A DNA stretch of 64,000 nt from positions 311,993-375,992 of the forward strand of contig NZ_JAABOO010000003.1 in NCBI RefSeq assembly GCF_010671605.1, written 5' to 3'. The stretch comes from Leptobacterium flavescens. Lineage in GTDB: Bacteria > Bacteroidota > Bacteroidia > Flavobacteriales > Flavobacteriaceae. Positions 1-64,000 of the stretch are shown in pieces. The notes below the pieces were generated by a model, which was not told the origin of the DNA, did not search any database, and worked only from the letters and a program-made list of their open reading frames with translations. The translations under genes were made by a program, and so were the position numbers. The first letter of the stretch is position 1. The number at the start of each line of letters is the position of its first letter.

Positions 1-1
1 T

Positions 2-496
2 TTTTCCGATGAAGAGGGGAATCTGTTCCCCGACAATGACGAGCGTGCTATATTCTTTGCAAAAGGAATAGTAGAAACAGTCAAAAAACTTAATTGGTCG
101 CCCGATATTATCCACGTTCACGGATGGATGGCTTCTCTTGTTCCCCTCTACCTTAAAAAGTATTACGCAGACGAACCGCTATTTGCCGAAAGTAAAATAG
201 TGACCTCCGTATATAACAAAGATTTTGATGGGACGTTAGATAAAGAGATGATCAATAAAGTGAGATTTGACGGTATCCCCGAAGAAGAGATCGATGTTTT
301 GGAAGAACCTAATTACTCTAATCTGCTTAAAGTAGCTATTAATAATTCCGATGCGGTCATTGTTGCTTCAGACGGTATCCCCGAAGATCTTAACGATCAT
401 ATTTCCAAACTGGATAAACCTGTTTTGCCCTTTATTTCCATATATGAATTTGAAGAGGCTTATGCGCAATTTTACGATACTAAAGTTTTAAATTAA
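2..496 (+). CDS. Glycogen/starch synthase-like glycosyltransferase, C-terminal part (5' end lies outside the window)
   Basis: The open frame runs from base 2 (FSDEEGNLFPDNDERAIFFAKGIVETVKKLNWSPDIIHVHGWMASLVPLY...) to the stop at 496. It resembles the Bacteroidetes glgA-like family that precedes DUF4270 genes. Confidence 0.55.
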   Translation, partial: FSDEEGNLFPDNDERAIFFAKGIVETVKKLNWSPDIIHVHGWMASLVPLYLKKYYADEPLFAESKIVTSVYNKDFDGTLDKEMINKVRFDGIPEEEIDVLEEPNYSNLLKVAINNSDAVIVASDGIPEDLNDHISKLDKPVLPFISIYEFEEAYAQFYDTKVLN

Positions 497-515
497 TCTC
501 TTACTGAAGAAAGCA

Positions 516-2360
516 ATGATGAATATTTTAAATGGTAAAGGATTAAAGGTTTTAATTCCTGCGTTGATTATTACCTTAATAATATCCTGTGAAGATGATT
601 TTAGCACAGTTGGAACCGATATTATCGGAACTAATAATTTTGAAACAGAACGTGAGAGTTTCGACGTTTTTGCGTCTACAAGAGTTTTAAATTCGGTTCA
701 GTCAAACGGACTGGCCGTTTATCAGCTGGGAAGGCTAACCGACCCGATTTACGGGACTCATGAGGCAGGCTTTGTGTCTCAGCTTTCAATACCCAGTGAT
801 AATCCGCGATTCGGGAATAATTCCCAGGAGCAGGAAGATGTGGGCGACAGCGATGAGATCCCGACTACGATTCAGGAGAATGAGGAAGTGAACAGAGTAT
901 TTCTGAATATACCTTTCTTCCTGGCAAACAGTGCTGCCAATGACGATGATAACGACGGAGTGGTAAACAGTCGTGATGTTAACCCTAACGACCCGAACAG
1001 TGATTCCGACAATGATGGGGTAACCGATTTTGAGGAGAGAGTTAACGGAACCGATCCGCTGAACCCCGATACCGATGGTGACGGAATAGTAGATGGTTCT
1101 GATGAGGATACACAGCGTGATATTTTCCCGAATACTTTTGAGTTGGATTCTATTTTTGGAAATGAAGTGGCTACTTTCGACCTGAGGGTAGAACAACTTA
1201 CTTTCTTCCTTAGAGATCTTGACCCGAATACCGGTTTTCAGGATGCTCAGGAGTATTTTTCAACGATGGACTTTAACAGTTTTACCGGGGCTACCCTTTT
1301 TGACGGGAATATTTCTATCAGCCCGAGGGAAACAGTAATTTTCGGAGAAGATGATCCGGATACTCCCGATGTGGATGAGTCGACTTCCGTAACCAGGAGG
1401 ATCCCCCCAGGAATACGAGTGGAGTTAGATCCAACCTTTTTTCAGGAGAACCTGATAGATATGGAAGGTGATGCGCGTATTGCCAATAACCAGAACTTAA
1501 GGGATTTTTTCAGAGGAATAAGAGTAACTACCAGTAATCATGCAGAAGATATCCTGATCCTGTTTAACCTTAGTCAGGCGAACATTGAAGTGGAATATTC
1601 TTTCGACAGGGCAAACCAGCAGGGAACCCTTGATGATGAATCGGATGATACCATAGATCGCGTTGAAAACACCTTTACCCTAACCCTTGGAGGGAATATG
1701 GTAAATACCTTTAACGGAGATCCTTTGTCTAATGAGATCCTGACAGAGATTAACAGAGGAACCGACGCTTCCCGTTTATATCTTACTCCGGGAGGAACCA
1801 CTTTTGTGGAGATGAACCTCTTTGACGAAGAAGGATCCAGTACCGTACTGGATCAGATCAGAACAAACGACTGGTTGATCAATGAGGCCAACCTTGTGTT
1901 TACCATAGACAGAGATCAGCTGGATATTGCAGGAAGCAGGCTTGAGCCCAACAGATTGTATCTCTATAATCTTGAAAATAATACAACCATTGTTGATTAC
2001 CTTTTAGACCCGACCCAGCAGGCGTCAGGGAACAATGTAGAATCCCGGACCGTATATGGCGGGATCATTGAGACTAACGACGAGGGAAGAGGAACTCAAT
2101 ACAAAATACGCCTTACCGAACATATTAACAGGATCATCAGGAATGATTCAACCAATGTAAAACTCGGTCTGGCAGTAACAGCAAACATCAATAATTCTAG
2201 AAATATTACCGGTGTCAATGCAGATACCGACGAATTCAGAATCCCCCAGGCTTCAGTATCCAATGCATTTGGTACGATTCTCTTTGGTGGTAATACCCCG
2301 GGAGAAGAAGACAAAGAATTAAAACTAGAAATCTTTTATACAATACCAAAAAACAATTAA
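516..2360 (+). CDS. DUF4270-like lipoprotein with thrombospondin type-3-like Ca-binding Asp repeats
   Basis: Signal peptide plus lipobox (LIISCEDD). DxDxDGxxDxxD repeats (DDDNDGVVNSRD, DSDNDGVTDFEE, DTDGDGIVDGSDED). Conserved position after the glycogen-synthase-like gene. Confidence 0.5.
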   Translation: MMNILNGKGLKVLIPALIITLIISCEDDFSTVGTDIIGTNNFETERESFDVFASTRVLNSVQSNGLAVYQLGRLTDPIYGTHEAGFVSQLSIPSDNPRFGNNSQEQEDVGDSDEIPTTIQENEEVNRVFLNIPFFLANSAANDDDNDGVVNSRDVNPNDPNSDSDNDGVTDFEERVNGTDPLNPDTDGDGIVDGSDEDTQRDIFPNTFELDSIFGNEVATFDLRVEQLTFFLRDLDPNTGFQDAQEYFSTMDFNSFTGATLFDGNISISPRETVIFGEDDPDTPDVDESTSVTRRIPPGIRVELDPTFFQENLIDMEGDARIANNQNLRDFFRGIRVTTSNHAEDILILFNLSQANIEVEYSFDRANQQGTLDDESDDTIDRVENTFTLTLGGNMVNTFNGDPLSNEILTEINRGTDASRLYLTPGGTTFVEMNLFDEEGSSTVLDQIRTNDWLINEANLVFTIDRDQLDIAGSRLEPNRLYLYNLENNTTIVDYLLDPTQQASGNNVESRTVYGGIIETNDEGRGTQYKIRLTEHINRIIRNDSTNVKLGLAVTANINNSRNITGVNADTDEFRIPQASVSNAFGTILFGGNTPGEEDKELKLEIFYTIPKNN

Positions 2361-2377
2361 CCAATTAAAACAAAACT

Positions 2378-4225
2378 ATGTGTGGAATTGTAGGTTATGT
2401 GGGTCACAGAGACGCATATCCCATTATCATTAAAGGTTTACAAAGACTGGAGTACCGAGGTTATGACAGTGCCGGGGTTGCGCTGTATGACGGAACAGAT
2501 ATCAATCTGTCCAAAACCAAAGGGAAAGTCCAGGAATTAAAAGACAAAGCAGAATCAGAGATATCTACTGCCGGAAGCGTTGGTCTGGGTCATACCAGAT
2601 GGGCTACGCACGGAGTACCTAACGATGTTAATTCCCACCCGCATTATTCAAATTCCGGGAACCTGGTAATTATCCATAACGGGATCATTGAAAATTACGA
2701 GCCCTTAAAAAAGGAGCTTACTAAAAGGGGTTATACCTTTCAGTCCGATACAGATACGGAAGTACTGGTTAACCTGATAGAAGATGTTAAGAAAAATGAA
2801 GGGGTAAAGCTTGGAAAAGCGGTTCAGATCGCTTTGAACCAGGTAATCGGTGCATATGCCATTGCCGTGTTCGACAAGACCAAACCCGATGAAATAGTAG
2901 TGGCCAGACTCGGAAGTCCGCTGGCGATCGGAGTAGGTGAAGATGAGTTCTTTATTGCTTCGGATGCTTCACCCTTTATAGAATATACAAACAACGCCAT
3001 TTATTTGGAAGATGAGGAAATGGCTGTGGTGCGAAGAGGTAAGAAAGTAAAAGTAAGAAAGATAAAAGACGATTCCCTGGTAGATCTATATGTTCAGGAA
3101 CTTCAGCTTAACCTGGAGCAGATAGAGAAGGGCGGATACGATCATTTCATGCTTAAGGAGATCTTCGAACAACCCAATGCCATCAGAGATACCTACAGGG
3201 GAAGACTGCTGGTTAATGAAGCTATTGTTAAAATGGCGGGTGTTGAAGATAATATGAAGAAATTCCTCAACGCAGAACGTATCATTGTTGTGGCCTGCGG
3301 AACTTCATGGCATGCCGGCCTTGTTTCGGAATATATCTTTGAAGAATTTGCACGTATCCCGGTAGAAGTTGAATACGCTTCGGAATTCCGTTACAGAAAC
3401 CCTATCATTACCGAAAAGGATGTGGTAATAGCCATTTCTCAATCGGGAGAAACCGCAGATACCATGGCGGCCATTAAACTGGCTAAATCCAAAGGAGCTT
3501 TTGTGTTCGGGGTTTGTAATGTGGTAGGATCTTCTATTTCGAGAGAAACCGATGCAGGAGCATATACGCATGCCGGTCCTGAGATCGGAGTGGCATCGAC
3601 CAAAGCATTTACAACTCAGATAACGGTCCTTACCTTAATTGCCTTAAGGTTGGCAAGAGCCAAAGGAACCATGTCGAGTTCGGATTACAGGCTTCATCTT
3701 CAGGAGCTGGAGTTAATCCCGGAGAAAGTAGAGAAGACCCTGCTTTCCGACGATCACGTAAAAGAAATATCGGCTATATACAAAGATGCGACCAACTTCC
3801 TGTACCTGGGAAGAGGATTTAATTTCCCGGTTGCCCTGGAAGGAGCTCTTAAGTTAAAAGAGATCAGTTATATCCATGCAGAAGGTTATCCTGCTGCGGA
3901 GATGAAACACGGACCTATTGCCCTTATTGATGAGCAAATGCCTGTAGTGGTAATTGCTACCAGGAAAGGACATTACGAAAAGGTGGTGAGTAATATCCAG
4001 GAGATCAAGTCCAGAAAAGGGAAGATCATTGCTATTGTGACCGAAGGAGATGTTTCTGTAAAAGAGCTTGCAGATCACGTTATTGAGATCCCGGCATCTG
4101 AGGAAGCGCTTTCTCCGCTTCTCACGACCATACCTTTACAATTGTTGTCTTATTATATTGCTGTAATGAGAGAATGTAATGTAGATCAGCCAAGAAATTT
4201 AGCAAAATCGGTGACTGTGGAATAG
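2378..4225 (+). CDS. glmS: Glutamine--fructose-6-phosphate aminotransferase
   Basis: N-terminal MCGIVGY amidotransferase start (Cys2), two SIS domains, C-terminal ...KSVTVE. About 615 aa. Confidence 0.95.
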   Translation: MCGIVGYVGHRDAYPIIIKGLQRLEYRGYDSAGVALYDGTDINLSKTKGKVQELKDKAESEISTAGSVGLGHTRWATHGVPNDVNSHPHYSNSGNLVIIHNGIIENYEPLKKELTKRGYTFQSDTDTEVLVNLIEDVKKNEGVKLGKAVQIALNQVIGAYAIAVFDKTKPDEIVVARLGSPLAIGVGEDEFFIASDASPFIEYTNNAIYLEDEEMAVVRRGKKVKVRKIKDDSLVDLYVQELQLNLEQIEKGGYDHFMLKEIFEQPNAIRDTYRGRLLVNEAIVKMAGVEDNMKKFLNAERIIVVACGTSWHAGLVSEYIFEEFARIPVEVEYASEFRYRNPIITEKDVVIAISQSGETADTMAAIKLAKSKGAFVFGVCNVVGSSISRETDAGAYTHAGPEIGVASTKAFTTQITVLTLIALRLARAKGTMSSSDYRLHLQELELIPEKVEKTLLSDDHVKEISAIYKDATNFLYLGRGFNFPVALEGALKLKEISYIHAEGYPAAEMKHGPIALIDEQMPVVVIATRKGHYEKVVSNIQEIKSRKGKIIAIVTEGDVSVKELADHVIEIPASEEALSPLLTTIPLQLLSYYIAVMRECNVDQPRNLAKSVTVE

Positions 4226-4315
4226 TTATAAATTCTATAAATTCGATAGGCTAATGTTAAATAATTGATAATTTTCTGTATATTGTTCTCGTCAAATTAC
4301 TAATTACTAAATAGA

Positions 4316-7138
4316 ATGATGAGAACACTATTTTCAGCAATTTTATTGCTGTGGGGACTGTCGTCCTTTGCGCAAACTACCATTACAGGTAAAGTTGTGG
4401 ATGAGAACAATACGCCCGTTCCAGGGGCCAATATTGTAATTACAGGGAAAACTATCGGAACAACCTCAGATTTTGACGGGAAATTTACTCTGACAACTTC
4501 GGAGGTACCACCTTTTAACTTAACTGTTTCGAGTATAGGTTATGCTACAACTACTGTTGCGGTTACTGCGAATAATCAGGAGTTGAATATCGTCCTGAAT
4601 TCTGAGGAGACTTTATTGGATGAGATCGTGGTTTCTGCATCCAGGACTCCTGAACGTATTTTTGAATCTCCGGTTTCCGTAGAACGATTCGGGATAAAAG
4701 AGATCAAGAATACAGCTTCTCCTTCTTTTTATGACGGGTTGGAAAATCTTAAAGGGGTAGACCTCAATACAAACAGTTTAACCTTTAAATCGATTAACAC
4801 AAGAGGTTTTGCCACTTTCGCAAATACGCGCTTTGTTCAGTTGGTAGACGGGATGGACAACTCTTCTCCCGCACTGAATTTTGTGATTGGTAATATTGTT
4901 GGAATAAACGAGAACGATGTACAGAGTGTGGAATTACTACCGGGTGCATCTTCTGCTTTATATGGGGCAAACGCTTTTAACGGGATCTTGTTCCTAAGAA
5001 GTAAAAGTCCGTTTGATGTTCAGGGAATAAGCACTTATGGTAAGACCGGTATCACTTCTCAGGAAGCAGCCGGCGATAATGTTTTCTATGACTTCGGATT
5101 CAGGGCTGCACATGCCTTTAGTGATAAATTTGCTGTGAAGGTTAACTTCTCTTACCTGAGCGGTAGAGACTGGTTTGCGGTGAATGAAGTGGACGTGAAT
5201 AATCCGGGAGCGACAAGAGCCGATCCTGGTTTTGACGGTTTGAATATCTACGGAGATGAGGTGGCAACCAACTTAAGAGGGGTTGCGGATGCACTCGAGT
5301 CTCAGGGACTTATCCCGGCCGGTGCTGCTAACCTGGTTCCGAGTGAAACCGTGAGCAGAACAGGATACAGAGAAAGAGATCTTACTCAATACAATGCAGA
5401 AAGTATTAAAACAGACCTGACATTAGTGTATCGTCCTTTTGCAGATGACTTTGAGATCATCTATAACGGACGTATCGGTCAGGGATCTACTATTTACCAG
5501 GGAGCTAACAGATATTCCCTGAATAACTTTACGCTTCAGCAGCATAAACTGGAGTTCAGAAACAAGAACTTCTTCCTGAGAGGATATGTAACCAGTGAGT
5601 CTGCAGGAGATACTTATGATACCCGTTTTACAGGGATCAACATTAACCGTGCATATAGCGACGACCAAACCTGGTTTGGAGAATATACAGGAGCCTTTAT
5701 CCAGACCATCCTTGCCGGAGGTACTAACGATCAGGCGCATGCTGCAGGTAGACAATTTGCAGACAGGAACAGATTAATTCCCGGAACTCCTGAATTCCAG
5801 GAAGCTTTTGACAGAGTTACTTCAGATCCGGACCTTCTTACAGGTTCCAGATTCCAGGATAATACGAAACTTTACCACGTAGATGCGAATTATAATTTTA
5901 CACACCTGACCAGCAACTTTGCTGAGATCCAGGTTGGAGGTTCCTTCAGAGAATATCAATTGAATTCTGCAGGAACGATCTTTACGGATTTTGACGGGCC
6001 TATCATCTATTCTGAGGTAGGTGCATATACGCAGATCCAGAAAAAGCTGGCAGATGAAAGACTGAAGCTTACGGGATCTGTACGTTATGATAAGAACCAG
6101 TTGTTTGACGGTTTCTTCTCTCCGAGATTCTCTGTAGGATATACGGTTGGTGAGGAACGCAATCACAATATCAGGGCATCCGTACAAACAGGATTCAGAA
6201 ACCCGACTACTCAGGATCTTTATATCGGTCTTGACGTAGGAGCTGCTTTCCTTGTTGGTTCTGCGGAAGGAAATCCTGCAAGATTTGAAAGAACAAGAAC
6301 GTTGAGCGGTGTTGGTCAGTTGATAAACGGCGGACAGCAAACTGTTACTTTTGACGGAAGCGGAGCATACGAGAATTCATTTACTGCAACTTCTGCACTC
6401 TTGTTTGCACAGACACAGAATCCTGCAGACCTTCAGATAGCTAATCCCAATCCGGTAGAACCGGAGCAGGTTACTTCCTTTGAAGTTGGATACAGGGGGC
6501 AGCTGAACGATAAAAGGATCATTGTAGACCTTAGTGCTTACTACAACTCTTATAAAGACTTTATCTCTACCGAAAACACGATAGTTCCTCTATACGGAAA
6601 TGTAAATCTTAGCGATGCTACAGATCTTGGACAAGGACCTATTCCTAATGCGGTTATTGCACTTGCAAACGGAGATACTCAGGTTATCCAGGCATATACC
6701 AACTCTGAAGCCGATATCAACTCATACGGAGCTACTATCGGTGTTGATGCCAAAGTATTAGGGAACTTCGACCTCGGAGTGAACTATACTTTTGCGGAGT
6801 TCGACTTTGATCAGGCTTCTGATCCTGATTTCAGACCAGGATTCAATACACCGAAGCACAAGGTGAAAGCGTCTTTCGGAAATACTGAACTATTCAAAAA
6901 TTTCGGTTTCAATGTAAGCTGGAGATGGAGTGATTCATACTTCTGGCAGGCATCTTTTGCAGACGGAAACGTTCCGGCGTACAATGTAGTTGATGCTCAG
7001 TTGAGCTATAACATCCCGAAATTAGAGTCTGCGATTAAGATCGGAGCGTCTAACCTGCTTAACGAAGAGTACTTTACTGCTTTCGGTACAGGATTGGTTG
7101 GAGCACAGTATTTTATTTCATGGACTTACAGACCATAA
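4316..7138 (+). CDS. TonB-dependent outer-membrane receptor with N-terminal carboxypeptidase-regulatory-like domain
   Basis: Signal peptide. TITGKVVDENNTPVPGANIVITGK CarbopepD_reg-like motif. Plug then beta-barrel. C-terminal aromatic residue (…WTYRP). Confidence 0.85.
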   Translation: MMRTLFSAILLLWGLSSFAQTTITGKVVDENNTPVPGANIVITGKTIGTTSDFDGKFTLTTSEVPPFNLTVSSIGYATTTVAVTANNQELNIVLNSEETLLDEIVVSASRTPERIFESPVSVERFGIKEIKNTASPSFYDGLENLKGVDLNTNSLTFKSINTRGFATFANTRFVQLVDGMDNSSPALNFVIGNIVGINENDVQSVELLPGASSALYGANAFNGILFLRSKSPFDVQGISTYGKTGITSQEAAGDNVFYDFGFRAAHAFSDKFAVKVNFSYLSGRDWFAVNEVDVNNPGATRADPGFDGLNIYGDEVATNLRGVADALESQGLIPAGAANLVPSETVSRTGYRERDLTQYNAESIKTDLTLVYRPFADDFEIIYNGRIGQGSTIYQGANRYSLNNFTLQQHKLEFRNKNFFLRGYVTSESAGDTYDTRFTGININRAYSDDQTWFGEYTGAFIQTILAGGTNDQAHAAGRQFADRNRLIPGTPEFQEAFDRVTSDPDLLTGSRFQDNTKLYHVDANYNFTHLTSNFAEIQVGGSFREYQLNSAGTIFTDFDGPIIYSEVGAYTQIQKKLADERLKLTGSVRYDKNQLFDGFFSPRFSVGYTVGEERNHNIRASVQTGFRNPTTQDLYIGLDVGAAFLVGSAEGNPARFERTRTLSGVGQLINGGQQTVTFDGSGAYENSFTATSALLFAQTQNPADLQIANPNPVEPEQVTSFEVGYRGQLNDKRIIVDLSAYYNSYKDFISTENTIVPLYGNVNLSDATDLGQGPIPNAVIALANGDTQVIQAYTNSEADINSYGATIGVDAKVLGNFDLGVNYTFAEFDFDQASDPDFRPGFNTPKHKVKASFGNTELFKNFGFNVSWRWSDSYFWQASFADGNVPAYNVVDAQLSYNIPKLESAIKIGASNLLNEEYFTAFGTGLVGAQYFISWTYRP

Positions 7139-7171
7139 ATTAATTCTTTAACTTTTAATATTAAGAACCAG

Positions 7172-8698
7172 ATGAGCTTAAAAAATTGCTATAAATGGTT
7201 GCCTCTTCTGTTTTTAGGTTTTGCCGCCTGTACTTCAGACGATGATGCAACAACACCGGTGGAACCGGAAGTTCCGATAACTTCCGGAAATGCAGATTTC
7301 TCTAACTATGTTTCCATAGGGAACTCCCTGACGGCAGGTTTTACAGACGGAGCCCTGTTCGTTGCGGGACAAACAAACTCTTTCCCGAATATCCTTTCAC
7401 AGCAATTTGCGATGGCAGGCGGAGGAGAGTTTAATATTCCTTTTACGAATGATAATCTGGGAGGTGCATTGTTAGGAGGAAATCAGATCCTTAATAACAG
7501 ATTGTTCTTTGACGGTGCCGGACCTGCGGTTTTACCAGGTAACCCGACTACCGAGATATCCAATATTCTAACCGGACCCTTTAACAATATGGGAGTACCC
7601 GGAGCCAAGAGTTTCCATATCGGATTACCGGGTTATGGAAATATTGCCGGTATTCAGGCAGGAACAGCTAACCCTTATTTTGTAAGGATGGCTTCTAGCC
7701 CGAATGCTACTATCCTGGCCGATGCCCTTGCGCAAAACCCGACATTCTTTACCCTGTGGGTTGGGAATAATGACGTACTTAGTTTTGCAACTTCAGGAGG
7801 TATCGGAGTGGATCAGACTGGAAATCCGAACCCTGCAACTTACGGGCCTAACGATATTACGGACCCGACAGCTTTTGCAGGTATTTTTACCGGACTTGTC
7901 GATGCGCTTACTGCAAATGGCGCCGGAGGTGCGGTAGCAAATATTCCGGATGTGAACATTATTCCGTTCTTTACTACGGTACCTCATAATCCTGTACCGT
8001 TAGATCAGGCTACGGTTACTCAGTTAACCACAGCGCTCTTAGGCCCTGTCGGACAGATCCTGGCCGGTTTGGGAGAAGGAGACAGGCTTGTGGCTCTGGA
8101 AGCTTCGGAGTCTAACCCTTTACTTATTGTTGATGAGTCCCTGACAAATTATTCAGCAGAGATCAGCGGTGCGTTACAACTGGGAGGTGTTTCTCCACAG
8201 GAAGCAGCACTTATAGGAAATCTTTTCGGTCAGGCAAGACATGCTACCGAGAACGACTTTATCCTGTTAACCACTTCTACGATCATCGGAGGAGAACAAG
8301 CAGGTATCCCTGCACCTTTAAATACGATAGGAGTAACCTATCCTCTTCAGGATGCTAATGTACTTACTGCAGACGAAGCAGCTATGATAGGAACAGCTGT
8401 AGATGCGTATAATGCAACCATTGCGGCTATAGCTCAGCAAAACGGACTGGCCATCGTAGATGCCAACAGTCTTTTACAGCAGGTTTTCACAACCGGGGTC
8501 CCTTACGAGAACCTGGTACTGAGATCTGATCTTGTTTTCGGAGGAGCTTTCGGACTGGATGGAGTACACCCAACATCGAGGGGATATGCCTTTATTGCAA
8601 ATGAATTTATGAGATCTATCAATGCAACCTATGGTTCTAATTTGCCTATGGTAACGCTGTCGGACTTCCCGACGCTTTTCCCGTTGGCATTGCCTTGA
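7172..8698 (+). CDS. SGNH/GDSL-family hydrolase lipoprotein
   Basis: Lipobox (AACTSDD). Block I GNSLTAG. Block V DGVHPT (DxxH). Immediately downstream of the TBDR. Confidence 0.55.
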   Translation: MSLKNCYKWLPLLFLGFAACTSDDDATTPVEPEVPITSGNADFSNYVSIGNSLTAGFTDGALFVAGQTNSFPNILSQQFAMAGGGEFNIPFTNDNLGGALLGGNQILNNRLFFDGAGPAVLPGNPTTEISNILTGPFNNMGVPGAKSFHIGLPGYGNIAGIQAGTANPYFVRMASSPNATILADALAQNPTFFTLWVGNNDVLSFATSGGIGVDQTGNPNPATYGPNDITDPTAFAGIFTGLVDALTANGAGGAVANIPDVNIIPFFTTVPHNPVPLDQATVTQLTTALLGPVGQILAGLGEGDRLVALEASESNPLLIVDESLTNYSAEISGALQLGGVSPQEAALIGNLFGQARHATENDFILLTTSTIIGGEQAGIPAPLNTIGVTYPLQDANVLTADEAAMIGTAVDAYNATIAAIAQQNGLAIVDANSLLQQVFTTGVPYENLVLRSDLVFGGAFGLDGVHPTSRGYAFIANEFMRSINATYGSNLPMVTLSDFPTLFPLALP

Positions 8699-8720
8699 TA
8701 AAGAAGATATAATTACTAAA

Positions 8721-8756
8721 AACCAGCACGGATCCGTGCTGGTTTTTTTGTTTTTA
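8721..8756 (+). terminator. Rho-independent terminator after the TBDR/SGNH operon
   Basis: ccagcacggatccgtgctgg hairpin followed by tttttttgttttt. Confidence 0.7.
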
Positions 8757-8927
8757 AGGGGCTGGAAATACCGTTTAATAAAGGGAAATAAAAATTAAGA
8801 AAAAAATCGATAAGAAGCTTATTAATTTTTCAATTAAAAACATATCTTTGCACCGCTAAAAAAGATCGTTTCGGATCAAAAGAAGCTTATAATTGTTTTA
8901 GCACATAAAAAACTAAACATTAAATAG

Positions 8928-10442
<1,515 letters not shown>

Positions 10443-10459
10443 TCTGAAAAACAAAAACT

Positions 10460-10753
10460 ATGTTTTTAGAAATTGTAACACCGGAAGCTACTATTTTTAA
10501 TGCTGAAGTGGATTCTGTAACGGTACCGGGGATCAACGGTGAATTCCAGATGCTGGAAAATCACGCCCCTGTTATTTCCCTTCTTACTGAAGGAACTGTT
10601 AAGATCCATACACACACTAAATCACATCTGGAACTGGATGAACTTCACGGAACGATAGTTCCTCACAACGATGATGATAAGGTACTTACATTAAAAATTG
10701 GTTCCGGAACAGTTGAAATGAAAGACAATAAAGTAATCGTATTGGCAGACTAA
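10460..10753 (+). CDS. atpC: F0F1 ATP synthase subunit epsilon
   Basis: Immediately after atpD. IVTPE...F.G.V..V..PG..G...L..H.P epsilon N-terminal signature. Confidence 0.85.
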   Translation: MFLEIVTPEATIFNAEVDSVTVPGINGEFQMLENHAPVISLLTEGTVKIHTHTKSHLELDELHGTIVPHNDDDKVLTLKIGSGTVEMKDNKVIVLAD

Positions 10754-10776
10754 TCCGGTTGCAAAACATAAATAAA

Positions 10777-10808
10777 GAACCCTGACTTTCCGGTCAGGGT
10801 TTTTTTAT
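10777..10808. terminator. Bidirectional intrinsic terminator between atpC (+) and the GNAT gene (-)
   Basis: accctgactttccggtcagggt hairpin with an A-run upstream and a T-run downstream. Confidence 0.7.
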
Positions 10809-11266
10809 ACACTGTATTCGAGTTCCATTCTGATGTCACACCTGGGTGATTCTATTGGCCCCTTAACCGTTTTAAATCCATAACTGTGGTAAAGACCGAT
10901 TGCAGCTTCCATTTTATAAGAGGTTTCCAGGATAATTTTTCGGGCATTCCTCCTTCCCGCTTCTCTTATTAGCTCTTCCAGCATTTGCCTCCCGTATCCC
11001 TGACCCCTGTAGCTGTTGCTCACATACATCTTGCGAATTTTAAAAAGGCCTTCACCTTCATTTTTTAACGCCCCTGTAGCCATAACAGAGCTTCCATTCT
11101 CAAAGATCAGGAAGAGACCACCCGCATTGGTATAGGAGGCTTCAATATCTTCCAGATCGGCCTCCGAACTGTTTTTGGCATAGTCAAAATCAAATTCGGA
11201 AAGCCCTTTCAGAACCAATTCTACAATTTGTTCTCTGTCCTTATTTGTCGCAGCTCTGATAATCAT
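10805..11266 (-). CDS. GNAT family N-acetyltransferase
   Basis: Acetyl-CoA-binding motif RGQGYGRQML, about 150 aa. Confidence 0.7.
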   Translation of the reverse strand: MIIRAATNKDREQIVELVLKGLSEFDFDYAKNSSEADLEDIEASYTNAGGLFLIFENGSSVMATGALKNEGEGLFKIRKMYVSNSYRGQGYGRQMLEELIREAGRRNARKIILETSYKMEAAIGLYHSYGFKTVKGPIESPRCDIRMELEYSV

Positions 11267-11382
11267 AACTTAAAGATACTGTTTCTGTTACTATGTTTTA
11301 ATGCAATGACCAATAACCAATAACCAATGATCAATGATCAATTACCAATGACCAAATTCCAAACTCCAAATAAGTGAGAGCA

Positions 11383-11562
11383 AAATTCCCTCCTGTCATC
11401 CTGAGCGCAGTCGAAGGAAAAGGAGGGGTGCCTGCCTTTACTATAGGAGCGTTAAACTCCTTATGATGTCATTCCTCCGCAGGTAGGAATCTTCCCGTAA
11501 CCGGAATGGATTCCGCAACAAGTGCGGAAATCAAAGATTCGACGAAGTCAATGACAATTTTA
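11383..11562 (+). repeat. Structured intergenic repeat element, copy A (about 175 bp), flanked by 20-bp direct repeats ccaaattccaaactccaaat (11352-11371 and 11589-11610)
   Basis: Shares cctcctgtcatcctgagcgcagtcgaaggaaaaggaggg ... ggaatggattccgcaacaagtgcggaaatcaaagattcgacgaagtcaatgacaatttt with the reverse complement of 51628-51800 and with 57527-57564. Confidence 0.8.
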
Positions 11563-11652
11563 GTACTAACAACAACCACCAACTAAATCCCAAATTCCAA
11601 ACTCCAAATTCTAATCGCTAACAACCATCAACTAAAAACCAACAACCGAAAA

Positions 11653-14600
11653 CTACTCAACCCTCATCACATTATCTTCCTGCTTTGTATCCGGGTGGGC
11701 GCCAAACGGATCAATAACGATATATTCCGGAAGCTGATCCACCACTATTTTTATACGTGAGTTCTCCTTGTTGAATTTGTGTTGTTTCAGATACACCGGC
11801 CGGTCATCAATCCCCATTTCGGAAGGATGCTTCATAAAAGCTCCGATCTGAATAGGATTATTAATGGAAACCCTGGCTGTCTTACCCGATTCGTCCGTTT
11901 CGAATTTCCCGGTATGGAATTCCAGGCTCAACTCATAACGCCCGTTGCTCAGTTTTTTGTAGCTGGAAGATCGTACACTGAGGTCGTAGGTCATGATCCT
12001 TTTAAACAGGTCGTCTATCAGGCTGTGCTTTTCCTGAGGAGTTATGTTATAGAGTTTTTCCAGCAGATCCGGAGAGGTTACTTTAAACTCCGTTCCTCCG
12101 TTATATTCGTCTACCAATTCCTTTAGTACAACATTAAGCTGCGCTTCCCCTATCATTTCTTTCAGGGCCTGCATTACATGATAAGCTTTCCCGTATTGCA
12201 GATAAGACTCGCCGCCTACAAGATAAAGGGGAGGCTCAGGATCGGAGCTAAAGGAGCGTCCGCTAAAATAACGTTGAGTTGCATTTTTACTGAGCTGCCA
12301 TAAAGATCCGCTGCCTTCAATTTTTTCCATAACAGCCGCTTCCGTGTACTTGGTTATTACTTCCACGAAAATGCTGGCTCCATCCGTTAGCTTGGGATAA
12401 ATAACATGCCCCCACCACTGGTGTGCTACCTCATGTATAGTACGTTTGGCAACCAGGTCAAAAGCTCCGGGATCTCTGAGATCTATAAGGTAGAGGTTGT
12501 CTTCCACCATACTGATGGTCCCGGGCATAGCCATCCCTCCAAAAGGCCAGTGCGAGGGTATCTCTGCGATCCGCAGATGATCGAAAGGGTATTTCCCGAA
12601 ATTCTCTGTGCAATAATCCAGCGATATTTTAGTCACCTCCATGATCCGGTCTATATTAAAATCATGCCCGGGATGATAGTAGAGTTCGATGGAAATACCT
12701 TTGTAGATCTCTTTTTTAAGCTGGTAAGCGGCCGAAAAGTAACCTAACAACGGGCTTACCGGAGTATCGCTTTTATAGTGATAGTAATTACGGTTGTTTT
12801 CGGTCCATTTGCGAAGGAGGTTTCCCGGTGCAATTGCCATTTGATCTCCGGAGGTCGATACAACGGTTTCGAAAAGGACTTTCCCTATCTTATTATCCGC
12901 TTCAAACTGGAGATGACCCGAATCAACTTCATCCACCTCCCGCTTGGAGAGCCCTCTTTTCTGGCGCTCAAAATCGCTTGAGATCTCCCAGCTTCGCTTA
13001 TAGCCTAGTGAAGGCTCAAAACTCTGATGAAGTATATAGGAGCCGTTATTTACGATATCCCTCCGGGTTTCGAAACCGTCATTGTTCACAAAAGCTTCAT
13101 AACGGAACTTTAATTGCTCTCCGGGTAGCAACTCCCTGTCAAGTTCGAAAAGGTAAGTGTTAAAGGCTGAATCCTTCTCTACCAGACGTGCATTTTCCAG
13201 CCATACCGAACGCAGCGGCTCCCTCTCTGAAATAAGAACGGTCTTTACAGGATTTTCATTCTTGTTCTCGAGGATATAATCGGTTTTTATGACCATCTCG
13301 GCTTTTTGGGGAAACATAGCAACTTCTGTCTTCATTGCTACCGGAAATAGTTCTTCGAGCTCCTCATACTTTTTGTATTTACGCTCATAAGCTTCGCTGA
13401 AATCCAGACGGTCATCGATGGTAGTGTATTCATTTACCAGATTGGTGTTATAAAAGACAGACCCTCCGGATACAAGCAACAGAAGCAAAGAAGAAAACAG
13501 GATAGCTTTTTCGGTCTTTGTCCATTTACTCCTTAATCTTCTCCATCTGAACCTAAGCCCGGAAATAGCTCCTCTTTTCCATAATTTAAAGGATAAAACA
13601 GCCAGGATCAGGGCAACGGACAGCCAGTAAAGAGCAAATTGATTAAAGGGTTTGCTGTAATGGCCAAATCCGGTCATATTGGTATAGGTAGTCCGCGGAA
13701 AGTTCCCTAACTGAAGCATAGGATGTTCAATACCGATACCTGCGGCCAGAGAACTTCCCATAAGTACGATGAGGAGGCCGGTAATAAACATGCCTATATA
13801 TTTGTTTGGCGCCAGGCTTTGAATAAAAAGAGCCAGGCATCCGTAAAACAGGCTTCTCATTCCCGAGTGATAGAACAGGAACAGATATTGTGTCCACTCG
13901 AATTCATAATATCCCTTGGAGATCTGAAAACCGACTGCGATCAGAATACTCAGAAAGATCAGCATCAGCGGAAGGAGCATCAGGGCAGTGAATTTAGAAA
14001 CAAAGAACGCCAGGCTGGATGTGGGGGTCCCGTCTATGATACCGTTAAAGTTGGTGGTGCGTTCCTTCCAGGCAAGCTCTCCGCTGTAAAAAATTATAAG
14101 AATGGTACTGAGAAGCGGAAGCGGGTCTTTGATCAACCATATTAAAAGATCGGTGGTCGGGTAAAGATCGTTGTTGTAATCTCCTCCTCCGTTAATACGG
14201 GTATAGATCTCTGATGCTACAATAACTATCCAGATGAGTAAAATACCTATAAAAGGCAGGCTTCTGGAAATACCTTTCAGTTCCAAACCGATTAAAGTTC
14301 TTAGCGTGGCCCATTGAAATTTGTTCCCGGAAGTAAATGCCGGAGTGGGCTTATAAATGGTCTTTTCGGTCTTCGAAGACGAGAATACCTCTTTCTTCCC
14401 GGCCTTGCGATCTAATTTCCGGAAAGAGAAGATCTTGTAACTGGCCCAGCTTAAGAGCAATGCAAAAGAGATCCATATAATTCTGTTCCACATAAAGAAA
14501 CCGGAAAAAGAGAGGTTTTGACTGTTCTTTTGGAACGGGGTCCAATACTGGGTTTGCTCAAAGAATGCAGAGATCCCGAACGGATCGGCCAAAGCGGCAA

Positions 14601-15231
14601 TGATCATATTTTCCGGTGATGGCGGAACTGCCTGTGCCAGGAAAGGAGAATTTAAGAAGATGGCACAAAGCCAGTACAGGGTATAGATCGCTATGGCCGA
14701 AACATAAATGGTGAGTGCCTTTCTGCTTAGAATGGCGGTGGCAAATAAAAGAGCGGTCAGGATAAAGATATTCGGTACTATCTGAAACAACCAGATCCTG
14801 GCATAGTGCATAACGTTAAATGGCGCCAGGCGTTCCGGGTCGGCCAGAGGTGTATAGGTCCCGATAATATATCCCAGCAGGATAAGGCTAAAGACAAACA
14901 ATCCGACTGTAAAGACTCCGAGGAAGCGACTTAAGAAAAAGTTTCTCCTGCTGATCGATGTGCTGTAAATAATACCATCCAATCGGTACTGAGCATCACG
15001 TACGGCGGCCTGCACACAAAAGAACATAATAGCAAAGACCGAAGTCAGGCTCAACAGATTGACAAAATAAGAAACCTGATAAGGCGAATTGATATTCACG
15101 CTGCTGAGACCTCCGAATTGAAGGAGGGTAGCTCCCATAAAACCAAAGAGGAGAAAAGCGATGGAAAATATCAGAAAAGAAAGCTGTTTTGAATGATAAG
15201 CCCATTCAAATTTTAATAGTTTAAGGAACAT
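11653..15231 (-). CDS. Fusion protein: ABC-2-type permease (multi-TM) joined to an M1-family zinc aminopeptidase domain
   Basis: About 12 TM helices in the N-terminal 550 aa. C-terminal gluzincin motif HEVAHQWWGH…E. Immediately downstream of the ABC ATPase in the same orientation. Confidence 0.75.
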   Translation of the reverse strand: MFLKLLKFEWAYHSKQLSFLIFSIAFLLFGFMGATLLQFGGLSSVNINSPYQVSYFVNLLSLTSVFAIMFFCVQAAVRDAQYRLDGIIYSTSISRRNFFLSRFLGVFTVGLFVFSLILLGYIIGTYTPLADPERLAPFNVMHYARIWLFQIVPNIFILTALLFATAILSRKALTIYVSAIAIYTLYWLCAIFLNSPFLAQAVPPSPENMIIAALADPFGISAFFEQTQYWTPFQKNSQNLSFSGFFMWNRIIWISFALLLSWASYKIFSFRKLDRKAGKKEVFSSSKTEKTIYKPTPAFTSGNKFQWATLRTLIGLELKGISRSLPFIGILLIWIVIVASEIYTRINGGGDYNNDLYPTTDLLIWLIKDPLPLLSTILIIFYSGELAWKERTTNFNGIIDGTPTSSLAFFVSKFTALMLLPLMLIFLSILIAVGFQISKGYYEFEWTQYLFLFYHSGMRSLFYGCLALFIQSLAPNKYIGMFITGLLIVLMGSSLAAGIGIEHPMLQLGNFPRTTYTNMTGFGHYSKPFNQFALYWLSVALILAVLSFKLWKRGAISGLRFRWRRLRSKWTKTEKAILFSSLLLLLVSGGSVFYNTNLVNEYTTIDDRLDFSEAYERKYKKYEELEELFPVAMKTEVAMFPQKAEMVIKTDYILENKNENPVKTVLISEREPLRSVWLENARLVEKDSAFNTYLFELDRELLPGEQLKFRYEAFVNNDGFETRRDIVNNGSYILHQSFEPSLGYKRSWEISSDFERQKRGLSKREVDEVDSGHLQFEADNKIGKVLFETVVSTSGDQMAIAPGNLLRKWTENNRNYYHYKSDTPVSPLLGYFSAAYQLKKEIYKGISIELYYHPGHDFNIDRIMEVTKISLDYCTENFGKYPFDHLRIAEIPSHWPFGGMAMPGTISMVEDNLYLIDLRDPGAFDLVAKRTIHEVAHQWWGHVIYPKLTDGASIFVEVITKYTEAAVMEKIEGSGSLWQLSKNATQRYFSGRSFSSDPEPPLYLVGGESYLQYGKAYHVMQALKEMIGEAQLNVVLKELVDEYNGGTEFKVTSPDLLEKLYNITPQEKHSLIDDLFKRIMTYDLSVRSSSYKKLSNGRYELSLEFHTGKFETDESGKTARVSINNPIQIGAFMKHPSEMGIDDRPVYLKQHKFNKENSRIKIVVDQLPEYIVIDPFGAHPDTKQEDNVMRVE

Positions 15232-15242
15232 ATCAGTATGAT

Positions 15243-16121
15243 TTATGATGGGTTTTTTAATAATTTGGTAAAGTAAACGTCTTCCAGACCGGGAGCGACA
15301 AGGTCGAATCCGGCCTCTGGCTTTTCTTCAGCCAGAACGTGGATCTGTGTTTTTCCGGAGAACAAACGTGTGGAAATAAGTTTGAATGCATTTCTGTATG
15401 CAGGAAGATCTTCTTTGGCAATTACTTTATGCCATATTTTTCCCTTCAGGTCGTCTACCAGTTCGGATGGAACTCCCTTAGAGATGATATGCCCCTCCCC
15501 GAGGATAGCCATTTGGGTACAGAGGTCTCTCACATCTTCTACAATATGGGTGGAAAGGATGACAATAATATTTTCTCCTATCTCACTCAACAGATTGAGG
15601 AAACGGTTTCGCTCTTCAGGATCGAGGCCGGCCGTTGGTTCATCAACAATAATAAGTTTAGGATTGCCAAGCAGGGCCTGCGCAATACCGAAACGCTGTC
15701 TCATTCCTCCCGAAAAAGTATGTACCGCTTTTTTGCGGTATTGATAGAGATTGGTTTGATGAAGCAGGGCAATTACCTGCTCTTTTCGTTCTTTTTTATC
15801 TAAAATACCCTTTAGTATGGCAATGTGGTTTAACAGATCGTATGCCGCAATTTTAGGATATACGTTAAACTCCTGAGGCAGATAACCCAATACATTGCGT
15901 ATTTGCTGCGGATCTTTAATAATATCCTGATCATTAAAGAGCAATGCTCCTTCTGACGGTTCCTGAAGACCGGCAATGGTTCTCATAAGAGAGGATTTAC
16001 CTGCTCCGTTCGGACCCAGCAGACCGAACATTCCGTTGTCGATACGCAGGGAAATATTGTTCAGGGCTTTTATGCCGTTGGGATAGGTTTTGGACAGATT
16101 TCGAATTTCAAGTGTATTCAT
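15243..16121 (-). CDS. ABC transporter ATP-binding protein
   Basis: Walker A GPNGAGKS. Signature LSGGMRQR. Walker B IIVDEPTAGLD. Confidence 0.9.
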   Translation of the reverse strand: MNTLEIRNLSKTYPNGIKALNNISLRIDNGMFGLLGPNGAGKSSLMRTIAGLQEPSEGALLFNDQDIIKDPQQIRNVLGYLPQEFNVYPKIAAYDLLNHIAILKGILDKKERKEQVIALLHQTNLYQYRKKAVHTFSGGMRQRFGIAQALLGNPKLIIVDEPTAGLDPEERNRFLNLLSEIGENIIVILSTHIVEDVRDLCTQMAILGEGHIISKGVPSELVDDLKGKIWHKVIAKEDLPAYRNAFKLISTRLFSGKTQIHVLAEEKPEAGFDLVAPGLEDVYFTKLLKNPS

Positions 16122-16326
16122 GTTTTCAGCATTTTGATTGAAGCACGAACTTAAAAGCGTAAAAACTGTATTAATAATTATTGTGACGGCTTACCATATC
16201 TCATTGCAGATAGCATATTAAATGAGTTGAATGACGTTTATCAGGAAAAGAGTGACATTCGCATGTATTTTGATACCGTCTGCGTATTAAATTGTAAGGA
16301 GGGAGCGGCTTTAGTATTTTTGAGCT

Positions 16327-17664
16327 ATGTTTTACAAATTGAAGAAATACGATTTTTTGGTTTACGGCTTTGCCCTTACCTATATCCTGAAGGTATATCT
16401 CCAGAAAATAGGGCTTATTCTCATCGATAAAGACGAACAGTTGTTTAATATAGCAGGCTTTGTTTTCTGGGGCTTTGTTTTTTCTGTGCTTATCTATTTT
16501 GTTTTGTATCACAAGGCAGAGACCTACTTCAGGTATGTGCTTTTAGGGCTTGCGGTAACCATTGGCGGCACGGTTCTTTCCGTTTATTTTAAAATGGAGA
16601 GGGCTTCTTTTTTCTTTATAGTCCTTTTTTGGGGCCTTATTTTCTTTCTGGGAGTCTCCTGGTATATGCACAGGTTTAAAAAGAAGAAACTCATTCCAAC
16701 ACTCTTAAAAAAGAAGGAACTTTTGGTAAAGATCGGTTTTTTGCTACTGGTCTTTATCGGTATCCTGATGTCGGAAGGATTGATAGGTATTCCCGACAAT
16801 CCGCTTACCTTTTCACTGCTGATCATTTTTTGTATCCTGGCGTTTAATATCCTCGCTCCGAAATTTTTTAACCGCTATAAGTTTTTTATCCTCGGGATCT
16901 ACGGCGGTCTCTTCCTGTTGTATTTCTACTCCCTGAGCAATAATGAATCGGCCTTACTGGTTACCAATGAAAAGGAGAGACAGGAATTCCTCAATATTGC
17001 CATGCTATTCCTTTTGCCGGTCCCGTTCTTCATTCTTTTCTGGGTTTATGAACAGTGGAAATGGTTCCGGAATATCAAAGCCGAGAAGACAAAAGCCGAA
17101 CTGGCACTGCTGAAAAGCCAGGTAAACCCGCATTTCTTTTTTAATACCCTGAACAACCTTTACGGTCTGGCCAAGAAGAAAGCTGATGAAACCCCCGATA
17201 TCATCCTGAAGCTATCCGAAATAATGAGGTATGTTATTTATAAGGGGCAGGAGCAGGAAGTACGCCTGGAAGAGGAACTCAACTATCTGGAGAACTATCT
17301 CGAACTACAGCAGATAAGGCATCATGAAAAAGTAGAGATTGTTTTTGACAAAAAGATCGCCGATAAGGAACTGAAGATCGCTCCCCTCCTTCTGATCGTA
17401 TTTCTGGAGAATGCCTTTAAACACGGAGTGGATTCCCTTATTAAAGGAGCCTATGTTCATGTAAAGCTGGAAGTAAGCGAAGATGAGCTTTTATTTGAAG
17501 TAGATAATAATTTCGATCCGGAAGCCAATAGCAAACCTGCCGGGATAGGCCTGGAGAATCTGCAAAAAAGACTGGAGATCATTTATGAAGACAGGCATCA
17601 GCTGGAGCTTAAAAAAGAAGACAATAGCTTTAAGGCCCGCTTAACTTTATTAAATTTATCCTGA
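16327..17664 (+). CDS. Sensor histidine kinase, LytS/YehU-like (His_kinase PF06580-type)
   Basis: Multi-TM N-terminus. NPHFFFNTLNNL H-box region. HATPase_c C-terminus. Confidence 0.75.
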   Translation: MFYKLKKYDFLVYGFALTYILKVYLQKIGLILIDKDEQLFNIAGFVFWGFVFSVLIYFVLYHKAETYFRYVLLGLAVTIGGTVLSVYFKMERASFFFIVLFWGLIFFLGVSWYMHRFKKKKLIPTLLKKKELLVKIGFLLLVFIGILMSEGLIGIPDNPLTFSLLIIFCILAFNILAPKFFNRYKFFILGIYGGLFLLYFYSLSNNESALLVTNEKERQEFLNIAMLFLLPVPFFILFWVYEQWKWFRNIKAEKTKAELALLKSQVNPHFFFNTLNNLYGLAKKKADETPDIILKLSEIMRYVIYKGQEQEVRLEEELNYLENYLELQQIRHHEKVEIVFDKKIADKELKIAPLLLIVFLENAFKHGVDSLIKGAYVHVKLEVSEDELLFEVDNNFDPEANSKPAGIGLENLQKRLEIIYEDRHQLELKKEDNSFKARLTLLNLS

Positions 17665-18365
17665 TGAAATATATTATTGTCGACGACGAGCCTATAGCTC
17701 ATGATATCATAGAAGAATATGCCGGAGAACTGGATGACATGGAATTGGTGGGCAAATGCTATAATGCGATAGAAGCCATCAGCCTGTTACAAAAAAAGGA
17801 GGTAGATCTGATATTCCTGGATATTGAGATGCCAAAACTAAAGGGACTCGATTTTCTCAGGACCCTGAGTAATCCTCCTCTGGTAGTCATTACTACGGCC
17901 TATTCGGAGTTTGCGGTAGAGAGCTATGAGTTAACAGTTACCGATTACCTGCTGAAGCCTTTTGGTTTTGATCGTTTCTTAAAAGCTTATACCAAAGTAA
18001 AGAAAGCAAAGGAACAGGCAGATGCGGCAGGGAAAAGCAGCCCGGTAAAGGAAGCAACTTCCAAAAGTGTTTTCTTAAAAGGAGATAAAGAGATCTATCA
18101 TATTAAACTCGACGATATCCTCTACCTGGAGAGCTATGGGAATTATGTAAAAGTGCATGTTGGAAAGGAGGTACTTCTTATTCATGAAACCCTGTCCAAT
18201 ATGGAAAGCACACTCCCCTCCGAACAGTTTTTAAGGGTTCACCGTTCATTTATGATCCAGATCTCCTGTATAGATCGCATCACCGGAAACCAGATCAAAA
18301 TAGGAGATGCCACTATTCCTATCGGAAGATCTTATAAGGCAATTGTGAATAACAGACTTTTTTAG
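17664..18365 (+). CDS. LytTR-family response regulator
   Basis: REC domain (IIVDDEP…, D at LFLDIEMP). C-terminal LytTR DNA-binding domain. Start overlaps the kinase stop. Confidence 0.85.
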   Translation: MKYIIVDDEPIAHDIIEEYAGELDDMELVGKCYNAIEAISLLQKKEVDLIFLDIEMPKLKGLDFLRTLSNPPLVVITTAYSEFAVESYELTVTDYLLKPFGFDRFLKAYTKVKKAKEQADAAGKSSPVKEATSKSVFLKGDKEIYHIKLDDILYLESYGNYVKVHVGKEVLLIHETLSNMESTLPSEQFLRVHRSFMIQISCIDRITGNQIKIGDATIPIGRSYKAIVNNRLF

Positions 18366-18456
18366 CAATGAACAATGATCAATAAGCAATAAACAATAAA
18401 CAATGAGCAATTTCCAAATTAACTCATTTTCAAATCAACTAATCCTGTATACCTTC

Positions 18457-18506
18457 AACCAACAACCAACAACCAACAACCAACAACCAACAACCAACAA
18501 CCAAAC
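18457..18506. repeat. Heptanucleotide microsatellite (AACCAAC) of about 7 units
   Basis: caaccaacaaccaacaacc... in the intergenic region upstream of the S9 peptidase. Related aacc/caat low-complexity tracts occur at 11270-11350, 11565-11650, 21551-21660, 36240-36290 and 51586-51627. Confidence 0.8.
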
Positions 18507-18742
18507 TCCAAATTCCAATCCCGATAGCTATCGGGACCAAATTCCAGGTTCCAATGGCTAATGGCTAAAAACTAATCACTAACAGCTAACAACCAACAAC
18601 TAATAACCAACAACTAATAACTAACATCTGTCATCCTTTAAGTTAGAGATGTTAATTTTAACATAGTCCCTCCCCAAAAAGTTTTATATTTCATTGATTT
18701 TAAGAACTAAACTCAATTTACCAATCTATAACTCCAGCCAAA

Positions 18743-21550
18743 ATGATCCGGAAAATCACTCTTCTAGCCGTTCTTTTTAGTGTTTCTTTTGTATTCTCTC
18801 AAAAGAAAGCCATAAGCCATGACGATTACGACCTGTGGAAAAATATCGGGAATACACAAATATCCGATAAGGGAAAACTAATGATATCAACCGTAGTAAC
18901 GACAACAGGCCGTGGCGACGGATACCTGATGATCTACAACACGGATACCAAAAGCAAGTTTGTTTTTCACAATGGCTATGACGCCTCTGTTTCTGCCGAT
19001 GAGAATTATGTGGTCTTTAAAAGGAAACCCAAATATCAGGATGTCAGGAAAGAGAAGAAGAAAAAAGTAAAAAAGGACGATCGGGAAAAGGATATGCTGT
19101 TTGTGTATGATGTAAAGAATAACAGGATCTCCGACTCGGTTTCAAGGGTTAAGAAATATGAACTCTCAGAAAAGGGAGCCTGGGCAGTTATTGAAAAATT
19201 CAAGAACAAAAAGGAAAAGAAGAAAAAAGAAAAAGGAGAAGAGGGAGATAAGAAAAAAGATACTGTAAAAAAGAAAAAGAGCAAGGTTTTTGAGCAGGAC
19301 TATGCTTTGGTGTACAACCTGAAAACAGGCGGGAAAGATACCCTTCATCAGATCAAGGATTTTGCATTGGCAGAAGAAGGCCCTTCACTCTACTACTCCC
19401 TTAAAAAGAAAAAAGGAAGCGATATAGGAGTATATGCTTACGACCTGGAATCCGGGGCGAAAAAGATGATAGATACCGGCAAATATGCCTATGATAAACT
19501 GATTACCGATAAAGAGGGGAAACAGTTTGCATATATGGCTGCCAAGGATTCTACGGAAACCGATTCTCTTAAATTCGAATTATATCACTATACAGGGAAT
19601 ACTCTAAATAAGCTTACCGATATCTCAGGGAAGAACCTTAAAAAAGACTGGGAACTCAGTAAGGACATAAGCCCGTACTTCTCCGAAACAGGAAAAAGAT
19701 TGTTTTTCTATTCCAGACCGGAAATAAACCTGCAAAAAGATACAACCCTTCTGGATGAAGAGGTTCCTCAGGTAGATGTGTGGAACTGGAAGGACGAACT
19801 CATTCAACCGGAGCAGAAATCGAGATTTAAGCAGTTAAAGGAAAGAGCTTTTGTGTCCTATTATTCTCCGGAAAGTAAAAGAGTGACCCACCTTCAGGAT
19901 GAAGATATGGACTTTGTGTTTTTTGACAGGGAAGGGGAAAACCGCTTTGCCATTGGAGTTAATAGTATCCCCTATAGTATTCAGCGCTCCTGGGAGTCGC
20001 CGTGGAGAAGGGATTTTTATGTTATCGATGCGAATACAGGACAAAAACATCTGGCTTTAAGTAAAGCCGGAAATCAACCTGTTTTATCTCCCGATGGCAA
20101 CTATGCCCTTTATTACGATGTAGATGCAAAGCACTGGTTCTCTATCAGGCTGTCGGACCGTTCAAAAACTAATCTGACCGATGGACTTGGAGTACCGTTT
20201 TATGACGAAGATGACGATCATCCGTCGTTACCTCCGTCTCATGGTTTTGGAGGTTTTGATGCTGATGGAAATGCTCTTATCTACGATAAGTACGATGTCT
20301 GGAAAATAGCTTTGGACGGAAAGACCAAAGGAGTTAATATCAGCGCAAACGGAAGAAAGGACAATATTGTTTACCGGGTATTGAACCTGGATCCGGAGAA
20401 CCGCAGAAAAGCGTCTTACCTGAATAAGGAACTCTTGTTAACCGGGTTTGATAAAACAACCAAAGCTTCCGGTTTGTACAGCCTCCGCAAGGGAAAAATG
20501 AGAGAAAGAATGAAGGCGGGAGAGTACCTGGTATCGGGTTATGTAAAGGCTAAAGATGCCGAAGTATACGGTTTCAGAAAGCAGAATTTCACAACCTATC
20601 CCGACCTGTATCTCAGTAAGGACAGCTTCCGTACCTCAAACAAGGTCACGGATGTCAATCCGCAGCAAAAAGATTTTAAATGGGGAACTGCAGAGCTTTT
20701 CTCCTGGAAAGCATACGACGGGACCGAACTGGAAGGAATTATCTATAAACCTGAAAATTTCGATCCTTCTAAAAAATATCCTGTGATCACCTATTTCTAT
20801 GAAAAGCGTTCGGATACCTACAGGAATTACAGATCCCCTCAACCGAGTGCATCGACGGTTAATTCTTCCTATCTGGTTAGTAATGACTATATCATGTTTG
20901 TTCCGGATATTGTTTATAAGGACGGGAAACCGGGTCCAAGTGCGTATAACTGTATAGTATCCGGTGTAGATGCCCTTGTGAAAGAGGGATATATAGACAC
21001 CGATAATATGGCCCTTCAGGGACAGAGCTGGGGAGGATATCAGGTGGCCTATCTCATTACGGTAACCGATAAGTTTAAGGCCGCAATGGCGGGAGCTCCG
21101 GTAAGTAATATGACCTCTGCCTATGGTGGGATCAGATGGCAATCCGGTTTAAGCAGGGCTTTTCAGTATGAACGAACACAAAGCCGACTGGGAAAAAACC
21201 TGTGGGAAGGCTTTGACCTCTATATTGAAAACTCACCTTTATTCGGGATCCCCAAGATCAAAACCCCTTTACTGATGATGCATAACGACAACGATGGTGC
21301 CGTTCCGTATTACCAGGGGATAGAAATGTTTATGGGGATGAGAAGACTTCAGAAACCGGCCTGGTTACTGGTGTATAATGACGAAGCTCATAACCTGAGG
21401 AATGTTAAGAACAGACAGGACCTTTCTATCAGGATGATGCAGTTCTTCGACCATTATCTCAAGGGAGAGCCCGCACCTAAATGGATGACCAAAGGTGTTC
21501 CGAGAACCGAGAAAGGTATTGATTTCGGATATGACCTGGATAAGGAATAA
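18743..21550 (+). CDS. S9-family serine peptidase (prolyl oligopeptidase / DPP-like) with a Lys/Glu-rich low-complexity insertion
   Basis: Signal peptide. Beta-propeller region. C-terminal alpha/beta-hydrolase with GQSWGG (Ser), HNDNDGAVP (Asp), NDEAHNL (His). K/E-rich insert at roughly aa 100-185. Confidence 0.8.
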   Translation: MIRKITLLAVLFSVSFVFSQKKAISHDDYDLWKNIGNTQISDKGKLMISTVVTTTGRGDGYLMIYNTDTKSKFVFHNGYDASVSADENYVVFKRKPKYQDVRKEKKKKVKKDDREKDMLFVYDVKNNRISDSVSRVKKYELSEKGAWAVIEKFKNKKEKKKKEKGEEGDKKKDTVKKKKSKVFEQDYALVYNLKTGGKDTLHQIKDFALAEEGPSLYYSLKKKKGSDIGVYAYDLESGAKKMIDTGKYAYDKLITDKEGKQFAYMAAKDSTETDSLKFELYHYTGNTLNKLTDISGKNLKKDWELSKDISPYFSETGKRLFFYSRPEINLQKDTTLLDEEVPQVDVWNWKDELIQPEQKSRFKQLKERAFVSYYSPESKRVTHLQDEDMDFVFFDREGENRFAIGVNSIPYSIQRSWESPWRRDFYVIDANTGQKHLALSKAGNQPVLSPDGNYALYYDVDAKHWFSIRLSDRSKTNLTDGLGVPFYDEDDDHPSLPPSHGFGGFDADGNALIYDKYDVWKIALDGKTKGVNISANGRKDNIVYRVLNLDPENRRKASYLNKELLLTGFDKTTKASGLYSLRKGKMRERMKAGEYLVSGYVKAKDAEVYGFRKQNFTTYPDLYLSKDSFRTSNKVTDVNPQQKDFKWGTAELFSWKAYDGTELEGIIYKPENFDPSKKYPVITYFYEKRSDTYRNYRSPQPSASTVNSSYLVSNDYIMFVPDIVYKDGKPGPSAYNCIVSGVDALVKEGYIDTDNMALQGQSWGGYQVAYLITVTDKFKAAMAGAPVSNMTSAYGGIRWQSGLSRAFQYERTQSRLGKNLWEGFDLYIENSPLFGIPKIKTPLLMMHNDNDGAVPYYQGIEMFMGMRRLQKPAWLLVYNDEAHNLRNVKNRQDLSIRMMQFFDHYLKGEPAPKWMTKGVPRTEKGIDFGYDLDKE

Positions 21551-21662
21551 TGCCAATTGACAATGAACAATTAACAATGGTTGTTGTTTAATTAGCTAGC
21601 TGTTAGCAGTTAGTTTGTTTCCATGTGCTCCGTAGCTTGGGCGAAGGAGCAACAATCAACAA

Positions 21663-22214
21663 TCAACATTCCTCCCGCCATTCCCAGTTGATAAGCTCCC
21701 AGGAAACGCCATCGCTTGTTTGGGTTTTCAGGACCTTGAAGCCAACACTTTTATGCGCTTCCAGAGATCGTATATTACTGCTGGCCACTTCGGTGAACAG
21801 GCAATCGAATTCGTCTTTCAATTCCTCTCTGTAAAAACCATAAAGCCCTCTGAAAATTCCCTGCTTCCGATACGGCCGGTCTATGCAGACCTGGCCCATT
21901 ACAATATATTTCCTTCCCTTTAATAACTCATCGGCTGTTTCGAACATAGGAACAAGGACCGGGAATTCCTCCCGGAAAGAAGGCAGCATGGCCAGCGCGT
22001 AGCCTGCCACCGTATTCCCGTCTTTGGCAATGATATGGGCACAGCTTGTATTCATCTTTTTAAGGGTCTCAAAGCTGTGATGTACCGTTATGAAACCTTC
22101 AAGCTGTTGATCTTCTTCAGATAAATTAACCTTAAAGTTCCGCTTCTGTATCTCGAGGATCTGCTGCAATTCGTCATCAGACGAAGCTCTTTTATATACA
22201 ATTGAAGCGCCCAT
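21663..22214 (-). CDS. GNAT-like acetyltransferase (hypothetical)
   Basis: 183 aa, acyl-CoA N-acyltransferase-like pattern. No clear motif beyond the fold-level resemblance. Confidence 0.45.
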   Translation of the reverse strand: MGASIVYKRASSDDELQQILEIQKRNFKVNLSEEDQQLEGFITVHHSFETLKKMNTSCAHIIAKDGNTVAGYALAMLPSFREEFPVLVPMFETADELLKGRKYIVMGQVCIDRPYRKQGIFRGLYGFYREELKDEFDCLFTEVASSNIRSLEAHKSVGFKVLKTQTSDGVSWELINWEWREEC

Positions 22215-22219
22215 CTTAT

Positions 22220-24049
22220 TTAGCGTTTATTTAACCAGGCTCCCCTGTTGGAGCGCATTTTATCATTTACAGGGATATTGTCTTTTTCATAAAGAGCAAT
22301 CGTATAGGCCGGATCTTTACCCAGACTAACCGAGGTTTGTCTTTCTTTTCCGTGACGCGTAAACTTAATACTGATCTCATCTCCGGGTTTCATCCCTTCC
22401 AATAGTGAAGCAACAGTAGTGTTTTCATCTATGGTGGTGCCGTTTACTTCAAGAATGGTATCACCGTTTTCAAGACCGGCTTTATAAGCAGGGCTTCCTA
22501 TCTGAGGATTCCTTCTGATACGTCCGTTCCTGGTACTTGCACCGAGATAAGCTTTGGTGTCATCGGTTTTAAGCGAAACCCCCACATTCTCAAAAAAGCT
22601 TTTGTAATCCGGCATCTCACTTTTATGGATATAATTATTAAAGAAATTATCTCCGAATTCCTGGCCGGCGTATTCGTTCAGCACGGAATGAAGGTTATCT
22701 ATTGTATATGGGATCTCCTCTTTTCCGTAGGTATTCCATACTTTTTTCATATAATCATCCAGGTTGAGGTCTTTCCCTTCATTGCGCAATGCCAGATCGA
22801 GCGCCAATCCCAGAACACTTCCATAAGAATAGTAAGAGATAAAAGTATTCTCCCTGTTTACAGGGTCTACAGAGGTGGCTGCGTCTACAAAAGGAGCCTG
22901 ATAACTCATTTCTATAGGATTAAAAAAGCGGCGTGCAGGCGAATTCCAGACATAATTAAAAGTTCCTGCCAGGCCGTTAACATAGTTTTCCGGAGTAATA
23001 ATACCGGCACGGCATAAAATAAGACCGGTATAATAACTGGTAAAGCCTTCCGCAAACCATAACTCCCCACTCATATTGGCCTCTTCATAGTCAAATGGCT
23101 CCAAAGCCTGAGGCCTTATACGCTCTACATTCCAGGCATGGAAAAACTCATGGGAAACCGTTCCTATATTCCTGCTCATACCTCCGTCTGCAAGACTTCG
23201 GGTACTGGTTAATATGGTCGAGTTCCTGTGTTCCATCCCGTCTCCGGAAGCATTACCTATATAACATGCCAGGAAGGTGTATTCCCCGAAATCGAAATCC
23301 GGGAGTTCTCCGAATACTTCCTTTTGCTGTTTTACAATTTTCTTTACGTTCTCAAAATAAGCGTCCAGTTCCTCATCGGTACCGTTGTGATGCAATACAA
23401 ATCTGATATTGTAATCCTTGCCATTGGATGATTCCGTGAATTCACGCACACTGTGATTACTCACTTCGGTAGGGCTGTCCATAAAATAATGAAGGTTGGG
23501 CGCCCAATAGGTATTTCCTTCTAAATGCTTTAACTGAGTAGCCACTTTCCAGTTAAGATCATCCCTGGTATTAAAGGTAACTTTAACAGGGCGGTCTCCC
23601 AGGCCTCTGGCAAACATAAAAGTTGCCGGAATATTAAGGTGGGCGTGGGTTTCATCTACCTGCGAGTAAGTTCCTCCTCCGCGATTGGCAAAGAGTGTAT
23701 AGCTTAGGTGAATGGTACCATCGTGTTCATTTACATCCCACTGATAGGGATCGGGTCTTTCAACTTTAAGCTCTTCTCCCTTGCTGTTCGTTACTTTCAG
23801 GTCGTATACATTTTTGGCAAATTCATGAAGTGCATATCTTCCGGGGGAAGTACGGCTCATTCTTAGCGAAACTTTACCGGGTTTAAGATCTGTAAAAGTT
23901 GCTTTTATCACCGCTTCGTGATGAACGGCATTCTCAAAAGAGATCTCATAGGAGATCTCCTGATCTTCAGTGTTTTTTTCAGGTTGATTGGCACATCCGA
24001 ATAAAAGAGATATAAAAAATACGGATGCAAGGGTTTTCGAGAGATTCAT
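22220..24049 (-). CDS. M61-family glycyl aminopeptidase with C-terminal PDZ domain (lipoprotein)
   Basis: Lipobox LLFGCANQ. HEFFHAWN…E zinc motif typical of M61. PDZ (GDTILEVNG). Confidence 0.75.
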   Translation of the reverse strand: MNLSKTLASVFFISLLFGCANQPEKNTEDQEISYEISFENAVHHEAVIKATFTDLKPGKVSLRMSRTSPGRYALHEFAKNVYDLKVTNSKGEELKVERPDPYQWDVNEHDGTIHLSYTLFANRGGGTYSQVDETHAHLNIPATFMFARGLGDRPVKVTFNTRDDLNWKVATQLKHLEGNTYWAPNLHYFMDSPTEVSNHSVREFTESSNGKDYNIRFVLHHNGTDEELDAYFENVKKIVKQQKEVFGELPDFDFGEYTFLACYIGNASGDGMEHRNSTILTSTRSLADGGMSRNIGTVSHEFFHAWNVERIRPQALEPFDYEEANMSGELWFAEGFTSYYTGLILCRAGIITPENYVNGLAGTFNYVWNSPARRFFNPIEMSYQAPFVDAATSVDPVNRENTFISYYSYGSVLGLALDLALRNEGKDLNLDDYMKKVWNTYGKEEIPYTIDNLHSVLNEYAGQEFGDNFFNNYIHKSEMPDYKSFFENVGVSLKTDDTKAYLGASTRNGRIRRNPQIGSPAYKAGLENGDTILEVNGTTIDENTTVASLLEGMKPGDEISIKFTRHGKERQTSVSLGKDPAYTIALYEKDNIPVNDKMRSNRGAWLNKR

Positions 24050-24124
24050 TTTTAAAAGGTTTTATCAAATGTAATTATTAATAAAGAAAAATGATAAAGA
24101 ACTCTTTCAAAAGATTGAAAACCA

Positions 24125-24334
24125 TTATTCTTCCGCTGAGAACTCCAGAATGTCGCCGGGCTGGCAGTCCAGTTCTCTGCAAATAGCTTCCAGGGTAGAG
24201 AAACGAATGGCCTTGGCCTTGCCCGATTTCAGGATGGAAAGATTAGCGGTAGTGATCCCTATCTTTTCGGCCAGCTCCTTACTTTTCATTTTTCGCCTGG
24301 CAAGCATTACATCGAGGTTGACAATAATAGGCAT
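24125..24334 (-). CDS. XRE-family helix-turn-helix transcriptional regulator (small)
   Basis: 69 aa. LSKELAEKIGITTANLSILKSGK HTH. Typical partner of DUF2975 membrane proteins. Confidence 0.8.
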   Translation of the reverse strand: MPIIVNLDVMLARRKMKSKELAEKIGITTANLSILKSGKAKAIRFSTLEAICRELDCQPGDILEFSAEE

Positions 24335-24337
24335 AGA

Positions 24338-24877
24338 TCAAATGGTTAAATCGTTTTCTTCCTGTAATTTCTGAGCTTTTTTAAAGATCTCCGCAAAGGC
24401 GTAAAATGCCAGGCCGCAGATAAACAAAAGGGTGTAGCTTTCATCAAATTTATAAAAGTGTTTGGCTATGTTCTTACTGTAAAAGATGAGATGAAATAAA
24501 GCTTTAAGCACAAAAACCGCTATGCAGTATAAGAGAAAGACACTTCCTGCCTTCCTGAAGGAATTAATAATGGAAGACGAAAAATACTTTTCCTTTTCAA
24601 AACTCCTGAAAATGGTAAACAAATAATACAATCCGAGGAGAAAATAGAATTTTAAAAGCAACAAGGTCCAGTAAATGGAGTTATAAGCGAATTCCAACCA
24701 TTGCTTGTCGCGTATATTGGCAATGCTTTCTTTCCCTTCATGTTCCTCTGCATTCCATACTTTTAAACCTTTCAGATGATCCAGGTTATAGTACCAGATA
24801 TCACTTAAAATAGCATTCAGAATGCTGAAAAACATAAATGCCAGAAGTATTTGCAGTATTAATGATTTGTTTTTCAT
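24338..24877 (-). CDS. DUF2975-like multi-TM membrane protein
   Basis: Four or five TM helices, 4 bp upstream of the small HTH gene in the same orientation. Confidence 0.55.
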   Translation of the reverse strand: MKNKSLILQILLAFMFFSILNAILSDIWYYNLDHLKGLKVWNAEEHEGKESIANIRDKQWLEFAYNSIYWTLLLLKFYFLLGLYYLFTIFRSFEKEKYFSSSIINSFRKAGSVFLLYCIAVFVLKALFHLIFYSKNIAKHFYKFDESYTLLFICGLAFYAFAEIFKKAQKLQEENDLTI

Positions 24878-24913
24878 GACTCAAAGAATTGTTTTTCAAG
24901 TCAAATATAATAA

Positions 24914-24934
24914 AATTATCGAAAAACGATAATT
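24914..24934. promoter_or_regulatory. Perfect 8-bp inverted repeat with 5-nt spacer (aattatcg aaaaa cgataatt) in the divergent DUF2975 / bioF promoter region
   Basis: Seen directly in the sequence. Operator-like dyad. Confidence 0.45.
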
Positions 24935-25019
24935 AATTATTAAAAAAGAATGTTTTTTGATTAGAGAACGTATTTAAGAATCACTCGAAAGAGATGGCAA
25001 ATTATTGTATTTTAGCCCT

Positions 25020-26183
25020 ATGGCAGGAGTTCCGGACAAGCTGATGGGCAAGCTTAATGCCCGTAAAGAGCAAAACGCATTCAGAAGTCTTTCGAAGGAG
25101 GAGATCGGGATCGATTTCTCCTCTAACGATTATATGGGTATTGCGGGATCGGCTTCTGTTTTTAACGATACTCACCAATACCTGATAGAAAAAAACATAA
25201 AAGTAAACGGGGCCACAGGTTCCCGCCTGCTTTCCGGAAACCACCTCCTTTACAGGGAAATTGAAGAGGAGATCGGTAGTTTCCACAGGGCAGAAGCAGC
25301 GCTTGTTTTTAATTCGGGTTATGATGCCAATATCGGATTCTTTTCTTCCGTTCCTCAAAAGGGAGATATTGTTTTATATGACGAGTTTATCCACGCTTCC
25401 ATCCGGGACGGTATCGGGATGTCGAATGCAAGATCCTATAAGTTTAAGCACAACGATATAAACGATCTTTCCGCTCTCCTCGAAAGGGTTAGAAGTGATA
25501 ATGGAGAACAGGATGTTTTTGTAGTTACCGAATCTGTATTTTCTATGGACGGAGATACTCCCGACCTGTCTGCGTTTACAGCATTTTGTGAGGAACAAAA
25601 GCTGCATCTGATCATCGATGAAGCTCATGCTGTTGGGGTTTTTGGGGAGAAAGGCTGCGGGCTGATACAGGAACAGGGATTGGAAAATAAGGTCTTTGCC
25701 CGTATTATAACCTTCGGAAAAGCCCTGGGATGCCATGGGGCGGCTGTTCTGGGATCTGCAGAACTGAAGGAATATCTCGTAAACTTTGCGCGAAGCTTTA
25801 TTTACACAACTGCATTACCACCGCATTCTTTGGCAGCCATCCATACGGCTTATGCTTTTCTTTCTTCGGAAGAAGGAGAACAGAGGCGAAGAAAACTTGA
25901 GGAGAATATCAGATATTTCTGGGAGCAGCTGGAAAAACTCAAACTGGTTCCGGAATTCGTAGAAAGCACTTCCGCTATCCATTGTTGCGTAATTGGTGGA
26001 AATGAAAAAGTAAAGCGGATAGCAATGAAAATGCAGGAAGCGGGATTTGATGTAAAACCCATCCTGTCACCTACCGTTCCCCTGGGGATGGAACGCCTGA
26101 GGTTCTGCCTGCACGTCTATAATTCCAAAGAAGAAATAAAAGAAATTTTACTACTTTTAAAAGAATTAATAGAAGAAAGATGA
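25020..26183 (+). CDS. bioF: 8-amino-7-oxononanoate synthase (class II PLP aminotransferase)
   Basis: MAGVPDKLMGKLNARKEQNAFRSL… PLP-lysine region FGKALG. The ORF track uses a TTG at 25005, but the ATG at 25020 is more likely the start. Confidence 0.8.
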   Translation: MAGVPDKLMGKLNARKEQNAFRSLSKEEIGIDFSSNDYMGIAGSASVFNDTHQYLIEKNIKVNGATGSRLLSGNHLLYREIEEEIGSFHRAEAALVFNSGYDANIGFFSSVPQKGDIVLYDEFIHASIRDGIGMSNARSYKFKHNDINDLSALLERVRSDNGEQDVFVVTESVFSMDGDTPDLSAFTAFCEEQKLHLIIDEAHAVGVFGEKGCGLIQEQGLENKVFARIITFGKALGCHGAAVLGSAELKEYLVNFARSFIYTTALPPHSLAAIHTAYAFLSSEEGEQRRRKLEENIRYFWEQLEKLKLVPEFVESTSAIHCCVIGGNEKVKRIAMKMQEAGFDVKPILSPTVPLGMERLRFCLHVYNSKEEIKEILLLLKELIEER

Positions 26184-26560
26184 AAGATAGTTTTTACACC
26201 CTGGCCACTTTTGAGTATACGGCGGATGCCCAGATCTTAAAAGGGAAACTGGAATCCGAATCCATATACGTGTATCTGAAAGACGAGCATACCCTGGATT
26301 CAGACCCTTTAATAAGTAATGCTATCGGAGGGGTGAAGCTCCAGGTAAAGGATGAGGATAAGGAAAGGGCCATGGAGATCTACGAAAATATCAGGCAGTA
26401 TACCGAAGACCTGGAAGGGAATCCGATTGTCTGCGGAAATTGCGGAGAATCCAAAATGTTACCCTATCACAATACGCGAAATATATTTTACAAATTGTTC
26501 CCTTTTTTCGAAAGACGAAAGTACATTTGCACTCAGTGCAATCATGTAAACAGGAGTTGA
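26180..26560 (+). CDS. DUF2007-like putative signal-transducing protein with C-terminal 4-Cys zinc ribbon
   Basis: CGNCGE…CTQCNH. Start overlaps the bioF stop. bioD starts 2 nt after its stop, so the three genes look translationally coupled. Confidence 0.4.
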   Translation: MKDSFYTLATFEYTADAQILKGKLESESIYVYLKDEHTLDSDPLISNAIGGVKLQVKDEDKERAMEIYENIRQYTEDLEGNPIVCGNCGESKMLPYHNTRNIFYKLFPFFERRKYICTQCNHVNRS

Positions 26561-26561
26561 G

Positions 26562-27182
26562 TTGAGAAAAAAGATCTTTATAACCGGGATATCAACAGAA
26601 GTAGGAAAAACGGTAGTTTCGGCAATTGTAACCGAGGCTCTTAATGCAGATTACTGGAAACCGGTACAGGCGGGAGAACTGGATTTTGCCGATAAGCATA
26701 AGGTGGAAAAACTTATTTCCAACAACCGGAGCAGGATCCACCCCAACAGCTATGCCCTCCACACCCCGATGAGTCCGCATGCCGCGGCAGAAATAGACGG
26801 AATAGAGATAAAGACTGGAGAGATCGTAGAACCTTCAACCGATAATCACCTGGTTATTGAAGGAGCAGGAGGTTTGCTTGTTCCTCTGAACAACACCCAG
26901 ACCATTCTGGATCTGATCAAACCGGACTATAAGGTCATTGTAGTATCCCGCCATTATCTGGGAAGTATAAACCACAGCTTACTGACCATTAAACTTTTAA
27001 AGGAAAAAGGCTTTGATGTTTCCGTGATCTTTAGCGGTGACGAACACCCTACTACGGAGGCGATCATTAAAAGCATGGGAGGAGTAAAGATACTCGGACG
27101 GATAGATGAGGAAAAAGAATTTACCAGGGAAGTGATCGGGAAGTATGCCCGGATATTCAAACCGGAGCTCGAAAAACTATAA
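26562..27182 (+). CDS. bioD: Dethiobiotin synthase (ATP-dependent)
   Basis: P-loop ITGISTEVGKT. ...EGAGGLLVP. TTG start. Confidence 0.85.
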   Translation: MRKKIFITGISTEVGKTVVSAIVTEALNADYWKPVQAGELDFADKHKVEKLISNNRSRIHPNSYALHTPMSPHAAAEIDGIEIKTGEIVEPSTDNHLVIEGAGGLLVPLNNTQTILDLIKPDYKVIVVSRHYLGSINHSLLTIKLLKEKGFDVSVIFSGDEHPTTEAIIKSMGGVKILGRIDEEKEFTREVIGKYARIFKPELEKL

Positions 27183-27225
27183 AGGGACATTCCTGCCCCC
27201 TTATTTACGGTGTTAAAAAATTATG

Positions 27226-27627
27226 TTATAGATTACCGCCTCCCCAGAAAATACTGTATTTTTCACAATGAATAAGCAGCGAGGTATAATCATCAATATT
27301 GATGTTAGACGGTATTTTGTATGATTGCCCACCTTTAGGGCTCTTTAGTTTTGCTACAAAAACAGCATCTTTTGTCGCATTTTTTCCGTTAACCGATGAG
27401 GCCTGTTTCTTGGACAGAAAGAGCTTTAGATCCGGTGCCTTTTTGGTCTTGAAGTCATCGCTCAAAACAATATAGGTACCATCCGATTTTTTAGTGATCT
27501 CCCAGCTTCCGCTGATAGATTTATTTTGTTTATCCCATTTTCCTTTTTTCAGGCTCTGCGAGAAAGCTCCCTGCGAAAGGAATAACATGAGGAATACAAG
27601 TGCTGAATATTTAAATAATTTCGTCAT
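27226..27627 (-). CDS. Secreted DM13-domain protein
   Basis: Signal peptide. ...GPDLKLFLSK…KGGQSYKIP…LIHCEKYSIFWGGGNL matches the DM13 pattern. Confidence 0.5.
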   Translation of the reverse strand: MTKLFKYSALVFLMLFLSQGAFSQSLKKGKWDKQNKSISGSWEITKKSDGTYIVLSDDFKTKKAPDLKLFLSKKQASSVNGKNATKDAVFVAKLKSPKGGQSYKIPSNINIDDYTSLLIHCEKYSIFWGGGNL

Positions 27628-27719
27628 TTTTATTTTTTTGTTTAAAATTTTGTTTTTAGTTGATTTAAGAGGTTAACAATTACAAAAAAAAGGGCATTTT
27701 TGCATAAAATTAACGGAAT

Positions 27720-28985
27720 ATGTCGCTCTCTCAAAGGGATAAAAAACATCTTTGGCATCCGCTTACCCAGCACAAAACGCATCCGGAAACCATTGCTATT
27801 GCAAAGGCAAAAGGCGCCTTACTTTACGATGAAAATGGAAAGGAATACATAGACGGAATTGCTTCCTGGTATACCTGTATGTACGGGCATTGCAACCCCT
27901 ATATCCTGGATAAGGTGCAAAAGCAGATGCAGGAACTGGATCAGGTGGTCTTTAGCGGGTTTACACACGAACCGGCAGTAAGATTATCGGAAGCCCTTAT
28001 GGAGATACTCCCGGAAAACCAGCAGAAACTTTTCTTTTCGGATAACGGTTCTACCTCTACCGAAATTGCCATTAAAATGGCGTTGCAATATCACTTTAAC
28101 CAGGGAAGGAAAAAGAATGTTATTGTGGCTTTTGAGGAAGGTTTTCACGGAGATACTTTCGGAGCGATGTCGGTTTCAGGCTTATCGGTCTATAACGGCC
28201 CTTTTGAAGATTTCTTTATCAGTGTGGAACGGATCCCGGTACCGGACGGGAACAATAATCAGGAAGTGCTTTCCCGCATGAAGGAGTTGATCTCCACCGA
28301 TAAAGTTGCAGGTTTTATTTATGAGCCCCTGGTACAGGGAGCTGCAGCTATGAAGATCCATGACAGAGAGGGGCTGAACGAGCTTATCGGGCTTTGCAGG
28401 GAGAACGATATTGTGGCTATTGCTGATGAGGTAATGACCGGATTCGGAAAGACCGGAACGAACTTTGCTTCCGATCATATGGTTCACCAGCCGGATATCA
28501 TCTGTATGTCCAAATCGCTTACCGCAGGACTGGTACCCATGGCGATTACCAGTTGTTCCATGAAGATCTACGAAGCTTTTTACAGCGATGAGATCGCCAA
28601 AGGGTTTTTTCATGGACATACCTATACCGCTAATCCGCTTGCATGTACTGCAGCCCTTGCAGGAATTGAATTGCTGAGGTCTGAAGGGATGCAGGAAAAT
28701 ATAAAACGGATCATTGCCTCACATGAGGAATTCGATAAGAGTATCAAAGATCATCCGAAAGTAGCATCAACCAGGCAAATAGGGATCATCTATGCATTAG
28801 ATCTGAACATAGAAATGGACCGCTACGGAAACCTGCGGGATAAATTATTTAAGCATTTTATGGAAGACGGCGTTTTTCTTCGCCCTTTGGGTAGTACCAT
28901 TTATATCCTGGCCCCTTATGTTATCAGTAAGGAACAATTAGATAAGGTATACGCCAGTATAAAAAGTGTGTTCTCTATTGTTTAA
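27720..28985 (+). CDS. bioA: Adenosylmethionine-8-amino-7-oxononanoate aminotransferase
   Basis: Class III aminotransferase. HLWHP start. PLP Lys in ICMSKSLTAG. Confidence 0.9.
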   Translation: MSLSQRDKKHLWHPLTQHKTHPETIAIAKAKGALLYDENGKEYIDGIASWYTCMYGHCNPYILDKVQKQMQELDQVVFSGFTHEPAVRLSEALMEILPENQQKLFFSDNGSTSTEIAIKMALQYHFNQGRKKNVIVAFEEGFHGDTFGAMSVSGLSVYNGPFEDFFISVERIPVPDGNNNQEVLSRMKELISTDKVAGFIYEPLVQGAAAMKIHDREGLNELIGLCRENDIVAIADEVMTGFGKTGTNFASDHMVHQPDIICMSKSLTAGLVPMAITSCSMKIYEAFYSDEIAKGFFHGHTYTANPLACTAALAGIELLRSEGMQENIKRIIASHEEFDKSIKDHPKVASTRQIGIIYALDLNIEMDRYGNLRDKLFKHFMEDGVFLRPLGSTIYILAPYVISKEQLDKVYASIKSVFSIV

Positions 28986-29434
28986 CGGTCCTCAAGAAGG
29001 TCGATCTTTTCATCTGTGCCTTCAATAAGAAGATGCATTGTCTCGTATGACCATTCTCCATCGGTCTTTTCCCCGACCACAATAAGTACAGCTTCTCCCT
29101 TAGGGCCCTTAACAGGTTGCCTGAGATTTACGGTACCATCGTTGTTGTTCAGGGACAGATTCCCCTGCATCAGTCCATTGGTCTCTACCGGATGTCCGAT
29201 AACTTCTTCTACCTGGACATTGGTGTTGAGCGCTGTAAAAGCATCGGTATAGGGAGTAGATTCTTTAAGCATGGAAGTCACCCCAAAGAATATAGAACCT
29301 ATAAACACAAAAAACAAAATAATAAGTGTAAGGCAGCCTCCGAGAGGAACAACCCACTTCCAGTTTCTTTTAAACCAGCTCTCTTTTCTTATTTGTTCTT
29401 CCATTGGTATTAGTTTTAGTTGAAAAAGGTTCAA
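28982..29434 (-). CDS. Small membrane-anchored protein (Coa1/Tim21-like fold?)
   Basis: Single N-terminal TM (WVVPLGGCLTLIILFFVFIG) then a soluble domain of about 100 aa. Confidence 0.35.
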   Translation of the reverse strand: MNLFQLKLIPMEEQIRKESWFKRNWKWVVPLGGCLTLIILFFVFIGSIFFGVTSMLKESTPYTDAFTALNTNVQVEEVIGHPVETNGLMQGNLSLNNNDGTVNLRQPVKGPKGEAVLIVVGEKTDGEWSYETMHLLIEGTDEKIDLLEDR

Positions 29435-29480
29435 AATGATATCCAGAACCTGTATTTTTGCCCCAAATTAAATAAAAAAG

Positions 29481-30638
29481 TTGAGTCTCGGTAATATATC
29501 TATAACGGCAATCGGATCTGTATCACCCCTGGGTACCTCTGAAAATGAGATATGGGAAAATTATCTGCATTCAGGACATTTTATTAAAAATGGAAAAGAC
29601 CATACCTGCACCGAACTGGTGGCAACCATTCGCGATACTGTAAAGGAAGAGGTAGAATCCCTGCGGAATTCAGATCAGAAATACAAAAACCTGGACGCTT
29701 CGGTTCTGTATGCTATCCTGGCTTCCAGAATAGCGCTCAACAAGGCCGGATGGACCAAAGAAGATGTATTCGGGATCAATATCGGATCTTCCAGAGGAGC
29801 AACCTCACTTTTTGAAAAATATTACGACGAGTTCCTGCTAAGGAAACGGGTAAGTACCTTAAGCTCCCCGACCACGACCCTCGGAAATATATCATCGTGG
29901 GTAGCTCATGATCTCCAGAGCTCAGGCCCGGAGATAAGCCATTCCATTACCTGTTCTACAGCCCTTCATGCCGTACTTAACGGAGCCGTATGGATACAGA
30001 GCGGAATATGCAATAAGTTTATGGCCGGTGGAAGCGAGGCATCGCTTACTCCTTTTACCATAGCACAAATGAAAGCTATGAAGATCTATGCAACCGAGGA
30101 GGATACATACCCCTGTAAAGCTTTCGATCTTGAAAAGACCAGGAATAGCATGGTGCTGGGCGAAGGTGCTGCCGTAGCCTGCCTGGAAAAAGGGATCAAG
30201 GAGAACGCGCTGGCGGTAATTGAAGGAATTGGCTATGCTACAGAACCCCTGGAGCACAATATTTCTATCTCCACCAACGCCGACTGTTTTCAGAAGTCGA
30301 TGAAGATGGCTCTCGGAGATATTTCCCCAGATGAAGTAGACGTTATTGTAATGCATGCCCCGGGTACTATAAAGGGCGATCTGTCTGAGTATAACGCGAT
30401 TAAAAAGGTGTTTTGTAACAAATTGCCTGCTTTGACTACTAATAAATGGAAAGTAGGTCATACCTTTGGCGCCTCAGGTATGCTCAGCATAGAACTCGCG
30501 GTTCTTATGCTTAAACACCAGACATTTATCGAAATCCCTCTTATTAACTCTCAGAACCCTCCGGAAAAAATTAACAGAGTACTCGTAAACGCGGTCGGTT
30601 TTGGCGGGAACGCTGTAAGTGTTTTGCTTTCCAAATAA
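29481..30638 (+). CDS. Beta-ketoacyl-ACP synthase I/II-like (FabB/FabF family) embedded in the biotin cluster
   Basis: Cys-His-His triad: TCSTALHAV (Cys), HAPGT (His), KVGHTFGASG (His). 385 aa, shorter than canonical FabF. Confidence 0.7.
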   Translation: MSLGNISITAIGSVSPLGTSENEIWENYLHSGHFIKNGKDHTCTELVATIRDTVKEEVESLRNSDQKYKNLDASVLYAILASRIALNKAGWTKEDVFGINIGSSRGATSLFEKYYDEFLLRKRVSTLSSPTTTLGNISSWVAHDLQSSGPEISHSITCSTALHAVLNGAVWIQSGICNKFMAGGSEASLTPFTIAQMKAMKIYATEEDTYPCKAFDLEKTRNSMVLGEGAAVACLEKGIKENALAVIEGIGYATEPLEHNISISTNADCFQKSMKMALGDISPDEVDVIVMHAPGTIKGDLSEYNAIKKVFCNKLPALTTNKWKVGHTFGASGMLSIELAVLMLKHQTFIEIPLINSQNPPEKINRVLVNAVGFGGNAVSVLLSK

Positions 30639-30703
30639 GTAAGAAATATATTGCATTTACTTCAAAAAGTTGCTATATTTCCATTCACTAACTAACTAAA
30701 TTT

Positions 30704-31285
30704 TTGCTCATGGAACAATGGTTTTCTGCACTATCTGTATTTGAAAAAGTTTATTGGGTTACCGCTCTTATTTCGTCGGCTATTTTTATCGTTCTGCTCA
30801 TCATTACACTTGTTGGTGGGGATATGGATGATATGGGAGATGTTGATGCTGAAATAGACGGGGATTCCGGGATTAATTTTCAGTTCCTTTCCTTTAAGAA
30901 CCTCATGGGGTTCTTTACAATTTTCGGTTGGGTCGGGATTGCCTGTATCGACAAAGGCCTGTCTACAGGGACCACTATCCTGGTCTCGGTTGTCTGTGGC
31001 CTGTTAATGATGGCTTCAATGGCAACCCTCTTCTATTACTTAAGCAAACTTACCAGCAGCGGGACCCTTAAACTCGCAAATGCTGTAAATGCTATCGGAG
31101 AGGTCTACCTTACCATAGGGGCTGAGCGCTCCGGAATGGGAAAGGTACAGATTAAGGTACAGGGAGGGCTTAGAGAACTGGATGCCCTTACCGATGAAAA
31201 GGAAGACCTTGTCATGGGAAATGTTATCAGGGTAAAAGAAGTTACCGATAACGGGATATTGATCGTTGAACAACTAAAAAAATAA
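30704..31285 (+). CDS. YqiJ/NfeD-like inner-membrane protein (OB-fold C-terminus)
   Basis: Acidic DMDDMGDVDAEIDGDSG loop between TM helices, C-terminal beta-rich domain. Precedes the flotillin gene as in yqiJ-yqiK. Confidence 0.55.
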   Translation: MLMEQWFSALSVFEKVYWVTALISSAIFIVLLIITLVGGDMDDMGDVDAEIDGDSGINFQFLSFKNLMGFFTIFGWVGIACIDKGLSTGTTILVSVVCGLLMMASMATLFYYLSKLTSSGTLKLANAVNAIGEVYLTIGAERSGMGKVQIKVQGGLRELDALTDEKEDLVMGNVIRVKEVTDNGILIVEQLKK

Positions 31286-31289
31286 TTAT

Positions 31290-32711
31290 ATGCTATTACT
31301 ACCATTACAACTGGGTGAAAGCGGGTCATTAATGGCCATCGGTTTTGCCATATTATTTTTCTTTATTATTATCATTTCTTTTATCCGGCGGTATAAAAGA
31401 TGTCCGTCAGACCGGATCCTTGTAGTTTACGGAAAAGTGGGTTCGGGAAATTCCGCTAAATGTATTCACGGGGGAGCGGCCTTTATCTGGCCTGTTATCC
31501 AGGACTATGAATTTCTGGACCTGACTCCTATTTCTATAGAAGTAGACCTTACCAATGCATTGAGTAAGCAAAATATACGTGTAAATGTACCCTCCCGATT
31601 TACTATCGGTATCTCTACGGAGCCCGGAGTTATGCAAAATGCAGCAGAGAGATTACTGGGGCTGGGATTACAGGAAGTACAGGAACTGGCAAAGGAAATT
31701 ATTTTCGGGCAGTTGCGTCTTGTAGTGGCCTCTATGGACATTGAAGAGATCAACGCCGACAGGGATAAATTCCTGAGCAATATTTCTTATTCTGTTGAAA
31801 CGGAATTGAAAAAAGTAGGGCTTAAGCTTATTAACGTAAACATCACCGATATCCACGACGAGTCAGGTTATATCGAAGCTCTTGGTAAGGAAGCGGCAGC
31901 TCACGCAATTAACGAAGCGCGTAAGTCGGTTGCCGAAAAGAACAGAGACGGTTCTATCGGAGAGGCGAATGCGGTTCAGGAACAGAGGACCCAGGTTGCA
32001 GCGGCAGATGCCAAGGCGGTAGAAGGAGAGAACGTTGCGAAAATAGACGTGGCAAATTCTAACTCTTTAAGGAGGCAGCGAGAGGCGGAGGCTGAAAGAA
32101 CGGCTATTGCTTCGGAAAAAGTCCAGAATGCAAAAGCACTGGAAGAAGCATATGCAGCAGAGCAGGAAGCTGAGAATGCAAGGGCCGAAAGGGTGAGGGC
32201 TTCTCAAAAAGCCGATATTGTAGTTCCCGCAGAAATAGATAAACGAAAAGTAGAGATCGATGCCGAAGCGGAAGCAGAAATGATCAGGAGAAGGGCAAAG
32301 GGTGAGGCCGATGCGATCCTTTTTAAAGCACAGGCAGAAGCCCAGGGATTGTATGAAGTATTGACCAAGCAGGCGGAAGGTCTGGATCAGATCGTTAAAG
32401 CTGCCGGTAACAACTCTAAGGATGCGGTTCTTTTACTGATTGCCGATAAACTTCCGGAACTGGTAAAAACCCAGGCGGAAGCAATCAAGAATATTAAGAT
32501 CGATAAGGTTACCGTTTGGGACGGAGGCCAGAATAAAGATGGGAAAACATCTACGGCCAATTTCCTTTCCGGGCTCTATCAGTCCGTACCACCTCTGCAG
32601 GAAATGTTCAATATGGCGGGAATGAACCTTCCGGAATATCTGAAAGGGAAGGATGAAGAGCCAATAGAAGTACAGAGTGATCAGGAAAAACAGGAAGAAT
32701 CTGAAGATTAA
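31290..32711 (+). CDS. Flotillin-family SPFH/band-7 protein (YqiK-like)
   Basis: N-terminal TM, SPFH domain, long Ala/Glu-rich coiled coil (EAEAERTAIASEKVQNAKALEEAYAAEQEAENARAERV…). Confidence 0.8.
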   Translation: MLLLPLQLGESGSLMAIGFAILFFFIIIISFIRRYKRCPSDRILVVYGKVGSGNSAKCIHGGAAFIWPVIQDYEFLDLTPISIEVDLTNALSKQNIRVNVPSRFTIGISTEPGVMQNAAERLLGLGLQEVQELAKEIIFGQLRLVVASMDIEEINADRDKFLSNISYSVETELKKVGLKLINVNITDIHDESGYIEALGKEAAAHAINEARKSVAEKNRDGSIGEANAVQEQRTQVAAADAKAVEGENVAKIDVANSNSLRRQREAEAERTAIASEKVQNAKALEEAYAAEQEAENARAERVRASQKADIVVPAEIDKRKVEIDAEAEAEMIRRRAKGEADAILFKAQAEAQGLYEVLTKQAEGLDQIVKAAGNNSKDAVLLLIADKLPELVKTQAEAIKNIKIDKVTVWDGGQNKDGKTSTANFLSGLYQSVPPLQEMFNMAGMNLPEYLKGKDEEPIEVQSDQEKQEESED

Positions 32712-32806
32712 TGGGAAATCCGCTGAAAAGCGGATTTTTTTATGATCTTAAAATAAGGCAAAGACAATTGGTTTTCCTATTTTTGACCCCAGAAGTTTTA
32801 GATATT

Positions 32807-33901
32807 ATGAGTGAAATACGACATAACTGGACGAAAGAAGAAATTCTTGAAATATATAATAAACCATTAATGGAACTGCTTTACGAAGCAGCTTCCGTAC
32901 ACAGAAAATATCACGACCCGAATACAGTTCAGGTCTCTACCTTACTTTCCATTAAAACGGGAGGTTGCCCCGAAGATTGCGGTTATTGTCCGCAGGCGGC
33001 GCGTTACCATACCGATATTGAAGGAAACGACCTGATGACCGTACAGCAGGTAAAAGCCCAGGCACTCAGGGCAAAGGCTTCGGGAAGCTCCAGAGTTTGT
33101 ATGGGAGCAGCCTGGCGTAATGTAAAAGACGGCCCGGAATTCGATCAGGTACTGGAAATGGTACGTACGATCAATAAACTGGAAATGGAAGTATGCTGTA
33201 CCCTCGGAATGGTTACCGAGAATCAGGCTAAGCGACTTGCAGAAGCCGGACTATACGCTTATAACCACAACCTGGATACTTCCGAAGAATACTATAAGGA
33301 AGTGATCTCAACCAGAGGATACCAGGACAGACTGGATACCATAGATAATGTACGTAAGACCAATGTAACTGTTTGTAGCGGAGGGATCATAGGAATGGGA
33401 GAAAAGGTAGAGGACAGAGCAGGAATGCTGGTAGCTTTATCTACCCTGAATCCTCAGCCGGAATCGGTACCGATCAATGCGTTGGTGGCGGTAGACGGTA
33501 CTCCGATGGAAGATGAAGAACCCGTAGAGATCTGGGAAATGATAAGAATGGTGGCTGTAACCAGGATCGTAATGCCGGAAACTCAGGTACGACTTTCTGC
33601 AGGAAGAACCAACATGAGCAGAGAAGGACAGGCTATGTGTTTCTTTGCCGGAGCCAATTCTATATTTGCCGGAGATAAGCTTCTTACCACTCCCAACCCG
33701 GATGTGAATGAGGATATGGAAATGTTCAATAAACTGGGCTTAAATCCGCAGAAACCATTTACTAAAAAAGTTCAGCCTCAAACCGTAGAGGCAGAAGATT
33801 CCCAATACCAGCCAACAGGTGAAAAACCTAAATGGAGCAGACCAGGCCATACTATCGAAAGGAACGAAGAGGCCAAGGAAAAGGCCAAAATGTTAAAATA
33901 G
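32807..33901 (+). CDS. bioB: Biotin synthase (radical SAM) with a roughly 50-aa hydrophilic C-terminal extension
   Basis: CPEDCGYCPQ radical-SAM cluster motif. The ORF track starts at 32711, overlapping flotillin; the in-frame ATG at 32807 (MSEIRHNW) is more likely. Confidence 0.85.
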   Translation: MSEIRHNWTKEEILEIYNKPLMELLYEAASVHRKYHDPNTVQVSTLLSIKTGGCPEDCGYCPQAARYHTDIEGNDLMTVQQVKAQALRAKASGSSRVCMGAAWRNVKDGPEFDQVLEMVRTINKLEMEVCCTLGMVTENQAKRLAEAGLYAYNHNLDTSEEYYKEVISTRGYQDRLDTIDNVRKTNVTVCSGGIIGMGEKVEDRAGMLVALSTLNPQPESVPINALVAVDGTPMEDEEPVEIWEMIRMVAVTRIVMPETQVRLSAGRTNMSREGQAMCFFAGANSIFAGDKLLTTPNPDVNEDMEMFNKLGLNPQKPFTKKVQPQTVEAEDSQYQPTGEKPKWSRPGHTIERNEEAKEKAKMLK

Positions 33902-33952
33902 AGGCGTTTTTCGCATTTGCATAACATTTTAGAAACCTTTTTTTAATTTTGT

Positions 33953-34846
33953 TTGTCTGTTAAGGGAACATTCAATATGAATTTAAAAAAAATACCACGT
34001 GTTCATTCGATCACTAAAGAGGAATTTTTGCGGGATTATTTTAGACCACAAAAGCCTGTAGTTATTGAAGGATTTATAGAGGATTGGCCTGCTTATCAGA
34101 AATGGAACCTCGATTATATGAAGGAAATAGCCGGAGATAAAACGGTTCCGCTCTATGATGACAGACCTGTAGATTACAAAGACGGTTTTAATGAACCTCA
34201 CGCTAAGATGAAAATGAGCGACTATGTTGATCTCCTTAAGCGTGAACCCACCAAATTCAGGATCTTCCTCTGGAATATTCTGAAAGAAGTTCCCGAACTG
34301 CAAAAAGATTTCTCTTATCCCGATTTCGGGCTTCGCCTGATGAAAGGCTTACCTATGTTGTTTTTCGGAGGGAGGGATTCCTATACTTTTATGCATTACG
34401 ATATAGATCTTGCCAATATTTTTCACTTTCATTTTGAAGGGAAAAAACAATGTATCCTCTTTAATCAGGACCAGAGCAAGTATCTGTACAAGATCCCGCA
34501 TTCCCTTATTACGAGAGAGGATATAGATTTTGCGAATCCCGACTATGACAAATGGCCGGCCCTGAAGCATGCAGAAGGCTATATTGCGGAATTAGAGCAC
34601 GGAAGTATCCTGTATATGCCCGAAGGTTGGTGGCATTATATGAGATACCTTACTCCCGGTTTTTCTATGAGCCTAAGAGCTATTGCCAGAAAGCCAAAGC
34701 ACCTGAGTAAGGCGATCTATAACATATTTATAATGCGTCATTTTGATAATGCCATGAGAAGACTCAAAGGACAAGCGTGGATAGATCATAAGAACGAGCA
34801 GGCAATTTCCCGTACCCATAAAAAACTGGGGATCATAGCCGGATAA
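33953..34846 (+). CDS. Cupin-like / JmjC-domain protein
   Basis: HYDIDLANIFHFHFEGKK…WWHYMRYL: His/Asp…His facial-triad-like pattern of JmjC/cupin hydroxylases. Confidence 0.55.
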   Translation: MSVKGTFNMNLKKIPRVHSITKEEFLRDYFRPQKPVVIEGFIEDWPAYQKWNLDYMKEIAGDKTVPLYDDRPVDYKDGFNEPHAKMKMSDYVDLLKREPTKFRIFLWNILKEVPELQKDFSYPDFGLRLMKGLPMLFFGGRDSYTFMHYDIDLANIFHFHFEGKKQCILFNQDQSKYLYKIPHSLITREDIDFANPDYDKWPALKHAEGYIAELEHGSILYMPEGWWHYMRYLTPGFSMSLRAIARKPKHLSKAIYNIFIMRHFDNAMRRLKGQAWIDHKNEQAISRTHKKLGIIAG

Positions 34847-34854
34847 ACCTGTAT

Positions 34855-35652
34855 TTAAAGCTCATCCAGTAATTTTCCTGCTTCGGCATAATTAAAATTG
34901 GAGGGATCTTCCAGGATCTTTTTCAATACTTCTTCCGCTTTCTTTTTATTGTCCATTTTAAGGTATACCAGGGCCTTGAACCATTGTGCCTTGGAGCGGT
35001 CAAGAGCATCCGAATGCAGTAGCAGATCCAGTTCTCCTAAAGCTTTGTCGTAGCTGCCGGTCTGTAAATAGGACAGCCCGAGATAAAGATGTACGGCCGG
35101 ATCGGTTTCGGAAACAGTTTTTTTGTAGGCTTCAAAAAGATTGACCGCTTCGAAAAAATTGGAATCCCGAAAAGCTATAACCCCTCTGTTCAATTCATCC
35201 CCTGTTGCTCCCCGTTTAATTACCGAGGGAAGGTCGTCGGTACTGTAGTATTTTGCAAACAGTTCCTGCGGATTGCTCTCCTGCGTAAATATAAGTGCCA
35301 GGGAACTGATGATCAGAAGTCCTGCGATAGCAGCAGCCATCATAAAATACCTTCTTCTCCTGGCTTTTACAGCATCTTTCCTGTATTCATTTTGCACTTT
35401 GCGAAGCTTCTCTTCAACAGATCTTGCCTCATCACTCTCTAAAAAGCTCCGGAGATTTCCGGTATATTCATTTTCCGGGACCTCTTCCACAGAAGTGTTA
35501 TCGGTCAGATAAAGGTTAATTTCCCGGGCGAGTGTTACCTCCCTGAGGAGTTCTTCATTTTCCTCCATTTGCTTTTCAAAAAGCAGTGCTTCTTCCGGGG
35601 GCATGGTATTTCCCAGATATGCTTCTATTTTCATTTTCAGATCATCGTTCAT
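34855..35652 (-). CDS. Putative anti-sigma factor (single TM, periplasmic TPR-like domain)
   Basis: Overlaps the ECF sigma stop. The TM segment is MMAAAIAGLLIISSLALIF. C-terminal TPR-like helices. Confidence 0.45.
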   Translation of the reverse strand: MNDDLKMKIEAYLGNTMPPEEALLFEKQMEENEELLREVTLAREINLYLTDNTSVEEVPENEYTGNLRSFLESDEARSVEEKLRKVQNEYRKDAVKARRRRYFMMAAAIAGLLIISSLALIFTQESNPQELFAKYYSTDDLPSVIKRGATGDELNRGVIAFRDSNFFEAVNLFEAYKKTVSETDPAVHLYLGLSYLQTGSYDKALGELDLLLHSDALDRSKAQWFKALVYLKMDNKKKAEEVLKKILEDPSNFNYAEAGKLLDEL

Positions 35653-36218
35653 GATGTATATAAATTTTTATACCTGGGATCGGTTTTAATTAATTCCGTT
35701 AGCTTTTTTTTGCATTTATGAACCCTCTGGAATGCTGCATTTTCAGTAGCATAGGAGAATTTCTTCACTATGATATTGTAAGGGACTTTATTGAAATAGG
35801 CCTTTAACAATTTAGAGCAATTTTCTGATAAACGGTTGATCATTTCTTCAAATAATTCCCAGCGTTCCTGTTGGATAACAGCTGCCAGATGATTATCGTC
35901 TTTTTCTTTTAGTTCAAAAAACCCCTCATTTCTTATCTCTTTTTTTCTTTTATTGAGTTCTTTTAACCACAAATTCCTGCAGATCGTAAAAAAATAAGCC
36001 TCAAAAGAAGACTTTATCAACACTTCCTTTACTTTGGCCCGGCTGATCAGTTGAAACAGTCCGTTGTGAAAAACTTCTTCCGCATCGTTGGCCGTGCCTT
36101 TATTGTTCTTTACATAAGACAAAACTTTAGGGTACAGGCTGTCGTAAAGTAAGCGTATAGTCAATTCATCACCGTTCAAAAGTGCTTTGATAGTGGGATG
36201 CGTTGAGGAGGGCTCCAT
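35649..36218 (-). CDS. RNA polymerase ECF-type sigma-70 factor
   Basis: Sigma-70 region 2 (…FEAYFFTICRNLWLKE…) and region 4 HTH. 189 aa. Confidence 0.8.
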   Translation of the reverse strand: MEPSSTHPTIKALLNGDELTIRLLYDSLYPKVLSYVKNNKGTANDAEEVFHNGLFQLISRAKVKEVLIKSSFEAYFFTICRNLWLKELNKRKKEIRNEGFFELKEKDDNHLAAVIQQERWELFEEMINRLSENCSKLLKAYFNKVPYNIIVKKFSYATENAAFQRVHKCKKKLTELIKTDPRYKNLYTS

Positions 36219-36350
36219 AAATTTTTTATCTATTAAAGGGTAAGATTTAAAATTAACAATAACTAATAACTAAAGTACAGTTTTTAAATTTTTTTAGGTA
36301 AAATCCTTTAAAATTTAGAGATTTATAGTATTAACCATCAATTTTATTTT

Positions 36351-36716
36351 ATGAAAAAAAAGGTTTTAGCGCTCTTTTCGGCCATTCTGTTAATTGCGGG
36401 ATGCTCTGAAGAAGAGATAATTGAGCCGGTAGAAACGGTAAATGTAGAAACTTCTGTCCAGAGCCTGGAAGCAGAAAGAGGATTGCAGATAAATGGCCTG
36501 GGAGGGACCACTATCCAGATACACTATAATCACAGTCTGACGATAAGCGAGATCGAAGATATCCGGAGGGAGTATTTCCTGGCTTTTCCCTGCCTGGATA
36601 TGTGCATTCTTCAGCCTACCGATCCTTATCAGGATGTCTGGTGCCACGATTGTAAAGCCGGAGATGAAAATGAAGTACAACAGACGGTAGCCAATGATCC
36701 CAGATTAGGAGATTAA
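36351..36716 (+). CDS. Small lipoprotein with 4-Cys C-terminal segment
   Basis: Lipobox LIAGCSEEE. CLDMCILQ…WCHDCKAG. Confidence 0.4.
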   Translation: MKKKVLALFSAILLIAGCSEEEIIEPVETVNVETSVQSLEAERGLQINGLGGTTIQIHYNHSLTISEIEDIRREYFLAFPCLDMCILQPTDPYQDVWCHDCKAGDENEVQQTVANDPRLGD

Positions 36717-36744
36717 TACGAATAATTCCCATTTTAAAATATCA

Positions 36745-39504
36745 ATGAAAGACAGACAGGGTCACTCATATCGATTCATCAGGAACGCTTGCTGGGTGAT
36801 CCTGTTTTTTTCCGGTTCTCTTTTTTCCCAGGGAGTGGGGGAATTAAAACGAATTACAGCCGCAAAATTTTCAACGGAAGAAAAAATTGCCAAAATAGAT
36901 TCGCTGATCCTTCTGTACGAAAAGGAAAAAAATGATTCTTTGGAGTATGTATATGAAAGGTATGCGGATTGGTTGTATGATGTGAGAGGATTAAAGAGTG
37001 CCATCCCCTATTTAAATAAAACACTGGACCTTGCAACATCAAGGCCAGTTAAGGACAGTACGTTTATACAGAATAGTGCCTTGTTCCTGGCATTTTGCTA
37101 TAATATTAACAAGCAATATCACAAAAGTATTGCGGCCAGCAGGGAGGTACTTCTTATAAATGACAAGAATAGAGCTGCTGTAAGAACCTATGATCAGCTG
37201 GGTTTTGCTTATTCCAGGATCCCCGACTACTACAAATCCCTGGAGAATTATGAACTGTACGCTTCCCTGATCAGGGTTGACGAAAAAAGAATAAGATCCC
37301 TCAGAAAAGCTCACAAAAATATCATTGCCGTATGCCTGGATATCAATACAGCTGAGAGCTTCAGAAAGGGCTTGAAATATGCCATGACTGCCGATTCCCT
37401 TTCTTCCGTATATCCGATTGATTCTGCCACTCTTTATGAGACCAAACTAAACCTGGCAACACTGTATAATCAGTATGAAACACTGGATATCGGGAAGGCA
37501 TTCGGATATTATAATGAGGCCCTGGAGATCGCCAAAAAGGTAAAAGATACTTCCAAAATAAGGGATATTTATATGCTTATCGGGAATCTGTTTAACCAGA
37601 CCGAACCCGACAGATCCCTGGAATATCTGGAGAAAGCCCTGGTACTGGCCGAACCGGAAAAAGATCCGTTTAACAGCTACCAGATCTATTCCAATATCAG
37701 CTTTACCCACGGACTGAATGAGGAGTATGAAAAAAGCCTGGAATACACACATAAAAGCCTGGAGTATCTGATAGGAGATAACCTCAGGGATCATAAAAGC
37801 ATTAACCGTAACCTCTTTATAAATTCTGACTATAAAGAAAACCTCCTCAATGCATTACCCAAGCTGGGGGAGACCTATCTTAAGTATTATGAAAAAACCG
37901 GAGATCCGGAATTCCTGGATAAGAGTATACATTATTTTAAAGAGACCGATTATGTGATCGATCTGCTGAAAATAAACAGCAGGGAATTCAGATCCCGCCT
38001 CTTCTGGCGCAAATTAAGCACAGATATTTACGGGAAAGCTATCAGGGCCTGTTATTTGAAAGGAAATATTGAGGATACTTTTTACTTTATGGAGAAAAAC
38101 AAGGCACTCCTGCTTCAGGAGGATATAAATACTCAGCAATTCAAAAAGTCCCTGGAGTTACCCGACTCGATCATCCGACGGGAAGAAACCCTGAGAAGAA
38201 AATTATTCGGGATAGAAAACGCCTTAAAAGAAACAAAAGAAGTAACTGTGCTCGATTCTCTTAAAAAAGAACTGATCGACCGCAAAAGAGAACTTTCTAT
38301 CCTTCAGGACAGCATAGGCCCTAAGGAAGGCGTTGCAGGCCTGGAACCGATTATTTTGGACCTGGATGCTGTAAAGAAAAAAATAAAGGAAGATGAGGTG
38401 GTATTGGAGTATCATATATCTATTGATGACGGATACGGAATATACACCAACAGGGAGAAAGGGTATTTGCTGATGATCACCCAAAGTGAAACACGGCTCT
38501 TTGAGATCCCGGACCTTCCTTCTTTAAAAGAGGAAATTACCTCCCTGCTGAGGTATTTTGAAAGCCCCTTCCGGACCAATGGGGAGATATCCGATTTTAC
38601 TGCTCTGTCAAACCGGGTCTTTAAACGCCTGCTCCCATCGGAAGAGATCCGCCTAAGCATTAAAAACAAAAAGCTGACGATTGTACCAGATAGTTATCTG
38701 TCTCTCCTGCCTTTTGAAGCGCTTTCGGTTTCGGAAGATAAGCTGTCTTATCTGATCCGGGATTGTGATATTCACTATTTGTATTCAAATTCGTTTCTCG
38801 AAGGAATGGAAAGGTCGAAACATGTAGAAAATAATTTTCTGGGAGTGGCTCCTTCTGATTTTAATGATAAGGAACTGTTACCCCTCCAGAATAACAAACA
38901 GGAACTTTTAAGCCTGGAGCAATATTACAGGGGAAGATCACTGATAAGCGGGGAAGCTTCCAAAGAGAACTTTCTGGAAGCCCTGTCCGGTTCCGGGATC
39001 ATTCACCTTGCAACCCATGCCAATGCAGAGGAATCGTCTGATCCGTGGATCGCTTTTAATGATGAAAAATTAAAGCTGGAAGAATTATACCTCACTGCAA
39101 ATAATGCTTCTTTAGTGGTGCTGAGCGGATGTAATACCTCATTAGGGAAACTGGAAACCGGAGAAGGGGTGATGAGCCTGGCCCGCGGATTCTTTTATTC
39201 GGGCTCCCGCAGCGTAATTTCAAGCTTGTGGAGTATAGACGATAAATCGACTTCCTTTATAGTTGATGAGTTTTACAGGAATACAAGTTCAGGCCAGTCC
39301 AAATCTCAGGCATTACGCAATGCCAAATTAAAATACCTGGACACCTACAGCCATTCGGAAGCATCTCCTCATTACTGGGCATCTCTTATTCTTTTGGGAG
39401 AGGACGACCTTTTAAAAGGAACACCTTTTAACTGGATACCATATCTGCTGATAGCGGCTCTCCTTCTGATCTTTTTTATAGCTTTCAGGTACTTCCGGAG
39501 GTAA
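36745..39504 (+). CDS. TPR-repeat protein with CHAT (caspase-like, clan CD) domain and C-terminal TM anchor
   Basis: Signal/TM at the N-terminus, many TPR-like helices. CHAT His-Cys dyad context IIHLATHA… and VVLSGCNTSLG. C-terminal helix WIPYLLIAALLLIFFIAF. Confidence 0.75.
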   Translation: MKDRQGHSYRFIRNACWVILFFSGSLFSQGVGELKRITAAKFSTEEKIAKIDSLILLYEKEKNDSLEYVYERYADWLYDVRGLKSAIPYLNKTLDLATSRPVKDSTFIQNSALFLAFCYNINKQYHKSIAASREVLLINDKNRAAVRTYDQLGFAYSRIPDYYKSLENYELYASLIRVDEKRIRSLRKAHKNIIAVCLDINTAESFRKGLKYAMTADSLSSVYPIDSATLYETKLNLATLYNQYETLDIGKAFGYYNEALEIAKKVKDTSKIRDIYMLIGNLFNQTEPDRSLEYLEKALVLAEPEKDPFNSYQIYSNISFTHGLNEEYEKSLEYTHKSLEYLIGDNLRDHKSINRNLFINSDYKENLLNALPKLGETYLKYYEKTGDPEFLDKSIHYFKETDYVIDLLKINSREFRSRLFWRKLSTDIYGKAIRACYLKGNIEDTFYFMEKNKALLLQEDINTQQFKKSLELPDSIIRREETLRRKLFGIENALKETKEVTVLDSLKKELIDRKRELSILQDSIGPKEGVAGLEPIILDLDAVKKKIKEDEVVLEYHISIDDGYGIYTNREKGYLLMITQSETRLFEIPDLPSLKEEITSLLRYFESPFRTNGEISDFTALSNRVFKRLLPSEEIRLSIKNKKLTIVPDSYLSLLPFEALSVSEDKLSYLIRDCDIHYLYSNSFLEGMERSKHVENNFLGVAPSDFNDKELLPLQNNKQELLSLEQYYRGRSLISGEASKENFLEALSGSGIIHLATHANAEESSDPWIAFNDEKLKLEELYLTANNASLVVLSGCNTSLGKLETGEGVMSLARGFFYSGSRSVISSLWSIDDKSTSFIVDEFYRNTSSGQSKSQALRNAKLKYLDTYSHSEASPHYWASLILLGEDDLLKGTPFNWIPYLLIAALLLIFFIAFRYFRR

Positions 39505-39609
39505 TTGCCTTTTTCAAATATCTGCCGGGTCGAAAAAAATATCCTTTTTTTTAAAAAACAGGGTAAGAAATCGGTTTTCAGGGAACAATGAAGTATAAAG
39601 CCTGGAAAT

Positions 39610-41193
39610 ATGAACGAACTCATCCTGCAATTACTTCACAGATCCCATGTATTTCACATAGATAAAAACGATCTGGAACTTCAGTTGATCTCTCACTCTG
39701 CGTACCCCAGCCTGAAAGCGGTAACCGATACTCTCGATTATTTTGGAATAGAAAATATAGCAGCAAATGTTCCGGTAGATGCCCTGGATCAGCTGCCGGA
39801 GAATTTCCTGGCGCTTATAGATGAAGAAGGCGAGACGGAACTGGTATTGGTCAAAAGAAAAAAAACAGATATCCACCTGAAGACCGGAGCCGGAAAAAAA
39901 GTAAAAATGCCGGCCCGGGAATTTGTAAACAAATGGACAGGAACCATCATTGCCGTTGAAAAAGAAGAGAAAAAAGAAAAGGATGCTGTTTTAAAGCAAA
40001 TAGATCTGAAGCTGGTATTCGCAGGATTTGCGGCTTTAACCGTGTTACTGACTATTACCCTGAATGGAGAGATCGTCCGGGCATTATATGTGCTGCTGGC
40101 TTTTCTCGGACTTGGGGTAAGCTATTTTACGGTGAAGAGCGACCTGGGTATAGAAGACAGATTAGTGACCAGGGTGTGTACTGCCATTTCCGGAAAGGGA
40201 GAAGGTTGTAAAGGGGTTATTAACTCTCGTGAAGGCAAACTGTTCAACGCGGTTGGCCTGAGCGATATATCGGTAATATATTTTGCCGGTATCATGGTGG
40301 TCCAGGCAATTGCAGGATTTGACAAAGCTTTCTTCAGCTTACTGTCTTTATGCGCTTTACCGTTTATTGCCTTTTCTCTCTATCTGCAGGCTTTTAAATT
40401 AAAACAATGGTGTTCTTTATGCATAGTAATATCCTCAGTATTGATCTCCCAGTTTGTCCTCCTGTCATTTGGTTCTGCAAACTGGGATCTTTCTTTGAAA
40501 TACCTTTTTAATGCAGGTCTGATCTTTCTTATGGTAGCGGGCGGATGGTATTTGCTGAAAAACCTATGGAAAGACAGGGTTCAGTACAGGGCTACTCTTA
40601 AGGAATTTTACACTTTTAAAAGAAACGGAGACCTTTTTCTTTCTGCCTTAAAAAGCAGGGAGCCGATGACGCAAAATGCACTGGAAAGCCATCACGGACT
40701 TCTTTTTGGCCATCCGAAGGCATCGATCAGGATAACGGCAATTACCAATCCGCTTTGCGGTTTCTGTGAAGAACCTTTTAAAGTATATAGCGGATTATTA
40801 AAAGATCAACCGGAAGAAATACAGCTCCATCTTATTTTCAATGTTCCCGACAATGAGGAGAATAAAGCTACTCAGATCGGATTGAAGATCCTCTCCCTTT
40901 ACGAACAGAACAGGGCCAAGGCTTTTGAAGCTCTGGAGAAGTGGTTTTACAACCGGGATATCGATGCCTGGCTGAAGATCTATGAAAATATCAATATTAG
41001 CCCTCAGGCCCGGGAAATGGCAGAAAAACAGCGACAATGGTGTGCGGACCAGGCCATTAATTATACCCCGGAAACCATTGTTAACTCCTACTACTTTCCT
41101 AAAAGGCAGTATAAAATAGAAGACCTCCGGTTTTTTACCGAAAACCTCAGGGAGCTCAATGTAGAAAGCAGGAAAAGCGGTACTGCTGTCTGA
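39610..41193 (+). CDS. Three-domain protein: N-terminal peptidase-C39-like domain (catalytic Cys to Ser), VKOR-family membrane core, C-terminal thioredoxin/DsbA-like domain
   Basis: N-terminal LQLISHSAYPSLKAVTDTLDYFGI aligns to the C39 QxDxxDCGxACL…YG motif with Ser at the Cys position. VKOR loop Cys pair VCTAISGKGEGC. TM CxxC WCSLC. Trx-fold CxxC NPLCGFCEE. Confidence 0.75.
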   Translation: MNELILQLLHRSHVFHIDKNDLELQLISHSAYPSLKAVTDTLDYFGIENIAANVPVDALDQLPENFLALIDEEGETELVLVKRKKTDIHLKTGAGKKVKMPAREFVNKWTGTIIAVEKEEKKEKDAVLKQIDLKLVFAGFAALTVLLTITLNGEIVRALYVLLAFLGLGVSYFTVKSDLGIEDRLVTRVCTAISGKGEGCKGVINSREGKLFNAVGLSDISVIYFAGIMVVQAIAGFDKAFFSLLSLCALPFIAFSLYLQAFKLKQWCSLCIVISSVLISQFVLLSFGSANWDLSLKYLFNAGLIFLMVAGGWYLLKNLWKDRVQYRATLKEFYTFKRNGDLFLSALKSREPMTQNALESHHGLLFGHPKASIRITAITNPLCGFCEEPFKVYSGLLKDQPEEIQLHLIFNVPDNEENKATQIGLKILSLYEQNRAKAFEALEKWFYNRDIDAWLKIYENINISPQAREMAEKQRQWCADQAINYTPETIVNSYYFPKRQYKIEDLRFFTENLRELNVESRKSGTAV

Positions 41194-41282
41194 AAAGAAG
41201 GATAAAATAACCTGCGCAGGGAAGACACAAGTCCCAAGTGTCTATAAATGTTTGGGAACCGATTAATCTTTAAACTTTAATT

Positions 41283-41465
41283 ATGTTAAAAAACATTTTA
41301 AAACTGGAAGGAACTCAGGAATTGGGTAAAAACGAACAGCGTCAAATCAGTGGTGGAGTGTCCGGCGGGCCGATTTACTGCGACTCCGATGCAGATTGTG
41401 CTATTGTATGCGGAAAGTGCGTAGGCTTCGGGATTTGCCTTCATGCTGTACCTGCCTGTGCTTAA
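41283..41465 (+). CDS. Double-glycine-leader precursor peptide, 6-Cys core (bacteriocin/RiPP-like)
   Basis: Leader MLKNILKLEGTQELGKNEQRQISGG fits L(-12) E(-8) I(-4) G(-2) G(-1). Core VSGGPIYCDSDADCAIVCGKCVGFGICLHAVPACA. Confidence 0.6.
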   Translation: MLKNILKLEGTQELGKNEQRQISGGVSGGPIYCDSDADCAIVCGKCVGFGICLHAVPACA

Positions 41466-41565
41466 ATAAATGGTTAAGGGAACAGACAACCTCAATAGTT
41501 TATTGGGGTTGTTTGTATTGATTTTACTCGATCACTTCAGATAAGCTAATTCTAAATTCAACGAT

Positions 41566-41748
41566 ATGGTAAAAGCAATTTTAAGTTTTGCTGAGGAACT
41601 CGGCAAAGAACAACAAAAAAGTATTATAGGGGGCGGGAACACATATACGGAGCGGCAATGTGCCACGCATAGTGATTGCCCTCCGGGTTACTGCTGTAAT
41701 GACCCCAGAACGGGCATATGTGAGCCATCTGGCGGTGCATGCAGGTAA
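41566..41748 (+). CDS. Double-glycine-leader precursor peptide, 6-Cys core
   Basis: Leader …FAEELGKEQQKSIIGG. Core GNTYTERQCATHSDCPPGYCCNDPRTGICEPSGGACR. Confidence 0.55.
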   Translation: MVKAILSFAEELGKEQQKSIIGGGNTYTERQCATHSDCPPGYCCNDPRTGICEPSGGACR

Positions 41749-41815
41749 AAGACCAGACACAAACCCCGGGTGTCTTTAAATGTTCGGGGAATAGCTAATT
41801 TAAAATTCAAACATC

Positions 41816-42043
41816 ATGTTAAAAAACATTTTAAATGTAAAAGGAGTTCAGCAACTCAGCAAAGATGAGCAAAGAGCCATCGGAGGTGGGATGCTTGGAG
41901 TACAGTGTAACACTTTAAGCCAGTGCTCTCTTAATTGCAACGGAAGTACCGAAGAGTGTGTTGCAATAAGTATTCCTACAGGCGGAGGCCTGATAGAGCA
42001 CGTCGTATGTTACGAATGTGTAAGTACAATTAACCACCAGTAA
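41816..42043 (+). CDS. Double-glycine-leader precursor peptide, 6-Cys core
   Basis: Leader MLKNILNVKGVQQLSKDEQRAIGGG (LSxxE…I.GG consensus). Core MLGVQCNTLSQCSLNCNGSTEECVAISIPTGGGLIEHVVCYECVSTINHQ. Confidence 0.6.
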   Translation: MLKNILNVKGVQQLSKDEQRAIGGGMLGVQCNTLSQCSLNCNGSTEECVAISIPTGGGLIEHVVCYECVSTINHQ

Positions 42044-42080
42044 TGGTAAACCGGGCCTGAAGATATTCGGGCCTGTTTTT

Positions 42081-42560
42081 TTACAGCTCAGAACTGAGTT
42101 CGTTAAGCTTGTCGAAGATCATCTGGCTTTCCCAGCCTCTGTATAACAGGTAGGAGGTAAATTTCTTTTTCCTCAATTGAATATGCTGATCTTTGAGCTG
42201 TTCCCATCGCTTTTCGGAAAGCTCTTCAAAAGTATTGAAATAGTCTTCATTACTGATCTCTTTCATGGCAGAGCGGATATTGAACCTGGAGATGTCGCGA
42301 AACTTAAGCTCCTGTTCTATTCTTTTTCTCCCCCATTTTTTTATGTTGAATTTTCCCCGGGCAAAACTTCTGGCAAACCGCTCTTCATTCAGGTAATTGT
42401 GTTGAATGAGGTGAGTTACTATAAGATCTATAGCTTCCGGGATCATACGCATTTCCTTTAATCTGGCAACAACTTCTTTATGACATCTTTCCTGATAGGC
42501 ACAGAAGGATTCCAGTTTCCTGGTAGCTTCATCAACGGTATATGATCTTGAATTTCTCAC
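42081..42560 (-). CDS. recX: RecX-family regulatory protein
   Basis: About 159 aa of three-helix repeats. …AYQERCHKEVVARLKE… typical RecX. Confidence 0.7.
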   Translation of the reverse strand: MRNSRSYTVDEATRKLESFCAYQERCHKEVVARLKEMRMIPEAIDLIVTHLIQHNYLNEERFARSFARGKFNIKKWGRKRIEQELKFRDISRFNIRSAMKEISNEDYFNTFEELSEKRWEQLKDQHIQLRKKKFTSYLLYRGWESQMIFDKLNELSSEL

Positions 42561-42576
42561 AGGGGCAAAAATAAAA

Positions 42577-42602
42577 AAACCACGCCATAAGCGTGGTTTT
42601 TT
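42577..42602 (-). terminator. Intrinsic terminator for rng (minus strand)
   Basis: On the minus strand: ccacgcttatggcgtgg followed by ttttttt. Confidence 0.65.
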
Positions 42603-44147
42603 CTATTTTAAAACGGCACCGTCATTATCTTTAAAACGGTACTCTAAATACGTGTAAGCATCTCTGGGTAAGACTTTAACCCATTTTTTGTGTTCTAAGA
42701 ACCACTTAGAACGAATGGATGGAAATCCTTTGGTTAGGTAAGCTGCGATAAAGGGATGTGTATTTAATACAAGCCCGTTGCCGCTTCGCTTATTTTGAAT
42801 AATTTTTTCCAGATCGGAAGTAATCTGATCAATAATTAATATCGGTGCATCTATTTCACCGTTTCCGTTCGGATCTTCCTCACGGGTCTTGATATTTCTT
42901 TCCGGTCTGACTCTTTGTCTAGTAATTTGTATAAGGCCAAATTTACTCGGCGGTAATATTTTGTGCTTCGCTCTGTCATCTTTCATAACTTCTCTAAGAT
43001 GATCGTAGAGCTTTCTTCTGTTTTCGGAGGTTGACATATCGATAAAATCAATAACGATAATACCACCCATATCCCGAAGTCTGAGTTGTCTCGCAATTTC
43101 GGTTGCAGCAATGAGGTTTACCTCCAGGGCTGTACCTTCCTGCGTTTTTGCTTTATTCGATCGGTTTCCGCTATTCACGTCTATTACGTGAAGGGCTTCG
43201 GTATGCTCTATAATTAAATAGGCACCCTTACTCATAGAAACCGTTTTTCCAAACGAAGTCTTTATTTGCCTTTCAATTCCGAACTTCTCAAAGATCGGCA
43301 TTGAAGCCTTGTACAATTTTACTATAGATTCTTTTTCTGGTGCAATTTCCTGCACATAATCTTTAATTTGATAATAAAGCGTTTCGTCATCTACGTGTAT
43401 TCCGGTGAATGAGTCATTAAAAACATCTCTTAATATGGATGCTGCTCTATTCAGCTCACTTAACACTTTTGACGGGTACTCCGCTTTGTAGATTTTTTTA
43501 CACATGGCGGTCCATCTATTGACCAGGTTGTGTAAATCTCTGTCCAGTTCTGCGACTTTTTTGCCTTCTGCAACGGTACGAACTATAACTCCAAAGCCTT
43601 TCGGTTTAATACTTTGGACTAACCTTTTTAAACGATCCTTCTCTTCTTTGTCTTCTATTTTCTGTGAAATAGAGATCCTTTCGGAGAAAGGTACAAGAAC
43701 CAGATAACGCCCGGCAATAGATAATTCCGAACTGATTCGCGGTCCTTTTGTAGAAATAGGTTCTTTTACAATTTGTACCAATATAGACTGATTGGCTTTT
43801 AAAGCATCTGAGATGATACCATCTTTGTCTATATCTTTTTCAAATGGGAAGTCTTTCAGACTATAGTCTCTTAGTTTACCTGTGCTTACACGTTTTACGA
43901 ATTTTAACAAAGAAGGGAGTTTTGGCCCCAGGTCGTGATAATGTAAAAAGGCGTCTTTTTCATATCCGACATTTACGAAGGCTGCATTTAAACCGGCAAC
44001 GGGTTTCCTTATTTTTGCCAGCATGATATCGCCGACGGAAAAACCGTTACTGTCTTCTTCCTTGTGTAATTCTATTAGTTTTCCATCCTTAAGTAAGGCA
44101 AAATCAACCTCAGAGGAACCAGATCTAACAATTAATTCTTTATTCAC
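42603..44147 (-). CDS. rng: Ribonuclease G/E family (Rne/Rng)
   Basis: S1 domain N-terminus, DNase I-like catalytic core. 514 aa. Confidence 0.85.
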   Translation of the reverse strand: MNKELIVRSGSSEVDFALLKDGKLIELHKEEDSNGFSVGDIMLAKIRKPVAGLNAAFVNVGYEKDAFLHYHDLGPKLPSLLKFVKRVSTGKLRDYSLKDFPFEKDIDKDGIISDALKANQSILVQIVKEPISTKGPRISSELSIAGRYLVLVPFSERISISQKIEDKEEKDRLKRLVQSIKPKGFGVIVRTVAEGKKVAELDRDLHNLVNRWTAMCKKIYKAEYPSKVLSELNRAASILRDVFNDSFTGIHVDDETLYYQIKDYVQEIAPEKESIVKLYKASMPIFEKFGIERQIKTSFGKTVSMSKGAYLIIEHTEALHVIDVNSGNRSNKAKTQEGTALEVNLIAATEIARQLRLRDMGGIIVIDFIDMSTSENRRKLYDHLREVMKDDRAKHKILPPSKFGLIQITRQRVRPERNIKTREEDPNGNGEIDAPILIIDQITSDLEKIIQNKRSGNGLVLNTHPFIAAYLTKGFPSIRSKWFLEHKKWVKVLPRDAYTYLEYRFKDNDGAVLK

Positions 44148-44423
44148 TCTGAATCAATTTGTATCCATACAGCATTGTGTACAGATGGATTAAACAATAA
44201 TTTTCACAGGATTTTTTATCCCGACGGAACTCTGCTGCTAAACAGCGTTCCTATTTCAATGAACGTTAATTTTTTAAATAGAAAAAGTAGTTAGTGGCAA
44301 CTACTTTTTCTTGTGGCGGTTAGCTCTTCTTCTTTTTTTACGCTTGTGCGTGGCTACCTTATGTCTTTTTCTTTTTTTACCGCTTGGCATATTAAATAGT
44401 TTAACTTATTACTATATGATTGA

Positions 44424-44714
44424 TTACTTTACTTCAACATTACTCTTAACACCTTCAACAAAGACTTTTGCAGGTTTGAATGCCGGAATATTGTGTGCCG
44501 GGATCTTAATAGTAGTGTTTTTTGAAATATTCCTACCTGTTTTTTCAGCTCTTGTTTTGATAATGAAGCTTCCGAAACCACGTAAATATACGTTATCTCC
44601 GCTTTCTAATGAATTTTTTACTTCATCCATAAAAGATTCTACCGTTGCTTGCACATCACCTTTTTCCATTCCAAGCTTTTCTGAAATCTTTGCTACAATG
44701 TCTGCTTTCGTCAT
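44424..44714 (-). CDS. HU-family DNA-binding protein
   Basis: MTKADIVAKISEKLGM…GFGSF…R.GRNP-like arm. 96 aa. Confidence 0.9.
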   Translation of the reverse strand: MTKADIVAKISEKLGMEKGDVQATVESFMDEVKNSLESGDNVYLRGFGSFIIKTRAEKTGRNISKNTTIKIPAHNIPAFKPAKVFVEGVKSNVEVK

Positions 44715-44847
44715 TTTTCTATATGTTTTGTTTTACTATATTAAATTTAGGGGTTGCAAATATATAAATTAATTGAACATAATTTAAAGCCTAATTGATT
44801 AAAATTTAACCATATAAACTTTTAATTTTGGTTTTTCAATTTTAAAG

Positions 44848-45885
44848 ATGACTTTCAACAAAATAATAAGCCACTGGTATCGCAAAAATAAACGCGATTT
44901 ACCGTGGAGAAAAACCAGGGATCCATACCGTATCTGGCTGTCTGAAATCATGTTACAGCAAACCCGGGTGGAACAGGGACTTCCCTATTATCTTAAGTTT
45001 GTTGATCACTATCCCACCATCAAACATCTGGCAGATGCACCCGAAGATGAGGTCCTGAAGCTGTGGCAGGGACTGGGATATTACTCCAGAGCAAGGAATC
45101 TGCACGCTACTGCACGTCATGTTACCTATGAATTGAATGAAAATTTTCCTTCTACCTATAGCGAGATCATAAAATTAAAGGGAGTGGGCGATTATACCGC
45201 CAGTGCCATTGCCTCCATATGTTTTGACGAAGCTACTCCGGTAGTGGACGGGAACGTATACCGGGTCCTGGCAAGGTATTTTAATGTAGACATCCCCATT
45301 AACAGTACGGAAGGGATAAAATACTTTAAGCAATTGGCCACAGAACTTATAGATAGGGAACAGCCCGCAGAATACAATCAGGCCATTATGGAATTCGGGG
45401 CCAGGCAGTGTAAACCCCAGAGCCCGGATTGCGGCATCTGCCCGTTAAATAACAGTTGCGGAGCCCTGGCGGAAAAGAGAATAAAGGAATTGCCCGTAAA
45501 GATCAGAAAGGGAAAAATAAGGAACAGATATTTTAATTACCTGGTCATGACCGATAAAGATTCAACCCTGCTGGAACAGCGGAAACAAAAGGATATCTGG
45601 CAAAGCCTTTATCAGTTCCCCCTTATTGAAGATGCCAGGGAACTGGAAGAAAAGGATATAGTATCTCATAACCGGTTTTTAGAGCTGATGGGAAACAGGG
45701 AATACGATATCTCGCTTTACAATAAGGAAGCCATCGTTCATAAATTGTCTCATCAGCATATACATACCAGATTCTGGATCGTGCATTTGCAGGGTACCCT
45801 GGATAACGGGATCAAATCTTCAAGAATTAAAGAGTACGCTGTCCCTGTTCTGATAGCGAATTTTGTTGAAGAATACAGTTTTTAA
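44848..45885 (+). CDS. mutY: A/G-specific adenine DNA glycosylase
   Basis: HhH-GPD. 4Fe-4S Cys cluster CKPQSPDCGICPLNNSC. NUDIX-like C-terminus. Confidence 0.9.
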   Translation: MTFNKIISHWYRKNKRDLPWRKTRDPYRIWLSEIMLQQTRVEQGLPYYLKFVDHYPTIKHLADAPEDEVLKLWQGLGYYSRARNLHATARHVTYELNENFPSTYSEIIKLKGVGDYTASAIASICFDEATPVVDGNVYRVLARYFNVDIPINSTEGIKYFKQLATELIDREQPAEYNQAIMEFGARQCKPQSPDCGICPLNNSCGALAEKRIKELPVKIRKGKIRNRYFNYLVMTDKDSTLLEQRKQKDIWQSLYQFPLIEDARELEEKDIVSHNRFLELMGNREYDISLYNKEAIVHKLSHQHIHTRFWIVHLQGTLDNGIKSSRIKEYAVPVLIANFVEEYSF

Positions 45886-45928
45886 TGTGTGTAAATTTTA
45901 GTACATTTGATTAAAACAGAATTGTATT

Positions 45929-46396
45929 ATGAGTGGAACATTAAACAAGGTAATGCTTATTGGGCATTTGGGAGATGATGTAAAGATGCATTATTTTGAA
46001 GGAGGAAACTCGGTTGGGCGTTTTCCACTTGCAACCAATGAGACCTATACCAACAGACAAACAGGCGAGCGGGTAACAAATACCGAATGGCACAATGTTG
46101 TGGTTCGTAACAAAGCCGCCGAAATTTGTGAGAAATATTTAAGCAAAGGCGATAAGATATATGTAGAAGGCAGGCTTAAGACCCGACAATGGCAGGGAGA
46201 AGACGGAAACACCAGATATTCTACGGAAATTCACGTTACCGACTTCACCTTTTTAAGTACGAAGGCAGAATCCCAGCAGAATGCTATGCAAACCGGTACT
46301 CGTCAGCAGGATCCGGCAACATCCGAACAACCACAATCGACTCCCAAGAAGGATACATTTGTAGCTCCGGAGGAGGAAGATGATCTGCCGTTCTAA
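45929..46396 (+). CDS. ssb: Single-stranded DNA-binding protein
   Basis: OB fold. Gly/Gln-rich tail ending DDLPF. Confidence 0.9.
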   Translation: MSGTLNKVMLIGHLGDDVKMHYFEGGNSVGRFPLATNETYTNRQTGERVTNTEWHNVVVRNKAAEICEKYLSKGDKIYVEGRLKTRQWQGEDGNTRYSTEIHVTDFTFLSTKAESQQNAMQTGTRQQDPATSEQPQSTPKKDTFVAPEEEDDLPF

Positions 46397-46419
46397 AAGT
46401 TTAACTAAAACCCAAACAT

Positions 46420-47730
46420 TTGGACCCGGAACCCTCGAGTTTACTATTTATTTCCCTTAGTTCTATAGACAGTACTGCTGTTTTAAAATTTGGCGTGCTT
46501 TTTATTTTATTGGTATGCTCTGCGCTGATATCCGGGGCAGAAGTTGCCTTTTTCTCTTTTTCTCAGACCGATATTAACGAAGAAGAGGCATCCGGAACTT
46601 CCAGAGGAAAAATAATTGTAAACCTTCTCAGGAAACCTAAAAAACTCCTGGCTACCATCCTTGTTGCCAATAATTTTATCAATATAGCCGTTGTCTTGCT
46701 TTTCAGCTCCCTGGGAGATTATTTATTCGGGAATATACAAAGCGGGGAACTGCGTTTTCTGGCGGAGGTAGTTGTGGCTACTTTCCTGATCTTGCTCTTC
46801 GGGGAAATACTTCCCAAGGTATACGCAAGCAGGAACAAGATAAAATTTGCACATTTTATGGCTTATCCTCTGAATGTGCTGGACAAGGTATTTGTCCTCT
46901 TTAATGTTCCTATGAGATCGGTGACTATTTTTCTTCAGGATAAGCTCGGGAAACAGAAATCCAATTTATCGGTAGACCAGCTTTCACATGCACTGGAGCT
47001 TACTTCAGACGGAGATACTACCAAAGAGGAGCAAAAGATCCTGAAGGGGATCGTTTCTTTCGGAAATACCGATACCCGGCAGGTGATGCGTCCGCGGATA
47101 GATATTTTTGCATTGAATGAGGAGGCTAAATTCTCCGAGATCATGCCTGAGATCATCAAGAAAGGATATTCGCGTATCCCGGTATATAAAGACAATGTAG
47201 ATGCCGTTACCGGTGTGCTTTATGTAAAGGACCTTTTACCCCACCTGGATAAAAAAAGCTTCGATTGGGTCAAGCTGAAAAGAGGACCTTATTTTGTACC
47301 CGAGAACAAGAAACTGGATGACCTGCTGAAGGAATTCCAGGAAATGAAAAGTCACCTTGCTATTGTTGTCGATGAATACGGAGGTACTTCCGGACTGGTG
47401 ACCCTCGAAGATATTATAGAAGAAATTGTGGGTGATATCAGTGATGAATTTGATGATGAAGATCTTATTTTCTCCAAAATAGACGACTATAATTATGTTT
47501 TTGAAGGGAAAACGGCTCTAAAAGACTTTTACCGGGTGATGAAACTGGAAGACGAGTCGGATTTTGAAGAACAGAAGGGTGAATCCGAAACCATTGCCGG
47601 TTTTGTTCTCGAAATAGCCGGAAGCTTTCCCAAACGGGGGGATAAAATAAATTTTGAAAATTATACGTTTACAGTAGAAGCTTTAGACAGAAAGCGTATT
47701 AAACAAATAAAAGTGACATTTACACCATGA
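46420..47730 (+). CDS. gldE: Gliding motility protein GldE (DUF21-CBS-CorC family)
   Basis: DUF21 TM domain, CBS pair, CorC_HlyC C-terminus. Conserved mutY-ssb-gldE-gldD order. Confidence 0.75.
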   Translation: MDPEPSSLLFISLSSIDSTAVLKFGVLFILLVCSALISGAEVAFFSFSQTDINEEEASGTSRGKIIVNLLRKPKKLLATILVANNFINIAVVLLFSSLGDYLFGNIQSGELRFLAEVVVATFLILLFGEILPKVYASRNKIKFAHFMAYPLNVLDKVFVLFNVPMRSVTIFLQDKLGKQKSNLSVDQLSHALELTSDGDTTKEEQKILKGIVSFGNTDTRQVMRPRIDIFALNEEAKFSEIMPEIIKKGYSRIPVYKDNVDAVTGVLYVKDLLPHLDKKSFDWVKLKRGPYFVPENKKLDDLLKEFQEMKSHLAIVVDEYGGTSGLVTLEDIIEEIVGDISDEFDDEDLIFSKIDDYNYVFEGKTALKDFYRVMKLEDESDFEEQKGESETIAGFVLEIAGSFPKRGDKINFENYTFTVEALDRKRIKQIKVTFTP

Positions 47731-48278
47731 TACAACGCCTGGTTTTTCTATTTCTGGCCATCCTTTTCTTTTCGTGCAAGAATGATACCCTTCCGAAACC
47801 CAAAGCAATGTTGCGTTTGGAGTATCCGAGACCGTATTACAAAGCTATGGAAAACCCATGCCCTTTTGGTTTTGAAGTTAATGAAATAGCCAGATTAAAG
47901 GGCAATGCGGACTGCCAGATGGAAATTGAATACCCGAAATTAAAGGCAACCATTCATATTACCTACAGGGAAGTAAAAAATAACATTGACAGCCTGTTAA
48001 GGGATGCGCAAAAGCTTACCTACGAACATGTGGTGAAGGCAGATGATATAGCAGAACAGCCCTTTATAAATGAAGATTTCAACACCTACGGAATGCTGTA
48101 CGAAGTAGGAGGTAATGCAGCTTCCCAGTCGCAGTTCTATATCACAGACAGCAGCAGGCATTTCCTGACCGGATCTTTGTACTTCTATTCCAAACCCAAT
48201 TACGATTCCATTCTTCCGGCAGCAGCCTATGTTAAGAATGACATCCGAAGGTTGATGGAATCCCTGCAATGGAAATAA
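47727..48278 (+). CDS. gldD: Gliding motility lipoprotein GldD
   Basis: Lipobox FFSCKND. About 183 aa. Start overlaps the gldE stop. Confidence 0.7.
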   Translation: MIQRLVFLFLAILFFSCKNDTLPKPKAMLRLEYPRPYYKAMENPCPFGFEVNEIARLKGNADCQMEIEYPKLKATIHITYREVKNNIDSLLRDAQKLTYEHVVKADDIAEQPFINEDFNTYGMLYEVGGNAASQSQFYITDSSRHFLTGSLYFYSKPNYDSILPAAAYVKNDIRRLMESLQWK

Positions 48279-48279
48279 G

Positions 48280-49017
48280 CTATCGCTTTCTTTTCCTTAC
48301 AAACCACCTGGAGCTTATAATAAACAGGGCAAAACCTGAGAGGATGGTAAAGATCCCGAAAATAGAAAATGCCCTCAGCAGGTAGTTGTTAAAGTTATCC
48401 CGCTCCTGATAATCCATAGTATGTAGCATCCACAGGAAATCAAAAACACGCCATTTGGTGCTTCTGAAACTCTGTACGGTACCCAATTCACTGGAAACAT
48501 ATACGGTTGTATTGACCGGCTCACTAAAGGTTACTGCGTAGGCAGGAAGAGGCTTTTCCCGGTACTCATGATGTTTTCCGGTAGCTTCCAGGTATTTGGT
48601 CTCTATAACATCGGCTTCCTTGTTTAATTTGGTCCTTGCTACCTCTATGGCTTCCTCTCCGCTTAACGGAGGCCTGAGCTCTCCGGTTTGGGCATCGATC
48701 AGTTTTATATGCTTTTCCTTACCCGAATAATAGATCATCTGATAAAAATGCCTTTCGAGTATTTTTTTGAGTTGAATGGAGGCGATAGAATCCGAAGCTT
48801 TCAGGAATTCTGAGCTCGCTTCCGTGGGAGAGACCAGGGATATGTTTGCTGCCAGCAGCGGATCTTCCTTTTTTAAGTTGTCTCCTCTTATATCTTCTAT
48901 GTTGGTCCAGCTGAAGTAGAGGCCTCCGGCCGTCCACAGTAAAAACTGTATGCCTAAAACTACTCCTAAATATCTGTGTGATTTACGAATAAACCGATTG
49001 CGTTTTACTTTATTCAT
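48280..49017 (-). CDS. PepSY-associated TM-helix protein
   Basis: N-terminal TM, periplasmic PepSY-like region, C-terminal TM. Confidence 0.55.
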   Translation of the reverse strand: MNKVKRNRFIRKSHRYLGVVLGIQFLLWTAGGLYFSWTNIEDIRGDNLKKEDPLLAANISLVSPTEASSEFLKASDSIASIQLKKILERHFYQMIYYSGKEKHIKLIDAQTGELRPPLSGEEAIEVARTKLNKEADVIETKYLEATGKHHEYREKPLPAYAVTFSEPVNTTVYVSSELGTVQSFRSTKWRVFDFLWMLHTMDYQERDNFNNYLLRAFSIFGIFTILSGFALFIISSRWFVRKRKR

Positions 49018-49070
49018 TGTGTTGAAGCTTAGAAAAACCCTCCGGAATAGCCCGGAGGATCTCTTTAAAG

Positions 49071-50093
49071 TTATTTAAATGCATATTGAAGTCCAAATGT
49101 CAGGGTCTCTTTTCGCTTTAGCTGAAAGCCATTAAGATCCTGATAAAGAGGGAAAGCAAACTCAAAACCGAAACGCAGGTTTTTAAGTGCTCCCTTAGGA
49201 ACATAGGTGTTAAATCCAATACCCGAATTAACAAAGGTTCCACCCGAATTATCGGTATCTGCCGTAATCACCATGGCGGGATTTAAAGCAGGGTTTAGCC
49301 CGTTTATCTCTCCGGTTATCAATCCCTGTACCCTGGCAGAAAAACTCAACCAGTTCGTAGCCTTAACCGCTACCCAGTTATTGCTTTCATAACGATTTCC
49401 CAGTCGATACTCATTGTCGTTGGTTCCGGTTCGGAGCAGGGTCCTGAGCTGAGATCCGAAAGAAAAGAGATCGGTTTGTGCAAGATAGGTGAGTGCCAGA
49501 GAAAAATCCCAGGTACCACTACCGATCTGCATTGGGTAAGGCAAAATAACCGAATTGGGAGCCGAAGCGGGGATCACATCTTCTTCATCTATGCTCCCTG
49601 TGGGAATGGAGAGTCCTCCCTCGGCATGCAATTGCTGCCTGTTCCGGTTAAAGAACTTATAGAAAGCAGATACTTTGGTGTCTCCAATACCCGAGGAGCT
49701 GGTAGTAAAAGTACCGCCCATACGGGTAACGTGATCCATTTCCTGAGAGATATAATTCCCCATGACCATTAGGGTAACCCTGTTACTCGGAGCATACATT
49801 ACTCCCAGCATATGCATATTCATCGGCATACTGGTGGGAGTTACCATATATTCTGCCAGAGCTGCAGAAAAGGGAACATCATCACTTCCCAGTTTCAGAT
49901 CTTCCATATTCATATACATATAGCGGTAAGATACCATCCATTCGCCTTTCCCGTGGGTATGGTCTCCCATAACGGATATGGGGGCGTGTCCGTCCGGCCT
50001 CGAACCGGACCATTTTTGATCTTTGTTTTCATTTTCCTGGGCATAGATCATGCCTGTTGCCAATAGGATAATGGCAAGATAAATTTTTTTCAT
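49071..50093 (-). CDS. Outer-membrane beta-barrel 'transporter' family protein, Met/His-rich (possible Cu/metal handling)
   Basis: Signal peptide. MGDHTHGKGEWMVSYRYMYMNM and MPMNMHMLGVM motifs. C-terminal aromatic residue. Confidence 0.45.
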   Translation of the reverse strand: MKKIYLAIILLATGMIYAQENENKDQKWSGSRPDGHAPISVMGDHTHGKGEWMVSYRYMYMNMEDLKLGSDDVPFSAALAEYMVTPTSMPMNMHMLGVMYAPSNRVTLMVMGNYISQEMDHVTRMGGTFTTSSSGIGDTKVSAFYKFFNRNRQQLHAEGGLSIPTGSIDEEDVIPASAPNSVILPYPMQIGSGTWDFSLALTYLAQTDLFSFGSQLRTLLRTGTNDNEYRLGNRYESNNWVAVKATNWLSFSARVQGLITGEINGLNPALNPAMVITADTDNSGGTFVNSGIGFNTYVPKGALKNLRFGFEFAFPLYQDLNGFQLKRKETLTFGLQYAFK

Positions 50094-50163
50094 CCTGATT
50101 TAGATAAATGGTTAAAGTTGAAATAATAAATTTTGAGAAGAGTCTTCTCAAGGCGGTATTTAT

Positions 50164-50553
50164 CTATACTCCGGCCGGGGGATGAAAGATCTCTCCGGAA
50201 AAGATCAGAGCGTAATTATTGAGGTAGATCGATCCCGTTTTTTGGACCGGTATTTTATTTTGCGGTTGAAAATCCAATAATTCAACAAAACCTATGGGGT
50301 AATCCCTGAGGTCGATAGCGGGCAGGTTCTGTTTTTTCTCTTCAGACTGGGCTTTCAGCTGCCTGAACATATAACATTTCCCGTTGCATTTAAGCTCCGG
50401 CCTGTCCTGGTTAATACAGAGGAATTCGGCTATGTAATCCTGGTTGATGATATATGTGAATACAGGGGCTACCGGACGAAGCATCGCCGTCATATAGAGT
50501 ATCGTAAAGAAAAGTGATCCAAACGAATTCATCCGGAAAGGTTGTTCCTGCAA
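50164..50553 (-). CDS. Hypothetical small membrane-anchored protein (CNGKC motif)
   Basis: First gene of a three-gene minus-strand set. The true start is probably the internal Met (MNSFGSLFF…). Confidence 0.3.
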   Translation of the reverse strand: MQEQPFRMNSFGSLFFTILYMTAMLRPVAPVFTYIINQDYIAEFLCINQDRPELKCNGKCYMFRQLKAQSEEKKQNLPAIDLRDYPIGFVELLDFQPQNKIPVQKTGSIYLNNYALIFSGEIFHPPAGV

Positions 50554-50697
50554 AATTACGATATTGGGCCCGAAAAAAACAGTTTTTCCGTGTTTTAAAC
50601 TATAAAATTTATATATGGTTTTATAACAAAATTTAAGTAAAAAGAATAGTTAATACTCGATTAAAAATCAGATTTTTGCATTTTCAACTTTAATTCT

Positions 50698-51585
50698 ATG
50701 AACAGACAACAGGCTAAATGGTTTTACCTAATTATTCTATCGTTAATCTGGGGAAGCTCATTTATCCTTATCAAAAAGTCACTCATAGGCTTAACACCCA
50801 TACAGGTAGGGGCACTCCGCATCATAATTACAGCTATTTTTCTTTTTATGGCTGGGACCAAAACCCTGAAAGAGATCAAAAAGGAGCACTGGAAATGGAT
50901 TGCCTGGTCCGGTTTTTTAGGTTCATTCTTTCCGCCTTTCCTGTTTGCCGTTGCGCAAACCGAGTTGGACAGTGCTATTGCATCTATTCTTAATTCCCTT
51001 ACTCCGTTAAATACTACGATCTCCGGAATATTACTGTTCGGTATTATCGTAACCCGGAGACAGATATGGGGTGTTGTTCTGGGGCTACTCGGAACCGTTA
51101 TCCTGATCGCAAAGGGAGCAGAGTTCAATCCGGATCAGAATTATTGGTATAGCACCCTTATCATTGTTTCATCTGTAGGTTACGCCCTCAATGTGAATAT
51201 CCTTAAAAAATACCTCCAGGGATTAAGTGCTTTGAGCATTGCCGTGGGGAATTTTCTGGTTATACTGGTTCCCGCTATCATTGTATTGATAAGCACCGGT
51301 TTCTTCATTACGGTCTTTTCTAACCCGGAAATGCATACCGGCCTTGTTTATGTGGTGGTACTATCGCTTTTCGGAACAGCTATTGCCAAGGTACTTTTCA
51401 ATAAACTCGTAAGTGTTGCGAGTCCTGTCTTTGCGTCTTCGGTTACCTATACCATGCCGTTGATGGCTATCTTCTGGGGGGTACTGGACGGAGAATCCCT
51501 GAGTGTTTACCAGCTTATCGGCGGGGTGATCATTTTACTGGGGGTTTATCTGGCCAATAAGAAGAATGGGAATAATAATAAGTAG
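50698..51585 (+). CDS. DMT-superfamily (EamA) transporter
   Basis: 10 TM helices, two EamA repeats. Confidence 0.8.
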   Translation: MNRQQAKWFYLIILSLIWGSSFILIKKSLIGLTPIQVGALRIIITAIFLFMAGTKTLKEIKKEHWKWIAWSGFLGSFFPPFLFAVAQTELDSAIASILNSLTPLNTTISGILLFGIIVTRRQIWGVVLGLLGTVILIAKGAEFNPDQNYWYSTLIIVSSVGYALNVNILKKYLQGLSALSIAVGNFLVILVPAIIVLISTGFFITVFSNPEMHTGLVYVVVLSLFGTAIAKVLFNKLVSVASPVFASSVTYTMPLMAIFWGVLDGESLSVYQLIGGVIILLGVYLANKKNGNNNK

Positions 51586-51627
51586 GGGTTGTTGGTTGTT
51601 AGTTGATGGTTATTAGTAATTAGTTAC

Positions 51628-51800
51628 TAAAATTGTCATTGACTGCGTCGAATCTTCGATTTCCGCACTTGTTGCGGAATCCATTCTGGTTATGAGAAAG
51701 ATTCCTGCCTACCGGTAGGCCCTCCTTTTCTTTCGACTTGCGCCTCCGCTATAGCTTCAGCGGCACGCGGGCGCTCAGGATGACAGGAGGGGGATTTTAT
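51628..51800 (-). repeat. Structured intergenic repeat element, copy B (inverted orientation, with an extra internal hairpin insert)
   Basis: Reverse complement aligns with 11383-11562 over both the 5' module (ccctcctgtcatcctgagcg…aaaaggaggg) and the 3' module (gaatggattccgcaacaagtgcggaaatcgaagattcgacgcagtcaatgacaatttt). Confidence 0.8.
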
Positions 51801-51937
51801 ATATACGACACTCAAAAATTCCTTCCCTTTTGAAGGGAAGGTGGCTTTAACGCAGTTAAAGACGGAAGGGTTAAATAACTCCCGGAGACTTGTTATTCAG
51901 TTTAAAAAGAAATGTTATTCAACTCAACAAGAAAGGT

Positions 51938-52040
51938 TAAACAGTTTAAGAAGAGAAGTTAAACAGTTTAAAGTAAAAGGTTAAACAACTTAAAAAGAAA
52001 GCTTAAACCATTTTTAAAGACTTGTTTAACCACTCTAAAA
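51938..52040. repeat. Array of 4-5 degenerate palindromic sites TTAAACnGTTTAA spaced about 21-22 bp apart
   Basis: gttaaacagtttaag / gttaaacagtttaaag / gttaaacaacttaaaaag / ttaaaccatttttaaag / gtttaaccactctaaaaaag. Stops in all frames. Confidence 0.7.
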
Positions 52041-52235
52041 AAGGCCCTGAATACAGGCGTTGCCAAAGGGCAAAAGAAACTTGTAATAGTTGAGAAAAAG
52101 ATTGTTATACAATACCCCTTCTCCCCGTGGGAGAAGGTCGGCCTGCCGAAAAGCAGGGCGGGATGAGGGATAGCCCTCACCTTAATCCTCTCCCATGGGG
52201 AGAGGAGATCATATATCAAAATTAGAATGGTAATA

Positions 52236-52272
52236 ACAAAAAAACGCCCCTTAAAAAAGAGGCGCTTTTCTA
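52236..52272 (-). terminator. Intrinsic terminator for the M16 peptidase gene (minus strand)
   Basis: Minus strand: gcgcctcttttttaaggggcg followed by ttttttt. Confidence 0.55.
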
Positions 52273-52291
52273 TTTTGATTAAAGGTTCCGA

Positions 52292-54361
52292 TTAGTTAAA
52301 ATCCTCATCAGAAACTCCTTCGTTTACTTTGATGTTCTTTACTTTGAACTCTACTTTCTGTGGTCCGAAAGACTGAGAAAGAATGAATGGGAACTGGATT
52401 CCGCCAACTTCTTTATAGTCTCCGTAAAGTACTGCCTGCTCGAACGATTGTCCGGCCTGCTCTATTTTGGTTACATCCTTTACTTTAAGCCCCGTCTCTA
52501 CGTCGTAGTAGCTGGTTCTTTTATCCGTAACCTTAATAGCATAGGCTTTTTTACCTTCAACATCCTCAACACCTTCTAAGGTAACATTTGCATCGTTAAG
52601 GTAGTTCAGTTCAGGGAAAGGAACCGATTGCTCTTTCAGGTCTCCCAGTTGCTCACCGGAAAGATCCTGACGCTGTCCCTGCTGTACCACATAACCTTTT
52701 TCTCCGTCATATACCTGCTTTACCAAAGAGTTTCCTGCCATTTTCATATCCATTGCAAACTTATTGGATGAAGTAGTCTTTAATTCCAGGTTTAAAACGA
52801 GTCCCTGAGTAGAAGCTTCCGCTGTAATAAATACAGAGTTCACTGCTTTTAATTTACTTTCTCCTCCAACGGCAGTAATGTATTTCTGGATCACGGATTT
52901 TGCAGATACATCTGCCGGAAGTGCAGCCTCGTAATTCGGCTTTTCCGCTTTAGCTCCGTATTTGTCATAGTACATTACCGGGATCTTCTTCCCGTTAAAT
53001 TTTACTTTTTCCAGGTTCTCAAGAACTTCTTTTCCTTTTCCAACCACTACGATCCTCGCATTGTTGATCTGGAAGTATTTTTTAGCAGCTCTCTGTACAT
53101 CCTCTTTAGTCACAGCATTGATATTGCTGAGGTAGTTCTTGTAGAAATCTTTTGGAAGACCTTCGGTTTCGATATTCAGCGCGTAACTCGCAATGGTTTG
53201 AGGTCTCTCAAGCGCAAGAACAAAATCACCTACGTATTTTGCCTTGGCATTTCTAAGATCTTCATCAGAAACAGGTTCTACCCCAATTCTGTTGATCTCA
53301 TCCAGAAAGGCCACTACGGCACTGTCTGTTACCATATTTCGTACACTTGCAGTAGCTCTGAAAGTAGAAGGTGCATTCTTATCGGTACCTATTCCCGAAT
53401 AAGCTCCGTAAGTATATCCTTTATCTTCTCTCAGGTTAAGGAATAATCTTGCTTCAGCACCACCACCAAGGATCTTGTTGGCAATAAGCGCAGGAAAATA
53501 ATCCTCATCCTTCATCTCAAGGTTGATGATATTCTGTACAGCCACTTCAGACTGAACCGCATTTGGCATATCTACAAAGTTGATCTGTGTATACTGTGCG
53601 TTTGAAGGCTTTGAATAGCTGTAGCTTGGCGGAACCGCTTTGGTCCAACTGCTAAAGTTCTTCTTTACCTGCTCCTGTACATGATCGAAATCTACATCTC
53701 CAATGACAACCAGGTAAGCATTAGCCGGTACAAAGTAGTTTCTGTAGAAATCCTTCACATCCTGAAGGTTTACATTGTTTACAGTTTCTTTAGTGGTAAA
53801 CTCCCCTTTAGGGTGGTTTTTACCGTAAGCCAGTACGTTACGCACCCTTCCTGCTACTGCAGGAACACTTTTCTCACCAGACTTCAGATTGTCTAGAAGA
53901 ATGGCTTTCTCCTTATCGAATTCTTCCTGGGTAAAGTTAGGATTGATAGCAGCATCTGCCATTAATTCCAGTACCCTGTCTCCGTATTTCGATAAACTTC
54001 CTGCAAATGCACCTCCGGAACCGAAATTGATAAAAGCTCCCAGATAATCCACTTCTTCATTAAAAGCATCTTTTTCTATGTTCTTAGACCCTTTTCCGAT
54101 CATGCTTCCGGTAAGGGCAGCTACACCAGCCTTGTCACCTTCTGCAATGGGTGGGTTATCAATAGTAAGTGAATAGGAAACTCTTGGAAGTTTGTGATTT
54201 TCAACCACCAATACCTTAAGTCCGTTACCCAGCTCGAAAGTCTTTGGAGTTCCGAGGTTGATCTCAGGTGCCGGCCCCGGCTTGGGCTGCTTTGACCTGT
54301 CTACTTGCGCATTCAGGGTGAAAGCGCTGATCAGTAATAAGCTAAATATTATCTTTTTCAT
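52292..54361 (-). CDS. M16-family peptidase-like protein, non-catalytic partner (no HxxEH)
   Basis: Signal peptide, two M16 C-terminal-like domains, lacks the zinc motif. Downstream of the active M16. Confidence 0.7.
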   Translation of the reverse strand: MKKIIFSLLLISAFTLNAQVDRSKQPKPGPAPEINLGTPKTFELGNGLKVLVVENHKLPRVSYSLTIDNPPIAEGDKAGVAALTGSMIGKGSKNIEKDAFNEEVDYLGAFINFGSGGAFAGSLSKYGDRVLELMADAAINPNFTQEEFDKEKAILLDNLKSGEKSVPAVAGRVRNVLAYGKNHPKGEFTTKETVNNVNLQDVKDFYRNYFVPANAYLVVIGDVDFDHVQEQVKKNFSSWTKAVPPSYSYSKPSNAQYTQINFVDMPNAVQSEVAVQNIINLEMKDEDYFPALIANKILGGGAEARLFLNLREDKGYTYGAYSGIGTDKNAPSTFRATASVRNMVTDSAVVAFLDEINRIGVEPVSDEDLRNAKAKYVGDFVLALERPQTIASYALNIETEGLPKDFYKNYLSNINAVTKEDVQRAAKKYFQINNARIVVVGKGKEVLENLEKVKFNGKKIPVMYYDKYGAKAEKPNYEAALPADVSAKSVIQKYITAVGGESKLKAVNSVFITAEASTQGLVLNLELKTTSSNKFAMDMKMAGNSLVKQVYDGEKGYVVQQGQRQDLSGEQLGDLKEQSVPFPELNYLNDANVTLEGVEDVEGKKAYAIKVTDKRTSYYDVETGLKVKDVTKIEQAGQSFEQAVLYGDYKEVGGIQFPFILSQSFGPQKVEFKVKNIKVNEGVSDEDFN

Positions 54362-54492
54362 CTGTTCGATATTTTCATTTTGTTGGAAATGAAGGAAATA
54401 AAAATTTCTTCACATTCAGGAATTCGCTTAAAAAATTTAATCATGTTAATTGGACTATAATGATGAAATTTGTTTACGCTCATTTCATTTCC

Positions 54493-55815
54493 TTATTTTT
54501 CTGTTTTTTCTTTAGGTAAATATTCCAGTAGTAATCGCTGGTTAGGCTTTAAATACTTGTTTGCAACTTCTTTGATATCTTCTCTGGTGATAGATCTGTA
54601 GATATCGATCTCAGAGTTGATAAGATTAGTATCTCCGTACAGCATGTGGTATCTGGCCAAAGAATTGGCAATTCCCGAGATGCTTGAATTAGAGTTTACA
54701 AACTGGTTTTCAAACTGGTTCTGAAGTTTCTGATAATCTTTTTCTGAGATCAGTTCGGTCTGGATCTTAACGATCTCATCATCCATCTCTTTAAGAATAT
54801 CCTTTAGGGAGTTGCTTCCGAGTGGCAATGCAAAAAGTGCATATACTCCGTAGTCTTCCTGGCTCAGGTTTACCGCCTGAACAGCCAGTGCCATTTTCTT
54901 CTCGTCTACGATCTTTTTGTAGAGCTTGGAACTGTTACCCTGACTCAAATAAGAAGAGATCATATCCAGTACCCTGGCATCTCTGGTCTTAAAGGAAGGA
55001 GTTCTGTAGCAGGCAATGATAGCCGGGATCTGAATATTAGGATCGTAAGCCTTGGCCTCATACTGAGAAGTGATCGGATCTTCCTTTGGGAAGTTACGGG
55101 TTACCTCTTTTCCTCTTGGAATAGGCCCGAAATAATCCTTAACCATTTTTTTGGTCTTGGCAATATCTATATCACCGGCCACTACCAATACAGCATTGTT
55201 AGGCACATAGAATTTCTTGTTAAACGCAAGGAATTCATCGAGGGTAGCTGCATCAAGATGATCCAGGGAACCGATAGTAGCCCATCTGTAAGGGTGTTTT
55301 TTAAAGATGTTCTTTTTTACTTCTGCAAGGATATTCCCGTAAGGTTGATTATCAACGCGAAGTCTTTTTTCTTCTTTAACCACCTCGTTCTGGGTATCTA
55401 CCCCGATCTGGTTAATAATAGGATGAAGCATTCTTTCGGATTCCATCCACAGACCTAATTCCAGGTTGTTGGAAGGGAATACCTCAAAATAGTAAGTTCT
55501 GTCGTCAGTAGTGTTTGCATTGTTGCTTCCTCCGTTAGCGGTAACGATCTTAAACCATTCTCCGCGTTCGATGTTTTCGGTACCTTCGAAAAGAAGGTGC
55601 TCAAAGAAGTGCGCGAATCCCGTACGTTCCGGATCTTCATCTTTAGCTCCCACGTGGTACATCACCGAAGTGGTAACCACCGGAGCCGTATTATCCTGAT
55701 GCAGGATGACGTGCAATCCGTTGTCAAGATCGTATTCTTCAAAAGTTACTTGCTGCGCACCGGCCGTAAAGCTCAGGATGGCTGCAGAAGCAAATAGTGT
55801 TAATTGTTTTTTCAT
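54493..55815 (-). CDS. M16-family zinc peptidase (insulinase/pitrilysin-like), active subunit
   Basis: Signal peptide. Inverted zinc motif HFFEHLLFEGT…E. Confidence 0.85.
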   Translation of the reverse strand: MKKQLTLFASAAILSFTAGAQQVTFEEYDLDNGLHVILHQDNTAPVVTTSVMYHVGAKDEDPERTGFAHFFEHLLFEGTENIERGEWFKIVTANGGSNNANTTDDRTYYFEVFPSNNLELGLWMESERMLHPIINQIGVDTQNEVVKEEKRLRVDNQPYGNILAEVKKNIFKKHPYRWATIGSLDHLDAATLDEFLAFNKKFYVPNNAVLVVAGDIDIAKTKKMVKDYFGPIPRGKEVTRNFPKEDPITSQYEAKAYDPNIQIPAIIACYRTPSFKTRDARVLDMISSYLSQGNSSKLYKKIVDEKKMALAVQAVNLSQEDYGVYALFALPLGSNSLKDILKEMDDEIVKIQTELISEKDYQKLQNQFENQFVNSNSSISGIANSLARYHMLYGDTNLINSEIDIYRSITREDIKEVANKYLKPNQRLLLEYLPKEKTEK

Positions 55816-56026
55816 TCTGTAAATAACTTAGTGTTTTTATTCAGCTGTTTGACTAAGCATGATCGTAAATGTTACAATATTTAACAATCAATTTAGACAC
55901 CAACAAATTTAGCTATTTCGGAGGGTTTCTTCCCCCTGGGAAACGAAAAAAATGAATATTGAATAAAGACCCTCTCGATTTTTTTTAGTATTTTAAAGCT
56001 GAAAACCAGTTAAATACGAAAAGCTT

Positions 56027-56491
56027 ATGAACGTACAAAGGATTCACATTCGTTATGGTTTGATCATTGCCATAGTGTTGATTGCATATTTTTTGATCGT
56101 TAAATTATTCGGCCTTCACGAAAATATCTGGCTCAGAGTAATAAATGGTGTTATTGTTGCTTACGGAATTTATGCGGCTATCCGGTTCCGGAGATTGGTG
56201 GAAAAAGATCAGTTTGATTATTACAAAGGATTTAAGACAGGTTTACTGACCGGCTTTATAGCAACCCTGGTTTTTGTGTTCTTCATGTCGGTTTATATGT
56301 TTCATATAGACCCTTCTTTTCCGGCTACGATCATGGAGAGCTGGATGAGGGATTATCATCAGGGTCCCGGGATCTTGCTCTTTGTCCTGGCTATTGAAGG
56401 TTTTGCATCTACGGTAGTGCTCACACTTACTTTTATGCAAAAGTTCAAACCCAGCTGGAATATGTCAAAAAAAGCAGCTCAAAAGGCCTAA
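56027..56491 (+). CDS. DUF4199-like small membrane protein
   Basis: Four TM helices, 154 aa. Confidence 0.45.
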   Translation: MNVQRIHIRYGLIIAIVLIAYFLIVKLFGLHENIWLRVINGVIVAYGIYAAIRFRRLVEKDQFDYYKGFKTGLLTGFIATLVFVFFMSVYMFHIDPSFPATIMESWMRDYHQGPGILLFVLAIEGFASTVVLTLTFMQKFKPSWNMSKKAAQKA

Positions 56492-56587
56492 AACATTTGC
56501 AGTTTAATGAATTAGCAGTATATTTGCACCCGCCTATAGGAATAGGTATGTTCATTTTATAACAATAATTTAATTAAACGATACGCT

Positions 56588-57166
56588 ATGTATGCAATTG
56601 TAGAGATAGCAGGGCAGCAATTTAAAGTTGCGAAAGACCAAAAAGTATTCGTTCATCGTTTAGCTACAGAAGAAGGGAAGAAAGTTACTTTCGATAACGT
56701 TCTTTTGTTGGATGATAACGGGAAAGTTACTGTTGGCGCCCCGGCTATAGACGGAGCCGCTGTTGAGGCTAAAGTCGTAAAGCACCTTAAAGGTGATAAA
56801 GTGATTGTCTTTAAAAAGAAAAGACGTAAGGGATACCGTGTAAAGAACGGACACCGTCAGTCTTTAACAGAGATCACAATTGAGGGTATCCTTGCTTCCG
56901 GAGCTAAAAAATCTGCGGCTAAGCCAAAAGCAGAGAAAGCTGCTCCTAAGAAAGAAGAAGCAAAGAAGGAAACTAAAGCTAAAGCTGCAGCACCAAAAGC
57001 TAAAGCGGAAGCTCCAAAGAAAGCAGCACCTAAAAAAGCAGCTGCTGCTACTGAAGACTTGAGCAAGAAAACTGTTGCCGAGTTAAAGGAAATGGCAAAA
57101 AGCAAAGGAATTGAAGGGATCTCTTCAATGAAAAAAGCTGACCTTATTGCCGCTTTAAGTAAATAA
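56588..57166 (+). CDS. rplU: 50S ribosomal protein L21 with Lys/Ala-rich C-terminal extension
   Basis: [14 protein letters not shown]… core of about 100 aa. Then an AKKAA/PKK-rich tail ending in a Rho-N-like [19 protein letters not shown]…KADLIAAL motif. Confidence 0.85.
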
Positions 57167-57188
57167 TTAAGAATAAAAACGAAATAAA

Positions 57189-57449
57189 ATGGCTCACAAG
57201 AAAGGTGTCGGTAGTTCCAAGAACGGTAGAGAATCAGAATCGAAACGCTTAGGGGTAAAGATCTATGGCGGACAGGCTGCAATTGCCGGGAACATCATCA
57301 TTAGACAACGTGGTACAGCTCACCACCCGGGTGAGAATGTATACATGGGAAAAGACCATACATTACATGCCAAAGTTGATGGTATTGTAAAATTCACAAA
57401 AAAGAAGAATAACAAATCTTATGTTTCTATCGAGCCCTTTGAGGCTTAA
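57189..57449 (+). CDS. rpmA: 50S ribosomal protein L27
   Basis: [24 protein letters not shown]…. Confidence 0.95.
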
Positions 57450-57477
57450 GAAACAAGCTGTTATTTAAAAGATAGAG

Positions 57478-57509
57478 AACCTCTTCCGGAAACGGAGGAG
57501 GTTTTTTTG
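57478..57509 (+). terminator. Rho-independent terminator after rplU-rpmA
   Basis: cctcttccggaaacggaggagg followed by ttttttt. Confidence 0.7.
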
Positions 57510-57526
57510 TTATAACTACCCTGGTT

Positions 57527-57564
57527 CTCCTGTCATCCTGAGCGCAGTCGAAGGAAAAGGAGGG
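57527..57564 (+). repeat. Partial copy C (5' hairpin module only) of the intergenic repeat
   Basis: ctcctgtcatcctgagcgcagtcgaaggaaaaggaggg, identical to 11388-11426. Confidence 0.75.
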
Positions 57565-57634
57565 GAGTACAGATAAAGAGGAAGGGTTAATCTCTGTTGT
57601 AACAGGAAAATTAAATACTACTCAATAAGTTTTG

Positions 57635-57850
57635 TCAGTCCTCGTATCCACACAAAGTCCTTCCTATTTTTTTGGCTTTGCTCAATGGCATTTTAACAAT
57701 CTTGGCTTTACATCGGGAAAGTCCCCTGCAGTCTTTTCTAAAGTGATAGCGTTTGCTGTTTTTGCTGGCGCAAATATAAACCTCGGGATCTTCTGGAGTT
57801 CCAAAAGAAAATGAAACTAGAATGACCATCAGAAAAATTAATTTTTTCAT
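57635..57850 (-). CDS. Small secreted Cys-containing protein (YHxxxC…GxxxC motif)
   Basis: Signal peptide MKKLIFLMVILVSFSFG. …KRYHFRKDCRGLSRCK…GRTLCGYED. Confidence 0.35.
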   Translation of the reverse strand: MKKLIFLMVILVSFSFGTPEDPEVYICASKNSKRYHFRKDCRGLSRCKAKIVKMPLSKAKKIGRTLCGYED

Positions 57851-58078
57851 TGCTTTAAATTTTTGGTTGATCTTATCTATACATTCCGTTTTTAACGGAA
57901 AGTTCTATAATTGGTCATCTGTAACCGCTAATGCAGTTCCTCTTTTGATCATTTACTTAAAGGTAATTCGATTCCGGGCTAATTTCTTGCTTTACTCTGT
58001 AAGGAGTCAAAGAAATCGATAAACAAAGAGTGTAGTTATTCAGCAACACCTTTGACCCTCATTGGGTTAGCTGTGTTG

Positions 58079-59143
58079 TTATTCTAATTTATCCTTTATG
58101 TAATAATCAATAGTGGTTAATAGTTGTTCTTCAAATCCGTAAATATCATCGACCGATTGAATAAGTTCTCTGGTTTCATCCTTGGATTCATTAAAAAGAC
58201 CGATGTACTTTTTTCCACCGTTTAGATGGAGTCTGCATAGAGGTTTTCTATTATTGTTGTCTAAAAGAACCCCAAAATAAGATTGAGTATCACGATGAGA
58301 GATTCTATCAATAGAGATCTTACGCCTGAGAATAGCCACTACTACTCTAAAACCTTCCATCTCTTCTTCAGTAGTAACTACTTTGCTTTGTCCATCTTCA
58401 TTGGTAACTTCTTCTTCGTGTTGTTTTTCGGCTTCCTTATTAATAGCAGCGCTTAAGCGATCATTTACCTTATCACTAATAATTTGATTAGAAGCTTTAT
58501 GGACAAGTTCTGTGAACTCTTCCATAACTTTTTCGGTCAACCTGCCAGGATACACTTCTGAAGCAAAAAGCCGTACAAAATCCGGAGAGGGCGTTTGCAG
58601 TTCTTTATTGATTAATTTTTTGATTTCCCTGGTATATTTTAAAGCACTGGCATTGTTCACTATTTTGTTTACATCGAAATGAGACTTATGGAACTTTGAG
58701 ATCTCATGAATGGTATTTTCTTTTAATCTGGTGATATCAAATTCCAGAAAAGGCTTTTTATCCATTTTATTTTTTTCTTCCAGATCAGTAAAGAACTGAT
58801 ATTCTATTCCGTTGGTAAGGACTGCAAAACGTGTTTTTGTTACGTGGAAATATCGGAATAGTTGAGAATTATGGTCATTTAGATCTTCCTTCCAATGCTT
58901 GCATTCCATGATCAGAATGGGGTTACCTTCCTGAAAAATAGCATAATCTACTTTTTCACCTTTTTTTAACCCTAAATCAGCAGTGAATTCAGGAACTACT
59001 TCGGTTGGATTAAAGGTATCATAGCCTAACAGGTTAATAAAGGGTAATACAAAAGCGTGTTTAGTCGATTCTTCGGTTTCTATTTTATCTTTTAGCTGAT
59101 CTATTTTTTCAGCAAGCAGTTTAAATTGATTAGTTAGTTCCAT
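58079..59143 (-). CDS. PD-(D/E)xK nuclease-fold protein resembling the type I restriction HsdR N-terminal domain (stand-alone)
   Basis: …VDYAIFQEGNPILIMECKHWK…: D…ExK motif. No helicase domains. Confidence 0.65.
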   Translation of the reverse strand: MELTNQFKLLAEKIDQLKDKIETEESTKHAFVLPFINLLGYDTFNPTEVVPEFTADLGLKKGEKVDYAIFQEGNPILIMECKHWKEDLNDHNSQLFRYFHVTKTRFAVLTNGIEYQFFTDLEEKNKMDKKPFLEFDITRLKENTIHEISKFHKSHFDVNKIVNNASALKYTREIKKLINKELQTPSPDFVRLFASEVYPGRLTEKVMEEFTELVHKASNQIISDKVNDRLSAAINKEAEKQHEEEVTNEDGQSKVVTTEEEMEGFRVVVAILRRKISIDRISHRDTQSYFGVLLDNNNRKPLCRLHLNGGKKYIGLFNESKDETRELIQSVDDIYGFEEQLLTTIDYYIKDKLE

Positions 59144-59146
59144 GAT

Positions 59147-59683
59147 TTAAGTAAGCTGTTTTTTTGCAATTTCAAGCAATTCTAATAATTTATAAAAGTC
59201 ATCTCTTTTCAAAAGAACAAATGATTTGTTGTCGTGTTTTTTAATTTGTAAAAATGTTCCCCATTCATTTCTACTAAAGAAACACCCTGCTTGAAAACCG
59301 CTTCGACTTTTAAAGTTTATTTCAGTATAATTCTTGGGCACCGAACCAAAAACATTATCTCTAATAATAATAATTGATTTAATTAGGCCATCTAATTCAT
59401 CTATATCCAGAGATGCTACTTTTGTGCCTGAAGAATATTTGTTGATAGTTCTTTTTTCAAACCTCAAAGCACTAAGTGATTCACCAGATATCATATCTGT
59501 AAATTGAATGATCTTAAGCTCTATACCTTCTACTTTTCCAATATCTATGGATACTTTTTTAATTAAAGTTCCTGACTTTGAAGAAAAAAGTTCCGCTTTA
59601 CTTAAGTCATTTTGTTTAGATTCGTTTTGTCCTAAAATGATGTTTATTGTTAGAAGATAACAGAGTAGTATTAGTTTTTTCAT
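59147..59683 (-). CDS. Secreted hypothetical protein
   Basis: Signal peptide MKKLILLCYLLTINIILGQ. The ORF track extends to 59707, which would overlap the HNH gene. Same-strand chain with both neighbours. Confidence 0.4.
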   Translation of the reverse strand: MKKLILLCYLLTINIILGQNESKQNDLSKAELFSSKSGTLIKKVSIDIGKVEGIELKIIQFTDMISGESLSALRFEKRTINKYSSGTKVASLDIDELDGLIKSIIIIRDNVFGSVPKNYTEINFKSRSGFQAGCFFSRNEWGTFLQIKKHDNKSFVLLKRDDFYKLLELLEIAKKQLT

Positions 59684-59694
59684 GGCGATTGATT

Positions 59695-60033
59695 TTAACA
59701 TATCCAATTAAGTTGATCCCCTTTTTTTGCATTATTCTCCCATTGCAATGGTTGCAAATTGTCGAATTCATCACCCCCTCCGTTTGAAACCGGATTAATA
59801 TGATCTATTTCCCATCCGTATTGTGAATTTCTATTTCCATGCTCAGACCATTTTATAATGCTTTCACATTTATCTTTTCTGAATTCATTTGGCGATTTCC
59901 CAGGGACTATTTTCCCATCTTCCCAGACTAGTCTTATTTGACTTTCCGTCCAACTTCCACCGTTACTGTCGGTGTTTGTTTGTCTCATCATTTTTGTTGT
60001 GTTTTTAAATTGGTACATCAAACCTATAACCAT
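59695..60033 (-). CDS. HNH endonuclease-domain protein (small, stand-alone)
   Basis: …GWEIDHINPVSNGGGDEFDNLQPLQWENNAKKGD. Confidence 0.6.
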   Translation of the reverse strand: MVIGLMYQFKNTTKMMRQTNTDSNGGSWTESQIRLVWEDGKIVPGKSPNEFRKDKCESIIKWSEHGNRNSQYGWEIDHINPVSNGGGDEFDNLQPLQWENNAKKGDQLNWIC

Positions 60034-60112
60034 TAAAAGAGAATCCCTTACGGAAATCCGTAAGGGATCATTATTTCAACAAATAAGAGTTTAATAAAAA
60101 GCTCTGTAGATT

Positions 60113-60409
60113 TTAGCGAAGTCCTGCATTCTTTGCTTCCTTCTTTTCAATCTCCTTCCATTTATTATAGTTCTCCTTATCATTTGCCATTAGGTATGCC
60201 TGTGCCGTTAAACCTGCCTGCAAATATGCATCCATAGCATCTCCGTTTTCCTTTGCAATTTTGTATTGCTCTTCAGAATCTCTGGCTAACTCATTTTCAA
60301 TTCTATCCAATTCCATATCCGTAAAACTTTCAGCTCCGCAGTATAGAATAAGATTGATCAATACAATGAGGATTATTGTTCCGATTCCGATCTTTACACT
60401 TTTTTTCAT
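60113..60409 (-). CDS. Small secreted/lipoprotein hypothetical
   Basis: Signal peptide and Cys (…LILYCGAES). Confidence 0.3.
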   Translation of the reverse strand: MKKSVKIGIGTIILIVLINLILYCGAESFTDMELDRIENELARDSEEQYKIAKENGDAMDAYLQAGLTAQAYLMANDKENYNKWKEIEKKEAKNAGLR

Positions 60410-60530
60410 TATTAGATTTATTAATGATTAAACAAATACTTTAGTGATTCAAACTTAAGCTCACCGAAAAAAAATCCCTTACGGTATTTAGTAAGGGATA
60501 CAACTATTTGTTTAAAAGAATTAAAAAAGA

Positions 60531-61196
60531 TCAGATCAATCCCATATCCTTTATGATGGATACCAGGTGGGTAGAATTCCTGGCTTTAAAATGGATCTTT
60601 AATTTGTTAAGACGTTTTTCTATGGTACTGGTACTGTTGGGATATTCTCCCTTCTTTTTAAGATAATCGCCTATTTCTTCCTGGCGAAAACCATCGGAAA
60701 GCAGTTTAACCAGGCGGATGTCATAAGGAGAGATCTCTACCACATTTTTTTTGGTCAAGGCATCGGCAACTTCCGAAGAAATGTATTTTTTATGATTATA
60801 AACATCTACGACAGCATTTTTTAGTTCTTCAGACCCCTTCCGGCCTTTACATACATAAGCGTCGATCTGTAATTCATCAAAAAGCTTCCGGATCTTCTGA
60901 GGCCGGTCTTCTACCGAAAAGATAATAACTTTTAAATCCGGACTTTCCTCTTTTAAGGCTTTGATAAGTTCTTCCCCCGAAGGGTATTTTTGTTCGCGAT
61001 GGTCCTGTTTAAAGGAAAGATCACTAATAAGCAGTTCAAAAGGAGATCCGTCCAATTCTGCCCTTTTAACCTTTATATACGCATCGTCACAGTACTGGGC
61101 AAAAACCGGTTCGGGCATCCCGAGTTCATTAAAAACAGAGGCTACTCCCCGGTTAATATTCTCCAAATCTTCAGCAACCAATACTTTTTTAAACAT
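60531..61196 (-). CDS. LuxR/NarL-family response regulator
   Basis: REC domain (VLVAEDL…, LLISDLSF Asp). C-terminal GerE-type HTH. Confidence 0.85.
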   Translation of the reverse strand: MFKKVLVAEDLENINRGVASVFNELGMPEPVFAQYCDDAYIKVKRAELDGSPFELLISDLSFKQDHREQKYPSGEELIKALKEESPDLKVIIFSVEDRPQKIRKLFDELQIDAYVCKGRKGSEELKNAVVDVYNHKKYISSEVADALTKKNVVEISPYDIRLVKLLSDGFRQEEIGDYLKKKGEYPNSTSTIEKRLNKLKIHFKARNSTHLVSIIKDMGLI

Positions 61197-61212
61197 ATAC
61201 TATTACTTTTAA

Positions 61213-63291
61213 TTAAACAGAAAATCTGATGTTAGCCTTAAATCCTTTTTCGGCTATAGTATCAAAAGTAATGCTTCCTTTTATTGCCCGGATACGGTTT
61301 TCCGCATTCTGCAATCCGTTTCCGTTTTCTATGGTTATTCCTGTAATTCCCTTTCCGTTATCTACATAGTGAATATGCATTTTGGAGTCTTCTTTTTTAA
61401 AGCTCAGTACCACCAGGCTGGCCTGGCTGTGTTTTTTCATATTTACCATCAGCTCCTGCAGAACCCGGTACACTTCCATCTTTTTATGTTCTGCTATAGC
61501 TTCCCAGCTTTCGGGTTCCAACCCGTTTATAACAACTGTTACCCCTTCCGACCCATAGGAGGAAAGCATTTCCTTAAGCTGAGGCACAAAGTATTTTCCG
61601 GTTTCTATGGCATTGGTCTCCTTAGAGATATCCCGGGTACGCTGATAGATATTTTCCAGTTTATCAAGGACTTCTTCGGTTCCTTCCTGTTTATCGGATT
61701 CCGGATGCTGTAAACGGGTCATCACTCCGTAAACATCATTGGCCAGCTCGTCATGTAATCTTTTAGCCAGTTTTGCTTCGGTTTCATACACTTTTTTGAT
61801 CTTTTCTTTCTTATGACGAGTAGTTATTATGAAATAAAGAAAGATAAAAGATATTAAGACCAGGATTCCTATCGAGCTAATAAAATTGGATTTTCTTCCC
61901 TCTATTTCATTTGCAAGAGCTAATTCGAGATTATCTCCATTTAGCTTTAAAATTTCTTTTTCCTTTTCCTCTGTTTCAAATCGTATTTTGGCGAATTGAT
62001 CAACAGAGCTTCTTTGCTCAAAAGTCAGACTATCATTTAAGTGCTTGTATCTTGCGGTAATCAAGATTAAATTTTCTTTTAAATCAATTAAATAACCCAG
62101 TGCTTCTTTCTCAGCTTCTGGGCTGTTAATTTTTTTACTCAATTCATGAGCTATTTGGGCATGTTTAATTGCTTTGGTTCTTTGGTTAGATGTTAAATAA
62201 AATTTGAAAAGATGAATATTGCTAGCGAATTGACCTGTATAATCGTTTAATTTTTTTCTTATTTCTAAGGCTTCTAACATTTCAATTTCCCCTTCCGGAA
62301 TTTCTAGCTTCCCTTTTGCATAACCTAAATTGTCAAGGTACCTGGCTTTTTTATCCAAGTTTTTTAAAAGGGATATTTTAGGGTGCTTTAATATCTCTTG
62401 GAGTAGATCAATTGCTAGATAATATCTTTCTTGTCCAATATAAATTAAAGCTCTTGTGTTCGAATAAATTGCAAGATTAATTGATATAGTGTCCTTCACA
62501 GTCTTAATTGCCATATTGTTCCATTTAAGTGCTTCTTCATAATTCTTTAGTTCTTTGGAAGAAACAGAAATGGTATGATACAGATTGCCAATAAATTCAT
62601 TATTGTCAATGTTTTTCAGAAACTTTAAAGCGTCTGTGGTTGATTTTTCACTTCCATAAAAATCGCCTCTCTTTTTCTGAATATTTGCCATATTCTGTAA
62701 GCACTTTGCAACATACAAACTGTCTTTTAAAAGCTCATAATAATGCTTTGCGCTATTGTAGTATTTAAATGACTGGAATTGCTCACTGGATTGATAATTG
62801 AGCCCCAATTTGTACAATGCACTTGCTATATTTACTGTGTCATCCACAAACTCAGCATGCTTCAAAAGCTCTAGAGAAGATTGTATAGCAGATTGATAGT
62901 CTTTCTTGTTTCTTTGGTACCTACTTAACCTGGAATAAGCTTGAATTATATATTGAGTATCTTTCTTTTTTGTTGAAATATTCAACAGTTGATGAGAGTA
63001 TTTAAGAGCACTATCATATTGCTTACGTATCCCAAAAAGATATGCCTTGTAATATAGGTTTTTTAACACTAAAGAATCTAGAGAATAATTTTTAGATATA
63101 GATAATGCGGTGTCAATATTCTTGAGACGCTCTATTTTGGAAAGACTTTTATCATTAGCTGAATCAAAGTAACTTTGAACATCTGTAATCACATCATGAA
63201 TAGTCTCCAGTTTTTGTGGAGAATTAGCTTTGTCGCATGAAAGAACAGTACAAAGAATAAGAAAGGAGGATAAAAATAAAAGTTTTTTCAT
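61213..63291 (-). CDS. TPR-repeat sensor histidine kinase (HisKA_3 / HATPase_c)
   Basis: Signal peptide. About 400 aa of periplasmic TPRs. TM (ISSIGILVLISFIFLYFIITT). H-box RLHDELANDVYG. ATPase domain. Confidence 0.8.
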   Translation of the reverse strand: MKKLLFLSSFLILCTVLSCDKANSPQKLETIHDVITDVQSYFDSANDKSLSKIERLKNIDTALSISKNYSLDSLVLKNLYYKAYLFGIRKQYDSALKYSHQLLNISTKKKDTQYIIQAYSRLSRYQRNKKDYQSAIQSSLELLKHAEFVDDTVNIASALYKLGLNYQSSEQFQSFKYYNSAKHYYELLKDSLYVAKCLQNMANIQKKRGDFYGSEKSTTDALKFLKNIDNNEFIGNLYHTISVSSKELKNYEEALKWNNMAIKTVKDTISINLAIYSNTRALIYIGQERYYLAIDLLQEILKHPKISLLKNLDKKARYLDNLGYAKGKLEIPEGEIEMLEALEIRKKLNDYTGQFASNIHLFKFYLTSNQRTKAIKHAQIAHELSKKINSPEAEKEALGYLIDLKENLILITARYKHLNDSLTFEQRSSVDQFAKIRFETEEKEKEILKLNGDNLELALANEIEGRKSNFISSIGILVLISFIFLYFIITTRHKKEKIKKVYETEAKLAKRLHDELANDVYGVMTRLQHPESDKQEGTEEVLDKLENIYQRTRDISKETNAIETGKYFVPQLKEMLSSYGSEGVTVVINGLEPESWEAIAEHKKMEVYRVLQELMVNMKKHSQASLVVLSFKKEDSKMHIHYVDNGKGITGITIENGNGLQNAENRIRAIKGSITFDTIAEKGFKANIRFSV

Positions 63292-63343
63292 CCTCCTAAA
63301 TTAAGAAAACTAACTCCGGTTTATATTAAAAATCGACGAATAG

Positions 63344-63538
63344 CTAGTTACCACCTCCGTTGATATCACCATTTTCTTCCTCTTCCTCCTCTTCTTCCTG
63401 ATTGGTTTCATCATCTTCTCCAACGGTTGCCAACTCATCCGTATAAAGAGATTCGGTATCGGCTATGGTTTCATCTGTACAGGAAAACATAAAGAGGTTT
63501 CCCAAAAAAAGTACTATAATCAAAATTAATTTTTTCAT
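63344..63538 (-). CDS. Small acidic lipoprotein (poly-Glu run) upstream of the TPR kinase
   Basis: Lipobox MFSCTDET. EEEEEEEE. C-terminal GDINGGGN. Confidence 0.35.
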   Translation of the reverse strand: MKKLILIIVLFLGNLFMFSCTDETIADTESLYTDELATVGEDDETNQEEEEEEEENGDINGGGN

Positions 63539-64000
63539 GATTTATGATTTAAAAATTGAACAATGGAGTTGCTGCCCGGGCATTGGCCCGGGATCTGTTT
63601 TTTGTTTTCAGCAACCCGTTAAAGGGGGAGTACTCCTTGTTTTGGGAAGTAGAAATCCGATACGGTAGCTTTGGGTTACTTCCCGTTTGACCTTCGGCCA
63701 GCCGCATTACGGATTTCCGTATTGATTACTAATGGTATTATGCTTTATTTGCGATTCAACCACTTCATCAATCTTGGATCAAAGTAAATCATGAGGTGAT
63801 GGACAATTGCAGACAGAATTTGTACAAGATTTTCCAAAAACTGTCCATCGAAATTGTCTAAAGAATGTCTGTAAATTGTCCGGGCTTATTTTTAATTTTA
63901 AAGCATATAATCTGAGGAATTTATGGTAGGAAAATTGCTGAGTGACGCATTTAAAAAAGCGAAAAAGCAGAGTGGTAATAGCTCTGATCATGGAGTGGCA

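Follow-up and report, generated by a model that had tools for sequence, protein, structure and literature searches.

Three tandem genes for predicted double-glycine-leader, six-cysteine peptides next to a putative leader-guided disulfide-forming enzyme in Leptobacterium flavescens

The DNA analyzed here, a 64-kb stretch of the Leptobacterium flavescens genome (the window), contains three small open reading frames (ORFs), termed pep1, pep2 and pep3, that lie downstream of a gene for a large membrane fusion protein (Table 1). The locus raises the question of what these ORFs encode, how the cysteines of their predicted products might be joined and by what route such products might leave the cell. 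According to the original prediction they specify precursors with a conserved double-glycine (GG) leader and diversifying six-cysteine cores, belonging to a secreted bacteriocin- or RiPP-like family. The explanation that we consider best, and judge probable though well short of certain, is that of a peptide family that would be oxidized under the guidance of its leader, secreted by a peptidase-containing ABC transporter (PCAT) with HlyD and used in competition, and whose genes are preceded by an element acting on the mRNA.

Table 1. Features of the peptide locus and its surroundings, with positions counted within the window
Feature	Position	Strand	Remarks
Band_7 gene	31290-32711		
Radical-SAM/BATS gene	32711-33901		
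Cupin_8 gene	33953-34846		
Anti-sigma-like protein, 265 aa	34855-35652	-	Single-pass membrane protein, C-terminal TPR; with the cluster in 13 loci
ECF-type sigma factor, 189 aa	35649-36218	-	Sigma70_r2; with the cluster in 14 loci
TPR-CHAT protein, 919 aa	36745-39504	+	N-terminal signal-like segment, C-terminal membrane anchor; with the cluster in 15/81 loci
Fusion protein, 527 aa	39610-41193	+	C39-like domain, six membrane helices with VKOR core, DsbA-like domain
Structured element, copy 1	41211-41256	+	Ends 27 nt before pep1 ATG; H-type pseudoknot geometry
Copy 1, P0 hairpin	41211-41220	+	CCTG-CG-CAGG
Copy 1, S1	41223-41228 with 41238-41243	+	AGACAC pairs with GTGTCT
Copy 1, S2	41233-41237 with 41252-41256	+	CCCAA pairs with TTGGG
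pep1, 60 aa	41283-41465	+	ATG; 25-aa GG leader, 35-aa core
Hairpin with U-rich tail	41482-41516	+	Probable terminator after pep1; -20.5 kcal/mol, z = -5.3
pep2, 60 aa	41566-41748	+	ATG; 23-aa GG leader, 37-aa core
Structured element, copy 2	41755-41789	+	Starts 7 nt past pep2 stop, ends 27 nt before pep3 ATG; S1 AGACAC/GTGTCT, S2 CCCCGG/TCGGGG, without P0
pep3, 75 aa	41816-42043	+	ATG; 25-aa GG(G) leader, 50-aa core
Hairpin with T run	42052-42085	+	Probable terminator after pep3, at the cluster end; from terminator scan

Judged by their conservation, pep1, pep2 and pep3 are real genes for precursor peptides. They are adjacent, as predicted, and lie on the plus strand, and the leaders of pep1 (MLKNILKLEGTQELGKNEQRQISGG), pep2 (MVKAILSFAEELGKEQQKSIIGG) and pep3 (MLKNILNVKGVQQLSKDEQRAIGGG) match a leader hidden Markov model (HMM), built from the window peptides, with E-values of 1.4e-15, 1.9e-12 and 1.1e-15, respectively. 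The leaders end in SGG, IGG and GGG, such that the cut site of pep3 is ambiguous and could lie after GG or after GGG. Of the residues at first assigned to all three leaders (Leu at -12, Glu at -8 and Ile at -4 before the GG pair), Glu at -8 is found in pep1 and pep3, while pep2 has Glu at -9 and Gln at -8. Two of the three genes are in GenBank as hypothetical proteins (pep1, GWK08_13795; pep3, GWK08_13800), whereas the protein collection searched contains no sequence identical to pep2, which was therefore probably missed in gene calling.

A count of the cysteines gave exactly six in each core, as had been claimed, arranged as C-x5-C-x3-C-x2-C-x5-C-x6-C in pep1, C-x5-C-x4-CC-x7-C-x6-C in pep2 and C-x5-C-x3-C-x6-C-x16-C-x2-C in pep3. 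The spacing in pep2 fits the usual knottin consensus (C-C-CC-C-C); in knottins, or inhibitor cystine knots, the connectivity is I-IV, II-V and III-VI. The cores also show no match to one another at E<1: they have 11-12 identical residues over 37-50 positions while the leaders share 10-16 of 25. Relatives elsewhere do exist, however, since the pep1 core is 45% identical to that of L001_10077, with the same cysteine framework, the pep3 core is 30% identical to L002_2239, and a CPPGYCC motif is common to pep2 and peptides of two other loci (L011 and L040). The mature peptides would be acidic (computed pI 4.4-5.5), with calculated monoisotopic masses in the oxidized form of 3407.458, 3912.523 and 5247.321 Da, the last becoming 5304.342 Da if pep3 is cut after the second glycine.

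At E<=1 the HMM finds 134 matches among the related loci, compared with zero when sequences are reversed, and 141 similar peptide genes are present in 64 of the 81 loci anchored on the fusion enzyme, 119 of them on the same strand as the enzyme homologue and downstream of it (median distance 399 nt). Most of the 141 peptides contain four (58 peptides) or six (52) cysteines; the number is even in 79 of 95 peptides from the enzyme-anchored loci (p=3e-11) and in 104 of 106 from an independent, motif-anchored metagenome sample. The idea of a constant leader in front of diversifying cores holds across the family, where identity is 53% for leaders and 23% for cores, the latter with a median net charge of -1. 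A class II bacteriocin-type leader has some 15-30 residues, ends in GG, GA or GS and carries hydrophobic residues at -4, -7, -12 and -15 and an acidic one at -8. The family consensus, MLKNILNLxGAQxLxKxEQKxIxGG, has Leu at -12, Ile, Leu or Val at -4 and, in most members, Glu at -8, and G24 and G25 are invariant among 50 leaders, but position -7 is a near-invariant Gln rather than the usual hydrophobic residue.

Curated models recognize little of this. The search of the leaders with GG-leader models of the TIGR01847 type that the original prediction had proposed returned no match to the window peptides at E<=1, and the curated NCBIfam and Pfam models gave nothing meaningful for them at that threshold, the Pfam matches of pep2 (Conotoxin I and Draxin) both being weak. 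No curated GG-leader HMM was significant over 53 family members; NF047798 (leader_Chryseo, 'bacteriocin-like protein') matched 15 of them weakly (best E 0.008), PF14406 (Bacteroid_pep) two, also weakly, and PF10439 one (E 0.056). That pep1 to pep3 are chance open frames in intergenic DNA might be argued from the shortness of every ORF and from the missing exact match to pep2, yet this is effectively refuted by conservation and retains almost no probability: in addition to the HMM scores, homologues at the equivalent genomic location number in the hundreds, and the relatives of the cores keep their cysteine frameworks. Instead, on sequence grounds, the three peptides belong to a large family of disulfide-rich mini-proteins with double-glycine leaders that occurs in marine and gut Bacteroidota, and the proposed secreted, bacteriocin- or RiPP-like nature of the family gains support from its 141 members beside oxidoreductase homologues, the even cysteine numbers and the exporter that is clustered with the genes in relatives.

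The fusion protein is proposed, from its domains, to be the enzyme that forms the disulfides. Its C39-like domain spans residues 1 to about 120 and is followed by a four-helix VKOR core with loop cysteines Cys190 and Cys200 and a Cys268-x-x-Cys271 motif where TM4 begins, and then by a DsbA-like domain of thioredoxin fold with helical insertion, Cys383-G-F-Cys386 and cis-Pro487; the residues invariant in the fusion family include C190, C200, C268, C271, C383, C386 and T486-P487. Pfam detects VKOR (PF07884, 46.9 bits, cut-off 27.5), Peptidase_C39 (24.3 bits, cut-off 22) and, weakly, Thioredoxin_4. The membrane part gave only noise in a single-sequence search of the PDB, and the comparison with canonical VKOR was therefore made by profile search, which matched the VKOR-like structure 6wv9 (E 3.7e-7). 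By profile the C-terminal domain matches ScsC/DsbA-like structures (E 1.5e-9), Foldseek gives it TMt values of 0.6-0.76, and its closest structural matches are ScsC, BdbD and DsbA; it has a DsbA/ScsC/BdbD fold.

The N-terminal domain has, according to its AlphaFold2 model (pLDDT 88.5), the papain-like C39 fold, as its best Foldseek matches are ComA, PCAT1, LahT150 and HlyB-CLD (TM 0.62-0.72; E-values of 6e-6 to 5e-4 for the first three). When it is aligned by hhalign with the active C39 domains of exporters from these loci (95% probability), none of the four catalytic-site residues (oxyanion Gln, Cys, His and Asp) is found: the N-terminal stretch that bears the Gln and Cys is absent, and the residues opposite His88 and Asp104 are not conserved. 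Moreover, the domain lacks any cysteine in the window protein and in 67 of 85 homologues. By alignment this is hence a C39-like domain without a catalytic set. That a fold of the leader-binding kind is joined to an oxidase suggests, together with the gene linkage, a leader-guided modification. The fusion family comprises more than 1000 clusters at 50% identity and ranges over marine Flavobacteriia, Cytophagales and gut Parabacteroides. No literature was found on this system (VKOR with C39, bacteriocins, Aquimarina, inverted VKOR, knottin with PCAT), and the architecture of the enzyme appears to be undescribed.

Neither a PCAT nor an HlyD was found by tblastn within the 64-kb window, which leaves export in this organism unexplained. 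In the loci of relatives, a PCAT is present in 10 of 80 and HlyD in 11 of 80, including the closest relative (L001), and the C39 domain of these transporters has its catalytic set intact (Q9, C15, H88, D104). An Aureibacter plasmid combines the fusion protein with two six-cysteine GG peptides, PCAT and HlyD, and a Parabacteroides plasmid has the fusion protein, one six-cysteine peptide and PCAT as well as LanC-like and glycosyltransferase genes. Of the 54 motif-anchored metagenome loci that measure 5 kb or more, 32 contain the C39-like domain and 28 the active type of C39; an exporter with active C39 occurs in 47 of 113 motif-anchored loci.

The genes pep1 and pep3 are each preceded by a copy of a short structured element. 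In the element alignment, 96.8% of cells are paired, all six S2 pairs show compensatory changes and none of 500 shuffles equals this. Nested minimum free energy folding gives no significant result (z -0.4 to -0.8), as is expected of a short pseudoknot; covariation was used instead. The element has no match in an Rfam scan of the window at gathering scores, nor in one of positions 41150-42100 at E<=10. When searched alone in metagenomes, it was found 143 times, with an ORF downstream in 131 cases (median 30 nt), and 117 of these 131 ORFs match the leader HMM, showing that it marks genes of GG-leader, cysteine-rich peptides almost exclusively. It is apparently a covarying, pseudoknot-like RNA, appears to be undescribed and probably acts on the mRNA, in stability, processing or regulation.

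The element could also work as DNA, either as a promoter recognized by an ECF or another alternative sigma factor, or as an operator with the AGACAC...GTGTCT dyad. S1 is indeed a nearly invariant inverted repeat, like a protein-binding dyad, TAGACA-N17-TAAATG resembles a -35/-10 layout, the spacing to the ATG is very constant, copy 2 begins so close to the pep2 stop that there is no room for a separate promoter, and some loci have a gene for an ECF sigma factor close by. What makes this reading unlikely is that S2 is 94.8% paired in spite of its variable sequence, with every pair compensated, that the closing pair of S1 and the abutting P0 hairpin covary as well, and that the sense strand, and only this strand, shows an excess of G-U over A-C pairs (29 versus 6). 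Covariation in S2, S1 and P0 and an excess of G-U are not expected of recognition of duplex DNA. In addition, sigma-70-type promoter-like sites were no commoner in a scan than in shuffles, and no Bacteroidetes-type -33/-7 promoter could be placed by eye.

In the pathway that we favor, with the element acting on the mRNA, the precursor would be made in the cytoplasm with its leader of 23-25 residues, to which the adjacent membrane fusion protein would bind through its catalytically inactive C39-like domain. The DsbA-like domain would then oxidize the six core cysteines to three disulfides and be reoxidized by the VKOR core, from which the electrons would go on to quinone in the membrane. The parity of the helices and the bias in charge suggest that oxidation occurs on the cytoplasmic face, before export, after which a peptidase-containing ABC transporter with HlyD would cut behind GG and secrete the folded peptide; encoded in the cluster in relatives, this exporter would here have to be elsewhere in the genome or lost, as the window has none. 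The most likely role of the products, with their constant leader and hypervariable cores, is in competition among bacteria. A more specific version, a RiPP-like pathway in which disulfides are the sole tailoring, with a dead C39 domain as leader reader, an inverted VKOR-DsbA oxidase, PCAT/HlyD and pseudoknot control, is tentative and somewhat more doubtful than not. In this version, mini-proteins with four to eight cysteines would be folded inside the cell and then secreted by PCAT/HlyD in a single step.

As to the orientation of the enzyme, every DsbA-like domain and bacterial VKOR known to us works on the extracytoplasmic side, including ScsC, BdbD and DsbA, to which the present domain is matched. 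Cytoplasm-facing VKOR or DsbB is, to our knowledge, known only from engineered constructs and hyperthermophilic archaea, as Hatahet and Ruddock are said to have described in 2013. The fusion protein has six hydrophobic helices, hence its N-domain and DsbA-like domain are on the same side, and by the positive-inside rule, which together with helix counting is the whole basis for the assignment, that side is suggested to be the cytoplasmic one, with the leader-binding domain and the redox sites both facing the cytoplasm. The mean number of Lys and Arg per protein is 14.9 on the side of these domains versus 0.26 on the other, a bias in the same direction in 52 of 53 proteins, and the equivalents of the K/R-bearing cytosolic loops of 6wv9 (before TM1 and after TM4) are almost free of K/R. 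Part of this argument is weakened because canonical VKOR, too, is positively charged in its Cys loop and at the residue preceding CXXC.

With the same peptides and enzyme, oxidation might be extracytoplasmic, as in the known systems. Either the N-domain is translocated along with the DsbA-like domain and holds the uncleaved leader in the periplasm, or helix 1 does not span the membrane, leaving the C39-like domain in the cytoplasm, for example to dock the precursor or exporter, and the redox sites in the periplasm. This alternative is rather unlikely. In its favor, sublancin and bacteroidetocin clusters have dedicated oxidoreductases, the Bdb proteins of Bacillus that serve sublancin act outside the cytoplasm, and the charge bias is shared in part by canonical VKOR. 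Translocation of a folded N-domain of 130 residues is disfavored by the K/R-rich flank before helix 1 (2.96 per 15 aa) and by the lack of a signal peptide, and a non-spanning helix 1 is improbable in view of the strong hydrophobicity of helices 1 and 2 and the mere 2-3 residues between them. The three loops on the opposite side total 0.26 K+R, compared with 4.8 in the flank after helix 6, and since PCAT cuts the leader in the cytoplasm, a leader-binding domain in the periplasm would have nothing to bind. Another alternative is that the products are not toxins. They could be signals or ligands, such as pheromones for the neighboring module of ECF sigma factor, membrane TPR anti-sigma and periplasmic TPR-CHAT protein, or knottin-type inhibitors, in which case they would be stable and target foreign enzymes. 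In 13-15 loci the cluster occurs together with the genes for the sigma factor, the anti-sigma-like protein and the CHAT protein, at times with two copies that flank peptide genes; the predicted mature peptides have acidic pI values, an immunity gene was not seen, and the family cysteine frameworks show weak Pfam likeness to those of squash and carboxypeptidase inhibitors, conotoxin and Dickkopf. Nevertheless, some 65 of the 81 loci are without the sigma/CHAT module within 8 kb, hypervariable cores in multi-gene arrays typify antagonism and not signal-receptor pairs, and the nearest characterized relatives, the bacteroidetocins, kill bacteria (PMC6671954, PMC8546649), all of which make a non-toxic role quite improbable.

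Bacteroidetocins are class IIf bacteriocins of Bacteroidales with a leader of 15-16 residues and somewhat basic mature peptides of 42 residues, mostly with four cysteines, encoded in a cluster of four genes for a five-TM protein, the peptide, a thiol oxidoreductase and a PCAT (Coyne et al., 2019, PMC6671954). The present peptides resemble them in coming from Bacteroidota, in their GG leader, disulfide-forming cysteines and dedicated oxidoreductase, in the peptidase-ABC exporter of the cluster (here in relatives), in the lack of an obvious immunity gene and in that many of the peptide genes are unannotated. Differences are the longer leader with its conserved MLKNIL start and Gln at -7, the six cysteines, and the acidity of the window peptides and the negative median charge of the family cores, where bacteroidetocins A and B are somewhat basic; furthermore, one C39-like/VKOR/DsbA fusion precedes three peptides with an RNA element, and no PCAT is in the window. 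Set against the published description of bacteroidetocins, the peptides are, by analogy, a new branch of the bacteroidetocin-like kind. NF047798 and PF14406 likewise describe GG-leader peptides of Bacteroidota, but those models do not match the window peptides at E<=1.

In sublancin-type clusters, a GG-leader precursor is accompanied by PCAT and by dedicated Bdb disulfide enzymes, and in prochlorosin-like RiPP families, in which one enzyme serves many cores, hypervariable cores stand behind a conserved leader in multi-gene arrays. The present system shares with the former the GG-leader precursors, the PCAT (in relatives) and a dedicated disulfide enzyme, and with the latter the constant leader and the arrays of hypervariable cores. 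Unlike either, the window is without a glycosyltransferase or lanthionine enzyme and the oxidase is the only conserved tailoring enzyme. As to the fusion protein, its N-domain shares the C39 fold with ComA, PCAT1, LahT and HlyB-CLD and, like the C39-like domain of HlyB, lacks catalytic residues and is expected to bind its substrate uncut. Unlike the domain of peptidase-containing ABC transporters, it has lost the Gln/Cys stretch and is joined to a VKOR-DsbA oxidase. Bacterial VKOR-thioredoxin fusions, such as that of Synechococcus, and the DsbB/DsbA pair provide the closest parallel to that oxidase, with four conserved VKOR cysteines from which electrons are expected to pass to quinone, and in the VKOR-thioredoxin fusions a DsbA-like partner with CXXC and cis-Pro is also joined via an extra helix. 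The present protein differs from these in an additional N-terminal helix (six versus five), the N-terminal C39-like domain and the opposite predicted orientation.

If the favored pathway is true, bacteria own a dedicated, substrate-addressed and possibly cytoplasmic route to peptides with multiple disulfides, and the direct coupling of a leader-binding domain to a quinone-driven oxidase would parallel, in nature, the cytoplasmic disulfide systems built by engineering and could readily serve the production of knottin-like peptides. Most peptide genes of the family either carry a hypothetical annotation or are uncalled, which implies a large reservoir of secreted disulfide-rich peptides that is invisible to current mining tools. 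The RNA element offers a search handle of high specificity for such genes and is a candidate for a new class of cis-acting RNA.

Other genes nearby were considered as well. The Cupin_8, radical-SAM/BATS and Band_7 genes were rejected as further tailoring genes because each is kept with the cluster in none of 80 loci, and most neighbors in Aquimarina (mreBCD, mrdA, rodA, S41 peptidase, surE, lpxB) were attributed to housekeeping synteny outside the system. The span at first assigned to the peptide genes (41215-42080) also contains the structured element (41211-41256) and a terminator (42052-42075), and the anti-sigma-like gene overlaps the sigma gene by 4 nt.

The three tandem double-glycine (GG) leader peptide genes in the window, pep1, pep2 and pep3, encode cores of 35, 37 and 50 residues, respectively, each of which contains exactly six Cys, as originally predicted. 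The cores were also said to be unrelated to one another, and indeed no match between them was found at E < 1; the DNA of pep1 and pep3 is 70% identical over the first 77 nt and their cores do not align. The leader pattern was described correctly apart from details, namely that the Glu expected at -8 is at -9 in pep2. Cleavage of pep3 could be either GG/G or GGG/. In GenBank pep1 and pep3 are hypothetical proteins, while the exact sequence of pep2 was not found in a collection of 15 billion proteins, which probably means that the public annotation omits this gene. The very stable terminator-like hairpin between pep1 and pep2 implies that the array contains at least two transcription units, and pep3 is followed by a probable terminator and then, on the opposite strand, by recX and an RNase G gene.

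Features of the peptide cluster and its surroundings in the window
Feature	Position	Strand	Description
Band_7/SPFH, radical-SAM/BATS (biotin-synthase-like) and Cupin_8 (JmjC-like) genes	31290-34846		directly upstream of sigma module
Single-pass TPR protein	34855-35652	-	anti-sigma-like; adjoins cluster
ECF-type sigma factor	35649-36218	-	divergent pair with single-pass TPR protein
Small lipoprotein	36351-36716	+	upstream of cluster
TPR-CHAT protein	36745-39504	+	extracytoplasmic; signal-like N-terminus, C-terminal anchor
527-aa protein	39610-41193		100% identical to GWK08_13790 (Leptobacterium flavescens)
P0 hairpin of element copy 1	41211-41220		CCTG-CG-CAGG; copy 1 with P0 spans 41211-41256
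Element copy 1	41223-41256		upstream of pep1; AGACAC...GTGTCT
pep1	41283-41465	+	ATG ORF, 60 aa; N-terminus MLKNILKLEGTQELGKNEQRQISGG
Terminator-like hairpin	41482-41516		between pep1 and pep2; -20.5 kcal/mol, z = -5.3, U-rich tail
pep2	41566-41748	+	ATG ORF, 60 aa; N-terminus MVKAILSFAEELGKEQQKSIIGG
Element copy 2	41755-41789		upstream of pep3; AGACAC...GTGTCT
pep3	41816-42043	+	ATG ORF, 75 aa; N-terminus MLKNILNVKGVQQLSKDEQRAIGGG

An alignment of 23 homologues of the 527-aa protein encoded upstream of pep1 was used to retrieve 80 genomic loci, from Aquimarina, Kordia, Dokdonia and Flavobacterium MAGs and also from Saprospiraceae, Roseivirga and Ohtaekwangia. A leader profile made solely from the three window leaders and searched against all stop-to-stop frames of these related loci gave 134 matches at E ≤ 1 and none in reversed sequences, and a second round gave 141 peptides, present in 64 of 81 loci. 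Most of them (119/141) are encoded on the same strand as the enzyme gene and downstream of it, with a median distance of 399 nt, and form arrays of one to seven genes. The family leader consensus is MLKNILNLxGAQxLxKxEQKxIxGG, and in the cores Gly and Cys (14% each) and Pro (8%) are abundant. Peptides from loci of the enzyme homologues contain mainly four (58 peptides) or six (52 peptides) Cys, the number is even in 79 of 95 unique peptides (p = 3e-11), and for every window core there is a relative elsewhere that shares its Cys framework. Between loci, identity is 53% for leaders and 23% for cores (17% without Cys), which bears out the claim of a conserved leader and a varying core, and the original prediction of a bacteriocin/RiPP-like family holds in both observation and interpretation. 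The curated models gave no match to pep1-3, including the GG-leader models that had been suggested as a check, and the family profile recovered 76 members from a database of 5.8 billion proteins, all annotated as hypothetical and none with a Pfam domain. Among 53 family members, 15 weakly match NF047798 (leader_Chryseo, "bacteriocin-like protein") and a few weakly match knottin-type Cys-rich Pfam families. The window peptides are a new branch of an already known kind of peptide.

Two of the three peptide genes are preceded by a structured element, AGACAC-N3-4-(arm)-GTGTCT-NTAAATGT-(arm'), and these, upstream of pep1 and pep3 with none before pep2, are the only copies in the 64-kb window. In the related loci the element lies at a fixed distance upstream of 63 of the 141 peptide genes. 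Its parts are in the order of an H-type pseudoknot (S1 5' arm, 3-4 nt, S2 5' arm, S1 3' arm, 8 nt, S2 3' arm), and in an alignment of 51 distinct copies helix S1 (AGACAC/GTGTCT) and the variable helix S2 are 96.8% paired, with compensatory changes at all six S2 pairs and covariation of the S1 closing pair, values that 0 of 500 shuffles and no slid register come close to. In 31 of 65 copies (shuffle mean 9.8) S1 is directly adjoined by an additional hairpin, P0, which also covaries. The element could instead work at the DNA level, as a promoter or operator, but on the peptide-sense strand G-U pairs outnumber A-C mismatches by 29 to 6, which speaks against duplex DNA and argues for an element acting as RNA. 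For such an RNA, for which a search of Rfam gave no match, candidate roles are mRNA stabilization or processing, or a switch responsive to a ligand or protein.

In an independent test, metagenome contigs were scanned for the element by itself, giving 143 instances in 113 stretches, with an S2 of 6 bp in 122. An ORF follows 131 of the 143, its start at a median of 30 nt, and 117 of these ORFs match the leader profile. Of 106 unique complete peptides, 103 have four, six or eight Cys, and among the 54 stretches of at least 5 kb, a C39-like domain is encoded in 32 and an active-type C39 in 28. The element searched alone thus marks GG-leader peptide genes almost exclusively. Most of the remaining downstream ORFs also encode Cys-rich GG-leader peptides, of a different leader type (MKKLSLKKLKLE...GG), and the element is therefore common to more than one leader family rather than inherited with just one. 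The different leader type is longer, MKKLSLKKLKLE...LKSVxGG, with examples in metagenome stretches L142 (1034-1064 and 2281-2311), L157 (153-183) and L083 (1312-1342).

The 527-aa enzyme is built of three parts. For the N-terminal domain (residues 1 to ~120) the Pfam Peptidase_C39 score barely exceeds the cut-off, and the structures that its AlphaFold model (pLDDT 88.5 for the domain alone) matches best, at TM 0.62-0.72, are peptidase domains, from ComA, PCAT1 and LahT150 (this last one determined with a leader bound), and the C39-like domain of HlyB, which is inactive. When aligned profile to profile with active C39 domains from exporters of related loci (95% probability), in which Q9, C15, H88 and D104 are retained, the window domain proves to lack the Gln/Cys-bearing segment, and its residues at the His and Asp positions are not conserved. 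It contains no Cys, as in 67 of 85 homologues, and with the catalytic residues also missing it is predicted to be a C39-like binding module and not a protease. Within the membrane part lies a VKOR core (PF07884, 46.9 bits), whose C190, C200 and C268-x-x-C271 are invariant, and the DsbA-like C-terminal domain, with invariant C383-G-F-C386 and T486-P487, matches ScsC, DsbA and BdbD by both sequence profile and fold. With a profile of the N-terminal domain alone, 2554 cluster representatives were matched at E ≤ 1e-3, of which 1167 remain at E ≤ 1e-10. The best 150 matches are almost all proteins of 505-560 aa or fragments, and proteins of this three-part architecture therefore form a large family.

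Hydropathy and the full-length AlphaFold model (pLDDT 83.4) agree on six long hydrophobic helices (133-152, 155-178, 217-234, 239-264, 269-286 and 296-337), where VKOR-thioredoxin fusions have five. Helix 2 is where the VKOR core begins, so helix 1, joined to it by only 2-3 residues, is the addition. Six membrane spans would place the C39-like and DsbA-like domains and the VKOR cysteines all on one side of the membrane. Which side this would be is indicated by charge: the three opposite-side loops contain 0.26 Lys and Arg per protein compared to 14.9 on the domain side (9.4 when the long Cys loop is left out), a bias present in 52 of the 53 proteins for which six helices are predicted. This argument is tempered by the canonical VKOR 6wv9, which likewise has positive residues within the Cys loop and ahead of CXXC; 6wv9 is, however, also positive before TM1 and after TM4, where the window enzyme family has almost no such charge. 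We lean toward the enzyme being a cytoplasm-facing oxidase, a predicted orientation, because the flank preceding helix 1 is Lys-rich, no signal peptide was found in the 527-aa protein and, to our knowledge, every C39 domain and GG leader studied so far is cytoplasmic. Such an orientation would be contrary to all characterized bacterial VKOR/DsbA systems that we are aware of, and the only cytoplasm-facing VKORs we know of are in engineered constructs and hyperthermophilic archaea. A literature search found no paper describing the three-part architecture. The enzyme with its dead C39 domain, VKOR core and DsbA-like domain appears to be undescribed so far, as do the orientation predicted for it and the pseudoknot element specific to peptide genes; all are open to direct testing.

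Neither a peptidase-containing ABC transporter (PCAT) nor an HlyD-family adaptor is encoded within the 64-kb window. In related loci, including the closest relative (L001), the enzyme and peptide genes are followed by those for a 729-aa peptidase-ABC exporter (10 loci) and an HlyD-family adaptor (11 loci), and an Aureibacter tunicatorum plasmid has the order enzyme, two six-Cys GG peptides, PCAT and HlyD. A plasmid of the gut Bacteroidales species Parabacteroides distasonis (NZ_OY725766.1, 5908-13518) encodes the enzyme together with a six-Cys peptide of 59 aa, DUF4369, a LanC-family protein, a pair of glycosyltransferases and PCAT, which suggests that glycocin- or lanthipeptide-like clusters with heavier tailoring have also recruited the oxidase.

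Clusters of the window type resemble those of the bacteroidetocins, which have a GG leader, disulfides, a dedicated oxidoreductase and a PCAT (PMC6671954), the PCAT being found here in the relatives. Based on this analogy and on the hypervariable cores in arrays, the proposed role of the peptides would most likely be antagonism between bacteria. Mature pep1-3 are acidic (pI 4.4-5.5), family cores have a median net charge of -1, and roles as a receptor-targeted toxin, as an inhibitor or as a signal are each possible.

The sigma, TPR and CHAT trio is found again in 13-15 related loci and, as it is missing from most, this module is accessory and possibly regulatory. It is at times duplicated around the peptide genes (L004, L006 and L007). 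The Band_7/SPFH, radical-SAM/BATS and Cupin_8 genes have counterparts in none of the 80 related loci and were therefore judged to be unrelated to the cluster. Aquimarina loci are mostly inserted amid cell-shape genes. A 3.3-kb contig binned as an Oligoflexales MAG (L002, JALZUO010000115.1) carries a typical Flavobacteriia-type locus, with an enzyme of 43% identity, two peptides and the upstream structured element, and could be mis-binned or reflect horizontal transfer.
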